A program made the position numbers and the translations under genes. The notes under the pieces were generated by a model. It had not been told where the DNA came from. It saw only the letters and a program-made list of their open reading frames with translations, and ran no database searches. This document shows positions 1 through 64,000 of a stretch of 64,000 nt of DNA, one piece after another. The stretch is from an uncultured delta proteobacterium (GTDB taxonomy: Bacteria; Myxococcota_A; Polyangia; Fen-1088), in assembly GCA_963737265.1 (NCBI GenBank), contig CAVTRY010000014.1, positions 256,001-320,000 on the forward strand, in the 5' to 3' direction. The first letter of the stretch is position 1. Every line of letters starts with the position of its first letter.

Positions 1-1167
<1,167 letters not shown>

Positions 1168-1279
1168 ATGCTTGGACCGTAGAGGATTGAACGCCCCCTG
1201 CAAAATGTACCATGAAGGCGGTAACGCCGATACATCCGGGCTACAACCTCAAAACTATCACGCAACATCACGCAGCCCC

Positions 1280-1308
1280 TTGACGTGAAGGAGGTTTCAG
1301 CTTAAACC
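1280..1308 (+). promoter_or_regulatory. Possible sigma70 promoter of tRNA-Gly
   Basis: TTGACG-17 bp-TAAACC ending 11 bp before the tRNA. Confidence 0.45.
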
Positions 1309-1319
1309 CAACCCCCTCC

Positions 1320-1394
1320 GCGGGCGTAACTCAGTGGTAGAGTGTCACCTTGCCAAGGTGAACGTCGAGGGTTCAAGTCCCTTCGCCCGCTCCA
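1320..1394 (+). tRNA. tRNA-Gly(GCC)
   Basis: GCGGGCG/CGCCCGC acceptor stem, TCACC-TTGCCAA-GGTGA anticodon arm, GGTTCAAGTCC T-loop, encoded CCA. Confidence 0.97.
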
Positions 1395-1419
1395 AAGCCC
1401 TGGTAATCCCAGGGCTTTT
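1394..1419 (+). terminator. Intrinsic terminator after tRNA-Gly
   Basis: AAAGCCCTGG-TAATC-CCAGGGCTTT-T hairpin. Confidence 0.7.
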
Positions 1420-1440
1420 CTTGCTGCGACAAGCCAGCAC

Positions 1441-1477
1441 GAGGTAATCGGGCGCATGAGGTAGGAATGAGGTAATC
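1441..1477. repeat. Direct repeat copy 1 (triple GAGGTA unit)
   Basis: GCATGAGGTAGGAATGAGGTAATC at 1454-1477 is identical to 3278-3301, with an extra GAGGTAATC upstream in both copies. Confidence 0.9.
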
Positions 1478-1617
1478 GGAAGGGGAGTGTCACCCTGTTT
1501 CGCTCGCCTTCACATGGATGCTAGGCAGCCCAGCTGTGTGCGCAGACCTTTCGCACAAACGTGTACGCAAGAGCGGCATGCCTAAGATCATTGGACTTTT
1601 TGCTGGCCATGTGAGCC

Positions 1618-2627
1618 ATGGCAGATGATGCCTTGGCGATGCTGGACATCCCCACGGCCACCTCACAGACGCGCTGCACGTATGACCACCGTCTCCGGAA
1701 CCAGGTGGTTCGCACTGGCACCAGATGCCTGCCCAAGCACATCAGGATCCCGCGCTCCACCGCTTCCACCTGGCGGCGTCGTGGCCAGCGCCCGGTCGTC
1801 ACCATCGAACCGTTCGACCAGGACAGACAGCAGTTGGTCGACACCATCGCGAAGCTTGATCGCCGAGTGCGCATTCTCGCGGCCGTGGTTCGAATTCTCC
1901 TTGCGCTGCTCCGCGCTTCCGGCTTCACCCTCGCCGGCGAGCGACTCCCCGAAGGCGCCGCCAAAGCCGGCATTCTGCGCGCCGTCACCAGTGCAAGAGC
2001 ATTCCTCCCGCTCGCCGTGATCTTGCGTGTAGCGCACCTCGAACCCGGGCGATACCACCGATGGAATCGTGCCTCCACGGCGGTCTGCGGTTTGGATGAT
2101 CGCTCCTCGTGTCCGCGAACCAGCCCGAGCCAACTCACGCCTACCGAGGTGGCCGATATCAAGGACATGGTGCTGGCCCCTGAGAAGCGCCACATGTCTC
2201 TGCGCACGCTGGCCATGCATGCCCAGCGCATCGGCAAGGTCTTCGCCTCGGTCACCACCTGGGGCAAGCTCGTCCGAGCGCGAGGTTGGCGTCGACCGCG
2301 GCTGCGCGTTCCAACTCGATGATCGAGGCATTCTGGCGTTCGCTGAAACGCCGATGGCTTTACCTCAACTCCCTCGACTCGATTGAGCGGCTTCGCGTTC
2401 TCGTGGCGTTCTTCATCGAGCAGCACAACGCCCAGATGCCACATTCGGCCTTCTCTGGCCAGACCCCGGATGAAATGTACTTTGGCGCGGCGGTCGAGCT
2501 GCCGGCGCAACTGGCGGCGGCCCGGAGCAAGGCGCGGGAGGAGCGTCTCGCAGCGAATCGGGCGATGACCTGCGACCAGTGCAGTGGCCAGCAAACCAGC
2601 CTTCCCGCACCGCCAAATCCTCCATGA
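1618..2627 (+). pseudogene. DDE integrase/transposase remnant with internal deletion of most of the catalytic core
   Basis: The N-terminal ORF (1618-2322) ends at WRRPRLRV. Another frame resumes at SNSMIEAFWRSLK...HNAQMPHSAFSGQTPDEMY (rve C-terminus). The W.xD and DxG segments are missing. Confidence 0.75.
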
Positions 2628-2686
2628 TTTCAGCGCTGACGCTGTTGCGTACGCTTTTCAGGTCTGCGCACGCAGCTGGGCGACGT

Positions 2687-2971
2687 CTAGCGAGCGATCG
2701 GTTTTCTTGCCTGACGGTAGATGCGGACGATTCGAATATTGTCATCCTCGCGCTGGTAGTAGATCCGATACGGAGAGACGGGCCAACTCCTTACGATTGC
2801 ACCAGAACGAAGCCGACGTTGTGGGCCTTCAAAGTCACCCTCGGCCAGACGACGTACGAGTTCAGTAACATTGCCATACAGCTGCGCTGCCGCGGTCGGA
2901 TTGCGGCCACCAAGAAACTCCAAGGCAGCGAGAAGATCCTGCTCGGCCTCCGGAGCAAAGACGACCTTCAA
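2687..2971 (-). CDS. RelE/ParE family toxin
   Basis: MKVVFAPEAEQDL...NPTAA...VSPYRIYYQ...IRIVRIYRQARKP, 94 aa. Confidence 0.85.
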   Translation of the reverse strand: MKVVFAPEAEQDLLAALEFLGGRNPTAAAQLYGNVTELVRRLAEGDFEGPQRRLRSGAIVRSWPVSPYRIYYQREDDNIRIVRIYRQARKPIAR

Positions 2972-3183
2972 CGACGCAGGCTTTCTTCGATGCCGTGAAA
3001 TACGACGCTTGCATCGACCCCTCGCCCTTGGCGCAGAGATTCGAGGGCCACTTCCAACCCCGCTTCCTCATTAGGTGATAGATCGGGCGCGGCGTCGACG
3101 GCATCGACGACATAGCGCCCCTCGGGGAGGGAGCGCAATTCCTGGGGGACGTCTTTGCCGTTCCAGTGGAGCACGACTGACAT
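2968..3183 (-). CDS. Putative cognate antitoxin
   Basis: 71 aa, acidic, LSPNEEAGLEVALESLRQGRGVD; 4-nt overlap with the toxin. Confidence 0.7.
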   Translation of the reverse strand: MSVVLHWNGKDVPQELRSLPEGRYVVDAVDAAPDLSPNEEAGLEVALESLRQGRGVDASVVFHGIEESLRR

Positions 3184-3257
3184 ACAACGAATGATACCTC
3201 ACCCATAGTTGGGGGCGCCAGCCAGGTCATGAACGCCTCTTCCGGACGGACTTCTCG

Positions 3258-3301
3258 GCATGAGGTAATCGCATCCGGCATGAGGTAGGAATGAGGTAAT
3301 C
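3258..3301. repeat. Direct repeat copy 2 (triple TGAGGTA unit)
   Basis: Matches 1441-1477. Confidence 0.9.
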
Positions 3302-3399
3302 TGGGAGTGCTTTTCACGTCGTTTCAGTGCTTTTCGAGTCGTCTCGCGCCTTCCAAGTTGGGTGGATCTCTCAAATGACCGAAATAACTAGCTTAAATG

Positions 3400-3472
<73 letters not shown>

Positions 3473-3497
3473 GTGACCCGGCGAGCCGGGTGGAGGG

Positions 3498-3525
3498 ATT
3501 GTACTTAGGACGATCAGCTTTGCAA
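3498..3525 (-). promoter_or_regulatory. Possible sigma70 promoter of tRNA-Ala
   Basis: TTGCAA-16 bp-TACAAT on the minus strand. Confidence 0.5.
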
Positions 3526-3556
3526 CCGTGAACTGGACTCGGCGTATTCTTCGCGG

Positions 3557-4342
3557 GTGGGAGACAAGGACAAGTCCGCTGCCAGGGACGCCCAAATTCC
3601 GCCGCGGCCAAGCAAGCAGCGCGCGGACGTGGCGGTATTCGAGCAGGGCCTGGCGTCGTCGCGCGAGCGGGCGCGGGCGTTGATTCTGGCGGGACAGGTG
3701 CTGTGGGCAGACAAGCCGGTGAGCAAGGCGGGTGATTTGTTGCCGGTGGGCGCGACGCTGCGGCTGCGGGGCGAACCCATGCCTTACGTTTCGCGTGGTG
3801 GGCTCAAGCTCGCCTGCGCCATCGAGACGTTCAAGGTCGACGTGGCCGGCGCGGTGGCGGTGGATATCGGCGCGTCGACGGGCGGATTCACCGACTGCCT
3901 CTTGCAGCGCGGGGCTGTCCGCGTGTACTGCGTCGACGTGGGGCATGGCCAGCTCGACTGGAAAATCGCCTCGGACCCGCGCGTGACCGTCATCGACCGC
4001 ACCAACATTCGGCACATGCCACCCGACCGCATCCCCGAACGCTGCACGCTGGCCGTGATCGATGTGTCATTCATTTCACTTCGTCTGGTGCTTCCCGCGT
4101 TGCCCAATTTGCTGGTACCCGGCGCGCCGGCTCTCGTGCTCGTCAAGCCGCAATTCGAGGTGGGACGAGAAAAGGTCGGCAAGGGCGGGATCATCCGCGA
4201 CGAGGATGACCGCAGGCAAGCCGTCGCCGACGTGGCGGCGGCGGCGACGGCACTTGGCATCGCCGTGCTCGGCGAGACCACGTCTCCGATCACGGGCGGC
4301 AAGGGGAATGCGGAGTTCTTGCTACACCTGCGCTTGCCGTGA
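3557..4342 (+). CDS. tlyA: TlyA family rRNA 2'-O-methyltransferase (S4 + FtsJ)
   Basis: YVSRGGLKL, DIGASTGGFTDCLLQRGA, DVSFISL, LVKPQFE, SPITGGKGNAEF. Confidence 0.95.
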   Translation: MGDKDKSAARDAQIPPRPSKQRADVAVFEQGLASSRERARALILAGQVLWADKPVSKAGDLLPVGATLRLRGEPMPYVSRGGLKLACAIETFKVDVAGAVAVDIGASTGGFTDCLLQRGAVRVYCVDVGHGQLDWKIASDPRVTVIDRTNIRHMPPDRIPERCTLAVIDVSFISLRLVLPALPNLLVPGAPALVLVKPQFEVGREKVGKGGIIRDEDDRRQAVADVAAAATALGIAVLGETTSPITGGKGNAEFLLHLRLP

Positions 4343-4357
4343 AGCTACGATGAGGGC

Positions 4358-5326
4358 ATGGACCTCCTCATCACCGGCGCCGCGGGTTTCATCGGATCCC
4401 ATCTCGCCGAACGCCTGTGCGGCCGCGGCGACCGGGTGACGGGCTTTGACAACTTCGATCCGTTCTACCCGCGCGAGGTGAAAGAAGAGAACGTGAACGG
4501 GCTGCTGCGCAACCCGGCTTTCAAGCTCGTGGAAGGCGACCTCACGGATCCAAGCGACGTGGACCAGGCTTTCGGGGTTGCCGGGCACGTCGACACGGTC
4601 GTGCACCTGGCTGCGCTCGCAGGCGTGCGACCGTCCATCGCCAGTCCAGGCCGCTACTGGAACGTCAACGTGACCGGAACCTTGCACTTGCTCCAGGTAT
4701 GCCGTGAACGCGGCGTGAAGCACATCGTGTTCGCGTCGTCGTCGTCGGTGTACGGCCTCGACAGCGACGTGCCCTTCTCTGAATTCGGCGCATGCAGCCG
4801 TCCGCTTTCGCCCTACGCCGCGACCAAGCGCGCGGGCGAGCTGATGGCCTTCAACCATCACCATCTGTACGCGGCGTCGGTCACTTGTCTGCGCTTCTTC
4901 ACGGTGTACGGCCCGCGCCAGCGTCCGGATTTGGCCATTCGCAAATTCACCCGCTTAATCGACAGCGGCCGGCCCATTGAGCTTTTCGGCGACGGCGCCA
5001 GCTCGCGCGACTACACCTGGATCGACGACATCGTCGACGGCGTCGTGGCGGCGATCGACCAGCAATCTCGCGAAACGCGCACCGCCTATCGAATCTACAA
5101 CCTGGGCGGCTCGAAGCCGACCAGCCTCAAGACCTTGGTCGACCGCATTTCCGCAGCCCTCGGCAAGCAGGCGGTCATCGAGTGGAAGCCCGAGCAACCG
5201 GGCGACATGAAGCACACGCTGGCCGACGTCGATTTGGCGCGAACCGATTTGGGCTACTCTCCCAAGGTTTCGATTGACACCGGCATTCCGCGCTTCGTGG
5301 ACTGGTTTCGCTCGGTGAATCGCTAA
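4358..5326 (+). CDS. NAD-dependent epimerase (UDP-glucuronate 4-epimerase-like)
   Basis: TGAAGFIG, HLAALAGVRPS, ASSSSVYG, YAATK, RFFTVYGPRQRPD. Confidence 0.92.
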   Translation: MDLLITGAAGFIGSHLAERLCGRGDRVTGFDNFDPFYPREVKEENVNGLLRNPAFKLVEGDLTDPSDVDQAFGVAGHVDTVVHLAALAGVRPSIASPGRYWNVNVTGTLHLLQVCRERGVKHIVFASSSSVYGLDSDVPFSEFGACSRPLSPYAATKRAGELMAFNHHHLYAASVTCLRFFTVYGPRQRPDLAIRKFTRLIDSGRPIELFGDGASSRDYTWIDDIVDGVVAAIDQQSRETRTAYRIYNLGGSKPTSLKTLVDRISAALGKQAVIEWKPEQPGDMKHTLADVDLARTDLGYSPKVSIDTGIPRFVDWFRSVNR

Positions 5327-5332
5327 GACCCA

Positions 5333-5854
5333 TCAAGTGGGGTACGTCACCTCGGTGATGGTCAGCTCGCGGTGGCCCTTGTCCCAGCGGACCTGAACAG
5401 TGTCGCCGAGCTCCTTGCCAATCAGGGATCGGCCCACCGGCGACTGCCACGAGATGGCGCCACCCGCGCTGTCGATCTCGTCCGACCCTACGATGCTGAA
5501 GACGTGGCGCTCGCCTTCCTCGTCTTCCACGGTGACGGTGGCGCCAAAGAAGACCCGGTCGCGCCGCTTTTGCTCGCGCGCATCCACGACCACGGCGATA
5601 TCCAGGCGCTTGCCAAGAAAGCGCATGCGCCCGTCGATCTGGCGCAACTGGCGCTTGCGATAAATGTACTCGGCGTTTTCCGACCGGTCGCCCTCGGCGG
5701 CGGCGTCGGATAGGGCGCTCACGACTTCGGGCCGTTTCTTGGTCTGCAAGAAATCGAGCTCGGTGGTCAGCTTGCGATAACCGGCCGGCGTGATGTAGTT
5801 CTTCTCGCCCTTGATCTTCTTCTCCTGGGGCGGGTCGAGGGTTTTGCGTACCAT
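5333..5854 (-). CDS. greB: Transcription elongation factor GreB
   Basis: NYITPAG, AAAEGDRSENAEYIY, VFFGATV, ISWQSPVGRSL. Confidence 0.93.
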   Translation of the reverse strand: MVRKTLDPPQEKKIKGEKNYITPAGYRKLTTELDFLQTKKRPEVVSALSDAAAEGDRSENAEYIYRKRQLRQIDGRMRFLGKRLDIAVVVDAREQKRRDRVFFGATVTVEDEEGERHVFSIVGSDEIDSAGGAISWQSPVGRSLIGKELGDTVQVRWDKGHRELTITEVTYPT

Positions 5855-5916
5855 GGCTGGCGTCAGTTTAGGATGAACATCGCTTTTGCGGGAATTTGGT
5901 GTAGAGGAAAGTCACC

Positions 5917-6300
5917 ATGCTTGGAAACCCTGAAGCCCTGCTTGCCGTTGTGAAGTTTGACTCGAAGGGACTCGTGCCCGTCATCGCCCAGGATCGCAAA
6001 ACCGGCGTGGTGCGCATGCTGGCTTGGGCCAACGCCGAAGCCCTGCGCGCCACCGTCACCAAGGAGCGCGCCACCTTTTGGAGCAGGTCGCGCAACGAGC
6101 TGTGGGAGAAGGGCGCGACCAGCGGCAATTCGATGAAGGTCCACGACGTGCGCATCGACTGCGACGGCGACGCGATTTTGTACCTCGTGGATGCCGTGGG
6201 ACCGTCCTGCCACACCAACGCAACGTCGTGCTTTTTCCGTGCTGTCGCCAAGGACGGCCTCATCGCCGACGACGGCCCGACGAGCTTCAACAAAGCCTAG
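5917..6300 (+). CDS. hisI: Phosphoribosyl-AMP cyclohydrolase
   Basis: GLVPVIAQD, FWSRSRNELWEKGATSGN, DCDGDA, SCHT..SCFF. Confidence 0.95.
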   Translation: MLGNPEALLAVVKFDSKGLVPVIAQDRKTGVVRMLAWANAEALRATVTKERATFWSRSRNELWEKGATSGNSMKVHDVRIDCDGDAILYLVDAVGPSCHTNATSCFFRAVAKDGLIADDGPTSFNKA

Positions 6301-6304
6301 CGTC

Positions 6305-8296
6305 TTGCCCCTCGACAAAGCCGTCGCCGAAATCCTGCGTCCCGGCGGGGCGCTGGCAGATGCTCTGCCGGGGTTCGAGCCGCGGCCTGGCCAACTGGCG
6401 ATGGCCGAGCGCGTGGCGCGCGCCATCGACCTTGACGAGCGCCTGCTGGTCGAGGCCGGCACCGGCACGGGCAAGACCATCGCCTACCTCGTGCCCGCGA
6501 TCCTTTCTGGCCGTCGCGTGGTGGTTTCGACCGGCACGCGCACCTTGCAGGACCAAATCGCGACGATCGATCTGCCGCGGCTGCAGCGCGTGCTGCCGCG
6601 GCAGTTTTCCTTCGCCGTGATGAAGGGCATTGGCAATTACGTGTGCCTGCGCCGCCTCGCCGAGCACAAAAGGCAGCTCGCCATCGCCCAGACGGTGTCG
6701 CCGGAAACCGCGCGCGTGCTGGCATGGATCGAGCGCACCAAGACCGGCGACCGAGCCGATCTCGACGGGGTTGCCGAGGACGCGCCGATTTGGCGAGAAA
6801 TTTCGTCCAGCCCGGAAACACGCCTCGGCAAACGTTGTCCTTTTGTCTCTGACTGCTTCATCACGGCCATGCGCAGGCGGGGTCAGGAAGCGCAGGTGCT
6901 GGTCGTGAACCACCATCTCTTTTTCGCCGATCTGGCCCTGCGCAGCCGCTTTTCCGAGGCGCAGGTGCTGCCCACGTACGAGGCGGTGATCTTCGACGAA
7001 GCCCACCAGCTCGAAGACGTGGCGACCGAAATTTTCGGCGTGCAGGTATCGTCGTTGCGCTTGTTTGCGTTGGCGCGGGACGTGGAACGCGCGCCCGCCG
7101 CGCCGCTCGGTGCCGCGCGCGTGGAATCGGTCGCGCGCCGGATCGAGGCCGCCACCCACGTGCTGGCCCAGGCGTTGCGCTCCCAGCTGCCGCGCAAATT
7201 GGGCAGCGGCGACGATCTGCGCATTCCCATGCCCGACGATCTTTGGCAGGGCGAAGCGCTCGCCCGCTATCACGAGCTCGACACCGTGCTGGAAGAAGCG
7301 TCGGTGCTGCTCGGTCGACTGGCCGAGGACGACGGACGTGATGCGCTTCGGCCGTCGCCGCCCGTGCCCGCCAAGGCCGCGGTGCTGGCCGGGCTGTCCC
7401 AGCGCGCGCAGATCCTGCGTACCGATCTCGACGAGATCGTGGGCAGCGCCCGGCGCGATTCCGTGCGCTGGATTGCCCTCTCATCGCGCAACGTGATCCT
7501 GCGTGCGTCGCCGGTGGACGTTGCGCCCATGCTGCGCCAAAGCTTCGATCGCCAGGCCGGCCCAATGGTCTTCACCTCGGCGACCCTGACGGTCGGCGGT
7601 ACCTTCGGCTACATGCGCGAGCGGCTGGGCTTGTCGGACACCGCCGCCGAGGCGACCTTCCCGTCGCCGTTTCATTACGCAAAACAGGTCTTGCTCTACA
7701 TCGCCGAAGACCTGCCCGATCCCACGCAGGAAGGTTTTGCCGACGCGGCGGCCCGACGCGCCCTCGATCTTTGCCGACTGTCGCGCGGGCGCGCCCTGCT
7801 GCTTTTCACCAGCTTTCGCAACCTGCGCGTCGCCGAGGAGATCTTTCGCGCCGACGATAGTTTCCCCTTGCTGGTGCAAGGCAAGCGCCCGCGCCACGTG
7901 CTGCTTGCCGAGCTGCGTTCGCACGTGGGCTCGGTGCTGCTCGCCACGCAGAGCTTTTGGGAAGGCATCGACGTGCCGGGCGAGGCGCTATCGCTGGTCG
8001 CGATCGATCGCCTGCCCTTTGCCGTGCCCGACGATCCCTTGACCGCCGCGCGCATCGAGGGCATTCGCGAAGACGGCGGCGATCCCTTCGCCACGTACCA
8101 GATCCCGCGCGCCGCGCTGGCGCTCAAGCAGGGCTTCGGCCGACTCATCCGCAGCCGTAAAGATCGCGGCGTGGTGGCGATCCTCGACGGCCGTATCGTG
8201 CGCAAGAGGTACGGCGGCATGCTCCTCGCCAGCCTGCCCGACGGTTGCCCGCGCAGCTACGCGCTCGACGACGTGCGCGCCTTCTTCGCCAAGTAA
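6305..8296 (+). CDS. DinG/YoaA family ATP-dependent helicase
   Basis: EAGTGTGKT, FDEAH, TSATL, FWEGIDVPG, QGFGRLIRS. Start placed at the TTG after hisI; the ORF track extends to 6191. Confidence 0.93.
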   Translation: MPLDKAVAEILRPGGALADALPGFEPRPGQLAMAERVARAIDLDERLLVEAGTGTGKTIAYLVPAILSGRRVVVSTGTRTLQDQIATIDLPRLQRVLPRQFSFAVMKGIGNYVCLRRLAEHKRQLAIAQTVSPETARVLAWIERTKTGDRADLDGVAEDAPIWREISSSPETRLGKRCPFVSDCFITAMRRRGQEAQVLVVNHHLFFADLALRSRFSEAQVLPTYEAVIFDEAHQLEDVATEIFGVQVSSLRLFALARDVERAPAAPLGAARVESVARRIEAATHVLAQALRSQLPRKLGSGDDLRIPMPDDLWQGEALARYHELDTVLEEASVLLGRLAEDDGRDALRPSPPVPAKAAVLAGLSQRAQILRTDLDEIVGSARRDSVRWIALSSRNVILRASPVDVAPMLRQSFDRQAGPMVFTSATLTVGGTFGYMRERLGLSDTAAEATFPSPFHYAKQVLLYIAEDLPDPTQEGFADAAARRALDLCRLSRGRALLLFTSFRNLRVAEEIFRADDSFPLLVQGKRPRHVLLAELRSHVGSVLLATQSFWEGIDVPGEALSLVAIDRLPFAVPDDPLTAARIEGIREDGGDPFATYQIPRAALALKQGFGRLIRSRKDRGVVAILDGRIVRKRYGGMLLASLPDGCPRSYALDDVRAFFAK

Positions 8297-8302
8297 CCCG
8301 GG

Positions 8303-8782
8303 CTATTCGGATTTGCGCCGCATGAAGGCCGCCTGGGACAGGTCGCTCGCAGCATCCTCCGCCCTGCGCTCCGCCAGCTTCTTGTCCTCGGCGTCGGCGC
8401 GTTGCTTGAGCTTTTCCACCGCCTCGCGCTCTCGGTGGGCCCGTTCGAACGCCTGCCGTGCTTCGGTCTCAACAGCGATGGCCGCGGCCAGGGCGGTGTT
8501 TCGGTGGTTCTCGGCGATTCCAACCAGACGTGTCACTTCGGCCCGCAAGCGCTGGCGGTAGCGTTCGCGCGAATTGGCTTCGGCGCCATTTGTCGGCGCT
8601 GGTTCAGCCGACAGCCGCGCCTCCTCGCTTTTGCAGGTGGCGCGCGCCGGTTGGCACGCCTGCACAAGTCGCGCCTGCTCGTCCTCTTCTCGGACGCGCG
8701 CCGCGACGGCGCGGCCGAGCACCTGCTTCGCCGTGTCTTCAGCGTCGCGCCGGAAGTTAAGAAGGCTGTGCAATTGGAACAT
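8303..8782 (-). CDS. FliJ/YscO-like coiled-coil protein
   Basis: MFQLHSLLNFRRDAED...A...L pattern, coiled coil, C-terminal EREAVEKLK...AEDAASD. Confidence 0.55.
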   Translation of the reverse strand: MFQLHSLLNFRRDAEDTAKQVLGRAVAARVREEDEQARLVQACQPARATCKSEEARLSAEPAPTNGAEANSRERYRQRLRAEVTRLVGIAENHRNTALAAAIAVETEARQAFERAHREREAVEKLKQRADAEDKKLAERRAEDAASDLSQAAFMRRKSE

Positions 8783-8836
8783 GATGCAAGGTGCGTGGCG
8801 TTGCGTACTGGGCGAAGGAAGCTTAGTGTTGGCGGA

Positions 8837-10432
8837 ATGGCAGCCCAAGTCCCGTCGAGGAAGTATCGCATCGAGCGGTACCTCGCAGAAGGGGGCATGG
8901 GAGCGATCTATGTCGGCAAGAAAATCGGCCCGGGCGGCTTCGAAAAGGAGGTCGTTCTCAAGCAGCTCTTACCCGAGTTCACCAGCCGGCCGGAGTTCCG
9001 CGACCTGTTTTTTCGCGAGGCCAAGATCTCCGCGACCCTGGATCACCAGAACATCGTTCGCACCTTCGACCTGGTGAACTCGAACGACCGGCTCTTCATC
9101 GTCATGGAATACGTGCGCGGGGCCGACCTGCGCACGATCGCCTGGCGCGCGCGTCGACGAATGCCACTGTCGCCGCAGGCCATCCTGCACATCGCCATGG
9201 AAATTCTAGCCGGGCTCGCCTACGTGCATGGGCGCCGTTCGGCCACAGGCGATCCGCTCGGGATCATTCACCGCGATCTGTCGCCGTCCAATATTCTGTG
9301 CTCGGGCGAGGGCGAGGTGAAGCTGTCCGACTTCGGCATCGCCAAGGCGGTCACCTATTCGTCGGTCTTCTATCGCGTGCGCGGCAAGGTCGGCTACATG
9401 TCGCCCGAGATGGCGCGCAACCAGCCCCTCGACGCGCGCAGCGATCTGTTCTCGCTCGGGGTCAGCATCTATGAGACGCTGATCGGCGAACGCATCTACA
9501 GCGGCGATTTGAACACGCCGCCAGACAAGATATATGCCCAGGTGGTGCCTCGGCTCGACGCCAAGTGCGCGGGCCTTCCGTCCGAATTGCAGGGCGTGCT
9601 CAACCGCGCGCTCGCCATGGATCGGGAGATGCGCTATCCTGACGCCGAATCCTTCGCCGGCGCGCTTCGCCAGATCGCCCACGCGTACGGGCTCTTGTGC
9701 TCGGCGCCGCAGCTTGCGACGGAGTTGCGCGAGATCATGGGCCCGAACGCGGAGATGTGGCTCGCCGACGAGCGCGACCTAGCCCACCCGCGCAGCTCGC
9801 GTGCGCCGCACGCACCGGGCACCTTGACGGGCAAGGAGGCCGACTCGATCGTCGAATCGGGACTCACCAAGGAGGTCGGCGAGGAGGTCGATCTGGAGAA
9901 CCTGGCCACGCCGCCCGTCCGGACATCCGCTGCCATGCCCACGGCGAGCAATCGTTCGTCGGGATTCATGGCGGCGGCAAGGAGTCGTTCGTCGGGGTCA
10001 GTGGCAGCCGTGCCGCCCGCGGCTGACCCCATATCGGTCGCGGCGGCGGAAAGCTTAGCGTGGTCGCCGCAAATGGCATTCGAATTTCCGCCCATCCCGC
10101 CCCAAAAACCGGGCGGCGGGGTTGCCGCGATCAAGCGCTCTCGGCGCGGGCTCTGGCTGCTCGCTCTCCTCGTCGTCGCCATCCTGCTCGGATTTGCGGT
10201 CGTGCGCTTCGTCCTCGGTTCCAGCGCAATGACTCTTCCAATCGCGCCAGCCAACGTCTCGAATACCGAGGCAGAGCGCTGGCTTCGCCCGCAAACCAAG
10301 GCTTCACTCCAGGGTGCAGGTTGTCTGGCCGAACGCGGCGATTGGCTTCTCTGTGTCCCGAAGGAGATCGCTAATCGTGCAGCAATCGGGCCTCCGACGC
10401 AGAGCCGAGCGAGTCTGGCGCCTGGAGCCTGA
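8837..10432 (+). CDS. Membrane-anchored Ser/Thr protein kinase
   Basis: LAEGGMG, VVLK, HRDLSPSN, DFG, GKVGYMSPE; hydrophobic helix near the C-terminus. Confidence 0.93.
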   Translation: MAAQVPSRKYRIERYLAEGGMGAIYVGKKIGPGGFEKEVVLKQLLPEFTSRPEFRDLFFREAKISATLDHQNIVRTFDLVNSNDRLFIVMEYVRGADLRTIAWRARRRMPLSPQAILHIAMEILAGLAYVHGRRSATGDPLGIIHRDLSPSNILCSGEGEVKLSDFGIAKAVTYSSVFYRVRGKVGYMSPEMARNQPLDARSDLFSLGVSIYETLIGERIYSGDLNTPPDKIYAQVVPRLDAKCAGLPSELQGVLNRALAMDREMRYPDAESFAGALRQIAHAYGLLCSAPQLATELREIMGPNAEMWLADERDLAHPRSSRAPHAPGTLTGKEADSIVESGLTKEVGEEVDLENLATPPVRTSAAMPTASNRSSGFMAAARSRSSGSVAAVPPAADPISVAAAESLAWSPQMAFEFPPIPPQKPGGGVAAIKRSRRGLWLLALLVVAILLGFAVVRFVLGSSAMTLPIAPANVSNTEAERWLRPQTKASLQGAGCLAERGDWLLCVPKEIANRAAIGPPTQSRASLAPGA

Positions 10433-10438
10433 AGCCTC

Positions 10439-11858
10439 ATGAGACGGCCGCTGAAAGAACCGTCGCGCCATGCGAAGAATCTCGGATCTAGCAGAAGAGC
10501 GTCCGCCATGGAAGGCATGACCGCTTCGATCACGCGACTCATCCCCAAGGACGCCGCGATTTTTCGCCAGTCGGGCCGGGGCCGCTTCATCGTCATTCGC
10601 GGACCGGATCGTGGCGAATCGCTGGTCGTGGAGCGAGGCCCCGTGACCTCGGCTCGGCTCGTCGGCGAGGTGCAGCCTGTCCGACCCGACCATTTCGCGC
10701 CGGCATCTTTCGGTCACCCTGGCCGCAAAGTGGCGTCGTCGTGCGCGATCTCGGCTCGACCAATGGTTCGTTCGTCGGCGGCGCGCGCTTTCAAGAATTG
10801 CTGCTCGGTTTCGGGTCCGAGATCCAGATCGGCCAAACCTTGCTCAAGTACCTGCCCGACGAGGAGCACGTCGATGTGGCGCCGGCGGCGAGCGAGCGCT
10901 TCGGCAACATGCTTGGCCGCGATTCCAAGATGCGCCAGGTGTTCAGGCTGCTCGAAGATGTCGCCGCGTACCGACGCGACGGTGCTGCTCGAAGGCGAGA
11001 CCGGCACCGGCAAGGAGCTTCTCGCCGAAGAAATCCATCGCCACAGCCCGCGCTCTGGCAAACCCTTCGTGGCGTTCCGACTGCGCCGCCGAGCCCAGGG
11101 ATACGATCGAATCGGCGCTGTTCGGTCACGTGCGCGGAGCCTTTCCCGGCGCCGTCGTCGATCGCCAGGGCGTCTTTGCCGAGGCCGACGGCGGCACGCT
11201 CTTCCTCGACGAGATCGGCGACCTTGCGCTCGACATGCAGCCCGCTCTCTTGCGTGCGCTCGACAAGCGCACCATTCGCGCCGTGGGCAGGATCGGCCAG
11301 CGCATGGTTTCGGTGCGCGTTGTGGCCGCGACCAAGCGCGACCTGCGAGCGGAAATGGCCACTCGGCGTTTTCGCGAGGATCTTTACTACCGCCTGGCCG
11401 TGATCCGCATCGCCGTGCCGCCCTTGCGCGAGCGCCCCGCCGACGTTGCCCTGCTGGCACAAAGCTTCATCGAGACGTGCGCTAGGCCGCCCGGCTTTTG
11501 CGTCCGCCAACCCGCCCTGGAGCGCCTCGCCCGCCTGCCCTGGCCCGGCAATGTCCGGCAACTGCGCAACGTGATGGAACACGCGTGTGCCGTTTCCCAC
11601 GGCAGCGAGCTCGACCTGACGGATTTTCTCGCCTCGGTCTCGCCCGCATCGCCCGGCATCGGCGCCGCCATCGCGCTCGACAAGCCGTTCAAGGAGGCCA
11701 AAGCCGCCGTCGTCGAGGAATTCGAGCGCGTCTACTTGAAAGCGCTGCTCGAACGCCACGGCGGCAATCTGTCCGCAGCGTCGCGCACCGCGGATTTAGA
11801 CCGCAAGCATGTGCGGGAACTGTTGCGCAAGCACGGATTGAGAGAGGAAACCCAATAG
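10439..11858 (+). CDS. FHA-domain sigma54-dependent activator (bEBP), broken by several frameshifts
   Basis: Pieces in different frames: RDLGSTNG (FHA), [14 protein letters not shown] (GAFTGA variant), [23 protein letters not shown], Fis HTH. Confidence 0.85.
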
Positions 11859-11989
11859 GCCGCCGCCCGAGCTCGCCGAGGTCCGGGGTGGTCTCCGGAA
11901 ATGGCTCGCGGGAATTCTGGCACAAGCTCGCCGAGATACTCAGGTTGCGTGCCTGAGCCGCGGTGCCTGGTTCAAAGGCGATGGCGCGA

Positions 11990-12175
11990 AATAGCCTTTC
12001 TGGCGCCAGGAATCGGCGTCTACGCCAATGACGTGGCAATGCTGGGAGAGCGACGGTGCAGGCGGCGCATGGGAAGACGGATCTCCATTGCTTGTACGCC
12101 AACTTGGTGGTGATGACGGTGGACTTGGATTCGTGGCGCCGGTTAATGATGTTGTAGAGGAGGTCAGCGGAGCGG
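11990..12175 (-). pseudogene. IS21-family IstB helper ATPase C-terminal remnant
   Basis: ADLLYNIINRRHESKSTVITTKLAYKQWRSVFPCAACTVAL; boundaries approximate. Confidence 0.65.
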
Positions 12176-12224
12176 CATCCGCGCACTGGCGCCCGGAGAA
12201 GGCACGGGCCGCCGAGGAGGTTGC

Positions 12225-12992
12225 TCAACTCCGCTTCACGGATGGCGTCACGACCGAATTGAAAGCTTGGTTGAACGTGGCGACTTCGATCGTCTTGGTG
12301 TTCAAATAGTCGTCGAAGTACGCCCAGGACGCCTGCTCGTCGAGGAGCACTTGGGCGGTGAAGACGCGGCTGAAGACTCCGTTTTTCGCGTGTTCGGACC
12401 CGAATAGGCGCAGGGAGACGACGTCGTGGATGCGCGGGTCGGGATAGAAATTGAACTTCAGCTTGAGCGGATCGAGGCCGTGCTCGTGCAACAGCAGATT
12501 CACGTGGGCGGCAGTGTGGAGCATGAATCGGTAAAGGCGCGTATTCGCCACCGGCGAGGCGAGCCGACACCACACGTGATATCCGCGGCCGCTGGCAACG
12601 ACGAGCGTAGCGCAGCCGGTATTGTTCAGTCTTTCCACGAGCGCACGCACGGCCAGCTCGACCTCGGGAATGACGACCGTGTTGTTCGTCGCGTGGTTGT
12701 TGTCCAAATTGAAGCAAAAGGTCGAGTTGATGCGCTTGTCGAAATAGAGGCAGACGTTGCACTCCTTCTCCACGTGAGCGCGAAGCAAATCGTCCATGCG
12801 CGACTCGGAAATATTCGTCAGCTTGTATTTGTGAAGCACGTTGGAAAGGGTGAGCTCGCCGTATTCCAGCTGCATGTCGCCCGCGAGCAGCCTTTCGAGA
12901 AAATCGAAGCCATAGCGTGACATCTCGACCTTCGCCCGGTCCATCGGCAGACCGCGGTAGAAGGCTTTGATCAGACTCACCCGCCAATCCAC
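12225..12992 (-). CDS. Archaeo-eukaryotic primase (AEP)-like protein
   Basis: FCFNLD (motif I-like), SGRGYHVW (motif II), SLRLFGSEH.K (motif III region). Confidence 0.6.
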   Translation of the reverse strand: MDWRVSLIKAFYRGLPMDRAKVEMSRYGFDFLERLLAGDMQLEYGELTLSNVLHKYKLTNISESRMDDLLRAHVEKECNVCLYFDKRINSTFCFNLDNNHATNNTVVIPEVELAVRALVERLNNTGCATLVVASGRGYHVWCRLASPVANTRLYRFMLHTAAHVNLLLHEHGLDPLKLKFNFYPDPRIHDVVSLRLFGSEHAKNGVFSRVFTAQVLLDEQASWAYFDDYLNTKTIEVATFNQAFNSVVTPSVKRS

Positions 12993-13549
12993 GACCGGAC
13001 CTCGGTGAAAGTCTCGAACCCGCGCGCGCCAGCGCCCACGACGGCTCGATTCTGATCGTTGATTGGGTAGTACACCTTCACGCCATAGCGCCCGCCGTAC
13101 TCGATGTTGAACAGGTTGTCGTCGACGAGGATGTCAATGCCCCAGAGCTTGCAGAAAACGATCTTGTTTCCGGCTCTGAAGATTCGATCGAATGGAATGC
13201 CGTTTTCGTCGAGCCAGGTTTTCGTGTGCCGATAGGAGCTTCGCAGATCCCGGTGCGTGCAGATCACGATGCGCCAGCCTTCCCGCTTGAGCCACCGCAT
13301 GAAGTCCACGGCGTCGGCGCGCGCCTTGGCACGTCGATAGCACTCGAGATGAATCTTGGCTCGAAAAAACGAGAACTCGGTGCTGAGAAGATCTTCCACC
13401 TCGGTCGAGCCGTTTCGTATTCTTTGCAGGTACTGCTCGAAGACGGCGGGCGAGACTGCGAACTTTTCGTCGTACTCGAAGCGCGTGCTGCGCAGCGTTT
13501 CGGTGAAGTCATTCAGCGTGTCGTCCAAATCGACCGCAATCGTCTTCAC
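12977..13549 (-). CDS. HAD-superfamily 5'(3')-nucleotidase-like protein
   Basis: IAVDLDDTL (DxD), ICTHR, K, ILVDDN. Confidence 0.85.
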   Translation of the reverse strand: MKTIAVDLDDTLNDFTETLRSTRFEYDEKFAVSPAVFEQYLQRIRNGSTEVEDLLSTEFSFFRAKIHLECYRRAKARADAVDFMRWLKREGWRIVICTHRDLRSSYRHTKTWLDENGIPFDRIFRAGNKIVFCKLWGIDILVDDNLFNIEYGGRYGVKVYYPINDQNRAVVGAGARGFETFTEVRSWIGG

Positions 13550-13720
13550 AGTGGCCGTGCTCCCGCGGCGGCCCGCCGCGCCCCGGCCTTGATGTTGCTG
13601 GCGCTTCGGCCGCTGCTGGTGATGTTCATGGCGTCCTCCGAAAAGCTATCTTGTACCCAGGGGAAAACAAGCCAATCTTTGCGGGGGATGCCGCCAAGGA
13701 CGATGGTTGATGGATTTCTG
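13546..13720 (-). pseudogene. Possible phosphoribosyltransferase C-terminal remnant
   Basis: KDWLVFPW resembles the type I PRTase C-terminal motif; its stop overlaps the HAD start (GTGA); no PRPP-loop upstream. Confidence 0.4.
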
Positions 13721-13851
13721 GACAGCAAGGGTTCGATCACTACCCGAGATCCTGGGGAGGCTCGATGCGAAGGACACATCGCAGCCGAGTCGGCAGGAGC
13801 GGCGCCACACGCTCACCGTCGGTGTTACGACGCTCTATCGATCCAGCACGT

Positions 13852-15430
13852 TTACTGCACCATGAGGTACATCTCGCTGGCGGCGAGAACGAGGGCGCCG
13901 ACGCCGTAGTCGTGGGTCTCAGTGGCCGCGGCGGCCGCGGGTGAGCTTCCCGTGGCCTGAATGTAGCCGACCCGGCCCTGCGAATCCACGCAGCTCACAA
14001 GACCGTTCCAAGCCGCGACCACGACCGGCCGATAGGTTGCCTTGTCGAGCAATCCCTGGTTGATCCCGTAGGCGATGGCGTAGCTGATGAGGCCCGTGCC
14101 GCTGACCTCGGGATTGTCGTATTTCGTCGGGTGCGTGAGATCCGCGTGCCAGGTACCGTCGGCCTGTTGATAAGGCACGATGGCGGCAGCCATGGACTTG
14201 AGCAAGCTGACGTAGGCATCGTGGCTGGGATCGCTGGGTGGAAGGTATTGCAGGACACGCACGATGCCCGCCATGACCCAACCATTGCCGCGCGACCAGT
14301 AGACGGTTCCATTGACGAACGAGGAGTCCCGCCAAAACAACCCCGTCTTGGTGTCGAGGAGACCGACCAGCGTGGCTGACCACATGGTGTCGAGAAAACT
14401 GTAGTACGTGTTCTGTCCCGTGATCGTGCCTAAGCGAGAAACCACTCCGGGCGCCATGAACAGAGCATCGCACCACCACCAATCGTCGACATTCTGAACG
14501 ATTCCCGGCATCGGGCTCGCGACCATGGCGTCGATGCTGGTCTTGGTTTTCGCAACCATGGTCGTGTTGGCGGCGATGGGATTGGTCAGGTAGATGTCCT
14601 CGTAGACTTGGCCCGCGCACTGATTGTCGGCGCTTCGCGTGGGCGAGCCTAGCAACGTCCACCGGTTGGTCGTGGCCCACGCGGTGGCATCGCCGAGATA
14701 GGTCGAATCGGTGGTGGCCAGATAGGCGGCCATCACGCCGATGTAGAAGGTGGCCTCGGTCCATTTGTTGACCCAGGAGGGGATCCTCTGGCCCGAGCTG
14801 GATTTCATAGGGGATTACCTTCTTCAAGATGGCCAGAATGTCGGCGGCCGCGGGCAGCCCGGCCGTCGAGCCGCGCGCGCCCGAACTTCCGCCGGTACCG
14901 GTCGCGCCGCCCGAGCTTCCGCCGGTTCCAGTGGTGCCGCCCGTGAGCGTTGTCTGCCCACCCGTTCCCGGTGCGCCGCCGCCGCCGGTTGCGCCGCTCG
15001 CACCAGCCTTGCCGCCTGCGCCACCTCTGCCGATCGTGCTGCCCACGTTCCCGCCACTCGTGACGGAACCGCCGGAGCCCACAGAACCACCCGTACCTGA
15101 TTGGGTCGAGGTCCCAGAGTCAGCCACTCCGCCCGCGCCGCTGACACCACCCGAGCTGGAGCTTTCCCCCGTACCGATCACTCCGCCCGATCCCGTCGCG
15201 CCACCGCCTGACCGCGTCGCCCCGGTTCCGACCACGCCACCAACGACTGCGGTTTCGTTGTTGTCGACCGCAGCGTCGGCTGCTCCCGTGTTTTCCGTCC
15301 GATTCGAGGAACTACAGCCGATGGTCCAACCAGCCGTGAAGCAAGCCACAGCCAGCAAGACACGCAGAGTCGCCGATTGCCGTACCGAAGAGACCTCGCG
15401 AGCCCTCGCTACCTTGTCTTCTTTTGCCAT
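13852..15430 (-). CDS. GH88/GH105 unsaturated glycosyl hydrolase lipoprotein with Gly/Thr/Ser linker (one frameshift near 14790)
   Basis: WWWCDALFMAP, YWSRGNGW, EVSGTG, YGVGALVLA; lipobox-like TIGC followed by a GGxGG linker. Confidence 0.88.
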
Positions 15431-15810
15431 GAGGATCCCTTCGTGAGCCCTCGCTACGTTGTCTTTTTATGAGGATTCCGGTGCGAGGTTTGGTTACTAT
15501 CATGGCCGACTCCATCGTGGTCCTTGCATGCAACCGCCTCTCGGGGCACGTTGGCTTGGGACGAGTAGCATTCCTCCCGCTTCACAACACCACGCCAGGT
15601 TTCCGGCGAGATAGATTGAAGTCGGCAGTCGATTGGGTCATCTGGTCATCGTCACGCAATTGTTGGTACTGGAGCGCTCACCCAAGCCCGCCTCAACTTC
15701 GCCCGCGCCCGCTACGAATACGCGCTTGCGCGCGTGAGCTTGGCTCGCGCGCCAGCCGAGTAGAGCACACAGCGCGCGGGTCATGGCGCGCGTTGACGAA
15801 TCTCGGTTCC

Positions 15811-16238
15811 TCATCGAGATCGCCACTTTGGGTTGGCACCCATCTCCGTTCGCAACCCCTTTCGTACGGTCTTAATGCGCTCGAAGTCCTCATCGCTATG
15901 TAGAAGGGTGGCCTCGGCCTCGATGGCGTGGGCGGCGATATGGCAATCCACGCTGCTCCTGACGGTGAGCCCGCGACGGCGGCAGTCGAAAAAGATGCGG
16001 GCTGCTTCCCAATGCAGCGCCGCAGGATCCACCGGCACGGCGAGTTGCTGCAAAAACAGATGCGCGCGCAACAGCCGCCATTCCTTTTCGTCGTGCGCCC
16101 CCTGCATGACCTCTTGGCAACACACGAGGGGAATAGCGAATGACGTATCGTCCGCCTCTAGACGGGCAGGATTTCGGCAGCGGGGGTATTCCTTCCGCGA
16201 AGAAAATCGATCAGAACCGAGGTGTCGACCAGGATCAT
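15811..16238 (-). pseudogene. vapC: VapC PIN toxin, frameshifted
   Basis: MILVDTSVLIDFLRG, then in a shifted frame QEVMQGA...SVDCHIAAHA...LLHSDEDF. Confidence 0.8.
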
Positions 16239-16305
16239 CGGCGCGCGGACCGCGCCGCCTTGTAGTCGTAGCCTGGTGCAAACCGGATCTTGCCCCTAAG
16301 CTCGG
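16235..16305 (-). pseudogene. VapB antitoxin C-terminal remnant
   Basis: LRGKIRFAPGYDYKAAR* with ATGA overlap onto vapC; N-terminus absent. Confidence 0.55.
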
Positions 16306-16377
16306 CTGGGGCAAGCCGGTGAGTAGGGCACGCCAGGCGTCCAACAGGACACCGGGACCGCCCCCAGCGCTGGCTTA

Positions 16378-18111
16378 TCAAAGTGGCGGGTATGCGTTCT
16401 TCATCAGCTCCTGGAACTGTGCCGAAAACCACGCGCCGGACAGCGGTGCGTTTGGCAGTGCGCCGGACAAGTTGTTGCCGTTGCGGGCGTTGCCGGTGTA
16501 GGTCGGATCGCACATCCTGTCGAAGCCCTTGCCCTGGTCGTTCGCGATGAGCGAGCTGGCGCCGTCGGATTCGCCCGGCGGCTTGACCCAAACGTAGGCG
16601 TGGATGCCGTTGGCGCCGACGGCTTTGGGGCGTTCGCCAAGACCCGCGCCGCTTTGGTTGCACCAGTTGCCGAGGTGGATCCGTCGATCGATCCGCGACG
16701 CGTTGATCATGGTATTCACGTCGGTGGCTGTGCTTGCGGCGGTCGGCCGGCTCGCCCCGCCCCACCCGTTGCGGGAAGTGTCGATCAGCATGCCGATGTT
16801 GGAATTGAAACCAGCCGAGATCAGGCGCGCTCGAAATGCAACGGCGAAGCTCTGTTCGTCGACGTAGCTGTTCCAGTCGATCCACTTGGACTGCCGGGTC
16901 GCATCGGTCACTGTGATGAAGGGCTCGACCAAGGCCGAGTAGTTGGCGGTGTTGGTGATGAATCCCGTCACCGTATTGAAACCGCCAACCGCGCTCTTTG
17001 CCGCGGTCGCCATCAGATCGGCCGTCGCGCCGAAGTTGTCGTCCCAACCGATCCAACCGTGGTGTGCGGCGTCGATATAATTGTAGGTATTGGGAAGGGT
17101 GTGCAACTTGCCGAGCGCGTAGCCAATTCCAGCAACATAGTTGCCGTTGGCCTTCATCGTATCGCACATGGGGGTGGCGGTTGCCTTTCCGCCCGTGTTG
17201 GTGACGAGGTTGGGTAGCGAGTCGATCTCGATGATGTTGATGATGCGAAGGTTGATGTACTTCGCGTCGCTCATCAGGAGGGCGATGGGGTCGATGTACT
17301 CGGTCTTGTAGCGCGGTAGATCGGTCGGCCCCAATTCGCCGTTGGAGGCGAGCGCGGCGCAGTCACGGCCGGGCAAGTTGTAGATGACGAACTGGACGTA
17401 GCCTGCGCCCTGGGCAACCGCGGCGTCGAGGTGCGCGCGCAAACCCATGGTGGTGCTGTTACCGGCGATGGCGGCGATGCGATCGAGCCACACCGCCGTC
17501 GGGTTGTTCGACACCCGGCTGCCACCTGCCTCGGCGTCGGCCTTGGCTTTCCAGTCCGGGTTCACGTATCCCGTCACACCCTGGTAGGGATTGTCGAGGC
17601 GGGGAATGGGCGGGCCTGTGTAGGGTGTCACCGTGATGGGGGTGGCGCCGGTGCTTGTCGACGAGGTTCCGGTTGCAGAGGAAGTCGCGGTGGCGCTGCC
17701 CGTGCCAGCCATGGTTCGTGTGGCGACGCCTGTACCTGTGCCCGAACTGGTTTGCGTGACTCCCGGCGTGGTCACCGTGGAGACGAAGGTTCCCGTGGTC
17801 GTCACGGTTTCCGAATTGGTGACGGTTTGGATGTACGTGACCGTGGCCGAGGCCGTGACGGTGCCGGAGATAAGGCCGGTCACGACACCGCTGCCGGACG
17901 TCGTGGCGGTGCTGGTAAGGATCGCAGTGGCGCTCCCGGTGGCCACGGCGGTGACCGCACCCGGCGACGTACCGACGGTCGTAGCCGTTGGAGGCGAAGG
18001 TTTGGCTGCCGCTTGATTGGATTCGTCCTTCGAACAAGCCCCTAGCTGAAGGGCCAGCAAGAGGGTGAAGGGTGCTGTCCATCTCCAAAGTGCGTCTCTC
18101 GTGCTTCCCAT
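16378..18111 (-). CDS. GH6 cellulase/cellobiohydrolase lipoprotein with Thr/Ser-rich stalk
   Basis: VIYNLPGRDCAALASNGE, IEIDSLPN, IDTSRNG, WCN, YVWVKPPGESDG; lipobox LGAC. Confidence 0.95.
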   Translation of the reverse strand: MGSTRDALWRWTAPFTLLLALQLGACSKDESNQAAAKPSPPTATTVGTSPGAVTAVATGSATAILTSTATTSGSGVVTGLISGTVTASATVTYIQTVTNSETVTTTGTFVSTVTTPGVTQTSSGTGTGVATRTMAGTGSATATSSATGTSSTSTGATPITVTPYTGPPIPRLDNPYQGVTGYVNPDWKAKADAEAGGSRVSNNPTAVWLDRIAAIAGNSTTMGLRAHLDAAVAQGAGYVQFVIYNLPGRDCAALASNGELGPTDLPRYKTEYIDPIALLMSDAKYINLRIINIIEIDSLPNLVTNTGGKATATPMCDTMKANGNYVAGIGYALGKLHTLPNTYNYIDAAHHGWIGWDDNFGATADLMATAAKSAVGGFNTVTGFITNTANYSALVEPFITVTDATRQSKWIDWNSYVDEQSFAVAFRARLISAGFNSNIGMLIDTSRNGWGGASRPTAASTATDVNTMINASRIDRRIHLGNWCNQSGAGLGERPKAVGANGIHAYVWVKPPGESDGASSLIANDQGKGFDRMCDPTYTGNARNGNNLSGALPNAPLSGAWFSAQFQELMKNAYPPL

Positions 18112-18488
18112 GAGTTGCCTTTCTTCGCCGGTTGGGAGCAAGCGAGACGCATTGAGAACACCAATCCCTTGAACGGCACGCCCCAGCACACTGAATCCCC
18201 AACACTGGCGGTTCGGAAAAGCGGGATCGGGCTCGGTTGTCTCGGCTGCTCTGTGTGGTTTCTATTCCCACACGCGGAATTCTGGATACTAAATTCGACA
18301 GTCGCGGCGCGAAAAAGCTCATCGCCAAAACCGAGGCGCCCGAGCGCCGGTGCCGAGATGGAGGTCGCGGCCAGGCTCGCCAACGTGCGCGCGATCGCTA
18401 GCGCGCTCGGAACAGGCCAGAGCCGGGCCGCACACCGACGCGTGAGCCTGCTATAATCCTGCGCTTTCACCACGAAGGGAATTCACAC

Positions 18489-19574
18489 ATGATCGGTACA
18501 TTGCGCGTCGGCGTGTTGGGGGCGACAGGTATGGTGGGTCAGCGGTTCTTGGCACTTCTAGAAAATCATCCGTGGTTCAAGGTCACGACCTTGGCCGCGA
18601 GCGCGAGCTCGGCCGGCAAGACCTACACCGATGCCGTCGCCGGACGCTGGGCCATGAAGACGCCAATTCCTGCGGCCGCCGCAAATCTGAAGGTCCTCGA
18701 TGCCTCGGCCATCGAGGATGTCTGCAAGAACGTGGACTTCGTTTTTTGCGCCGTGGACATGCCCAAGGAGGACACCAGGCGCCTGGAAGAGTCCTACGCC
18801 AAGCGCGAGATCTCCGTGGTGTCCAACAATTCGGCCCACCGATCGACGCCCGACGTGCCCATGATGATCCCCGAGATCAACGCCGACCACGCCTCCATCA
18901 TCGTCGAGCAGCGCCGCCGCCTTGGCACCCAGCGCGGCTTTATCGCGGTCAAACCCAACTGCTCGCTGCAAAGCTACGTCCCGGCCATCGACGCCCTCAT
19001 GGCGTTCGGTCCCAAGGACATCTTCGTTTGCACCTATCAGGCGATTTCGGGCGCGGGCAAGACCTTCGCCACCTGGCCCGACATGGTCGACAACGTGATC
19101 CCCTTCATCAAGGGCGAGGAGCAGAAGAGCGAAGAGGAGCCCCTAAAGATCTGGGGCAAGCTGGACGGCGCCAAGATCGTCACTGCCACCCTGCCGCGCA
19201 TCTCTGCCCAGTGCATTCGCGTGCCCGCCAGCGACGGCCACATGGCGGCGGTCTTCGTGCGCTTCGACAAGAAGCCCACGCCCGAGCAAATCATCGCCTG
19301 TTGGAAAAACGCCTCGGGCAGGCCGCAGCAGTTGAAACTGCCCAGCGCGCCCGTGCCGTACTTGACCTATTTCGAGGAAGAAAATCGCCCCCAGACCAAG
19401 CTCGACCGCGACACCGGCAAGGGCATGGGAATCACCATCGGCCGCCTGCGCGCCGACCCGCTGTTCGACTACAAATTCGTTTGCCTGTCGCACAACACGG
19501 TCCGCGGCGCCGCCGGTGGTGCCGTGCTGACCGCCGAGCTGCTGGCGGCGGAGGGGTATATTACGGCGAGGTAG
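18489..19574 (+). CDS. asd: Aspartate-semialdehyde dehydrogenase
   Basis: GATGMVGQ, PNCS, TYQAISGAG, HNTVRGAAGG. Confidence 0.96.
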   Translation: MIGTLRVGVLGATGMVGQRFLALLENHPWFKVTTLAASASSAGKTYTDAVAGRWAMKTPIPAAAANLKVLDASAIEDVCKNVDFVFCAVDMPKEDTRRLEESYAKREISVVSNNSAHRSTPDVPMMIPEINADHASIIVEQRRRLGTQRGFIAVKPNCSLQSYVPAIDALMAFGPKDIFVCTYQAISGAGKTFATWPDMVDNVIPFIKGEEQKSEEEPLKIWGKLDGAKIVTATLPRISAQCIRVPASDGHMAAVFVRFDKKPTPEQIIACWKNASGRPQQLKLPSAPVPYLTYFEEENRPQTKLDRDTGKGMGITIGRLRADPLFDYKFVCLSHNTVRGAAGGAVLTAELLAAEGYITAR

Positions 19575-19596
19575 GGGCACCACCGGCCCGCGCCCG

Positions 19597-20721
19597 CTAC
19601 ATCTCGCGGGCGGCGTGGTGGCGGCTTAGAATCTCGGTCAGCTCGTCGAGCGGAAGCGCAGGCGCGAAGTGATCGGACTGGCCGCGCATGTCTTCGGCCA
19701 TGCACAGGGCGTTCACGATGGCTTCCTCGGTGCATTCGACGACGGCTTCATAGAGGCCGTCGCAGGCGTCATCGAGCAGAACTTCGATCTGGTGGGTCAT
19801 GCCCGAGGTCGCGCGCGGCACCTTGTTGGCGGTGGAAAACCCGATGATGATCTCGCCCGACGCGTGCGCGGCGAACGAGCCGACGCGGCCAATACCGAGC
19901 GCCGCGCGTTTGCACAAGCGGGTGATCTGCGACGGCAGCAAGGGCGCATCCGTGGCCACCACGCAGATGATCGAGCCAGCGTTGCGCACGCGCTTGCCGT
20001 CAGCGGAGAAATCGGGCGCCAGGATTTCCCCGACGGGAACGCCCGAGATGCGCAGCGAGTGCATGACGCCGAAGTTGGACTGCACGAGGACGCCCAGATT
20101 GTAAGTCAGTTGGGAGTCGTCGCTCGTGGCGTGAACCACTACCCGCCGCGAACTGGTGCCGATGCCGGCTTTGAAATCGCACGTGACGAGTCCGGTGCCG
20201 GCGCCGACCGAACCCTCGGCGACGCGACCGCCGCTGGCTTGCTCGATGGCGCGATAGACGTGTTCCGAGCGCACGTGGCGGCCGACGGCGTCGTTGAGCC
20301 ACGAATCGTCGCACTCGCCGACAATGGGGATGATCACGTCGAATTCGTTGCCGATGCCGGGAAAGCGGCGGGTCATCCATTTGACGGTGGCGTCCGACAC
20401 CTTGCCCACCGACATGGTGCTGGTGAGCAGAACCGGGGTTTCGAGCAGGCCCCATTCCACGACCTGGGTCAGTCCCGACACTTCGCCCGCGCCGTTCAGC
20501 ACGAAGGATCCGGCCAGCACGCGTTCCGAAAAGACCGGATCGGGGGGCAAGATCGCGGTGACGCCCGTGCGTACCGGACCTTCCCCGACGACCAAGGGCC
20601 CGTCGCCTTCGATGAGCGTGGTGTGGCCGACGCGTACGCCAGGGACGTCGGTGATGGCATTGCCGGGTCCGGTGGGCACCCGGCCGATGGCGAATCCCAA
20701 ATCGCGAAAGCGCGCGCGCAT
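19597..20721 (-). CDS. DmpA/P1 family aminopeptidase (D-Ala/beta-peptidyl)
   Basis: NAITDVPGVRVGH, VRTGVTAI, VGECDD, FKAGIGTSSR, GSII autocleavage site. Confidence 0.92.
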   Translation of the reverse strand: MRARFRDLGFAIGRVPTGPGNAITDVPGVRVGHTTLIEGDGPLVVGEGPVRTGVTAILPPDPVFSERVLAGSFVLNGAGEVSGLTQVVEWGLLETPVLLTSTMSVGKVSDATVKWMTRRFPGIGNEFDVIIPIVGECDDSWLNDAVGRHVRSEHVYRAIEQASGGRVAEGSVGAGTGLVTCDFKAGIGTSSRRVVVHATSDDSQLTYNLGVLVQSNFGVMHSLRISGVPVGEILAPDFSADGKRVRNAGSIICVVATDAPLLPSQITRLCKRAALGIGRVGSFAAHASGEIIIGFSTANKVPRATSGMTHQIEVLLDDACDGLYEAVVECTEEAIVNALCMAEDMRGQSDHFAPALPLDELTEILSRHHAAREM

Positions 20722-20742
20722 GGCTGACGCCGACCTCGTGGC

Positions 20743-22917
20743 CTACGATGGTTCAGGCAAAGCTGGCGGCAAGACCGCTGCAACCACCGGCGGGGTCTTC
20801 TCCACCGGGGCCGACTTCATGTCGGCCTTGGCATCGGCCTTGCCGTTGCCGTCGCCATTGGATGGCGTGCGTGCGGCTTCGGCGTCGCGCGCCTCGGCCC
20901 GGCGCTTTTCCCGCTTGCGTTTGAGCCCGCCGGTGAGAATTTCACCGATGAGCGAACGGTAGTCGATGTTCGCGGCGCTGGCGATGAGGCATAAGTCCGA
21001 ATAGTTCGGCGTGAGGCCCGGAAGCGGATTGACCTCGAGAACGTAGATGTCGCCAGCGTCGTCCATGCGCAGATCCACGCGCGCGACGTCGCGACAATCG
21101 AGCGCGACGAACGTTTCGCGCGCGATTCGTTCCATCGACTTGAGCTCTGCTGGCGCAAGCTGGGCCGGGCACTGGTAGTAGACGTGCTTTTCCCATTCCT
21201 GCTTGATTTGGAAATCGTACACCGGCCGCGGATTGGCTTTGTCGAGGAAGATGATTTCCATGGGCGGCAGCACGCGTGGCCGCTTGTCGCCGAGCAGGCC
21301 GACGGTGAATTCGCGACCCGCGATATAGTACTCGATGAGCGCGGGCTGGCGATAGCGTTCGAGTAGCTCGCGCACCACCTGGCGCAAGGATTCCTCGTCG
21401 TCGACCACCGAGGCGTGGGCGCTCACACCCTTGGACGAGCCCTCCTGGTTGGGCTTCACGATAAGGGGAAACTTCATCTTCGGCGAAAGCCGCTCGCGCC
21501 CGGTTTCCATGACCTGAAACTCCGGGGTAAGGATGCCATGCTGGCGCAGCACGCGCTTGGACAGGGCCTTGTCGAGCGCAATGGATAGCGTCGCCGCGTC
21601 CGAGCCGGTGTAGGGAATGCCCATGAGCTCGCACAGCGCGGGCACGGCGGCCTCGCGGTTGCGGCCGGAAACGCCCTCGGCGATGTTGAAAACGATATCT
21701 ACCGGCGCGTCCATGAGCTGGCGAGGCAACTCGGCCGTGGCCTCGAGCGGGACGACCACATGACCGTAACTTTCGAGTGCCTCGCGAATGGCGTCGATGG
21801 TCTCGGGCGCGTCGTATTCGGCCTCGCTGTCGTTGCCGCCTTTGGTGTCCACGCGCTTGACGTTGTAGGTGAAACCGATACGCAGAGGTTCGGGCTGGCG
21901 CTTGCGCCGTCCCACCTGGGGCACCGTCAGTCCCTGGCGGCGCGCCGCACTGGCGACCACGGCCCCGAGGGTGGCTTCGTAGTCGAGGCCTTCGCGCGCT
22001 GTGGCGGAGAACGTGCTCGAGCCCCGTTCGAGCGAGGGCAGGGCGTTGATTTCCAGCAGGTAGATACGACCGTCCTCGCCGAGCCGGAAGTCGATCCGGC
22101 ATAGGTCGCGAATGCCGAGGGTGCGGATGGCTAATTTGGACAGGGCGCGCAGGCGCGCCACGACGTCGCGCTGCAGATCGGGCGGGCAACGCACGGACAC
22201 GCGGTTGGCGTCGGTGGATTTAAGGCGGTAGTCGTAGATGTTGAAGCGACTGCGCACGCTCGGATCGATGACGTAATCGACGGGCGTCAGCACACCCTCG
22301 TCGCCCACGCCTTCGACGAAGGGCACGGTCACATCGGTGCCGGGGATGAATTCCTCGACCAGCACGCCGGCCGGATATTTGCGCAAGGTGCGGGGAAGCA
22401 ATTCGAGCAGGGCGCGCGCATCGCGAGCCACGGCTTCGTCGCTGATGCCCTTGGACGAGCCTTCGTAGTTGGGCTTGACGATGACCGGAAACGACAGGCC
22501 GAGCATGCCGGTGTCGCGACCGCGCTGCATGTCGTCTGGAACCACCATGCGCGCGCGGGGCGTGTCGATACCCTGGGCGCCGAGGACGAGCTTGGTCATC
22601 CACTTGTCGAGCGTCACCGTCATGGCGTAGGCGTCTGAACCGGTGTAGGGGAAGCCGAGCTCTTCGAACAGCGCCGGGTAGAAGGCTTCGCGTGTGCGGC
22701 CGCGGCGGCCCTCGGCGGTGTTGAAGATCAGATCGGGTCCGAACGATTCGATGCGCGCTGCCAGGTGCGATGCCGGGCCGGTGACCTCGATCTTTTCCAC
22801 CTCGTGCCCACCTGCGCGCAGACCGTTGGCTATGGCATCGACGGTTTCAACGCTATCGAATTCGGCCTCGTCCTCGCTGTCGGTTAGACGGAGGTTGTGG
22901 GTAAATGCGATCTTCAC
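20743..22917 (-). CDS. Tandem Ddl-like ATP-grasp ligase (two modules)
   Basis: Two copies of FN.AEG..GR.REA, PYTGSD, VKPN.EGSSKG, R.D.R, LE.N.LP. Confidence 0.9.
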   Translation of the reverse strand: MKIAFTHNLRLTDSEDEAEFDSVETVDAIANGLRAGGHEVEKIEVTGPASHLAARIESFGPDLIFNTAEGRRGRTREAFYPALFEELGFPYTGSDAYAMTVTLDKWMTKLVLGAQGIDTPRARMVVPDDMQRGRDTGMLGLSFPVIVKPNYEGSSKGISDEAVARDARALLELLPRTLRKYPAGVLVEEFIPGTDVTVPFVEGVGDEGVLTPVDYVIDPSVRSRFNIYDYRLKSTDANRVSVRCPPDLQRDVVARLRALSKLAIRTLGIRDLCRIDFRLGEDGRIYLLEINALPSLERGSSTFSATAREGLDYEATLGAVVASAARRQGLTVPQVGRRKRQPEPLRIGFTYNVKRVDTKGGNDSEAEYDAPETIDAIREALESYGHVVVPLEATAELPRQLMDAPVDIVFNIAEGVSGRNREAAVPALCELMGIPYTGSDAATLSIALDKALSKRVLRQHGILTPEFQVMETGRERLSPKMKFPLIVKPNQEGSSKGVSAHASVVDDEESLRQVVRELLERYRQPALIEYYIAGREFTVGLLGDKRPRVLPPMEIIFLDKANPRPVYDFQIKQEWEKHVYYQCPAQLAPAELKSMERIARETFVALDCRDVARVDLRMDDAGDIYVLEVNPLPGLTPNYSDLCLIASAANIDYRSLIGEILTGGLKRKREKRRAEARDAEAARTPSNGDGNGKADAKADMKSAPVEKTPPVVAAVLPPALPEPS

Positions 22918-23020
22918 TCTGTCGTCGCCACCCGCATGGGCTTGCCTTCTAAGGATAACAACTTAACCAAAAATGAACCGTCCCCGTCAACCGACAATCT
23001 CTCGCGACACCAGGTATTTG

Positions 23021-24796
23021 CTAGCCAAGCAAGATTCCGCCGTGGCTGCGCAGAGCTCCCGCTACTTTATCTTCGAGCGACTTGAGGTCTTCGTTGGGCC
23101 GGACGAGGTAGGCATCGACGCCCAGCTCGAAGGCCTCTTTGACGGTTTCGTACGACGGGTAGGCCGTGTAGAGCACTGACGCGCAATGGGGCAGTAGACG
23201 CTGCGCCTGTTCAATCACGCGCAAACCCGACATACCGGGCAGGTTTCGGTCCGCGATGACGAGGTCGAAGTGGTCGATTTTCAGCAAGCTCAGCGCATCG
23301 TCGCCGTTGGAGGCGGCGGACACGTCGTAGCTACGGCCGAGAAACTCAGCCATGAGCTGACGCCGACTGCCTTCGATTTCGACCACCAGGATGCGAACCC
23401 GCTTCTCTCTCTCCTCCGCGGTGGGTCGGGTCCGCGCCAACTGTTCGTTGCGTCGGGAGAGCGCGCGCCGGATGCGGAAACGCAGGGCTTCGACATCGCG
23501 AATGGGCTTTTCGATGTAGTCCTGCGCGCCGATGTCCAAGGCCTCGATCGCCGAATCGTAGGATGAATAGCCGGTGATCATGACGACCGCGGGTGGAGGG
23601 TCGAGGCCGCGGGCGATGCGCAGAACTTCGAGCCCCGAAGCACCGGGCAGGTTCTTGTCGGTGAGCACGAGGTCGAAGCTGCGCTTCCGCATCAGGTCGA
23701 TGGCTTCTTCGGCCGAGGCTGCCGTGGTCACGCGGTAACCGCTCCGGCGCAAAAGCTCGCGCAGCACGGTAAGCACGACGACTTCGTCATCGACCACGAG
23801 CACTTCGTGGGCAGAGGGAACGATGGCGGATGGGCCTTTCGCCGTCGCGTCGGCAATCAGGCGTGCGTCGAGATCCTGGGTCGGCGCCGGAACGATCCGC
23901 GTGGGATCTTCCATGAAACCGAAGCGGGTCAGCGTTTCGGCGAGCTGGCGGCCGGTGAGCTCGGCACGCCGGCGTGTGGCGGCGGCGGCTACCACGCGGC
24001 CGAGGTTGGGCAAGCGGTCGCGTCCAAGATAGGCGCGCACGCCACCGTAAATAGCCGCGGAAAGGCGGTCGGCCGTCGGTGTTGAATCCACGGCCACCAC
24101 GGCGGCTCCGGCGGAACGATGGCGTGCCTCGCGCAGGCGCAGCTCCACGCGATCCGCGGCACCCAGGCCGACGACGATAACGTCGGCTTGGCCCTGCGAC
24201 GGGGCGCCCCCCGTGACGCGGGCAAGCTCTCCATCGCCCAGCACGGCCACCACGGGATCGAGCAAACTCGCTTCGAGCACCGAGGCCAGCGCGCCTTCCA
24301 GCGCCGGTTCGAGGGTGCGAAGCGCGGCACGATTGCGCGCTATCGCGTGGCTCAGCATGAGCGCGCGGGTGCGGGCGCGGCGACAAGAAGCGAGGTAGCG
24401 AAGATGGGCACGGAACAGAGCATCGCTGGCGGGCAGCGGCCGGGGAAGGACCGCGGTGGCGTCCTGCGAGAACATCTCCGAGGCTTGCGCGGGATCGCCG
24501 GCAATGACCGAGACGATGTCGGCGAAGGGCCGAATTTCGCGGGCTGCCGCAAAAACGTTGCGCTGCAAGTAGGAGGTGTCCTGATCGAGTACGACGAGCT
24601 CGAAAGACTCCTCGGCCAACCGCTCGAGCGCGATTTCCGCGGAAGGTATTTCCACGACCTCGCCTTCGGCACTGAGCGCCGCCACCATCCGGCCGCGATC
24701 CGACGCCACGGCCACGCCCACCAAGAAACGTTCCTTGGAAAGACGGGCCGCGGCGCGAAGCGCGACCAGGACTTCTGCGGAGCCGGGAGCCGACAT
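23021..24796 (-). CDS. Multi-receiver response regulator
   Basis: VLVVDDE...DLVLTDKNLPG...ITG...YIEKP; second REC DLVIADRNLPG; degenerate N-terminal REC-like segments. Confidence 0.85.
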   Translation of the reverse strand: MSAPGSAEVLVALRAAARLSKERFLVGVAVASDRGRMVAALSAEGEVVEIPSAEIALERLAEESFELVVLDQDTSYLQRNVFAAAREIRPFADIVSVIAGDPAQASEMFSQDATAVLPRPLPASDALFRAHLRYLASCRRARTRALMLSHAIARNRAALRTLEPALEGALASVLEASLLDPVVAVLGDGELARVTGGAPSQGQADVIVVGLGAADRVELRLREARHRSAGAAVVAVDSTPTADRLSAAIYGGVRAYLGRDRLPNLGRVVAAAATRRRAELTGRQLAETLTRFGFMEDPTRIVPAPTQDLDARLIADATAKGPSAIVPSAHEVLVVDDEVVVLTVLRELLRRSGYRVTTAASAEEAIDLMRKRSFDLVLTDKNLPGASGLEVLRIARGLDPPPAVVMITGYSSYDSAIEALDIGAQDYIEKPIRDVEALRFRIRRALSRRNEQLARTRPTAEEREKRVRILVVEIEGSRRQLMAEFLGRSYDVSAASNGDDALSLLKIDHFDLVIADRNLPGMSGLRVIEQAQRLLPHCASVLYTAYPSYETVKEAFELGVDAYLVRPNEDLKSLEDKVAGALRSHGGILLG

Positions 24797-24891
24797 CAGG
24801 CCCTATTCTAGGACACGGCTTCGCGAAGTGATCACTTAGATGACGAAAACCGTGCCGAACGCCAACACGGCGACCAACACGGCGGCCAACA

Positions 24892-25587
24892 CTACGCCAA
24901 CGACCGCAGACCTTCTCGGTCGGCCAGGATCACCTTGCGGCCCTCGGTGTGGATGAGGCCCTTGCGCTTGAACTGCGACAACGTCAGGGACACCGTCTCG
25001 CGGGTCGACCCGATGAGGTTGGCCATCTCTTGATGGGTAATCTTGAGTCCCAACACCAGGCCGCGTCGGTGCTCGACCCCGTGGTCCGACCCCAGACGCA
25101 AAAGCAACTCCGCCAGCTTCGACCCGACGTCCTTGAACACCAACTGTTCCACTTTCGCCTGCAGGCCCCGCCACCGGCTGATGAGCGCGCGCACGAAGGG
25201 GTAGGCAACCTGGGCGTGGCCGGCGATCAGACGATCGAGCCCATTGCGATCCACTTCGACGCCCGTCGTCGCCTCCATCGCCTCGACCATTTCCTCGCGC
25301 GGGCCGCCTTCGAGCAGGCAAGTTTCGCCGAAAAAATCGCCGCTGGTACGGTAGGCGAGCGTCAGCTCTTTCCCGTCGCGTGTGACCTTGGAAACCTTGA
25401 CCCGGCCGTTGGCGATGAAGTGCACGCTGGCCGCGCGATCGCCGGGCAAATACACCACCTGGCGCGCGCGATAGCTTTGGGTTTGGGCGCTTGCCGCGAG
25501 CTTGGCCAGGGTGTCAGCCGGCGCGTCGAACAGCACGGGACACTTGCGCAAAATCTGAATTGCGCGCTTCTCTTCGGCTTGGGGCAT
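24892..25587 (-). CDS. Crp/Fnr family transcriptional regulator
   Basis: cNMP domain GDFFGE; HTH ITHQEMANLIGSTRETVS. Confidence 0.93.
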   Translation of the reverse strand: MPQAEEKRAIQILRKCPVLFDAPADTLAKLAASAQTQSYRARQVVYLPGDRAASVHFIANGRVKVSKVTRDGKELTLAYRTSGDFFGETCLLEGGPREEMVEAMEATTGVEVDRNGLDRLIAGHAQVAYPFVRALISRWRGLQAKVEQLVFKDVGSKLAELLLRLGSDHGVEHRRGLVLGLKITHQEMANLIGSTRETVSLTLSQFKRKGLIHTEGRKVILADREGLRSLA

Positions 25588-25641
25588 AGGTCAGCAATAC
25601 CAAGATCACGAAGTCCACGGCAACAAAAATTGTCATCTGGA

Positions 25642-27555
25642 CTACATTTCGCGTTTTCGGCGCGCACCCCTAACCAGCATGAGCCCACCGCCAACAAGCG
25701 CTAGCGAGGCCAGAACGATGAGGGTGATGGCGCGGTGGCCAAGCGATTCCATGCGCTGGTCGAGCCGGCTGCGGGCAAGGGTAATGAGGATGGCATTGTT
25801 GCAGAAGTGGGCCAGCATCGAGGGGACGACGGAGCCACACTCGAGCGCAATCCAACTCAAAAGAATGCCCAGAATCGCGGTTGGGATGAGCCGGTAGAGA
25901 TCGAGGTGAAAGAGGCCGAACAGCAAGCCGGTGATCGCCGCTGCCGCCACGGCGTCGAGGCGCGTGCGCAGTCCGCGCAAGATCGGTCCGCGAAAGACGG
26001 CTTCCTCGCAGATGGCGGGGCTGACCGCCACGAGCAATAAGGTGCCGATCAAGCCGCGGCTCCCGTCGAGCGGAACGAGCGACCGGCGCAGTTGTTCCAG
26101 CATCTCCTTGGGCACGGGCACCAGCCACTCGCTGAAAACGGCGACCGTGGCCCAGGCGCCGCAGCCGACGAGGGCGGCACCCAGCAAGGCGCGACCCGCC
26201 GGGCGAGTCAAGCCCACGACCTTGGCGAATCCCTGGCCGGAAACGCGAGCGAACAGGAACACGAGTCCCAAAAGACCGATCCATTCCGCCGCCAGCAGCC
26301 CCGCGGCCAGATGATGCTGCTCGATGGGCAGGAAGACGAAGTAGAGCAGGAGAAAGGCGAGGCCGAAAAGCGTCAGGGCATCGCCAGCCGTGGTTGTTCG
26401 TGTCGCGCTGCCGGGCTGGGCCTGGCGGCGGGGCGCGGGAACCATGAAGCGTTCGGAATCATAGATGCGCGCGGCGACGGCGAGCGCCGCGGCGGCAAAA
26501 ACCAAGGTGGACAGCAGCGTGGCAAGTCCTCCCGTCCATTGCGCGCGCCCCACCATGAGATCGCGAGCGAGCAGGGTGACGTTCATCCCCGGGATCCACG
26601 CCGCAATTCCGGCTAGACGGTATTCACCGATGGCGCCGGCCATGGCGGGCGCGACGGTGAGAAAGTAGACTGGCAATAGAAGTGTCTGCGCCTCCTTTAA
26701 TGTACGGGCGGTGGCGCCCAGGGCGACGAAGGCCGCCGCGAAGAGAAGGGCGGCGGGGAAAATCACCAGGCTGGCCGCCAGGGCATGGCCCCAAGGCACG
26801 TCGGGCACGACGTGCTGAGCCGCCGCTAGCCGCAGGATCTGCATCAACGTGATGGCCATCGACGCCAGGTTCAGCAGGCCCGTCAGGGCGGCGAGGGTCG
26901 CTACCGCCAAGACCTTGCCGAACATCAAGTCGAAACGCTGGATGGGCGAGCACAGAACGGTCTCGAGGGTTCCGCGCTCGCGCTCGCCAGCGGTCACGTC
27001 GATGGCGGGGTAAAAGGCACCGAGGAGCACCATCAGCACCACGAAGAGCGGCAGGGCCTTGGAAAGCAAGTAGCCGCCTACGCGTGCCTCGGGCGCGATG
27101 CTGCGCCGGTCGGCGGTAAGGCTGGGGGCGCAGCCATCGGGCAATCCCTTGGCGATGAGGTCGCTAAGACGTTCCTCGGCCACGCGGGATTCGTCGCGGC
27201 TGGCGTCGTAGACCAGGGTTAGCTTGGTGGCGTCGCGGCCGTCGCGTTCGATGAGGGCATCGAGACCGCCACCCTCGATATCGGCGGCGGTGCCGGTGGG
27301 TAAGAGGACGAAAAGCGTTGGATTTTGTCGGATCCGCGCCGCAAGGGCGTGGTCGAGCCCGCTGCCGACCAGAGCGACACTGGATGGGCGTTGCTCGCGC
27401 TGTTTGTCGCGGCCGGTGGCGACTTGGGCCGCGAGCAAGGAAAGCAAGGGGTACACGACCAGGGGTAGCAGAATCATGATGGCGAGCGTGCGCCGGTCAC
27501 GCAGGGCTTCGCGCAACTCCTTGGCGAGCGTGATGGTGACGTGACGAAGGTTCAC
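25642..27555 (-). CDS. NatB-like ABC permease fused to CPBP (CAAX) intramembrane protease
   Basis: KELREALRDRRT, AGERERGTLE; C-terminal PAICEE..FRG, FGLFH, H..NN. Confidence 0.88.
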   Translation of the reverse strand: MNLRHVTITLAKELREALRDRRTLAIMILLPLVVYPLLSLLAAQVATGRDKQREQRPSSVALVGSGLDHALAARIRQNPTLFVLLPTGTAADIEGGGLDALIERDGRDATKLTLVYDASRDESRVAEERLSDLIAKGLPDGCAPSLTADRRSIAPEARVGGYLLSKALPLFVVLMVLLGAFYPAIDVTAGERERGTLETVLCSPIQRFDLMFGKVLAVATLAALTGLLNLASMAITLMQILRLAAAQHVVPDVPWGHALAASLVIFPAALLFAAAFVALGATARTLKEAQTLLLPVYFLTVAPAMAGAIGEYRLAGIAAWIPGMNVTLLARDLMVGRAQWTGGLATLLSTLVFAAAALAVAARIYDSERFMVPAPRRQAQPGSATRTTTAGDALTLFGLAFLLLYFVFLPIEQHHLAAGLLAAEWIGLLGLVFLFARVSGQGFAKVVGLTRPAGRALLGAALVGCGAWATVAVFSEWLVPVPKEMLEQLRRSLVPLDGSRGLIGTLLLVAVSPAICEEAVFRGPILRGLRTRLDAVAAAAITGLLFGLFHLDLYRLIPTAILGILLSWIALECGSVVPSMLAHFCNNAILITLARSRLDQRMESLGHRAITLIVLASLALVGGGLMLVRGARRKREM

Positions 27556-28289
27556 GTCGGGGCTCCGCGGTCTTCCACCAGCTTGAGAAAGGCCTCCTCA
27601 AGCGTCCCTGCGCCCAAGCTGGCGCGGATCGCGGATGGGGTTCCTTCGCGCAGAAGCCGGCCGCAGTGTAGAAAGCCGATGCGGTCGCACAGCAAATCGG
27701 CTTCCGCCAGGTAGTGCGTGGAAAACAGGATGGCCTTGCCGCGCGCGCTCTCGCCCAGGATGAAGTCACGCATGAATCGGCTGGCCAGCACATCGAGGCC
27801 GCTCGTCGGCTCGTCGAGAATCAGCACTGCGGGGTCATGAAGAACGGCGCGCGCGATGGACACGCGCTGGCGCTCGCCGGTCGAGAGCACCTCGCAACGG
27901 CGGTCGAAAATTGCGTCGAGTGCCAGGTCACGAGCGAGCACCTTGGCGCGCGCGCGGATCTGGCGACGGGAAAGACCGTGGATTTGTCCGAAATAGTCGA
28001 GCATTTCGCGCGGCGAGAGCCGGCCGAAGAGACCGGTGCTGCCGCTTAGGTAGCCAAGCGCGGTCTTGGCCGAAGCGGACTTGGCGTCGTGGCCGGCAAG
28101 AGTCGCCCGACCGCTTGTCGGGGAAAGCAAGCCGGCCAGCATTCGCAGCGCTGTCGTCTTGCCAGCGCCATTGGGGCCGAGCAGCCCATAGATTTCGCCC
28201 CCCGGTATCGCCAGCGAGAGCTCAACCACGGCACTCACGGCGCCGAAGGACTTCGATGCGTTGTCGAGAACCGCGAGAGGTTCGGGCAT
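27552..28289 (-). CDS. NatA-like ABC transporter ATP-binding protein
   Basis: GPNGAGKT, LSTGERQR, ILDEPT, FSTH. Confidence 0.93.
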   Translation of the reverse strand: MPEPLAVLDNASKSFGAVSAVVELSLAIPGGEIYGLLGPNGAGKTTALRMLAGLLSPTSGRATLAGHDAKSASAKTALGYLSGSTGLFGRLSPREMLDYFGQIHGLSRRQIRARAKVLARDLALDAIFDRRCEVLSTGERQRVSIARAVLHDPAVLILDEPTSGLDVLASRFMRDFILGESARGKAILFSTHYLAEADLLCDRIGFLHCGRLLREGTPSAIRASLGAGTLEEAFLKLVEDRGAPT

Positions 28290-28406
28290 GGTGTGCGCCG
28301 GTCCCACTACCCACACCCACGGCAAAAGGAAGAGCGAAAGGAAGAGGAAGCGCCCAGGATCGCGCCTGCCCGAAGCAGCGCGATCCCGAGTCGTTCCCAG
28401 TTGCTA

Positions 28407-28718
28407 CTACGCGACGGCGTCTTTGGCTGCCTTGACCGGACGGGCTTTGATGACCTTGCGGGCTGGCTTTGCCTTGAAGACGGCTTCCAGGCCGGTGAAG
28501 GGATTGATGCCCTTGCGCTCTTTGGTCGCGGGCTTCTTCACCACGACCATACGAACCAAGCCTGGCAGAACGAAGATTCCGTTCTTCTTGAGCTCGGTGT
28601 GGCCGATGGCAGCGAACGTTTCGAGCACGCCTTTGACATCCTTGCGGGTGAGCTTTCCGGCGGACTTGTCAGCGATCGTCTGAACTAGGGCTGATTTGGA
28701 CAGGGGACCTTTGGGCAT
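28407..28718 (-). CDS. HU family DNA-binding protein
   Basis: LSKSALVQTIA...KPATKERKGINPFTG...FKAKPA. Confidence 0.9.
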   Translation of the reverse strand: MPKGPLSKSALVQTIADKSAGKLTRKDVKGVLETFAAIGHTELKKNGIFVLPGLVRMVVVKKPATKERKGINPFTGLEAVFKAKPARKVIKARPVKAAKDAVA

Positions 28719-28937
28719 CTTCACTCCTCTCGATTGAATGGGCGCTGGACGCTGCCGTTTGCCCGGCCATGTCGGCCGTACCTCGAACCGGCACCGCCGT
28801 GCGAACGACTGCTCGGCGCACTCTACTCGAAATCCCGACGGGCGTGTCAGCAAAAAACGCCTAAAAACTGGACGTTTCGTTCTCGTTTCGCAAAAAGGTG
28901 CGAGGAATACGCACGTTTGCGGTGGTCCGTCCACCGG

Positions 28938-30060
28938 CTACAGCTGTGTCTTGAGGGCCCGGCGGGAGGCGCGGCGCTCGACGGCGAGGTCGAGGAGGCG
29001 GCTTACGAGCTCTTGGATCGGCACCCCCGAGGCTTCCCACATCCTGGGATACATCGAGATGGCGGTGAATCCGGGGATGGTGTTGACCTCGTTCACGTAG
29101 AGGTCGGCGTGGTCTCGGTCGAGGAAGAAATCCACGCGCGCCATGCCCGCCAGCTCCAGCGCGCGGAAAGTCTCGACGGCAAGGCCGCGCACGCGGGCGG
29201 TAAGCTCCGGCGAAGATATCCGCCGGAATCTTCGCATCGGCGCCGTCGGCGTCCACGTACTTGGCGTCGTAGGAATAGAATCCGTCCTTGTGGTGCACGA
29301 CGATCTCGGCCGGCATGGACGCGATGGCTTCGTCGTTGCCGAGTACGGCGCACTCGATCTCGCGCGCGTTCACGGCCGCTTCGACCAGAACCTTGGTGTC
29401 GTAGCTTAGGGCCGTTCGCACAGCCGGTCCGAGCTCGCCCGCGCTCTTGACTTTGCTCACGCCCACCGAGGAGCCCGCGTTGGCTGGCTTCACGAAGGCG
29501 GGAAAGCCCAGCTCGCCAGCGCGCGCGAGGCCAGCGGTCGGGTCGCGCTTCATGGCGTGCGCGGTGACCATGCGCCAGGGCACCACGGGAATTCCCGCCT
29601 GCGCGAGCAGTCGCTTGGCCACATCCTTGTCCATGCCGATGGCCGAGCCGAGGTGGCCCGGCCCAACGTAGGCGACATCGGCGAGCTCCAGCAGACCCTG
29701 GACGGTGCCATCCTCGCCGTAGGTTCCGTGCAGGACGGGAAACACGACGTCGTCGCTGGCCAAAACAGGGCGCGTTTCATCCGCAACGGTCGCGACCGCC
29801 GTGACCGCGCTTTCCGGGTGGACCGGCACGGTCAGCTCGCTTCCCGCTGCCACCAACTTGAGCATGCGCGGATCGCCGGTGGCATTGAGGAGAGTCTTCT
29901 CGGGCTCGATGCGCCAGTGGCCTTGTTTGTCGATGCCCACCAACAAGGGGTCGAACCGGTTGCGGTCGAGGGCCAGAAACACGTTGCGGGCGGAGAGCAG
30001 CGACACCTCGTGCTCCGCCGAACGACCGCCAAACAAGATGATGACTCGGGTCTTTTTCAC
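28938..30060 (-). CDS. ddl: D-alanine--D-alanine ligase (frameshift near 29220)
   Basis: FGGRSAEHEVS, LHGTYGEDG, GSSVGV, FYSYDAKY, then a shifted frame ARVDFF...NEVNTIPG..SMYP. Confidence 0.93.
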
Positions 30061-30091
30061 GTCCTTCTCTACTTTCCCGGATGCACGGGCA

Positions 30092-32178
<2,087 letters not shown>

Positions 32179-32184
32179 TTCCTA

Positions 32185-33537
32185 TCACGCCCTCCCGGCC
32201 ATGAGGCGTTTTACGACGGGCGAGATCGCGAGCAGCGCGATGCCGGCCGCAAAGGTGGACACCACGAACATCAGGAAGAAGTCCGCCTGGCCGCCCAGCA
32301 GGTGGAACACCTGGCCCTTTTCAACCTTTTCGACCGTGCCAGCGATGAAACCCGCCATCAGATCCGAGATGAACATGGAGAAGAACCACGCGCCCATGGC
32401 CAGCGATGCGAAGCGGGCGGGCGCGAGTTTGGTGACCATGGACAGGCCCACCGGCGAGAGACACAGCTCGCCGCAGGTGTGCAGCACGTAGGTGGCAATC
32501 AGCCACAGCGGACTGACACGGATGCCACCGTCGGATAGCCGCGCCCCGATGACCAGCACGACGAAGCCCGAACCGAGCAGAAACAACCCCAAGGCAAAAC
32601 GCACGGGCGTGCTGGGCGCGCGGTTGCGTGCCTCCACAGCCGTCCACAGCCACGCGAAAATGGGTGCGAGCAGGATTACCGAAATGGAATTCACCGATTG
32701 AAAATAGGGCGCGAGAAGATTGATGCCGAGGAACATGCGGCGGGTGCGTTCTTCGGCAAAGAAGGTCATGGACGATCCCGCCTGCTCGAACGCCATCCAA
32801 AAGAAGATGTTGAAGAAGGCCAGAATGGCGATGACGGCCACGCCTTTCTTTTCCTCGGCGGTAAGCGGCTGCTTTGCGCTGTCGTTGCGGCGGCCGGCGC
32901 GGCTGGCGGGCACGTCGCCGATGGTCCCGAGGAAACGCCGCTTGAACGCCAGATAGACAACGAGGCCCAGCACCATGCCGAACCCCGCGGCGCTGAAGCC
33001 GACGTGCCAGCTGTAGCGGTCGGCCAGCTTGGGACAGATGATCTGGCCGATGGACGCGCCCAGATTGATGCCCATGTAGAAGATGGTGAAGGCAGCGTCG
33101 CGCCGGCGATCGTTCTCGGAATAAAGCTGACCCACCATGGTCGAGATGTTCGACTTAAAAAAGCCGGTGCCGAGAATGATGAGCGCGAGCCCGATAAAGA
33201 ACGTTGGTTTGGCGGGCACGGCAAGACAAAAATGGCCCGAGGCGATGATAATGCCGCCGATGATGACCGAACGATGCGTGCCGATCAGGCGGTCGGCCAG
33301 GTATCCGCCGAGCAGCGGCGTAAGATAAACCAGGCCCTGGTACCAGCCGTAAAGGTGGCTCGCCTGCTCCTTGCTCCAGCCGAAACCGCCCGCACTGCTG
33401 ATGAGAAATAGGGTCAGAAACGCCCGCATTCCGTAGAACGAGAAACGCTCCCACATCTCGACGCCGAAGAGCAGGAACAGGCCAGGCGGCTGCTTGTCGG
33501 GCTTGTCGGGCTTCGGGCGCGGCGGGTTGCCATCCAT
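32185..33537 (-). CDS. POT family proton-dependent oligopeptide transporter
   Basis: EMWERFSFYG, GGYLADR, FYMGINLG, GELCLSPVG. Confidence 0.95.
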   Translation of the reverse strand: MDGNPPRPKPDKPDKQPPGLFLLFGVEMWERFSFYGMRAFLTLFLISSAGGFGWSKEQASHLYGWYQGLVYLTPLLGGYLADRLIGTHRSVIIGGIIIASGHFCLAVPAKPTFFIGLALIILGTGFFKSNISTMVGQLYSENDRRRDAAFTIFYMGINLGASIGQIICPKLADRYSWHVGFSAAGFGMVLGLVVYLAFKRRFLGTIGDVPASRAGRRNDSAKQPLTAEEKKGVAVIAILAFFNIFFWMAFEQAGSSMTFFAEERTRRMFLGINLLAPYFQSVNSISVILLAPIFAWLWTAVEARNRAPSTPVRFALGLFLLGSGFVVLVIGARLSDGGIRVSPLWLIATYVLHTCGELCLSPVGLSMVTKLAPARFASLAMGAWFFSMFISDLMAGFIAGTVEKVEKGQVFHLLGGQADFFLMFVVSTFAAGIALLAISPVVKRLMAGRA

Positions 33538-33608
33538 CGCTTCCGACGATTCAACGTCGATCCGCGATTTGCAACCTGGATCTTTTCGCCCGGTGATAGA
33601 TTTCGCGC

Positions 33609-34664
33609 ATGCAGAGCGCACTCCTGCGGGCTCGCTTGGTTGCCGTGAGCGCCTGGTTGGCGGCGCTGGCGTTACCGCTTTCGGCCTTTGCCGACGCGAT
33701 TTCGGTGAAGATGCTGACGCAAGTCCGGGCGGGCCAGTCGCCCAAGTTGACCATCACGGCCATCGAACCCGTGGATCATGTCGAGGTGTTGCTCAACCGC
33801 GACGACGGCAAAATGGTGGAAGAACAGATTGGCGAGCTCGGCGCGGGCGGCTGGCGCGACGTGATGCTCGACGCGAGCGTCGGCAAGCACAAATATGGCG
33901 GCCACATCAGCTGCATCTCGGGCGGCAAGCCCAGCGCAACCCAGGTTTCATTCGAGACCGTGGTGTCGGGCGTTCTCAACGTGGTGCTGGACAAGTCGCG
34001 CGTGGATTTGGCGAACGGGCGCATGGAGCTGCAGGTTTCGGTCCCCGATGGCCGAGTCGAGCTGAAGATCCTGTCGGCCACCGACGGCGCCACGCTGGTC
34101 GAGCACGAGCAGTCGTTCGTGGATCACGTGGCGAGCGATCCGTTGATCGTCAAATGGGCGCCGCCACCCAAGGGCGCCGAAGTCGGACGCATCGACGTGC
34201 GCGTGTCCGATGCAAGCGGCGCATTCCAAAGCTACTCGCTCTTCCCTTGGTCGATCTACATCCCACACGAAGAGGTCAACTTCGCCACCGACTCGGCCGC
34301 GATCGCGGTGAGCGAAGCACCCAAGCTTGCCACCAGCCTCGCCAAGATCGCCGACGCGCTCGCCAAGCACAAGGATCTCGGGCCGATCAAACTCTACATC
34401 GCCGGCCACACCGACACGGTCGGTGCCGCACCCTACAACCTGGCGTTGTCACGCAAGCGCGCGCAGGCCATCGCCGGCTGGTTCCGCAAGAATGGACTGC
34501 GTATTCCCATCGCCTTCGAGGGCTTTGGCGAGCATGCCCTGCGCGTGGCCACGCCCGACAACACCGACGAGCCGCGCAACCGGCGCGTGGACTACATACT
34601 TTCCGTCGAAGACCCCGTGCTCAAGGCCACCGATTTCCGCCCGGTGTGGAAGACCATCAAGTAG
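33609..34664 (+). CDS. OmpA-domain protein
   Basis: Signal peptide; GHTD, NLALSRKRA, GFGE, RNRRV. Confidence 0.9.
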   Translation: MQSALLRARLVAVSAWLAALALPLSAFADAISVKMLTQVRAGQSPKLTITAIEPVDHVEVLLNRDDGKMVEEQIGELGAGGWRDVMLDASVGKHKYGGHISCISGGKPSATQVSFETVVSGVLNVVLDKSRVDLANGRMELQVSVPDGRVELKILSATDGATLVEHEQSFVDHVASDPLIVKWAPPPKGAEVGRIDVRVSDASGAFQSYSLFPWSIYIPHEEVNFATDSAAIAVSEAPKLATSLAKIADALAKHKDLGPIKLYIAGHTDTVGAAPYNLALSRKRAQAIAGWFRKNGLRIPIAFEGFGEHALRVATPDNTDEPRNRRVDYILSVEDPVLKATDFRPVWKTIK

Positions 34665-34693
34665 CCAAGCGGCCCCAAACCATATATTTTGCG
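34621..34693. repeat. 73-bp perfect direct repeat copy 1 (ompA 3' end plus downstream)
   Basis: TCAAGGCCACCG...CATATATTTTGCG identical to 35882-35954. Confidence 0.95.
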
Positions 34694-34759
34694 GACATGC
34701 TCATCCAGTCTCCTTGCTGGCCTGCCGCCGACGGTGGACCCCGGTCGGGATAGCTATAC

Positions 34760-35190
34760 TCCAACTGCTCGAGCCCACGCCCAACCACCATGGGGGGACT
34801 CGCTCGCCACGCGAACCTAGCGCCGACCCTCTCGCACGCCTCGGAAAGCCTCTCGTTCTGCCCGTTTCGCAGCCACAGATCGATGTCCTGAGTGGTCCCA
34901 GGCACTCCTTGAAGTATCGCCGAGCTCATTCCGACCACCATGTAGTCGACGCCGCTCTCGGCAAGCGACGCCAAGAAGGCAATCTCCTCCTCGGTGAGCA
35001 GAGGAGTCATCGTCTGGCCAAGTCTCGCCAGCGACCGCGCATGAGCCCGCGCGCCAGCCTCTCCTGGGGAGAAAGCGTCATCAAAAAGAGATGCCCCTCG
35101 ATCACGCCTACATCGCCACCCGTTTCGCGCGCCAAGGCCTCGGCACGCCGCCGACGATCCACTCGCTCGGCCTCGATCCGATCTCAGGAT
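34760..35190 (-). pseudogene. Remnants of a small helical protein plus nucleotidyltransferase pair (TA-like)
   Basis: ...LSPQERL...RR* overlaps (ATGA) MTPLL...YMVVGMSSAILQG...TQDIDLW (NTase G.S...DxD); truncated; boundaries approximate. Confidence 0.55.
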
Positions 35191-35881
35191 CTCTTCCTCG
35201 ACGTGGCGGAGCATAGGGCAAAGATACCACGGCCGCGAATCAGCACATCCTCCCCAAGCTCGCGAGGGAACGATGGCCAATCCGCAAGCCCTGGACCCAT
35301 GCACCACCCGGCGATCTACCTCCGCCCACCGCTCGATCCCGGCGCGATGGAGCGGCTGCGCGCGGCCGCCGAGCGAGTGTTCGCGCCTCCATGTCTACGC
35401 CGCCATGATCGAGAACAAATCGATGCTGCGAGAATTCGGACGCTTGGCGGCGAAGGAGCTCGGCGTGGATAAATAGCCGACGCGATTGTCGGCTCGAAGC
35501 CCCTGTGGATCTGGCAGGGATCCGGCAGTCTGAAGCGGCCATAGTTCGGGTCAATGGGTCGCCAGATGGCTGTGACGGTGCGGCCGCGAGTCGGCGGTGG
35601 CGCCAAGCCCGCGGCCAGCTCGGAAGTGCGACTCGTCTGTACCGTGGAATCGATATCGGAGCGCCGGGACTGGCCGCACCAACCGTAATCGGCTTCGACA
35701 TGCAGGCGTACGGGCACGCGTTCTGGCGGGCCAGTTTTCGCGGTGAAGACACCACGCAATTCCTAGATTTCTGGCGCCGCCTGCAGCCCACCGAATAGAT
35801 CCGTAGAATGAAACAACCAGCCCGTGAGGTCACGATGAAGCCAAGTCGCAACAAGGCAATGCCACTACTTCGCAAAAGCGA

Positions 35882-35954
35882 TCAAGGCCACCGATTTCCG
35901 CCCGGTGTGGAAGACCATCAAGTAGCCAAGCGGCCCCAAACCATATATTTTGCG
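35882..35954. repeat. 73-bp perfect direct repeat copy 2
   Basis: Identical to 34621-34693. Confidence 0.95.
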
Positions 35955-35981
35955 CTCGCAACCTTCCAGGAGCACCACGCG

Positions 35982-38427
35982 ATGAACCCCTTTGGCCATT
36001 TCGACGACAGCAAGCGCGAATACGTGATCACCCGTCCCGACACGCCTCTGCCTTGGCTCAACTATCTTGGCCAGGACGAGTTCTTCGGGCTTTGCACCAA
36101 CACGGCCGGCGGTTACACGTTCTGGAAGGACGCCAAGCTGCGCCGCCTCACGCGCTACCGCTACAACAACGTCCCCTACGATCTTGGCGGTCGCTACATC
36201 TACGTGAACGACGCCGGCTCAGTTTGGAATCCGGGGTGGAAGCCGATCAAGGCCAAGCTCGACAGCTACGAATGCCGCCACGGACTTGGCTACACGCGCA
36301 TCATCGGACAAAAGGACGGCCTGGAAGTGGAGATGCTGTTCTTCGTGCCGCCGGGCGAGAACCTGGAGCTGTGGAAGGTCACGGTCCGCAATAAGTCGAA
36401 GGTCGCCAAGCAGCCCAAGATCTTCACGTTCCAGGAGTTCTGCCTCTTCGAGGCGGCCAACGACATGAACAACCTGCAGCGCACCTATTCGATCGGCGAG
36501 GTCGAGATCGACGGCAGTGCGATTTACCACAAGACCGAGTATCGCGAGCGCCGCGACCACTACACCCTGTTCGCCTGCACCCGTCCCGTCGACGGCTTCG
36601 ACACCAGCCGCGACGCCTTCGTCGGCATACACGAAGGTCTGCACGATCCCAAGGTGCCGTTTGCCGGCAAGTGCACGAACAGCAAGGCGTTCGGCTGGAA
36701 CCCCATCGGCGCGCACCAGGTCAACCTCGACCTGGCGCCGGGGCAGGAAGAGACGTTCTCGTTCGTGCTCGCCTACGTCGAGCAAGGCAAGGAGCCCAAG
36801 TACGACTCGCTCTATGTGATGAACAAGAAGGTGGGCAAAGCCATCCTCGACAAGTACAGCAAGCCGGGCGCCATCGACGCCGCCTTCGCCAAGCTCGGCA
36901 CGGTGTGGAACGACCTTTTGTCCAACTTCCAGGCCCAATAGCCCCGATCCAGCACGCCAATCGCATGCTCAACGTGTGGAACCAGTACCAGTGCATGGCC
37001 ACCTTCAACATGTGCCGCTCGGCCAGCATGTACGAAACCGGCATCGGCCGCGGCATGGGCTTCCGCGACAGCAACCAGGACCTGCTCGGCTTCGTGCACA
37101 TGATTCCGATCGCGCGCCCGCGAGCGCATCCTCGACATCGCGGCGACACAACTTTCCGACGGCACGTGCTTCCACCAGTACCAGCCGCTGACCAAGAAGG
37201 GCAACGCCGAGATCGGCGGCGATTTCTACGACGACCACCTGTGGCTCATCCTCTCGACCTGCGCCTACATCAAAGAGACCGGCGACCTCGGCATCCTGGA
37301 CGCGCCTTGCGGCTACGCCGACAAGCCGGACGGCAAGACCGATTTGCGCCACCACCTGGAAACCAGCATCGCCTACACCCTGAAGAAGCGCGGCCCGCAC
37401 GGCCTGCCCCTGATCGGCCACGCCGACTGGAACGACTGCCTCAACCTCAACTGCTTCTCCACGGAGCCCAACGAGAGCTTCCAGTGCGCTGGCGACGTGA
37501 AGGGCAGCAAGGCCGAGAGCGTGATGATCGCCGGCCTCTTCCTCTACGCCAGCCGCGAGATGGCGGCGCTCTACGACTTCATGGGCAAGGGCAGCGACGC
37601 CGCGCGCATGCGCGCGGGTTACGACGACATGCTCAACGTCATCGAGACGCAAGCCTGGGACGGCGAATGGTATCGCCGCGCCTACGATGCCGCTGGCACG
37701 CCCGTCGGCAGCAAGGAAAACCCCGAAGGCAAGATCTTCATCGAAAGCCAGGGCTGGTGCGTGCTCGGCGGCGCCGGGCCAGAACAACGGCCGCGCCAAG
37801 CAAGCCATGGAGAGCGTGCACAAGCACCTCTTCACCAAGAACGGCGCGGTCCTGCAGCAGCCGCCCTATTCGACCTATCACGTCGAGCTCGGCGAAGTGA
37901 CGAGCTACCCGCCCGGCGTGAAGGAAAACGCCGGCATCTTCTGCCACAACAACACTTGGATCAACCTCGGCTGGTGTCTGCTCGGCGATGGCGACCGCGC
38001 ACTTGAATACTATCTGTCCATCTGTCCGTCGGCGAAAGAAGACCAGATCGAAACCTACCGCAGCGAACCCTACGTCTACGCCCAGATGATCGCCGGCAAG
38101 GACGCGGTCTGCTTCGGCGAAGCGAAAAATAGCTGGCTCACCGGCACCGCCGCCTGGACCTTCGTCAGCGTGGCGCAAGGCCTCCTCGGCATCCAGCCCG
38201 ACTACAAGGGCCTGCGCATGGATCCCTGCATTCCCAAGGCGTGGAAGGGCTTCACGGTCAGCCGCAAGTTCCGCGGCGTGGAGTACCAGATCGACGTCAA
38301 GAACCCGAACGGCATCTGCAAAGGCGTGAAGAAGGTCGTCGTCGACGGCAAAGCTATCGCCGGCAACGTGATTCCCTTCGAAGCCGGCAAGAAGGTCGTG
38401 AAGGTCGAGATCGTGCTCGAAGCGTAG
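35982..38427 (+). CDS. GH94 cellobiose/cellodextrin phosphorylase (about 3 frameshifts)
   Basis: FGHFDD...[46 protein letters not shown]. Confidence 0.93.
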
Positions 38428-38439
38428 GCGAAGATAGGT

Positions 38440-38660
38440 CGACAGATGGTCTCCACCAACGCCTCCAGTCGTGTGTTCAAGATCCCGCTTCTCCTCGTGG
38501 CAAAAGGTCTTGCCGTCGGTGACAAGAAGCTGCAAGTCGCGCGTATCGTGAACCACACCCGGCAGCTCGTGTGGTAGGCGGTGCCCAGGCCTTCCTTGGC
38601 GCTCGATGTCCAGCGTGTCTCGATGCCCGGCGCTCCGAAAGCGGTCGGAGTTTCAGTGGA
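38440..38660 (-). pseudogene. GH15 glucoamylase N-terminal remnant
   Basis: AFGAPGIETRWTSSAKEGLGTAY...VWFT / RDLQLLVTDGKTFCHEEKRDL; boundaries approximate. Confidence 0.65.
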
Positions 38661-38753
38661 CAAAGCGCCCCTTCGTCGACGCGGCAGCAATCTTTCGCCA
38701 ACGGCGATACCCGCGTGCAAACGCGTTCGCGTCGTGTCCCGAACGTGGAGCTC

Positions 38754-40253
38754 TCATGCCATGGGTCGCCATGCGTGCCCCCCGCGCGTAAGCAATTCGT
38801 CGGCTGCCCTGGGTCCCCATGTGCCTGCGGCGTAGTTGGGGAAATTGCGCGGGGGCGACTCTGCCCACGCCTCCAGGACCGGCATCAGAACCTGCCACGC
38901 CGCTTCGATTTGGTCGGCGCGCATGAACAGGGTTGCATCATCGTTCATCACATCCCACAGCAGCGTCTCGTAGGCATCTGGCGAGGGAACCGCAAAGGCG
39001 TCCTGATAGTCAAATCGCATCTCCACCGGCCGCAAGCGCATCTGGTGACCTGGGTACTTGGCTTGAAATCCCATCACGATGCCTTCTTCGGGCTGAATGG
39101 ACAGAATCAGCCGAGACGGAGACCAATCGCGGCTGCACTCGCCGGGGAACGACCGATGCGGCACTGCACGGAATTGGATGGCCACTTCGGAAAGCTGCCG
39201 AGACAAACATTTGCCTGTGCGGAGGTAGAACGGCACACCCTGCCAACGCCAGTTGTCCACGAACAATTTCAGCGCAGCGAAAGTCTCGGTTCCTGAATGA
39301 CGGGACACCCCCGCCTCCCGGCGGTATGCCGTCATTTTCTTGCCGCGAACTTCGCCCCGATCATACTGCCCACGAACGGCATACTCATCGATCCCGGATC
39401 GGGCGATGGGTCGCAGTGCGTGCAGAACGTCGACCTTCTTATTGCGGATCTCGTCGGCGTCGAAGGAGACCATGGGCTCCATGGCTACCAGGCAGAGGAG
39501 TTGCATGAGGTGGTTTTGCACCATGTCGCGCAGGGCCCCTGCGTGTTCGTAATAGCCGCCACGGTGCCCCACGCCTACTTCTTCGGCCACGGTGATGGTG
39601 ACGTAGTCCACATAGCGCCTGTTCCAAATTGGCTCGAAGAGCGGGTTGGCGAAGCGAAAGGCAAGGATGTTTTGCACGGTTTCCTTGCCGAGGTAGTGGT
39701 CGATGCGGAAAATCTGCGACTCGCTGAAGCTCTGCCTCAACGCGCGATTCATCTCCAGTGCCGAATTCAGGTCGCGTCCGAGCGGCTTTTCCACGACGAT
39801 GCGATCGCGCGCCCGGTCCCGACTTCGCCCCGCATCGGCCAGCAGCTTGGGTATGACCGGAATCATTTCGGGCGGGGTTGCCAGGTGGAAGATGCGTCCC
39901 GCCTTTGTCTTCCACACTTTTTCCATCCGCGCGCCCGCCGTCTCCAGGCTCGAATAGGTCGCTGGGTCCTGAAAGTCCCCCTGGTGGTAGGTCACGTGCC
40001 GGGCGAAGGCGTTCCATTCCGTCTGCTTGACTTGCCTATTTCGCGCGAACTGCTCAACGCCGCCAAGAAAGCGCTTGCGCAGATCCTCGTCGCGGAAAGG
40101 GAGACGGTCCACGGCGAGGATCGCAAATTTCTCGGGCATCCGCCCATCGCGGTTCAGATCGAACAAGGACGGTATCAGTTTGCGCCAGACCAAATCGCCC
40201 GCACCGCCGAAAAGCACGATGATGGTTGGGTCAAGATCCATGGGTCCCGCCAT
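38754..40253 (-). CDS. zwf: Glucose-6-phosphate 1-dehydrogenase
   Basis: GGAGDL, EKPLGRD, RIDHYLGKE, DMVQNH, WRWQGVPFYLRTGK. Confidence 0.97.
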   Translation of the reverse strand: MAGPMDLDPTIIVLFGGAGDLVWRKLIPSLFDLNRDGRMPEKFAILAVDRLPFRDEDLRKRFLGGVEQFARNRQVKQTEWNAFARHVTYHQGDFQDPATYSSLETAGARMEKVWKTKAGRIFHLATPPEMIPVIPKLLADAGRSRDRARDRIVVEKPLGRDLNSALEMNRALRQSFSESQIFRIDHYLGKETVQNILAFRFANPLFEPIWNRRYVDYVTITVAEEVGVGHRGGYYEHAGALRDMVQNHLMQLLCLVAMEPMVSFDADEIRNKKVDVLHALRPIARSGIDEYAVRGQYDRGEVRGKKMTAYRREAGVSRHSGTETFAALKLFVDNWRWQGVPFYLRTGKCLSRQLSEVAIQFRAVPHRSFPGECSRDWSPSRLILSIQPEEGIVMGFQAKYPGHQMRLRPVEMRFDYQDAFAVPSPDAYETLLWDVMNDDATLFMRADQIEAAWQVLMPVLEAWAESPPRNFPNYAAGTWGPRAADELLTRGGHAWRPMA

Positions 40254-40384
40254 GGGTCCGTGCCGGTCTGAGCGCTATCATCAAGTCTCCCCCAAAGATT
40301 CAATAGATGCCGGTCACGGCCGTAACGATTCGGCCGGCTTGTTCGGCGTGGCCGATCGCGGATTTGCCTCGTAGACTGCATGCC

Positions 40385-41452
40385 ATGAACATTTCCGACA
40401 TCGAGAAGCACCTCGGAGCAGAAGCCCCAAGTCTGCTCACCTATTCGTGCAAGGGCATCGCCAAGAACTTGCTACACGCGCCCGGCGGCGATTTCGTCGA
40501 TCGTGTCTTGCTCGAAAGCGATCGCTCTATTCGCGTGCTCACGCAACTCGAGCGGGTGCTGCAGTCGGGCCGGCTCAAAGGTACGGGCTATGTTTCGATC
40601 TTGCCCGTGGACCAGGGCATCGAGCATTCGGCCGGCGCGTCCTTCGCCAAGAACCCACTCTATTTCGATCCTTCCAACATCGTGAAGCTCGCCTATGAGG
40701 GCGGCTGCAACGCCGTCGCTTCCACGCTTGGCGTGCTCGGTATCGTCAGCCGAAAGTGGGCGCCCAAGATCCCCTTCATCGTCAAGCTCAATCACAACGA
40801 GCTTTTGACCTTCCCCAACAAGGCCAGCGAATTCTATTTTGGCGCGGTCGAACAGGCCCACGAGATGGGCGCGGCGGGCGTGGGCGCCACCATCTACTTC
40901 GGCGGCGAAACCAGCCAGCGCGAGATCGAGGAAACCACCAAGGTGTTCCAGCACGCCCACGAACTCGGCATGTTCACCGTGCTTTGGTGCTACTTGCGCA
41001 ACAAGGCCTTCAAGACCAAGGAAAAGGATTTCCACGTCGCGGCCGATCTGACCGGCCAGGCCAATCACCTCGGCGTGACCATCGAGGCCGACATCATCAA
41101 ACAGAAGCTTCCCGAGAACAACGGCGGCTACCCTGCGCTCAACCAGAGCGGAAGTTACGGCAAGTTCGACAAGCGCATGTACACCGACCTCATTCCCGAT
41201 CACCCGATTGAATACACGCGCTACCAAGTGGCGAATTGCTACATGGGCCGCGCCGGTCTCATCAATTCGGGTGGCGCCTCGGGCGACAACGACTTCGCCG
41301 AGGCCGTGAAAACCGCGGTGATCAACAAACGCGCCGGGGGCATGGGCCTTATTTCCGGTCGTAAGGCCTTTCAACGTCCTCTCGCTGAGGGCGTTCAATT
41401 GCTGAACGCCATCCAGGACGTCTATCTTTGCAAGGACGTGACCTTGGCGTGA
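40385..41452 (+). CDS. fbaB: Class I fructose-bisphosphate aldolase
   Basis: [35 protein letters not shown]. Confidence 0.96.
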
Positions 41453-41517
41453 CGATGGACGGGCCGCGTATCGCGCGGAGGTGCGGATCGGGAATAGCCT
41501 ATCAGTTCGGAGCGACT

Positions 41518-42129
41518 TCAGACGCGACCGCGGAACCAACCGGCGATGCTGTGACGGGGTTTGTTCGCCGCCAGCACTTCGTGCGGAAATTCCTCGCTGA
41601 GGAACAGAACCATCAGGCCGGGTTTGGGCAGAATCCGGGCCACGGCGCTCTGGTTGCCACCCCGGTAAAGGAGCAGCTCGCCGCCGTCGACCGGGTCCCA
41701 TCCGTCATTGAGGTAAACGACGGTCGACAACAGGCGGTTCTTCTGGCCGCTCAGCGTGTCCAGATGCCGGTCGTAACGGGCTCCGACGCCGTAGATTGCG
41801 TAGTGGCATTCGTAGTTGAACAGCCCCAGGGTGAGCCGCTGGTTAAGGCCGATGCGCAGCTTTTCCATCACGGTCAGGAACGAACGGTCCGCAGCCTTCG
41901 CGTCGTCGAGCCAGCGGATCGCGTCGCCACGGATGCTAGCGTCGTGCGTTCGCTGCTCGCCCCTTCCCACGGCCGCGGGCGCGAAGCATGCGACCGCGCT
42001 TTCGCAGCAGCCCCGGTCGAGACGAGCGCGCAGTGCGGGCGAAAGTGAATTTTCCAGGACGGCGAAACCGCCGGATCGAAGCGCGCTGGCGATGGCATCG
42101 ACATCCACGGGCCCGCCACCATCCCGCAC
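41518..42129 (-). CDS. 2OG-Fe(II) oxygenase (prolyl hydroxylase-like)
   Basis: RGDAIRWL, Y.RHLD, YLN..W, HEV, R.SIAGW. Confidence 0.88.
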   Translation of the reverse strand: MRDGGGPVDVDAIASALRSGGFAVLENSLSPALRARLDRGCCESAVACFAPAAVGRGEQRTHDASIRGDAIRWLDDAKAADRSFLTVMEKLRIGLNQRLTLGLFNYECHYAIYGVGARYDRHLDTLSGQKNRLLSTVVYLNDGWDPVDGGELLLYRGGNQSAVARILPKPGLMVLFLSEEFPHEVLAANKPRHSIAGWFRGRV

Positions 42130-42151
42130 TTGTTGCTGCGTCTGGCCTTTG

Positions 42152-42487
42152 CTACGGCTTCCCGGTCTCGGCGCGGAATTTGATGCCGCAGCCGAGGCTC
42201 TTTGTCTCAGCCGTCTTCGGCGAGTGGCCGGCCGCTACCGCTGCGAGGGCATCGCCGAGGTAGTGGGCTGTCACTTTGTCGGGATCGGCACGGTTGTCGT
42301 CGATGGTGCCCCGGTAGGCTAGCCTACCGTCAGCCGCGAAGAGGAACGCTTCGGGTGTTACGGAGGCATGCGGCAAGAGGGGATTGTTCTCGGCGGATGC
42401 GGCGAACGCAGCAGACGCGGCGGCGACGAGAGCGGCGCTGGCAAGCGCAAGCGCGAAGGGTGTCTTTATGCGACTGCTTCGGGTCAT
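42152..42487 (-). pseudogene. Redoxin (AhpC/TSA-like) with internal deletion
   Basis: Signal peptide joined directly to TPEAFLF...YRGTIDD...GCGIK; thioredoxin core missing. Confidence 0.6.
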
Positions 42488-43077
42488 GGTGTTTTTCCTT
42501 TGCGGCGAGGCAGCAGTCGGTTCCAGGCCGCTTTCAGTGCGTTGTCGCTTACCTCCCCGTACCAGCGCTGCTGGACTCGGCCTCGCCCATCGAACAAAAG
42601 GGACGCAGGCAGGGCTCCGCTCCATTTCGGGTCGAGGGCATTGATGAAGGTCATGTCGTCGCCGCGTTTCATCCAGGTTGCAAAGTCCACCCCTTGCGAG
42701 GCAAGGAAGCTGACCACCTTGTCGCGATCGGACTCGTCGTCGGCCGAAACCAGAACCAGGCGCAGTCCTTCGTCGCCGTGCTCGCGGAAAAATCTCAGCA
42801 AGCGTGGCATCTCGGCGCGGCACGGATCGCACCAGGTTGCCCACACATTGACCAGCACCGTCTTGGCACCCGGCCTTCTGATTTCGCCGAGAATCGCCTG
42901 TGCGTCTGCGTCACGAAGCGACGCCTGCGCGGCCTGCGCGAAAGCCGACTTCCCGGGCAGCACGATCACGGCCAGACATGCGAGGGCGGCGCACGCCGAC
43001 CGGCTGAGCCGGGTTGTCCATGTTGCTACAAGTCGCAAGGGCAGTCCTGAGTCGTTCCGTCCTGAAGAACTGTCCAA
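42484..43077 (-). CDS. TlpA family disulfide reductase
   Basis: VNVWATWCDPCRAEMP, GALPAS; start uncertain. Confidence 0.9.
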   Translation of the reverse strand: MDSSSGRNDSGLPLRLVATWTTRLSRSACAALACLAVIVLPGKSAFAQAAQASLRDADAQAILGEIRRPGAKTVLVNVWATWCDPCRAEMPRLLRFFREHGDEGLRLVLVSADDESDRDKVVSFLASQGVDFATWMKRGDDMTFINALDPKWSGALPASLLFDGRGRVQQRWYGEVSDNALKAAWNRLLPRRKGKTP

Positions 43078-43306
43078 AAATTGGACAGTTCTTCAGCAGC
43101 CGAGCCAAGGGCTCGGCCGCAGGTGGGGTGAAGTCCGCGAATTTACTTCGCGGACGAGGGGAGGGCAGCGGCCCTCCCTTCAAAAATCTTCAAGACGGGT
43201 CCATTTATGGACACGTCTTGAGAGAAGATGCTCGGTCACGCGCTTTCGATTCTGAGGTCCACGGTGGCCGGTCGGAAGCCTATGGCGCTAAGCAGCAGCA
43301 TTCGCT

Positions 43307-45541
43307 TTACGTGCGCGAGGATCTGCCGTGGGGTTTGCGCCAGTCCATTTTCTCCGCCCGAGTCCTTCTTTTCAAAACCAGCCCGAAGAGGAGCACGACC
43401 GCAGGACCGAGGAATTCCCGAGAATTCCGCACGGAGGTTTTCCCAGCAAGCCGGCAGCCGCAACCATTGGTAGAGGCTGTGGCTTTGTTTCCTGTGGACG
43501 AGGATGTGGTCGTGGCGCCGGCCGCGCCTCCTTGGTTCGTCGACGCACGGCCACTCGATGTCCCACCCGAAGCAGTGGCCCCACCGGTCCCTGACGAGCC
43601 GGCGCCTCCCGCACCGGTGCTCGCCGAAGTGCCACCTGTCGCCTGGGTACCGCCGCTTCCCATGACGCCGCCTGCGCCTGCACTGCCGCCAGAAGCGCCG
43701 CCCGCATTCGTGATGCCGCCCATTGCAGTGCCACTCTCGCCGCCTTTTGCCGGTACACCACCGGCTGCTGTCGTTCCGCCGGTTACCGTCGCTCCGCCGT
43801 TTGCCGTGGTGCCGCCGTTTGCCGTGGTAACGCCGTTTGCCGTGGTGCCGCCGTTTGCCGTGGTGCCGCCGTTTGCCTTCGTGCCGCCGGTTGTCTTCGT
43901 GCCGCCCGTGCCGGTCGAACCACCGGTCAAGACCGTGCCGCCGGTTCCAAGTGTGCCACCCGTGCCGGTCGAACCACCCGAACCACCCGAGCCCGAACCA
44001 GAAAATGTGTAGCCCTGGGCCTGAACCAGCTCGATTCCCTTGCCGCCCACTGGATCGAGATTGCGCGAGTATTGCTTGCTGGTGGAATTGTTCCAATGCT
44101 CGTGCACGCCCAAACTAGTCGTGACGGCTGCTCCGTCCGGTTTGTAGACCGTGCCCGAGAGAGGCTTGTTGATAAGAGCGGCCTCATGGAGGTAGTTGTC
44201 GGCGTTGGCAAGCAGTTGCCATTCGGAGCGCAGGAAATCCAGCCCAACCGAATCGAGTGCAACCGGATCCTGGGACGCGAATAGGCTTGCGGGATAGTTG
44301 CCGGAGAAAGGCGCCAAATTCCACTTTTGCGGAGGAGAATTCCACAGGTTTCCCGAGTAAAGTCCGTCGAGAAGGAACAAAACGGTCTTTTGCCCTATCT
44401 TCGTGGAGGCCATCAGATCGACCAGAGGATTGTAGCTGCCGAAATTTTGGTTCCAATCGCGTAGCTCATAGTGCAGGGCGCCACAGTTATCCGTGGAGCC
44501 ACAATGGTTCTTGAAGGTCAGCGATACGCCTGTGTTGCCGTCGCTGTCGACCCAATCGGGCTTCGGTTGACCATGACGCTTTAGGAGTGCCATGTTGACC
44601 AGGTATTTGGCGTTGACGACCTCGGTGGCGATATTCGTGCCTATCCCGCCTCCGGAGTATGAAATGGCCGCAACCGTGCCTCCGTCGTTGTAGTGAACAT
44701 TGGGAAAGTCGGCTTGGCACTCACTCTTGACGCGTCCCATGGCCGTGCGTCGCATGGAATCGTAAATCGAGATGTCCGCTTGAGCCGCGCCCACGACCTT
44801 CACGAGCTCCCAGAGCAGGGCGTGGACGGCCTGGGGAGTTGCATCGATCTGGCTCGCCGACCCGTTGTTGTTGAGATTGATCTTGATCGCGATCTTTTCC
44901 CCGACGGCGTAGGAGTTGTTGCCATTTCCTCGAGCGCTATTGAAGGACTGAAACAAGGCGTTCCAGGCATCGGCGATTGCGGGCTTGTCCGTAAGCACGG
45001 TGACGGTCTGCTCCAGCATGGCCCGCACCTTCACTTTGTCGGTGTTGGCGTCGCTCGTGTAATCTCCTCCCCCGTTGGGGTTGACGGCACTTGGGTCACG
45101 TGCCCAGGCTACGCGGCCTGGCTTGATTCCGCGGGCCACGCCAATCGGGCTATTGGCCCCGTCGGTCGGCGTGAACGGACCGACGTTTTCTGCCCGTGCG
45201 CCGAGAGACGACCAACTTGCGCCTGCCACCGCCGCGCCAAGCCCAGCCAGAAGTGCGAGCGCCGCCACCCCGTAACGTGTCTTGGACCACGCCGCGACGG
45301 CCTTGCGAAGCAAAACGGCGAGGGTCGCAGCGGTCGCGGCATAGGTCAGAAGCGCCGACGCAACGGGCGTCAGCACGCGCATGCAGGGATAGGTTGCGCG
45401 ACTCGGCTTGGTGGCGACACGCACGACGATCCAAGCCAATGCCAGAATTCCGAACAGCGTCGACAGCGTCGAGGAGAAGAAGCCATTACCGAAACTTGGG
45501 ACTATTTTGCCTGTAATTCGGCAGCGATGAATCTTGAACAT
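43307..45541 (-). CDS. DUF362-like exported protein with Gly/Thr linker and MYXO-CTERM-like tail
   Basis: IAIKINLN, VNMALLK.H, SLTFKNH, ASQDPVALD; C-terminal NGCGCRLAG, hydrophobic helix, KRRTR. Confidence 0.75.
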   Translation of the reverse strand: MFKIHRCRITGKIVPSFGNGFFSSTLSTLFGILALAWIVVRVATKPSRATYPCMRVLTPVASALLTYAATAATLAVLLRKAVAAWSKTRYGVAALALLAGLGAAVAGASWSSLGARAENVGPFTPTDGANSPIGVARGIKPGRVAWARDPSAVNPNGGGDYTSDANTDKVKVRAMLEQTVTVLTDKPAIADAWNALFQSFNSARGNGNNSYAVGEKIAIKINLNNNGSASQIDATPQAVHALLWELVKVVGAAQADISIYDSMRRTAMGRVKSECQADFPNVHYNDGGTVAAISYSGGGIGTNIATEVVNAKYLVNMALLKRHGQPKPDWVDSDGNTGVSLTFKNHCGSTDNCGALHYELRDWNQNFGSYNPLVDLMASTKIGQKTVLFLLDGLYSGNLWNSPPQKWNLAPFSGNYPASLFASQDPVALDSVGLDFLRSEWQLLANADNYLHEAALINKPLSGTVYKPDGAAVTTSLGVHEHWNNSTSKQYSRNLDPVGGKGIELVQAQGYTFSGSGSGGSGGSTGTGGTLGTGGTVLTGGSTGTGGTKTTGGTKANGGTTANGGTTANGVTTANGGTTANGGATVTGGTTAAGGVPAKGGESGTAMGGITNAGGASGGSAGAGGVMGSGGTQATGGTSASTGAGGAGSSGTGGATASGGTSSGRASTNQGGAAGATTTSSSTGNKATASTNGCGCRLAGKTSVRNSREFLGPAVVLLFGLVLKRRTRAEKMDWRKPHGRSSRT
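43790..43880. repeat. 18-bp coding tandem repeat (GGTTAN units)
   Basis: CCGCCGTTTGCCGTGGTG repeated about 4-5 times. Confidence 0.85.
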
Positions 45542-45803
45542 GGGTCGCTCCTTTGGCATCCGCCGCGCGCACCCTACCCCAAATGTCGCGATGATCGTGA
45601 GAGCTTCAAGGTAGGCCGCAGAACCGGCTGCCGCGGCTCGGGCAACCGCGCCACGGAGCTGCTGGGGCATGGGGCGGAAAAACCAGCCAACCGCGCCCGT
45701 GTATAAAGCGGGTTCGAGCAGGTGGGCGCGGCCGACAAGGACCAGCGAACGACTCCATGCCCGGTCGCGTGCTTTCGATTCGCGCGCGGTGGCTATCGAC
45801 GTG

Positions 45804-46803
45804 TCAGCCGTCGGGAGTCACTTGGGTTTTTGCCAGGCCCTTTCCTCCGCCCGAGAGCGCGATGCCGAGATGCGAGGCCACGACCAGCCCAGCGAGCGTC
45901 ACCGGAATGACCTGGACGGCGTGATAGGTGAGGGCGAAGGCCAGCGCCGGACCCTTGGCGATTCCAGCCAGGGTCAGAACCACCACCGTGGCACCCTCGA
46001 AGGGTCCGGTGCTGGCCGGGGCGGACGGGACCGCGATGGCGAGGTTGATTCCGAGCAGGACGACCGGCGCCAGCGCAAGCCCGACGGGAATGCCGAGCGA
46101 GCGAGCGCACAGCGCAACCATAACCATCTCGCAGGCCCAGGCAAGTAGGGAAAGCGCCAGGACGGAAGACAGCGTGCCCGGCTCGCGCAGAGTCTTCACA
46201 CCCAGGGCGAATCGCTCGCCGAGCGCACGCACGCGCGCTGCGAGGCTGCCCCTAGATTGCTGGACGTCCGCCTCCACGCGCCCCATCCGCTCCTTGTGTC
46301 TAGTTGAAAGCCACAAGACCACGAGCAGTGCCACCCCAACCGCCAGCACGATGGGCGCCGCGTACTCCGCCCATCGCTGCGACGGAATGAACCAAGCGAC
46401 CACCGTGACCAGCGCGGCGAGCGAGAGCAGAATCGACCAGTTTCTCGACGATAGTCACCCCCATCGCTGCGGCTTTGCTGATTCCAGCGTTGCGCGAGAG
46501 CATCCACAGCCGCGCCACGTCTCCGCCGCGCAGGGGCGCGACGTTGTTGATGGCGGACGAGGTCAGCAAGGCCAGGAAGCAGAAACCAAACGACGCTCGT
46601 CGCGGCCCGAGCAGTAAGCGCAGCCGAATCGCCTTGACCGCCATCATGCAGGCGTTTGCCGCAACGACCAGCGAGAGCAGAACGCCATCAACGTTGCGCA
46701 GGCTCTCCACGACCTCTCGCCATCGCACGCCCCAGACGACGAAGGCGCCCGTCAGCGAAACCGCGACCACTCGCAGGGCGACGCTGGCGAAGCGCTTGGG
46801 CAT
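45804..46803 (-). CDS. Lysylphosphatidylglycerol synthase TM / flippase-like (UPF0104), frameshift near 46430
   Basis: KAIRLRLLL, NNVAPLRGGDVAR, VEK, VPSAPASTGPFE. Confidence 0.8.
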
Positions 46804-46825
46804 GGTTGTTGTACTTTGGCCCCAG

Positions 46826-47707
46826 TTAGACGAATTTCGGCGGTGCTGCGTGGCCCAAGCCGGATGCCGCATTCGATGGAACCGGAGTCGGGGTCGACTC
46901 GACGGACATTCGAGCCGAAGCGTTGCTGCCCGCGCGACGAAGCTGTCGCATGGTCCAGGTCATCCTCGACACGGCGGTGACAGTATTGAGGACGGCCAGA
47001 ATGCACAGCGCGCCCGCCGCCACGGCGTAGAACGGATGAGGCACGAACCCCTCGGCGCGATGCCCGAAGAATGGCGAGACCGCCAGTGCAGTTCCGAGGA
47101 TCACAATCCGGTCAGCTCGCTGCACAAGCCCCTCGGCGCCCGACACGCCGAGCGATTCTCCGCGCGACCGCGAATAGCTAACGGTGAATGCCATGACGAG
47201 AACGATCAGAGCGACGTACATCATAGGGGTGCTTGCGTAGTAGACGGCGCAGCCGCCGAAAACCAAACCATCACTGATGCGGTCGATTGTCGAGTCGAAA
47301 AAGGCACCAGCGGGACTCGCCAGCTTTTTGGTGCGCGCCAGTTGTCCGTCGACGATGTCGAGGGTGGAGCCGCCGATGAGCAGCGCCGAGGCCAGCGCGA
47401 AGTGGCCCGTGGCAATGGCCACAGCGGTCACCGCTGCCGCCAGCAGCGAGGCCGTCGTGACGGCGTTCGGTGACAGCGAGGTCCGAGCCACCAGACGGAA
47501 CAGCGGTGCAAGCAACCAGTAATAAAAACCAATAAACAAGGGCCCGAGGAGGCGCCGGCCCGCGCCCTTGCGCTTGCCTGGCGGCAGCGTTACGGAGCCA
47601 ATGGATACCAGTCCCAGATACGCTAGGAAGGGCAGAAAGAAGAAGGCGACGAACCCCACCATGTAAATGAGATCCGCCCCGCTGGCGCCGAGCTTTGCAT
47701 CGATCAT
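46826..47707 (-). CDS. CDP-alcohol phosphatidyltransferase (PI/PIP synthase-like)
   Basis: SPNAVT, DIVDGQLAR...GAFFDSTIDRISD, VSYSRSRGE, G...RADR. Confidence 0.92.
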   Translation of the reverse strand: MIDAKLGASGADLIYMVGFVAFFFLPFLAYLGLVSIGSVTLPPGKRKGAGRRLLGPLFIGFYYWLLAPLFRLVARTSLSPNAVTTASLLAAAVTAVAIATGHFALASALLIGGSTLDIVDGQLARTKKLASPAGAFFDSTIDRISDGLVFGGCAVYYASTPMMYVALIVLVMAFTVSYSRSRGESLGVSGAEGLVQRADRIVILGTALAVSPFFGHRAEGFVPHPFYAVAAGALCILAVLNTVTAVSRMTWTMRQLRRAGSNASARMSVESTPTPVPSNAASGLGHAAPPKFV

Positions 47708-47919
47708 GTTGCTTTCCTTATAGGATGGTGGCGCGTGCGATCGGTTCCAGGATTGCGTGAGCGACGTGGAACGAGCCAAAGACGTTCGGTCACAACCACG
47801 TAGACGATCTTGCCGTAGGCAGCGACGGTGCGTGGCCCGAGCCGGAGCAAGAGCGAAAATCGCATGCGTTGTCGCCGGGTCCAGCGCACAATGACCGTGA
47901 ACATCATGGCTCGGTCTTT

Positions 47920-47935
47920 TGCAAGACGCGAGCCC
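47920..47935 (-). promoter_or_regulatory. Candidate sigma54 (-24/-12) promoter
   Basis: GGGCTCGCGTCTTGCA, i.e. GG-N10-GC, about 210 bp upstream of the phosphatidyltransferase. Confidence 0.4.
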
Positions 47936-48109
47936 AGCAGTTGCGCGTTCAGGATGCTTGCCGCTGCCACTCGGCAGGTCCTCCAAAGTCGCCGAGAATT
48001 GCCGGCGTTTCGCAGGCGAGCGGCCGCGCTTCCCGACGGGCAGATGAGGACGGGAGGTGTCCGATCTCTAACACCTGCCGGAAACTGTCAAAGTCTCAAC
48101 AGCCCCAGC

Positions 48110-50677
48110 TTAGGTGCCGTCGCGCGATGAGGTCAGCTTTCGCACGCGAGGAAGCAGCGGAACGAGGAGCAGCGCCGCAAGAAGGCTACCAGCCTCACCC
48201 AGGTCGGCGAGTTTTCCGAACGATCGCAGCGCGCCGTTCGAGGCGATGAGGAGCGAGCTGTAGCCGATGATGGTGGTCGTGGAGCAGAGCACGACGGCGC
48301 TGCCGGTCTCGGCCAGGGCGCGCGCGCGTTGCGAGGCGGGCTCCTTCGCGAGACGCGCAAATACGTTGACGGCATAGTCGACGCCGATGCCGAGCGTAAT
48401 AGGCAACGCCACGAAGTTGAGGAAGTTGAGCCTCAGATCCAAGGCGGCGCCGGCTCCGCCCATCCAGACCACGCCCACCGCCAGCGACAGCAACACCAAC
48501 AGCGCGCCGCGCGTCTGACGAAACAACAGGACGACCATGAGCACGACGCCCACCAGCGCGGCCAGCGTGGCAATCGGGCCGTCGTGCGCGATTGAGCGCA
48601 GCATCGCCGCGAACAGCGACGAGTGTCCCGCGGCGTTGACCACACTGCCGTCGGGCAAGCGCACGTTGGTGATGACGTCCGCGAGGCGAATCAGGTTGTG
48701 ACCGTCCCAGTTGGCCCACACTCGGATTGGGAAAAGCAAAGCGACGCGTCCCACGGTCCCGTCGAGCTCGCGAAACGGGCGCACAAGTGATTCGGGTACG
48801 TCGCGGAGGGACAGCTTGCGCAGATCTTGAGGCGGCGCCCACGCGTCGACCTCGCGCTTCTGGTCGTCCGACAGCGCGTTCATGGCCGGATCTTCAAGGC
48901 GCTTGCGGATGCTGGCGATGACGGCGAGCTTTTCGTCCTGATCCTTGGGCAGGTAGTCGTAGGCGGTCGCCACCGTCGAGAGCAACCCTCCGGTCGGCTC
49001 GCCCGCGGCCACGCGCCGCGCGCACTCGGACCCGTCCGCCGCGTTTCCTGCGCCCTGGCGCGCCCGTGCGAGCGCATCCATGCAGTCCTTCTCCAGCAGG
49101 GCCTTGCGGAAGGGGAGCGCGTCCTCGGCCTTCGGCAAGAGAGCGACACCCACGGGTGAAAGATCGCGCGGGAAGATCCCGCCGACGCGGACGTAGAGAT
49201 CGCCGGTGCCGTGCTTGCGGCTGCTCTGATTGCGCAACTTCGAGAAGTCGTATTCGAAGGGACTGCGGATCACGCGTGCCAGCGACAAGCCGGCGAGCAG
49301 CGTCGCCACGGCCGCCACGCCGGCTAGCAGCCGGTGGCGCGACAGTAAGCCGGCCGCGAAACGTGTAAGCGCGCCGCTCGATGCCGCGTGTCCGAACGAA
49401 GGTCGCTTAAAGAGGCGTTCGCGCAAGTGGATCAGCACCGGACAGTAGGTGTAGGTCACCAGCCAACAGAGGATCATTCCGATCCCGCCGACCTCGCCAA
49501 ATTGCTGGAAGCCGCGGAATCGGGTCAGCGCCAAGCTACCGTAGGCGATGCTGGCCGCCAGGGCCGCGGCCAAGGTCGGCTTGGCCGTCGCCGTCAGCGC
49601 GAGCGCCAGCACGTCCTTGATGTCCTCGTCGGGCCGGCCGAGACGCTCCTCGCGAAAACGCGCCAGCAAGATGATGCCGAAGTTGATCCCGTTTCCCAAA
49701 ATGATGGAACCCAGGAAGGCGGTGTTGGTGTTGAGGTAGCCGATGGTGAGAGCTGTGATGGCAAAGGCGACAGCGACACCGAGCAGGGTGGGGAAGAAGA
49801 TATATGCGAGCGAGAAAGCGCTGCGGTAGTAGAGCACGATCACCAGGAGAACCAGGACGGTGCAGACGGAAGACACGGTCGCAATGTCGGACTTGAGAGC
49901 GTCGTGCTCGGCGATAGCGCTCGCCACGTCCCCCGTGATCTGCGCGCTGACCTGCCCGAAGGCCGCCGGGCGGGTGGCATCGATAGTTCGCTGCACGTCG
50001 GTGAAGATGCGAAAGCCCGAAAGGTCGCCGGTCCCCGACGACATCGTCCAGGTCACGATGGCAAGCAGCCTACGATCCTGGCTCTCGTAGTAGCCGCTTG
50101 GAAACTTTATCGCTGCGTCCTTGCGTTTTTCGAGATCTCGCTTGAGCCGCTTGAGGTCCGCGTCGGGGTCGTCGTCCACCTCGCCCTTGCCTGCGTCGGC
50201 GAAGGCGAGGAAGGCCGGGTTCTTTTTCGAGACCAAGAGCTTGTGGAGGTCGTCGTCGATGCGCTGCAGATCGACGAGATCGGCGTAGAGCGCCTTGTTG
50301 TGGTCGAAAAATGGCCGAGCGGCGTCGGGGCGATAATCGATGGAACGCAGGTCGGTGCCGATGAGCGGCTGCAAGTTCTTGACCAGAGCTTCGGCGAACC
50401 GCTCGTTGGCCTTGGCGTCGGGCCCTTCAACCGCGATGACCAAGGTCGAGGGCGCACCCACCCGATCGCCGATCTGTTGCAGGCGCACGATTTCGGGATC
50501 GTCCTGCGGCAGTAGCTCGGCGAAATCGGAACGAAGCTCGAGGTGCGAGGCCGCGAGGATCGACAGGCCGAAAAGTACGAAGGCAGCGACGGCAATCGCG
50601 AGGTCGTGGCGTGCGAGGATACCGACGAATCGGCGCACGAAGCGCGAGGGTGGTGGCTGGGTGGTCTTGATGGTCAT
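48110..50677 (-). CDS. MMPL/RND family lipid transporter
   Basis: Two RND halves; GNGINFGI, GIGVDY, STTTIIGYSSL. Confidence 0.9.
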   Translation of the reverse strand: MTIKTTQPPPSRFVRRFVGILARHDLAIAVAAFVLFGLSILAASHLELRSDFAELLPQDDPEIVRLQQIGDRVGAPSTLVIAVEGPDAKANERFAEALVKNLQPLIGTDLRSIDYRPDAARPFFDHNKALYADLVDLQRIDDDLHKLLVSKKNPAFLAFADAGKGEVDDDPDADLKRLKRDLEKRKDAAIKFPSGYYESQDRRLLAIVTWTMSSGTGDLSGFRIFTDVQRTIDATRPAAFGQVSAQITGDVASAIAEHDALKSDIATVSSVCTVLVLLVIVLYYRSAFSLAYIFFPTLLGVAVAFAITALTIGYLNTNTAFLGSIILGNGINFGIILLARFREERLGRPDEDIKDVLALALTATAKPTLAAALAASIAYGSLALTRFRGFQQFGEVGGIGMILCWLVTYTYCPVLIHLRERLFKRPSFGHAASSGALTRFAAGLLSRHRLLAGVAAVATLLAGLSLARVIRSPFEYDFSKLRNQSSRKHGTGDLYVRVGGIFPRDLSPVGVALLPKAEDALPFRKALLEKDCMDALARARQGAGNAADGSECARRVAAGEPTGGLLSTVATAYDYLPKDQDEKLAVIASIRKRLEDPAMNALSDDQKREVDAWAPPQDLRKLSLRDVPESLVRPFRELDGTVGRVALLFPIRVWANWDGHNLIRLADVITNVRLPDGSVVNAAGHSSLFAAMLRSIAHDGPIATLAALVGVVLMVVLLFRQTRGALLVLLSLAVGVVWMGGAGAALDLRLNFLNFVALPITLGIGVDYAVNVFARLAKEPASQRARALAETGSAVVLCSTTTIIGYSSLLIASNGALRSFGKLADLGEAGSLLAALLLVPLLPRVRKLTSSRDGT

Positions 50678-50707
50678 GCGCGGCTACTCTAGCAGCGACG
50701 GGTGTTT

Positions 50708-50767
50708 TGGCGTCAGTCCCGTCGCTCGAACACCCTGACGCCAGCAACGTTCCCGATCGGCCGATAG
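50708..50767. repeat. 60-bp imperfect direct repeat copy 1 (duplicate of the GT-C gene 3' end)
   Basis: 57/60 identical to 55802-55861; encodes YRPIGNVAGVRVFERRD*. Confidence 0.92.
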
Positions 50768-50977
50768 GCGTGGATTGTGTTGGCCACGCGGATGCCCACG
50801 CAGCGTCCGGGCGGTAGGTCGACCCGAAATACGATGTCGGCTGACATGACAGAGAATGCGTGACTGACGTGAGTTGCGAGCGACTGGATTCGAGGGTATC
50901 TCGAGACCGCCCGCCGCGCGGGCTTCGCCCCGCAGCCCAAGGCTTCAGGCTTCAGGCTCCGGGCTCCAGGCCTCAGG

Positions 50978-51680
50978 GCCTCCCCGTCCGAGGGTGCTTT
51001 TTCAGCCTCCCTGTCCGAGGGTACTTTTCGGCCTGGTGCTTTTTCGAGGGTACTTTTCGGCCTCCCTGTCCGAGGGTACTTTTTGGGCCTCCCTGTCTGA
51101 AATCCTGAAATCCCGTCCGAGGGTACTTTTTCTCGGAAATCCCGTCCGCGGAAATCCCGTCCGAGGGTACTGAAATCCAAGCTGGCCTAGCTGGCCTCTG
51201 GCCTAGCTGAAATCCCGTCCGAGGGTACTTTTTCTCGGAAATCCCGTCCGCGGAAATCCCGTCCGAGGGTACTGAAATCCAAGCTGGCCTAGCTGGCCTC
51301 TGGCCTAGCTGGCCTTAGCTGGCCGGCCTCCCTGTCCGAGGGTACTCCTGGCCTCCTCTGGCCTCCTCTGGCCTTCTGGCCTCCCTGTCCGAGGGTACTT
51401 TTGGAAATCCCGTCCGAGGGTACTTTTGGAAATCCCGTCCGAGGGTACTTTTTGAAGCTCGCAGGAAATCCCGTCCGAGGGTACTTTTTCGTCGGAAATC
51501 CCGTCCGAGGGTACTTTTTCTCGGAAATCCCGTCCGCGGAAATCCCATGCATGACCCTCCCTCGCCAGGTCGCAGCAGGAAATTCGGAAATCCCGAAATC
51601 CCGTCCGAGGGTACTTTTTCTCGGAAATCCCGTCGGAAATCCCGTCCCGTCGGAAATCCCGTCCGAGGGTACTTTCCCTC
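50978..51680. repeat. Mosaic array of about 15 same-orientation CCCGTCCGAGGGTACTTT (REP-like) units
   Basis: Core GTCCGAGGGT at about 50986, 51013, 51068, 51115, 51159, 51217, 51261, 51334, 51387, 51412, 51437, 51473, 51503, 51603, 51661; intervening sequence built from GGAAATCCC, GGCCT and CTGGCCTAG pieces. Confidence 0.95.
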
Positions 51681-51714
51681 GCAACTTTCTGCTGCCGTTT
51701 CCGAGAACCCATGC

Positions 51715-52665
51715 ATGACCCTCCCTCGCCAGGTCGTGCCCGGCCGTGACTACATGATTACCCGCCGCTGTTCCGAGCGGCGCTTCTTCCTGCGCCCGGA
51801 TGAAGACACCAACAATGCCTTCATCTACTGCCTGGCCTTGGCCGCCAGGCGGGCCAAGGTGGAGGTCACCTTCTCGGTGGCTCTCTCGAACCACCACCAC
51901 ACCGGCATCCACGACCCCGATGGCAACTTCCCCGTCTTCATCGAACATTTTCACGGCCTACTCGCTCGCTGCCAAAACGCCTATCTTGGCCGCTACGAAG
52001 GCTTCTGGTCATCGGAGCCGACCTCCGTCGTTCATCTGGTCGAGCCCAACGACATCCTCGACAAGATGACCTACGCTTTCACCAATCCGACCGCCGCGGA
52101 TCTGGTCGACACCGTCGAGGAATGGCCTGGCGTCGCCACGTTCCAGGCCACCATTTCGGGCGGCCAACTCACCGCGACGCGGCCGAAGCATTTCTTTCGC
52201 GACGACGGCGACTTGCCCGAAATCGCCAGCCTACCCATCGCGCGGCCACGGGGCTATCAGCACCTCGATCAGCGCGAATGGGCCAGCCTCGTTACCGAAA
52301 GCGTTCGCGCCGAGGAAGCAGACCATCGCCAACGGCGGGTCGCCAAGGGCATCACCGTGCTCGGACGGGACCGAATCCTAGAGCGGAATCCTTTTCACTG
52401 TCCACAGAGCCATGCACCACGATTTCAGATGAGCCCGCGCGTGGCCGCGAAGAACAAGTGGGCGCGTATTGAGGCGCTCCTGCGCAACCGAGGCTTCATT
52501 GAGAAATACCGGGATGCCTTCCTGGGTCACATGGCTGGTTTGGCGAACATCGTATTTCCCTTCGGCACCTACTGGATGCGCAAGTTCGGCAAGGTCGCCT
52601 GCGATGCCGCCGAAGCTGTCGAGCAAGCGATCCTCCGCCCGCCCTTTGGTCCTGTCGCCGTGTAG
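51715..52665 (+). CDS. HUH/Y1 tyrosine transposase (RAYT/IS200-like)
   Basis: MTLPRQVVPG..YMITRRC..R.F.L, SNHHH (HUH), FW, Y..TNP.AA.LV...W; the upstream in-frame extension is repeat-derived. Confidence 0.82.
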   Translation: MTLPRQVVPGRDYMITRRCSERRFFLRPDEDTNNAFIYCLALAARRAKVEVTFSVALSNHHHTGIHDPDGNFPVFIEHFHGLLARCQNAYLGRYEGFWSSEPTSVVHLVEPNDILDKMTYAFTNPTAADLVDTVEEWPGVATFQATISGGQLTATRPKHFFRDDGDLPEIASLPIARPRGYQHLDQREWASLVTESVRAEEADHRQRRVAKGITVLGRDRILERNPFHCPQSHAPRFQMSPRVAAKNKWARIEALLRNRGFIEKYRDAFLGHMAGLANIVFPFGTYWMRKFGKVACDAAEAVEQAILRPPFGPVAV

Positions 52666-52784
52666 CTGGCGCCTTCCATCAATTGAAGATCGCGGTCCGC
52701 CCCCAAGTCCCGTCCGGGGGTACTTTAACCCCAAGAATCCCCATAAAATCCTAAAATCCCCTAAAATCCTAAAAATCCCCATCG

Positions 52785-53777
52785 TTTGTTTGGCTGCGGC
52801 CGGATCAAACGCCTACTTGCTCGGCGGCGCTTTTCTCAATCGTGGTCTTTCCATGGTGACGCCAGATGCTCCAGCAGCGCTGAGGCCAATCATCGCGGAG
52901 GGACCCTGCCGGAGGCAATCGGAGCAGTGAAGCGAGGCAAGAGCGGGATGATAAAGCCCACCACCAGTTTGCAAGAACTTCGAGCGAAGATAGGCCAACG
53001 GGCGAAGTCTGCCCCTGCGCATCGCTTTTGGGGATTGCACGTCCACATCATGAAGCTCGATACGCTCGAAGCGGCGTACTTGGAGGCCAAGCGCAATGGC
53101 GGAGCCCCTGGGTCCGACGATGAGACGTTCGAGGCGATTGAGGCGCAGGGCTGAGGAGAGTTTCTCGCGAAACTCGCCGAGGAACTGCACTTCACGGACG
53201 CGTACCACCCAAGGCCGTATCGTCGGAGAGAGATTCCCAAGGAGGGCGGCAAAGTCCGCGCGATTTCGATTTCTGCGATTCGAGACCGCGTGGTGCAAGG
53301 CGCCCTCCGGCTTATCGTGGAACCAATCTTCGAAGCCGACTTCTCGGACAGTTCGTATGGGGCGAGGCCGGACGAAGCGCGCACGAGGCAATCGAGAAAG
53401 TGCGAGTGGGACTAAACCAGGGACGACACCGCGTGGTCGACGTCGATCTGTCCCGCTACTTCGACACGATTCGGCATGACCGGATTTTGGTGAAGGTGGC
53501 AGGGCGGGTGGTCGATGGCGATGTGCTGGCCATGGTGAAACAGTTTCTCAAGAGCACCGGCGACCGAGGCGTGCCACAAGGCTCGCCGCTGAACGGACCC
53601 ATAACCCCGATGGAAGACGCCTTCGCGGTGAGCCGTGATGCGGGAAATCCGCCTTCCGGTTCGATGTGGCGGGGGCCGGAGACGGAGTGATGGAACCCCT
53701 AAACGGGCACGAAGCCGGAAACGGCGGACACAGCCAAGGGGCGTCCTGTACACCACCGCGCCGGTCCCCGACCCGAC
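52785..53777 (+). mobile_element. Degenerate group II intron, 5' half (RT0-RT4 joined directly to DV/DVI)
   Basis: RT from 52948: RFWGL, GAPGSD, in-frame TGA at 53152, IPK..GKVR, RDRVVQ, SYG.RP, DLSRYFDTI, GVPQGSPL. Then GAGCCGTGATGCGGGAAA...CGGTTCGATG (DV), ending CCCGAC. 5' boundary uncertain. Confidence 0.85.
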
Positions 53778-54265
53778 TCCACACCGATTGACGGCCTGCT
53801 TTATCGCGCGACCGAACCGTACTTACGAAGTTCGCACCTTTGGCGAGGGAGGCGTGTGGAAGATCGAAGTTGTCGACCAGACGACCACCTATGATGTCAA
53901 GTCGCCGTGCAAGACCGCCGCGCGATCAAAGGAACCGGCCCAACCGGACCAGCCTCTCACCGATCCGTTCGACTAGCCTCGATGGTTACGCCAAGCACCT
54001 TCCGGCTACACGTACACATCAGCATGGCGCCGGAAAGGCCGGCTCTACGATGGCCTGAATGGACGGCTCGGCAGTGGCGAGCAGCATGGCGATGAAGAAC
54101 ATCAAGGCCGCAAGCTAGCACCGAAGTCTTCTTGCCCGGCGCCCTGTTTCTCAAAGGCTGAAGCACAGACTGGCACCCAGCCTGATGGTTTGCTACGACG
54201 CCACGAACCGCCCTCATCCCGCCCAGCCACACTTCGGAGGGAGCGATCCGCGCGATGGCAAAGAC

Positions 54266-54281
54266 GTACCATTTATGGTAC
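54266..54281. promoter_or_regulatory. Palindromic operator of the yefM-yoeB module
   Basis: GTACCAT-TT-ATGGTAC about 20 bp before the antitoxin start. Confidence 0.6.
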
Positions 54282-54301
54282 AAGTACCTGAGGAGCATTT
54301 C

Positions 54302-54544
54302 ATGACGTCACTCAGCGCAAGCCAAGCTCGAGCCAACCTGTTCAAGCTGATGGAACAGACCGCCGATTCGCACGAACCCATCCAAATCAATGGGCGCCAT
54401 CGCAGCTCCGTGCTGGTTAGTGAAGAGGACTGGCGTGCCGTGCAGGAGACCTTGTACCTGCTGTCAATTCCAGGCATGCGCGAATCCATTCGCAAAGGTC
54501 TCGCCACGCCTTTTTCCAAAACCAGCAAGACGCTTCGATGGTGA
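54302..54544 (+). CDS. yefM: Phd/YefM family antitoxin
   Basis: SASQARANLFKL...HEPIQI...VLVSEEDW...ETLYLLSIPGM. Confidence 0.92.
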   Translation: MTSLSASQARANLFKLMEQTADSHEPIQINGRHRSSVLVSEEDWRAVQETLYLLSIPGMRESIRKGLATPFSKTSKTLRW

Positions 54545-54804
54545 GCTGGTCGCTGGTTTTCGTGAAGCAGGCACAAAAGGACGCCAAGAAACTCGCCGCT
54601 GCCGGTTTTCGGCCGAAGGCGGAATCTCTGCTAGCCCTGCTGGCAAAAGATCCCTTTCAGAATCCACCGCCCTTTGAAAAGCTCGTCGGCGATTTGGATG
54701 GAGCCTATTCCCGCCGAATCAACATTCAGCACCGCATGGTCTATCAAGTGCTCAAGCGCGAACGAGTCGTAAAGGTTCTGCGGCTTTGGACACACTACGA
54801 ATAG
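54541..54804 (+). CDS. yoeB: Txe/YoeB family toxin
   Basis: PPFEKLVGDL.GAYSRRINIQHR.VY...WTHYE. Confidence 0.94.
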   Translation: MSWSLVFVKQAQKDAKKLAAAGFRPKAESLLALLAKDPFQNPPPFEKLVGDLDGAYSRRINIQHRMVYQVLKRERVVKVLRLWTHYE

Positions 54805-54850
54805 TTTGTCGTTCCATCATGTGCTCCAGGCTGGAGCTACAATCCTCGGC

Positions 54851-55150
54851 ATGGACAGGTCGATTCAGGAAAAACGCGGGGAAATTCCTCGCATTCTGGG
54901 CGCTCATGGCGCGCGGAACCCTCGCATCATCGGATCGGTCGCGCGCGGTCAGGGCCAGCCGACGAGCGATATCGACGTCCTCGTCGACACGGAGCCTGGC
55001 CGGGCACTGCTTGATTTGGTCGGTCTAGAACAGGAATTGGCGGAAGGCTTGGGCCGTCGCTTCGATGTGCTGACCAACGAAGGCATCAGCCCCTACCTGC
55101 GCGATCGTATTCTTGCCGAGGCCATACCTCTGGGAAGGACGACCGCGTGA
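54851..55150 (+). CDS. Minimal nucleotidyltransferase (MNT antitoxin)
   Basis: GSVARG...SDIDVLV...ISPYLRDRILAEA. Confidence 0.88.
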   Translation: MDRSIQEKRGEIPRILGAHGARNPRIIGSVARGQGQPTSDIDVLVDTEPGRALLDLVGLEQELAEGLGRRFDVLTNEGISPYLRDRILAEAIPLGRTTA

Positions 55151-55164
55151 ACCTCGAACTGGTG

Positions 55165-55790
55165 TGGACAACCGTTTGGTCACGATAACGGAGCCAGGGG
55201 CCAGCTTTGCGTTTCTGGGATTCGAGTTCCGTTGGGAACGGAGTTCGAAGACTGGAACATGGTATTCGAGCAGAACCCCGCGACCGAAGAAGATCATTGC
55301 TGTCCTAAAGGAAGTCGGAAACATCCTGCGCCGGAGCCGCCATCTGCCTATGCCAGTGGCGGTTGCGCAGGTGAATTCCGTCCTGCGGGGTTGGGTGAAC
55401 TACTTTCGTGTCGGCAACTCGGGGACGGCGTTCGGCAAAATCAAGTACGAGGTCGAACGCAAGGTGAGGCGACTGGCGGCCAAGAAGTGCAAGCGCGAGG
55501 GATTCGGCTGGAAGCGGTGGAGTAGCGCCGTGGTGTACGGAACGTGCGGCCTCTTTCGAGACTACCGCGTGGTGTACTGGAGCGCGAAAGCATGCCCTGG
55601 CTGAACGGACCCATAACCCCGATGGAAGAAGCCTTCGCGGTGAGCCGTGATGCGGGAAATCCGCCTGTCCGGTTCGATGTGGCGGGGGCCGGAGACGGAG
55701 TGATGGAACCCCTAAACGGGCACGAAGCCGGAAACGGCGGACACAGCCAAGGGGCATCCTGCACACCACCGCGCCGGTCCCCGACCCGAC
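55165..55790 (+). mobile_element. Degenerate group II intron, 3' half (RT7 + maturase X + DV/DVI)
   Basis: FAFLGFEF, VNSVLRGWVNYFR, GFGWKRWS; about 195 bp RNA 3' end near-identical to 53588-53783. Confidence 0.87.
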
Positions 55791-55801
55791 TCCACAAGGT
55801 A

Positions 55802-55861
55802 TGGCGTCAGTCTCGTCGCTCGAACACCCTGACGCCAGCAATGTACCCGATCGGCCGATAG
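55802..55861. repeat. 60-bp direct repeat copy 2 (native 3' end of the GT-C gene)
   Basis: Matches 50708-50767. Confidence 0.92.
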
Positions 55862-57390
55862 TCGCGATCCAAGATGGACAGCAGGCGCGGAAAGCGTTCT
55901 GGGGGAAACTTGCCGTAGTGTCCGATGTCGCCGGGGGACGCATCCACAATCAGCCGCGGCCGGCGCTGCGCGAGATCTGCCTCCAGCATGTCCCAGCTTT
56001 CCGGAACGACGTTGGCGCTGGCATCTGCCTTGGGATCGGACTGCGTGCTGGTGGTGGGCGAGAGGCCGGTCAAATAGTTGGCGAAGGCGAATCGACTTCC
56101 GAGAGGCCGGGTCGCCTCGAAGTAGAGCACGGGCGAATTGCCCCACACGAAGAGCCCGTCGGCGGGGTCACTGTGGGTGTGGATGAAGTCCGCCATCGCC
56201 GCATAGTCGGGCTCCGGCTGGCCGACGGCCGCCACGACACGATCGTATCCGATCCCAATTGCAAAAAATAGGGCGGCGGGCACGGCCAGGGCGGCCACCA
56301 TCAGCTTGCGCCGCGATCCCCACAAATCGGCGGCGCGCGCGGCGGCGAGCACGGCCAGCGGCGCGGTCACTTGATGAAAGTAGTGGCCGAAGAATCGCCC
56401 GCCAGCGGACACCGCCAAGGCGCTGACGAGCAGCCACCCCACGGCGAAGTGGTCGAACGCCAGCTGCGAGTCATTGAGCCGGGGCCGGCTGCGCAGCGTG
56501 CGCAGCGCGGCGCCAAGGCCCAGCACCCACAGGAAGAGTGCCCCGCCCACCACGAAGGAAATTCGCGGCACCGCCCGCGCCACCACCTCGGCCCGGCTCA
56601 TCCCTTCGCGAATGTAGGCGAAGTTGAAGCGGAACCAAAACCATCCCGCGTGCCACGAATCGAAATGCGACAGGACGGCCCAGCCGAGCCCGAGGACAGC
56701 GGCGGCTCCCGCCCCGAGCGCGAGCCAGACGGCCAAGATGCGCCGCGGACGCAGCCGATGCAGCCACGCGGAATGCAGGCCATAAAGCGCGAGGTGAATG
56801 CCGCCCTGGTACTTGTAGAACATCGCCATGCCCACGAGCGCCCCCGCTCCGACCAGCAGCGACGGGCGCACGCGGCCCGCTTCCAGAAGACGGCTGGTTC
56901 CTAGAAGGTAGACCGCCACCGAGCCTGCGAGCGGCAACATCATGAACAGCTCGCAGTTGGCGGCGAGTGAATCAAAGGGCAGGAGGGTGGTGGTGAAAAC
57001 GACGTACAGCAAGGCCGCGAAGAACGGGGCGCGCGGCGAGCTTCCAGACGGCCCGAAGCGCCGCACGATGAAGGCCAACAAAAAGGCGGTGGCCAATACC
57101 ACCAAGGTGGTGAGGAGGTGGATGACTCGCATGCCGCCGACGGGCCCCCCGACGGCCTGCGTGGCGGCATATGTCACGTAGATAAGGGGAGGCTTGTGGT
57201 CGACGACGTCGCGGTAGAGGATTCGCCCCGACAACATCTCGCGGCCGACCACGCAATAGGTCGCCTCGTCGTCCGAGAGACACGGGCGCACCAGCGACAC
57301 CGCGTGCAGGCCGAGACAAAGCACCAAGAGACAGAGCGCGTGGCGAGGCGCCAGGCGAGGTCTCTGCGCGGCCGGCGCGTCTCCTTTCAC
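55807..57390 (-). CDS. GT-C (ArnT/GT39-like) membrane glycosyltransferase
   Basis: SDDEATY...YRDVVDHKPP, many TM helices, FFGHYF; the GTG start overlaps the upstream stop. Confidence 0.8.
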   Translation of the reverse strand: MKGDAPAAQRPRLAPRHALCLLVLCLGLHAVSLVRPCLSDDEATYCVVGREMLSGRILYRDVVDHKPPLIYVTYAATQAVGGPVGGMRVIHLLTTLVVLATAFLLAFIVRRFGPSGSSPRAPFFAALLYVVFTTTLLPFDSLAANCELFMMLPLAGSVAVYLLGTSRLLEAGRVRPSLLVGAGALVGMAMFYKYQGGIHLALYGLHSAWLHRLRPRRILAVWLALGAGAAAVLGLGWAVLSHFDSWHAGWFWFRFNFAYIREGMSRAEVVARAVPRISFVVGGALFLWVLGLGAALRTLRSRPRLNDSQLAFDHFAVGWLLVSALAVSAGGRFFGHYFHQVTAPLAVLAAARAADLWGSRRKLMVAALAVPAALFFAIGIGYDRVVAAVGQPEPDYAAMADFIHTHSDPADGLFVWGNSPVLYFEATRPLGSRFAFANYLTGLSPTTSTQSDPKADASANVVPESWDMLEADLAQRRPRLIVDASPGDIGHYGKFPPERFPRLLSILDRDYRPIGYIAGVRVFERRD

Positions 57391-58563
57391 GGATGGCTGC
57401 TCCTGCCGATCAGCTCCTCGTAGATGCGAAGGACCTGCTGGGTCACTTGCGGCCAGTCGAATTCGGCGGCGCGCCGCCGTCCGGCTTCGGCGTAGCGGCG
57501 GCGGGTGAGGGCGTCGGTCAGCAACTGGCCGGTACGCAGGGCGAGCTCCTGGCAATGGACATCGCGCTCGAACGTCGACCATGAATCCCTGCACGCGGTC
57601 TTGAATGATGGTGCGAAATCCCGGCGTATCGGCAACGACGACTGCGCACCCGGCCGCCATCGCTTCAAGCGCGATGATGCCAAAGGTGCCACCAACGGCG
57701 GGGCACAAAAGAACGTCCCCCGACGCGTAGTAAGAGGCGCGCTCGGACCCCGGCACAAAGCCGGCAAAATGTGCGTCGGCGCGCAGATTGGCTGGCACCA
57801 TGGCCTGGTAGCGCTCGCGCAGAGGTCCGTCGCCCACCAGCACGAGCCGAGCATCGATTCCCGCCCGCCGTACGCCGATCCACGCCGTGATGACCCTGTC
57901 CACGCCGTTGCGCGGATCGAAGCGCCCCACGTGCAAAACGTTCAATCGACCGTCGTCGAATTCGGGGCGCCTGCGTCCTGAGGCGAAGGCGGAAACGTCG
58001 ACACCGTTGGGAACCACTCGCCAGTCGGCGTTGAAATAGCGCCGCAGACTGCTCAGGGCGGTCTCGGATACTCCGATGGCGACGCTCAGCCGATCGATGT
58101 AGCGCTGGAGCAGCGGGGCGAACAGCTTGAGCAGCAGACTGTGGCCGATGGCGCTGTGGAACGTGCCCACGTTAATGGTATCGGAGAGGCGCAAGGCGGC
58201 CAGCGGCAGGGTGGGCGTGAGCGGGGAGTGCAGGTGAAGGATGTCGAAGCGCTCGGAGCGCATGATCTCCTTGAGTCGGCGCGAAATCCCGCCGCCGAAC
58301 GAGGCTCGGGCGAGCGAGCCTCCGGAGAGAAATGGAAACGACCGGCCGATGCGAATCACGCCGTCCCGCTCATCCTGGGTGCGTCCGCTTTCCGTCGACG
58401 TGCCAGGGAATCTCCCGACGGAAGCCAGACTATCGCCGACGGCCGGGGTCAGGATGCGTACGTCGTGTCCCAGGCGGCGCGCCGCCAGCGCGAAATGATG
58501 GATGTGCTCCTGAATACCACCCAGCGTGGGATAGTAGTATTCGGACACGATGGCGATCTTCAT
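57387..58563 (-). CDS. GT4 glycosyltransferase, PimA-like (frameshift near 57570)
   Basis: IAIVSEYYYP..GG, VGTFH, VPNGVD, GRFDPRNG, FGIIALEAMA; the true C-terminus FDWPQVT is in another frame. Confidence 0.88.
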
Positions 58564-58624
58564 GGGCTCGCGGCTCCGATACTACACCCGTCGCACGACA
58601 TCGCGCCGCCGCCGCTCGGCCGAA

Positions 58625-59818
58625 TCACGGTTGGCGGTTCGCCATCCTTGCCGAGATGGCGTCGACGTAAACTTCGCGCATTCGGCGCGCCACATCGTCC
58701 CAGGAAAACTCCCGGGCGCGCTTCAAATTTGCGGTGCCCATGGCGGGCCACAAATCGGATTGTGCGGATAGCTCGGCGATCGCGTTCGCCAGGCAGGACG
58801 GGTCGGCAGGTGTCACCAGCCTGGTTCCGGCCACGTCGACCGTGTCGCGATAGCCGAGGATGTCGGAACAGACGATGGGCCGGGCGCTGGCCATGGCCTC
58901 GAGCAGGATGATTCCGAAAGACTCCTGGCCGGTGGACGGCGCTACGAAGACATCGCAGCTGCGGTATCGCTCGGCCAGGGCGCCGAGCGAGAGGACACCG
59001 TGGTAGGTGAGTCCGGGCAGTGCTGGCGGTGGTTCCGCGCCGCCCAGCTCCCCGACCACATCGAGGACCACGCTGGCATTGCGAGCCCGCAGCGTCGCAT
59101 AAGCGTGCAGAAGGTGGTCGAACCCCTTTCGCCGGTCGCCGATTCGTCCGACGAACAGCAGGCGCGTCGGCCCGCTCGCGCGCGCGCCGGTGGGGGGCCT
59201 GAACGTCTCGAGCGAGATACCGTTGGGCACGATGGCGCGCGGCTGCGGCCAGAACTTGCCGGCGAACGAACTCGCCACGTGCGAGACGGCGGTGGCGGCA
59301 TGAAAGGCGGGTGCTTGCATGTTGGCGAGGAGCCTGGCGAACGCCCCGAGCACCCGATTCGGACGTTCGGCAAAAGCGTGAAACGTCGCTACGCGTGCGC
59401 TGCCCCGGGACGACAGGATCGCCCAGCAGCCGAGCGTGGGGACGACAGGCTCGTGAATGTGCACGACATCGAAGCGCGCCGAGCGGAAGAAACTTCTGAC
59501 CTCGGCGAAAGACGGAAACAAACCGATGTGGTTCGCGGAGCCGTTCGCCGTGACGTTGAAAACCCCCTTGAAGCCACGCACGTGGGCTTCGCTGCGGGGG
59601 CGCAAGGCCGGCCCCACAATGGCGACGTAGTCGCCGCGCGCACGCAGTGCGCCAGCCAGCTGAATGGCGTGATGTTTGACGCCACCGTTCTCGTCGAGGG
59701 CATACGGCACCACTTGGCAGATACGCAAAGGTCGCCAACGTGCACCTAGGGGAGATTGATCGATAGGATCGACCCTGCACGAAATGGCGTCGCGATTGGT
59801 GGCGAGGGCAATCGACAT
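58625..59818 (-). CDS. GT4 glycosyltransferase, PimA-like
   Basis: VVPY....GGVKHH, HIHEP, VATFH, GR..DRRKG, APSTGQESFGIILLEAMA; start uncertain. Confidence 0.9.
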   Translation of the reverse strand: MSIALATNRDAISCRVDPIDQSPLGARWRPLRICQVVPYALDENGGVKHHAIQLAGALRARGDYVAIVGPALRPRSEAHVRGFKGVFNVTANGSANHIGLFPSFAEVRSFFRSARFDVVHIHEPVVPTLGCWAILSSRGSARVATFHAFAERPNRVLGAFARLLANMQAPAFHAATAVSHVASSFAGKFWPQPRAIVPNGISLETFRPPTGARASGPTRLLFVGRIGDRRKGFDHLLHAYATLRARNASVVLDVVGELGGAEPPPALPGLTYHGVLSLGALAERYRSCDVFVAPSTGQESFGIILLEAMASARPIVCSDILGYRDTVDVAGTRLVTPADPSCLANAIAELSAQSDLWPAMGTANLKRAREFSWDDVARRMREVYVDAISARMANRQP

Positions 59819-59945
59819 CGAATTGAGATGATGCGGTAGGACCAATTCACATTGCGCGACGGCTGGCTTGATGTCAACCAAAGACTCGCATCGTTGCTTG
59901 CCTTATCATGCTTTGGCCGCCCGTCTGAACCAGGCTGCGGCAGCG

Positions 59946-61424
59946 CTATCCGCGGATGAGATGGCCGCGGCCGTGCTGAAAAGCCGCATCTCCGACCACG
60001 ATCGAATGGGCCGTAGGCCTGCCGCCCCCTGTTCGCCGGAGGATCAGAGCCGCCCAGGTGATCAAGACCACATTTCTTGCCAACACCAGCGCACACGGCC
60101 CGGGCCGGAGTGCTTCCAAACTCCCGTAGGTGATTGGGTAGACCGCCTGCGTGAGCGCCAGAAAGACCAGGAATAGGATCGGGCAGACGCGCCGTCCGTC
60201 GGTCAGCGACAGCGCCAACCCGAGTGGGAGAATCCAGACCAGGTACTGCGGGCTCGATACTTTCCCGCACGCAACGAACGTGGCGAAGACGCCGGCCGTG
60301 GCTGCGAATGCGGCGCGCCCGCGCCCGGCGGCGGTGGGCGCGGCGAGGCGTCGCCAGGTCACCGCGTAGACGATCAGCAGTCCTGCAACCAGCGCGAGGT
60401 TGGCGGCGCCTGCGGCGACCCTTGCGACGGAGCCCGCGACATTGGTCGAGCCAAAGGTCTTTTCGACCACGACCCAGCCAGGGTGCACCGATTGCAGCAG
60501 TCCGAGCAGGGCGCCCCACGTGCTCTCAATCTGGACCGGGCGGCTGGCGTGGTAGCGGAACAGATCGAGGATGTGTTCCCCGGCGAGGAAGAAGAGCGGC
60601 AGGGAGATGATGGCGAGCGACGCGGCGGTCGCGAGAGCTGCGAGGACGAGATCGCGGTAGCGCCGTTCGCGTGCTGCGTGCATGACCACGATGGGCACCA
60701 TGAGGGCGGGCGTAATCTTGAGGGCGATGGCAATCCCGAGCGCGATGCCGAGTGCGATCGGTCTTTGAGCCGCGAGGGCAGCCAGGCAGCCCGCCACTGC
60801 GAGGGCGACGGCGGCGTCGTACCGGTGCGTGGCGACAACCCCCAGGAGGAGCGCGCTCACGGCTCCCCAGACCGCGGTGCGTGCGAGCGAGATGGGGCGA
60901 CCGCCGAGCCAGTCGACGGACTTCGCCGCTAGAACGAGCGCGCAGGTTAGGGCAAGCGCCATCAGCCCTTCGAACCACCTGACGTAGCTGTCGGCATCGC
61001 GAGCCAGCCATGACGGCGGCAACGCGGCCAGGAAGAAACCCGGTGGGTATTCCACAAGGTAGTCGCGATACGGAACCAGTGGCTGCTTGGGAATCACGTC
61101 CGGCCAGGCATCGGGGCGGTAGGGCTCCGCAGCGGCGAACGCCTTTCTCCAATCCTCCGCCGTGCGGACGAAGTAGCTCGCATAAGAGCGCCCGCGCGCC
61201 GCTTCGGCGTAGGCGAAGTACCGGCGCACGTCGCCGTCGTTGGTGACGTAGGCGCGGATGGCCTCGATGCTTCCCGGCCACTGGCCGGCGTTGAGGCTGC
61301 TTTCGACGCTACGAAACCGATGGCGTGAAAGTCCTATTCCGAAGAGGCCGAAGGCGACTGCCACCCAGAGCAGGCATCCCGCCGCAGCAGATCGCATTCG
61401 CGCAATGTACACCAGTCGTTTCAC
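59946..61424 (-). CDS. GT87-like (DUF2029) membrane glycosyltransferase
   Basis: PYRDYLVEYPPG, RYD, K..P, R..QIES, KVSSPQYLVW. Confidence 0.78.
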   Translation of the reverse strand: MKRLVYIARMRSAAAGCLLWVAVAFGLFGIGLSRHRFRSVESSLNAGQWPGSIEAIRAYVTNDGDVRRYFAYAEAARGRSYASYFVRTAEDWRKAFAAAEPYRPDAWPDVIPKQPLVPYRDYLVEYPPGFFLAALPPSWLARDADSYVRWFEGLMALALTCALVLAAKSVDWLGGRPISLARTAVWGAVSALLLGVVATHRYDAAVALAVAGCLAALAAQRPIALGIALGIAIALKITPALMVPIVVMHAARERRYRDLVLAALATAASLAIISLPLFFLAGEHILDLFRYHASRPVQIESTWGALLGLLQSVHPGWVVVEKTFGSTNVAGSVARVAAGAANLALVAGLLIVYAVTWRRLAAPTAAGRGRAAFAATAGVFATFVACGKVSSPQYLVWILPLGLALSLTDGRRVCPILFLVFLALTQAVYPITYGSLEALRPGPCALVLARNVVLITWAALILRRTGGGRPTAHSIVVGDAAFQHGRGHLIRG

Positions 61425-61718
61425 GGCAAGCGAGTCCCCAGGCAGGCACGGCCTTGTATCCCGCGAGGACTATGAGGAAACATGGGTTCGCTGATGTGTT
61501 CTTTGGAAAAAATCAGGCACCGTGTGGTAATCAGAAACCGTCATCGCGCAGATCCCCACGCACGAAAACACCGAATCGTGGATACTTCGCCCACACCCAT
61601 GCCGGGCCGGGGGAACCCTCCCGCCGACCCGCTCTTCGAGACCGCCCTCAATCCGAGAGCGCGACCGTATTCCAGTGCTCGAGCCGGCCGGCGCGGGTCT
61701 CCTCGATGCGCCAGCCAA

Positions 61719-63437
61719 ATGTGGGCGAGCAGCGAAACCGGCTTGACCACGGGCGAGTGGGCCGTCTTTTGCGCCGTCTCGCTGCTGAACCTAATACCGG
61801 TATGGGCATTCCGGTACTTTCCGGGACAGGACACCGCTAACCACCTCTACGCGGTGGAAATCCTTCGCGTGCTGCTCAGCGGCGGGGCGCCGCGTGCGGT
61901 CAGCGAGTCCTTCGCGGCGAACCTAGCTCCCCAATCAAATATGCTCTTTCATGTATTCATGCTGGGGCTTGGCCGGCTTGGCTTCTCGCTCAACTTCGCC
62001 CATCGCTTGATCCTTTCGGGCTACGCGCTGGGTTTTCCCCTCGCTGGCCTGTTCTGCGCGCGTGCCGCCACCGGCCGCTGTCCCGTCTTGGCACTGCTGC
62101 TGTTGCCTCTGGTTTGGAACTGGTTTGCCCTGCAGGGGCTCTACAATTATGTGCTGTCACTGGTGCCGGCCCTTGTGTGGCTTGGCATCGTGGCACGGGA
62201 CGGCGGTCGCCCTCGTCCGCGCGCCGCCGTGGTGCTGGGCCTGGCCGCCGTCGCCGTGTACTTGGCACACACCGGGACCTTCGTGGCGCTTCTGTGCGTG
62301 ACTGTTGTGCGCGTCGTTCGCCCGGCCGACGGATCGAGGCTGTCCCTTTCCGAGCGCCTTGGTAGCGCAGGACCCCTGGCGTGCGCGCTTGCGCCGGCTG
62401 GAGCGTTGGCAGCCTCGACGTTCGACCGTATTTTTGCGGCAAGCGCGCCGGCGGAAGTAACTGTTTCACGACTTGAAATGAGCGGGCTGCTTGAGGCTGC
62501 GGGGACGTTTTTCGTCGAGTTTGCCATGCGGTACCACGTCTGGGAGCTGGCCATTCTCGGACCCGCACTGGTCCTGCTGATGGCGATTCCGTTGGTAGCC
62601 GCCCGTGCACAAGGGCGGCTGCCCGTCAAGCTCGGGACGACGGAGCGCGCACCCGACCAGCGCGCGCCCCGCTGGCCGTTGCACGCCGCTTTGCTGTTGG
62701 CCACGCTTTATTTCGCGCTTCCACACATCACATTTGGCTCTGACCTTAGCCCGCGCCTCCGCCCGCTGATCGTGTTCTGCCTTCTCTGCTACGCTGGCGT
62801 GAGGCTCTCCACCCGCGCCCGTCGGCTTGTCGTCTTCTTGGCGGTCGCGTCGGGAACCATCGGAGCTGCGGCGCTCTGCTTTGAATGCAAGACCTTCAAT
62901 CGCAACCTCGACGACTTCGCCTCCGGAATCCCTTTCGTCCGCGAGGGGAGTCGACTCTACCCCATGGTGTTCGACGAACGGGGCGCTTCGGTCCTGGTCA
63001 GGCCTTTCTTGCACGCCTGGGGGTACTACGGCGTCTTCCGCCACGTGGTCACCCCGTTCGCGTTTGCATGGCATGAAACACGTTTCCCTTACCGCTATCG
63101 CGAGCTCCCTTTGCACGAGCTCGGTTCGCGCTTGCCGTCGGATGGGGAAGACGAGCCCTACGCACTGGTTCAAGGCCGGCAGTGTGAAGCGATACGCCGT
63201 TTTTCGCCCTCCCTTACCTGTGCCGAGATCCGCGCGAACACCGAGTCTCGCTTGGCGACCTTGGGTGGTGAATACGATTATGTTCTCACCTGGTCCGCGC
63301 CGTCCGATTTCGCGACTCTCTTGGATGCGCGTGGGTATCGCCTATTGCACAGCCAGGGGAACCTCGCGCTCTACGAGCCACCCAAAGGTTCGCCTCGCAG
63401 AATGACTGAACCACTTGATCCGCTTGCCGATCGGTGA
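61719..63437 (+). CDS. Polytopic membrane protein, GT-C-like
   Basis: YFPGQDTANH, multiple TM helices, G.YNY; start uncertain (ORF open from 61482). Confidence 0.6.
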   Translation: MWASSETGLTTGEWAVFCAVSLLNLIPVWAFRYFPGQDTANHLYAVEILRVLLSGGAPRAVSESFAANLAPQSNMLFHVFMLGLGRLGFSLNFAHRLILSGYALGFPLAGLFCARAATGRCPVLALLLLPLVWNWFALQGLYNYVLSLVPALVWLGIVARDGGRPRPRAAVVLGLAAVAVYLAHTGTFVALLCVTVVRVVRPADGSRLSLSERLGSAGPLACALAPAGALAASTFDRIFAASAPAEVTVSRLEMSGLLEAAGTFFVEFAMRYHVWELAILGPALVLLMAIPLVAARAQGRLPVKLGTTERAPDQRAPRWPLHAALLLATLYFALPHITFGSDLSPRLRPLIVFCLLCYAGVRLSTRARRLVVFLAVASGTIGAAALCFECKTFNRNLDDFASGIPFVREGSRLYPMVFDERGASVLVRPFLHAWGYYGVFRHVVTPFAFAWHETRFPYRYRELPLHELGSRLPSDGEDEPYALVQGRQCEAIRRFSPSLTCAEIRANTESRLATLGGEYDYVLTWSAPSDFATLLDARGYRLLHSQGNLALYEPPKGSPRRMTEPLDPLADR

Positions 63438-63479
63438 AAGGCGGCCGGGCCGTCTCACGATAAGAATTGCCAGCAGTTA

Positions 63480-63926
63480 GCGACGACAGGCGCGCAGCCT
63501 CGACGTCGCCCTTCTTCACCAGCCACTTGACGACGGACGCCGCACGCTTGTCGCTGAGCTTTAGGTTGTACCTCTTGCCGCCGCGGTTGTCGGTGTGACC
63601 CTGGACCTCGATCTTGCGAATTTCCGGGTGTTCGGACATCACCACGGCCACCTCGAACAACAGCTCGTCGCTCGCCTTGAGGATGACCGCGCTGCCGGTC
63701 TTGAAGCGCACCTGTTCGAGAATGACGATTTCCTGCTCCGTCACGCGCACCGAGGTTGGGCAGCCGCTTTTCTGCGGATCGGGATCGGCCTTGCCTTTCT
63801 CGTTCGGGCACGCATCCACATCGTCGCGGATGCCGTCGCCGTCGCTATCGGGCGGGCAGCCGTTGAGAATCGGGTCGTCGCTGTGCACGCCTGTGAGGTC
63901 CGGACAGGCGTCGTCTTTGTCGTCGT
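63480..63926 (-). pseudogene. OmpA-family fragment with TSP3-like Ca-binding repeats
   Basis: DDKDACP, DSDGDGIRDDVDACP, VQGHTD, NLKLSDKRA; lacks the GxG...RNRRV end and the N-terminus. Confidence 0.7.
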
Positions 63927-64000
63927 AAAACAGCGGCGGCGAATTGCGCCCTACCTGTGGTACAGAGACAAGGTGAGCGGAGACAGCAAGCAGCCGGGCG

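Follow-up and report, generated by a model that had tools for sequence, protein, structure and literature searches.

A Y1 HUH transposase-like gene of Myxococcota with stuttered arrays of its own end motif, possible by-products of transposase chemistry in an IS-like element

The window analyzed here, a DNA stretch of 64 kb, contains an intact Y1 HUH transposase-like gene that is preceded by a long array of short repeats and followed by a single variant unit and a short stutter (Table 1). When the entire window was searched for the motif GTCCGAGGGTAC allowing at most one mismatch, 16 matches were obtained, all on the plus strand, against a chance level of 0.19 (maximum of 2) in 100 shuffles of the window. 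Fourteen of the 16 matches are exact and span positions 51013-51672; the one-mismatch variants are located at 50986 and, as GTCCGGGGGTAC, at 52712, so that the matches as a whole lie on both sides of the intact 316-aa gene. A preliminary description of this DNA had reported about 15 motif copies upstream and one variant downstream of an intact RAYT-like gene, which is what we found.

Table 1. Features of the nuclease locus (positions in the window)
Feature	Position	Strand	Content or basis
Left stuttered array	50978..51652	+	13 exact copies and 1 variant copy of GTCCGAGGGTAC
Perfect tandem duplication, 102 bp x 2.0, 100% identical	51105..51311	+	TRF
First codons of the gene, copied into the array over 26 nt (ATGCATGACCCTCCCTCGCCAGGTCG)	51547..51572	+	Sequence, greedy parse
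Last full motif unit and left end of the element	51653..51714	+	DNA homology to sister copies starts about here
Y1 HUH transposase-like gene, intact, 316 aa and stop	51715..52665	+	ORF, motifs, fold
Right-end stump	52666..52706	+	Homology to sister copies ends ~40 nt past the stop codon
Direct-orientation unit of left-end type, AAGTCCCGTCCGGGGGTACTTT, fused to the stump of the right end	52707..52726	+	Variant motif at 52712-52723
A/T-richer stutter; its AATCCCC and TAAAATCC words are similar to the unit's outer part	52727..52782	+	TRF, period 19 x 2.5, 52736-52782

The encoded protein carries the metal-binding motif N59-H60-H61-H62 (N59-H60-x-H62; encoded at 51889-51900) and a predicted catalytic tyrosine, Tyr120 (52072-52074), which is part of a Y-x-x-x-N motif (Y120-x-x-x-N124); in a profile alignment, Y120 and N124 match the Y-helix of structure 4er8. 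Residues N59, H60, H62, D67, Y120, and N124 are invariant among 29 diverse relatives. A profile search retrieved TnpA-REP (4er8) with an E value of 1.5e-3 and ISDra2 TnpA with 0.011. An AF2 model of the 316-aa protein had a pLDDT of 93, and the best Foldseek hit of this model was 4er8_A (E value of 1.3e-7), followed by the TnpA proteins of ISDra2 and IS608. The best VIA-align match was likewise 4er8_A, E. coli TnpA-REP (Z of 15.3, rmsd of 2.5, 155 of 165 residues aligned). The NCBIfam model REP_Tyr_transpos (NF047646) matched residues 5-138 with 32.3 bits (E value of 8e-8), which is below its cut-off of 80, and Pfam Y1_Tnp (PF01797) gave no match to the window protein at E<=1 but matched 16 of the 29 relatives (best E value of 3.7e-9). 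The C-terminal part of ~150 aa (residues ~140 to 300) is family-specific. Folded alone (pLDDT of 85, pTM of 0.44), it produced no meaningful fold match in a wide VIA-align search (best Z of 3.6), and no Pfam match to the HTH domains Bac_DnaA_C, HTH_23, or HTH_28 was detected in the 29 members at E<=0.1. Motifs and modeled fold thus identify the gene product as a predicted Y1 HUH single-strand DNA nuclease/transposase, the catalytic core of which has the fold of TnpA-REP (RAYT).

The left array is made up of a prevailing unit, (G)GAAATCCCGTCCGAGGGTACTTT(T), and a second unit type, GGCCTCCCTGTCCGAGGGTAC, together with truncated units and short reiterated words. TRF resolved it into overlapping periods of 8-30 nt, including a 15-nt period x2 and a 17-nt period x2.2, and the perfect 102-bp duplication inside it points to a recent local duplication event. 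In a greedy parse, 446 of the 675 array bases were tiled by exact pieces of at least 7 nt from the last unit and the gene start, and the remainder is accounted for by brief repeated words, for example CTGGCCTAG and CTGGCCTCCT. The earlier view of the linkers as shuffled fragments of neighboring sequence is borne out by this tiling and by the 26-nt copy of the gene start within the array. A longer ORF starting at 51547 corresponds to an in-frame read through the array. The linkers measure 2-46 nt and are self-derived, and a CRISPR-like reading was rejected on these grounds. Ahead of the gene, a GCAAC box is present at 51681-51685, 34 nt from the start codon, and a TCCGAGAAC box directly precedes the ATG; GCAAC was found at positions -33 to -35 in 25 of 46 loci, compared to 3 for the reversed control.

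Each unit had also been described as GTAC followed by a short hairpin. Tag-like GTAC/GTAG sequences are indeed present in the repeats, but no hairpin was supported for the 25-nt unit, which folded with -1.3 and -1.0 kcal/mol on the two strands (z of +0.9 and +1.1), and 170 and 180 of 200 shuffles, respectively, folded equally well. A left-end hairpin, CGAGGG/CCCTCG (6-bp stem, z of -2.0), was considered as a family feature and rejected, since on inspection by eye its complement was absent from the left ends of the relatives. All characterized Y1 transposases that we know of recognize a hairpin, and a hairpin-less unit counts in this respect against arrays made by the enzyme.

The gene is not confined to this locus. 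A tblastn search of genome G000 revealed three intact copies (100, 94, and 92% aa identity). A further copy carries a frameshift, another is interrupted by an IS, and there are 10 fragments, among which 8 begin at residues 1-9. The count of matches in G000 was 14, the three intact copies included. Its distribution is patchy, with matches in 22 of 41 related genomes and up to 18 matches per genome. Two copies in genome G010 are 99.6% identical across 1180 bp and have different flanks. The family comprises 585 clusters at 50% identity (E<=1e-30), and the hosts of the relatives are Myxococcota. No tnpB was found within the conserved 1.2-kb unit and no conserved partner genes beside the nuclease gene, the neighbors of which in the window are unrelated island cargo. 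The window copy is situated in a composite island of ~5.1 kb, as seen from the orthologous intervals in G002, G010, and G001, from which no clean pre-insertion site or target was readable. A 2.5-kb insert present in three copies was considered as a group II intron and turned out to belong to the IS21 family. On sequence grounds, the element is a multicopy, IS-like mobile element of soil myxobacteria, of which the window holds one 3'-truncated copy. The contrast to a plain IS drawn in the preliminary description is therefore not sustained, since the gene is multicopy and patchy in the way of an IS.

The repeats are tied to the element. There are 88 occurrences of CCGAGGGTAC in G000, as opposed to 13 for the reversed control, and they cluster as single-orientation arrays adjoining gene copies, gene fragments, or gene-less derivatives. 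Cognate repeats elsewhere in G000 are in part inverted pairs with a spacer. Every copy lies within an array, and in other genomes the homologues are accompanied by motif arrays of their own, with lineage-specific versions of the upstream motif (GGGTAC, GGGTAG, GGTTGA, and CAGGGTTG); in distant relatives the motif ends in TTGAT, which we take to be the target of ISDra2. The motif has a conserved core, CCGAGG(G/T)T.., that co-varies with the protein lineage.

Comparison of the ends of the copies revealed an inverted arrangement. When the 5' and 3' flanks of 32 loci were compared, the longest match in inverted orientation coincided with the motif core at 15 loci, and the longest direct match was the motif in 0 of 32; the lengths of the inverted matches are no greater than in mononucleotide shuffles (shuffle maximum of at least 11 in 30 of 32 loci), so only the identity of the match, namely, the motif, and not its length carries weight. 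The sister copies C11a and C18 contain 6 and 7 inverted units, respectively, beginning ~196-198 nt past the stop codon; they extend ~180 nt beyond the point where homology to the window ends and run into an inverted motif array. In C11b, as in the copy of the window, the right end is cut short and fused to the start of a unit. Stuttered arrays at both ends, in inverted orientation, were observed in sister copies and in relatives across Myxococcota. These comparisons show that a normal element has the structure (motif ->)n, left end of ~50 nt, gene, right end of 40-220 nt, (<- motif)n, and that there are also MITE/REPIN-like derivatives lacking the gene. The window copy has lost its right end through a junction ~40 nt past the stop codon, so that only direct motif copies remain there, and it can probably no longer move as a unit. 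That all motif copies are direct, as initially noted, is thus correct for the window but does not describe the design of the system, for which inverted ends are the norm.

Several observations bear on the way in which the arrays arise. The two G010 copies, in spite of their 99.6% identity, have arrays that differ in length and order and are built from the same unit, which indicates growth in place. Among the partial units of 10 arrays, the outer start was kept in 57 of 89 cases and the inner end in 24 of 89, an asymmetry that is relative to the chosen master unit and in which inherited duplicates count as separate events. Fragments of the gene's 5' part, up to 182 codons long, form part of the arrays. 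At the same loci, 9-mer repetition amounted to 0.00-0.15 in coding DNA and reached 0.66 upstream. Some of the duplications are simple tandem repeats explicable by slippage alone, for example AGGGTACT..GCGCA, present x2 in two G002 copies.

We consider it unlikely that the arrays result from ordinary minisatellite-type expansion, by replication slippage or microhomology-mediated template switching, with an uninvolved nuclease whose gene merely carries, or lands in, repeat-prone sequence. Several junctions are the simple tandem duplications that such a process would produce (15-nt x2, 17-nt x2.2, 102-bp x2, and the G002 case), and short words such as CTGGCCTAG are microsatellite-like. Yet arrays occur at both ends of a gene family, in an orientation set by the element, and in relatives with different motifs and as little as ~37% identity, and the gene 5' fragments, the partial-unit asymmetry, and the low repetition of the coding DNA all speak against slippage. 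A misassembly of the repeats is far less probable still. The element is multicopy, the genome was assembled from a metagenome into 25 contigs with an estimated contamination of 7.6%, and short-read contigs break within the array: among short Logan contigs from 4 soil metagenome runs, none spans the window array, and their loose ends, as well as a single odd joint, resemble further copies of the element. However, the contigs of X1 reproduce parts of 51144-51587, and similar arrays are present at more than 10 loci of the same assembly and in MAGs that, judging by their record titles, come from other projects and assemblers.

The explanation that we favor, at a probability of roughly 0.6, is that the locus is one copy of a Myxococcota IS-like Y1 element and that the arrays are by-products of the enzyme's own end chemistry. 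The best reading of the element itself is a REPtron/TIRtron-like Y1 transposon, the ends of which would be reiterated by orientation-specific, transposase-dependent joining, and we infer that the arrays arise as by-products of this chemistry at the element's own ends. A Y1 enzyme cuts at a fixed site, keeps the 5' end bound, and passes that end to a 3'-OH; if a unit start were joined repeatedly, and in one orientation, to variable 3' ends nearby, arrays would form. The individual steps have a precedent in TnpA-REP, which was reported to cut single-stranded DNA near REPs with formation of a 5'-phosphotyrosine link and for which joining of the cut 5' end to the 3'-OH of an unrelated oligonucleotide was described (PMC8266576). 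The arrays may form when the element inserts into itself head-to-tail in a nested fashion and deletion between the copies follows or, alternatively, when cleavage and strand transfer act locally on single-stranded DNA at the fork. By both routes, arrays would grow, and shortened units and pieces of the gene's 5' end would be left behind. Full intermediates of a tandem or nested kind that retain 3' remainders were not seen, and the nested-insertion route would hence require frequent deletion.

The preliminary description had gone further and proposed that the nuclease nicks its motif repeatedly and writes a growing patchwork, as a sequence-generating HUH system. Stuttered mosaics do appear to grow locally, and the differences between arrays of near-identical copies, the junctions with fixed start and variable end, which fit strand transfer to arbitrary 3' ends, and a gene kept intact in the window despite the missing right end would all suit a patchwork with a function, be it record, regulator, or decoy. 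We nevertheless consider this highly unlikely, since the behavior of the gene is that of a selfish multicopy element, many copies of which are broken, the arrays have no unique spacers and consist of self-derived pieces only, array content is not kept between copies or species, and conserved partner genes are lacking. The array looks like a family-wide scar of the cutting and joining by the enzyme and not like a separate new system. A more specific version of our explanation, which we advance tentatively and hold to be rather improbable, is that the arrays are an in vivo footprint of an enzyme that reads a hairpin-less motif of ~20 nt, cuts at its outer edge, and rejoins the held 5' end to any nearby 3'-OH, on nascent strands or at other cuts in the array, so that the patchwork would grow at both ends independently of complete transposition. 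If true, Y1 elements bounded by TIRs would use a transposition chemistry that is new, and the reaction would amount to a natural single-stranded DNA "writer".

Among known systems, E. coli TnpA-REP (RAYT, REPtron; 4er8) is the best match to the window protein in both sequence profile and fold, and the HUH and Y-x-x-x-N-P motifs resemble those listed for class 2 TnpA-Y1 proteins (Table 1 of PMC6006769). As in REPtrons, short cognate repeats border the gene and are also present elsewhere in the genome, and the repeats form mosaic clusters, in a manner similar to the REP clusters that Di Nocera et al. described as tandemly reiterated together with portions of the DNA around them (PMC3733652). Inverted flanking repeats were observed in the sister copies and at 15 of the 32 loci of relatives but not in the window copy, the right end of which is missing. 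However, the window protein is about twice as long as TnpA-REP, with the unmatched C-terminal part, and the NF047646 score of 32 bits compares to a cut-off of 80. RAYTs are described as typically single copy and vertically inherited (Bertels et al. 2017, PMC5581495), whereas this gene is multicopy with recent copies. REPs combine a GTAG tag with a palindromic hairpin, whereas the repeat found here is tag-like in GTAC/GTAG but not palindromic, and its arrays are head-to-tail in a single orientation and not alternating.

TIRYT/TIRtrons, which correspond to TnpA-Y1 subclass 2.1 of Quentin et al. 2018, consist of a Y1 gene between terminal inverted repeats that are not REPs and that sometimes form small repeat families in dimers or clusters (Di Nocera et al. 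2013, PMC3733652). The inverted terminal motifs of our family, of which the window copy retains the left end only, resemble this arrangement, but the published TIR consensus GGGGWSAS differs from the motif found here. Furthermore, the C-terminal HTH reported for subclass 2.1 (Bac_DnaA_C, HTH_23, or HTH_28) gave no Pfam match in the 29 members, and the subclass's median length is 238 aa, compared to 316 aa here (PMC6006769). Stuttered arrays and reiteration of gene fragments were not found in the parts of the published TIRtron descriptions available to us. The element shares with IS200/IS605 (TnpA of IS608 and ISDra2) the catalytic fold, multicopy IS-like behavior, and the orientation-specific joining expected of single-strand transposition. 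It differs in its Y-x-x-x-N motif and 316-aa protein, as opposed to Y-x-x-x-Q and core-only proteins of ~150 aa (Table 1 of PMC6006769), as well as in the ends, which are inverted here and co-oriented there, with no subterminal hairpins found and no tnpB in the 1.2-kb unit. TnpA-Y1 subclass 2.3 is similar in that its proteins are long (median of 325 aa) and carry an NHYH motif, that a genome has several copies, and that REP hairpins are lacking; it is set apart, going by its description, by a 55-aa insertion between beta3 and alphaC that is absent here, where the HUH-Tyr distance is 58 residues, and by its reported hosts, Chromatiales and Alteromonadales, in place of Myxococcota (PMC6006769). 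A description of the present family was found neither in full-text literature searches nor in the parts of the classification papers that were consulted.

Two kinds of Y1 HUH enzymes have been well studied, namely, transposases of the IS200/IS605 type and RAYTs, which are domesticated and spread REP sequences. To our knowledge, the way in which RAYT-like enzymes multiply repeats in cells is still an open question. The family reported here is large, multicopy, and active-looking, and it combines a RAYT fold with a non-palindromic end motif and directional end scars. If these scars are made by the enzyme, they would map its cut-and-join preferences in vivo, and the family would be a tractable system in which to study how Y1 enzymes make repeats proliferate.

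The array to the left of the Y1 HUH gene contains, on the + strand, 14 exact copies of its core, GTCCGAGGGTAC, and one copy with a single mismatch, and the variant GTCCGGGGGTAC lies downstream of the gene; a mean of 0.19 matches to GTCCGAGGGTAC was expected from shuffles, and the same motif count found no copies on the - strand. The periods detected by TRF overlap and range from 8 to 30 nt, and the most frequent unit is (G)GAAATCCCGTCCGAGGGTACTTT. In a greedy parse with the last unit and the gene start as reference, exact pieces of 7 nt or more covered 446 of the 675 array bases, the remainder being short reiterated words. The motif count, TRF, the parse and the gene therefore bear out the dense mosaic array and downstream variant of the preliminary description, except for the short hairpin it saw in the unit, which folds no better than its own shuffles on either strand (z +0.9 and +1.1). 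A longer open reading frame from 51547 was rejected as the gene, being merely an in-frame run through the array.

Coordinates of features in and around the array (window positions)
Feature	Position	Strand	Remark
Left and right island brackets	50708-50770 and 55802-55864		63-nt direct duplication, 94% identical
Island	~50771-55864		~5.1 kb
GC-rich short repeat	50916-50960		~45 nt, immediately left of array
Array with core GTCCGAGGGTAC	50978-51680	+	
Perfect 102-bp duplication	51105-51311		within array; TRF
Linker TAGCTGGCC(GGCC)TCCCTG	~51300-51335		within array
26-nt copy of the gene's first codons	51547-51572		inside array; greedy parse
GCAAC box	51681-51685		
TCCGAG-like box TTCCGAGAAC	51699-51707		second box, directly before ATG
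Y1 gene	51715-52665	+	316 aa
Variant GTCCGGGGGTAC	52712	+	

The array linker resembles TAGCTGGCCTCCCTG, the stop-codon region of the copy in the related genome G001 (L013/L040/L049), where this region recurs 161 nt further downstream; no exact 15-mer was found in the source genome (G000), and the linker may be what remains of two copies joined head to tail. The GC-rich stretch is a separate short repeat, with dozens of copies in same-genus genomes (G003, G004, and G010) and several in G000. The GCAAC box belongs to the conserved left end and, in 25 of 46 loci, has a fixed position 33-35 nt ahead of the start codon (reversed control, 3 in the 25-70 nt zone), and the TCCGAG-like box echoes the motif core; these boxes may represent a promoter or a second binding site. 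Neither G010 nor G001 has the island in its orthologous interval. Besides the array and the Y1 gene, the island contains a Phd/YefM-YoeB pair, a nucleotidyltransferase, and pieces of broken reverse transcriptase (RVT_1, E 4.6e-4, which is below Pfam's cut-off); the duplicated bracket sequence is the 3' end of the minus-strand gene that follows downstream.

The window protein had no Pfam match at E ≤ 1, and the NCBIfam model for REP-associated tyrosine transposases matched residues 5-138 (E 8e-8) with 32 bits against a cut-off of 80. A word-indexed search, in which 8000 candidates were scored, retrieved at least 2151 homologues at E ≤ 0.001, and an exhaustive search retrieved 3605 representatives at this threshold and 585 at E ≤ 1e-30. 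Among the matches listed, the best homologues are mostly 316 aa long and carry the JGI names RayT or putative transposase. The residues invariant in 29 diverse members (N59, H60, H62, D67, Y120, N124, W137, P138, G139, R156, and P157) thus include an HUH motif and a Y-x-x-x-N motif. The profile of these members matched best E. coli TnpA-REP (4er8, E 1.5e-3), followed by ISDra2 TnpA, and 16 of the 29 matched Pfam Y1_Tnp. The AF2 model (pLDDT 93) retrieved 4er8_A in Foldseek (E 1.3e-7) and was aligned to it by VIA-align with Z 15.3 and an rmsd of 2.5 over 155 of 165 residues; the C-terminal part folded alone gave no structural match above Z 3.6.

TnpA-Y1 proteins form 12 subclasses (Quentin et al., PMC6006769), and by the subclass descriptions of that article the myxobacterial family fits none of them. 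It has the Y-x-x-x-NP signature in common with class 2, but is set apart from subclass 2.1/TIRYT, which features HTH tails, from subclass 2.3, with its 55-aa core insertion and gammaproteobacterial hosts, and from the RAYT subclasses, with their REP hairpins and low copy number. Di Nocera et al. (PMC3733652) defined TIRtrons and describe REP clusters reiterated in tandem together with pieces of flanking DNA, so that mosaic clusters as such are not new. A full-text literature search returned no account of stuttered terminal arrays or of the myxobacterial family; members may be listed in the supplements of the classification papers.

The preliminary description tied the motif to the nuclease and called for a genome-wide count: G000 has 88 copies of CCGAGGGTAC and 13 of its reverse, and the former are clustered in arrays that each have a single orientation; the sister motif CCGAGGGTAG occurs 41 times. 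It also asked whether homologues have motif arrays of their own, and relatives carry lineage-specific versions (GGGTAC, GGGTAG, GGTTGA, and CAGGGTTG) immediately upstream of the conserved left end, with the same motif inverted downstream of the gene, in many cases stuttered into an array. The longest inverted flank-to-flank match was the motif core in 15 of 32 loci, whereas the longest direct match was the motif in 0 of 32; as match length did not exceed that of shuffles, the evidence lies solely in which sequence matched. In the sister copies C11a and C18, ~200 nt beyond the stop codon are followed by 6 and 7 inverted units (CGCGAACGACCCTCGGACCGGAACC), respectively, interspersed with reiterated right-end pieces. 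Gene-less derivatives on four G000 contigs (C13, C23, C16, and C11) consist of the motif, a ~80-nt spacer with a palindrome, and the motif inverted. Judged from these comparisons, the link between nuclease and motif is real, the motif belongs to the element, and inverted ends are its normal design.

The element is multicopy: G000 harbors three intact copies, namely, the window copy, C11:684840 (94% aa identity), and C11:693766 (92%), as well as a frameshifted copy on C18 and, on C16, a 60% copy interrupted by an insertion. Eight of its 10 further fragments start at residues 1-9. Matches were present in 22 of 41 related genomes, with up to 18 per genome, and N-terminal fragments were again numerous; two G010 copies are 99.6% identical over 1180 bp within unrelated flanks. 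By their record titles, the relatives come from Myxococcota MAGs (Polyangia, Nannocystales, Kofleriaceae, and Enhygromyxa). At C11:692500-695300, one intact copy has two 5' fragments (residues 1-182 and 1-71) ahead of it and a third (9-47) after it; all share one orientation, each lies behind its own motif units, and no 3' remainders were found in this nest. Three Y1 copies contain a 2.5-kb IS21-family element (C11 ~682050-684550 [L106], C18 ~156750-159250, and C16 ~268500-271000) with an IstA-like rve/Mu-transposase C-terminal domain and IstB (E 4e-56). These inserts are 99.8% identical and lie in the left end or first codons of the Y1 gene, two of them following the same TTTCTGCTG of the left end.

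Near-identical G010 copies have arrays that differ in length and order and share the unit. Repeated 9-mers make up far more of the upstream flanks than of the coding DNA at the same loci. Some simple tandem duplications are accounted for by plain slippage, but the gene fragments and the family-wide, two-ended, orientation-bound pattern are not. The outer start was kept in 57 of 89 partial units from ten arrays and the inner end in 24, using a master unit of our choice and counting inherited duplicates repeatedly. TnpA-REP cuts single-stranded DNA beside REPs and holds the 5' end via its tyrosine, to which an unrelated 3'-OH can be joined (PMC8266576). By analogy, we infer that the fixed unit start and variable left side of the junctions are the residue expected from such chemistry. 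The arrays could have arisen by rounds of head-to-tail self-insertion with subsequent deletion between copies, or by local cutting and joining on single-stranded DNA.

The window copy is homologous to its sisters from the last unit (~51652) to ~40 nt past the stop codon (~52704-52706), and C11a and C18 remain homologous to each other for ~180 nt more. A directly oriented left-end-type unit (AAGTCCCGTCCGGGGGTACTTT) lies at the break in the window and is followed by an A/T-richer stutter; the sister copy C11b has a like junction 150 nt past its own stop. The downstream variant thus does not represent a right end, but the start of a unit that has been joined to a truncated one. The unidirectional design proposed as a property of the system thus does not hold, since the window copy is truncated and C11a and C18 have inverted right-hand units. 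On these alignments, the window locus is a truncated copy of an IS-like REPtron/TIRtron relative and not a stand-alone unidirectional system.
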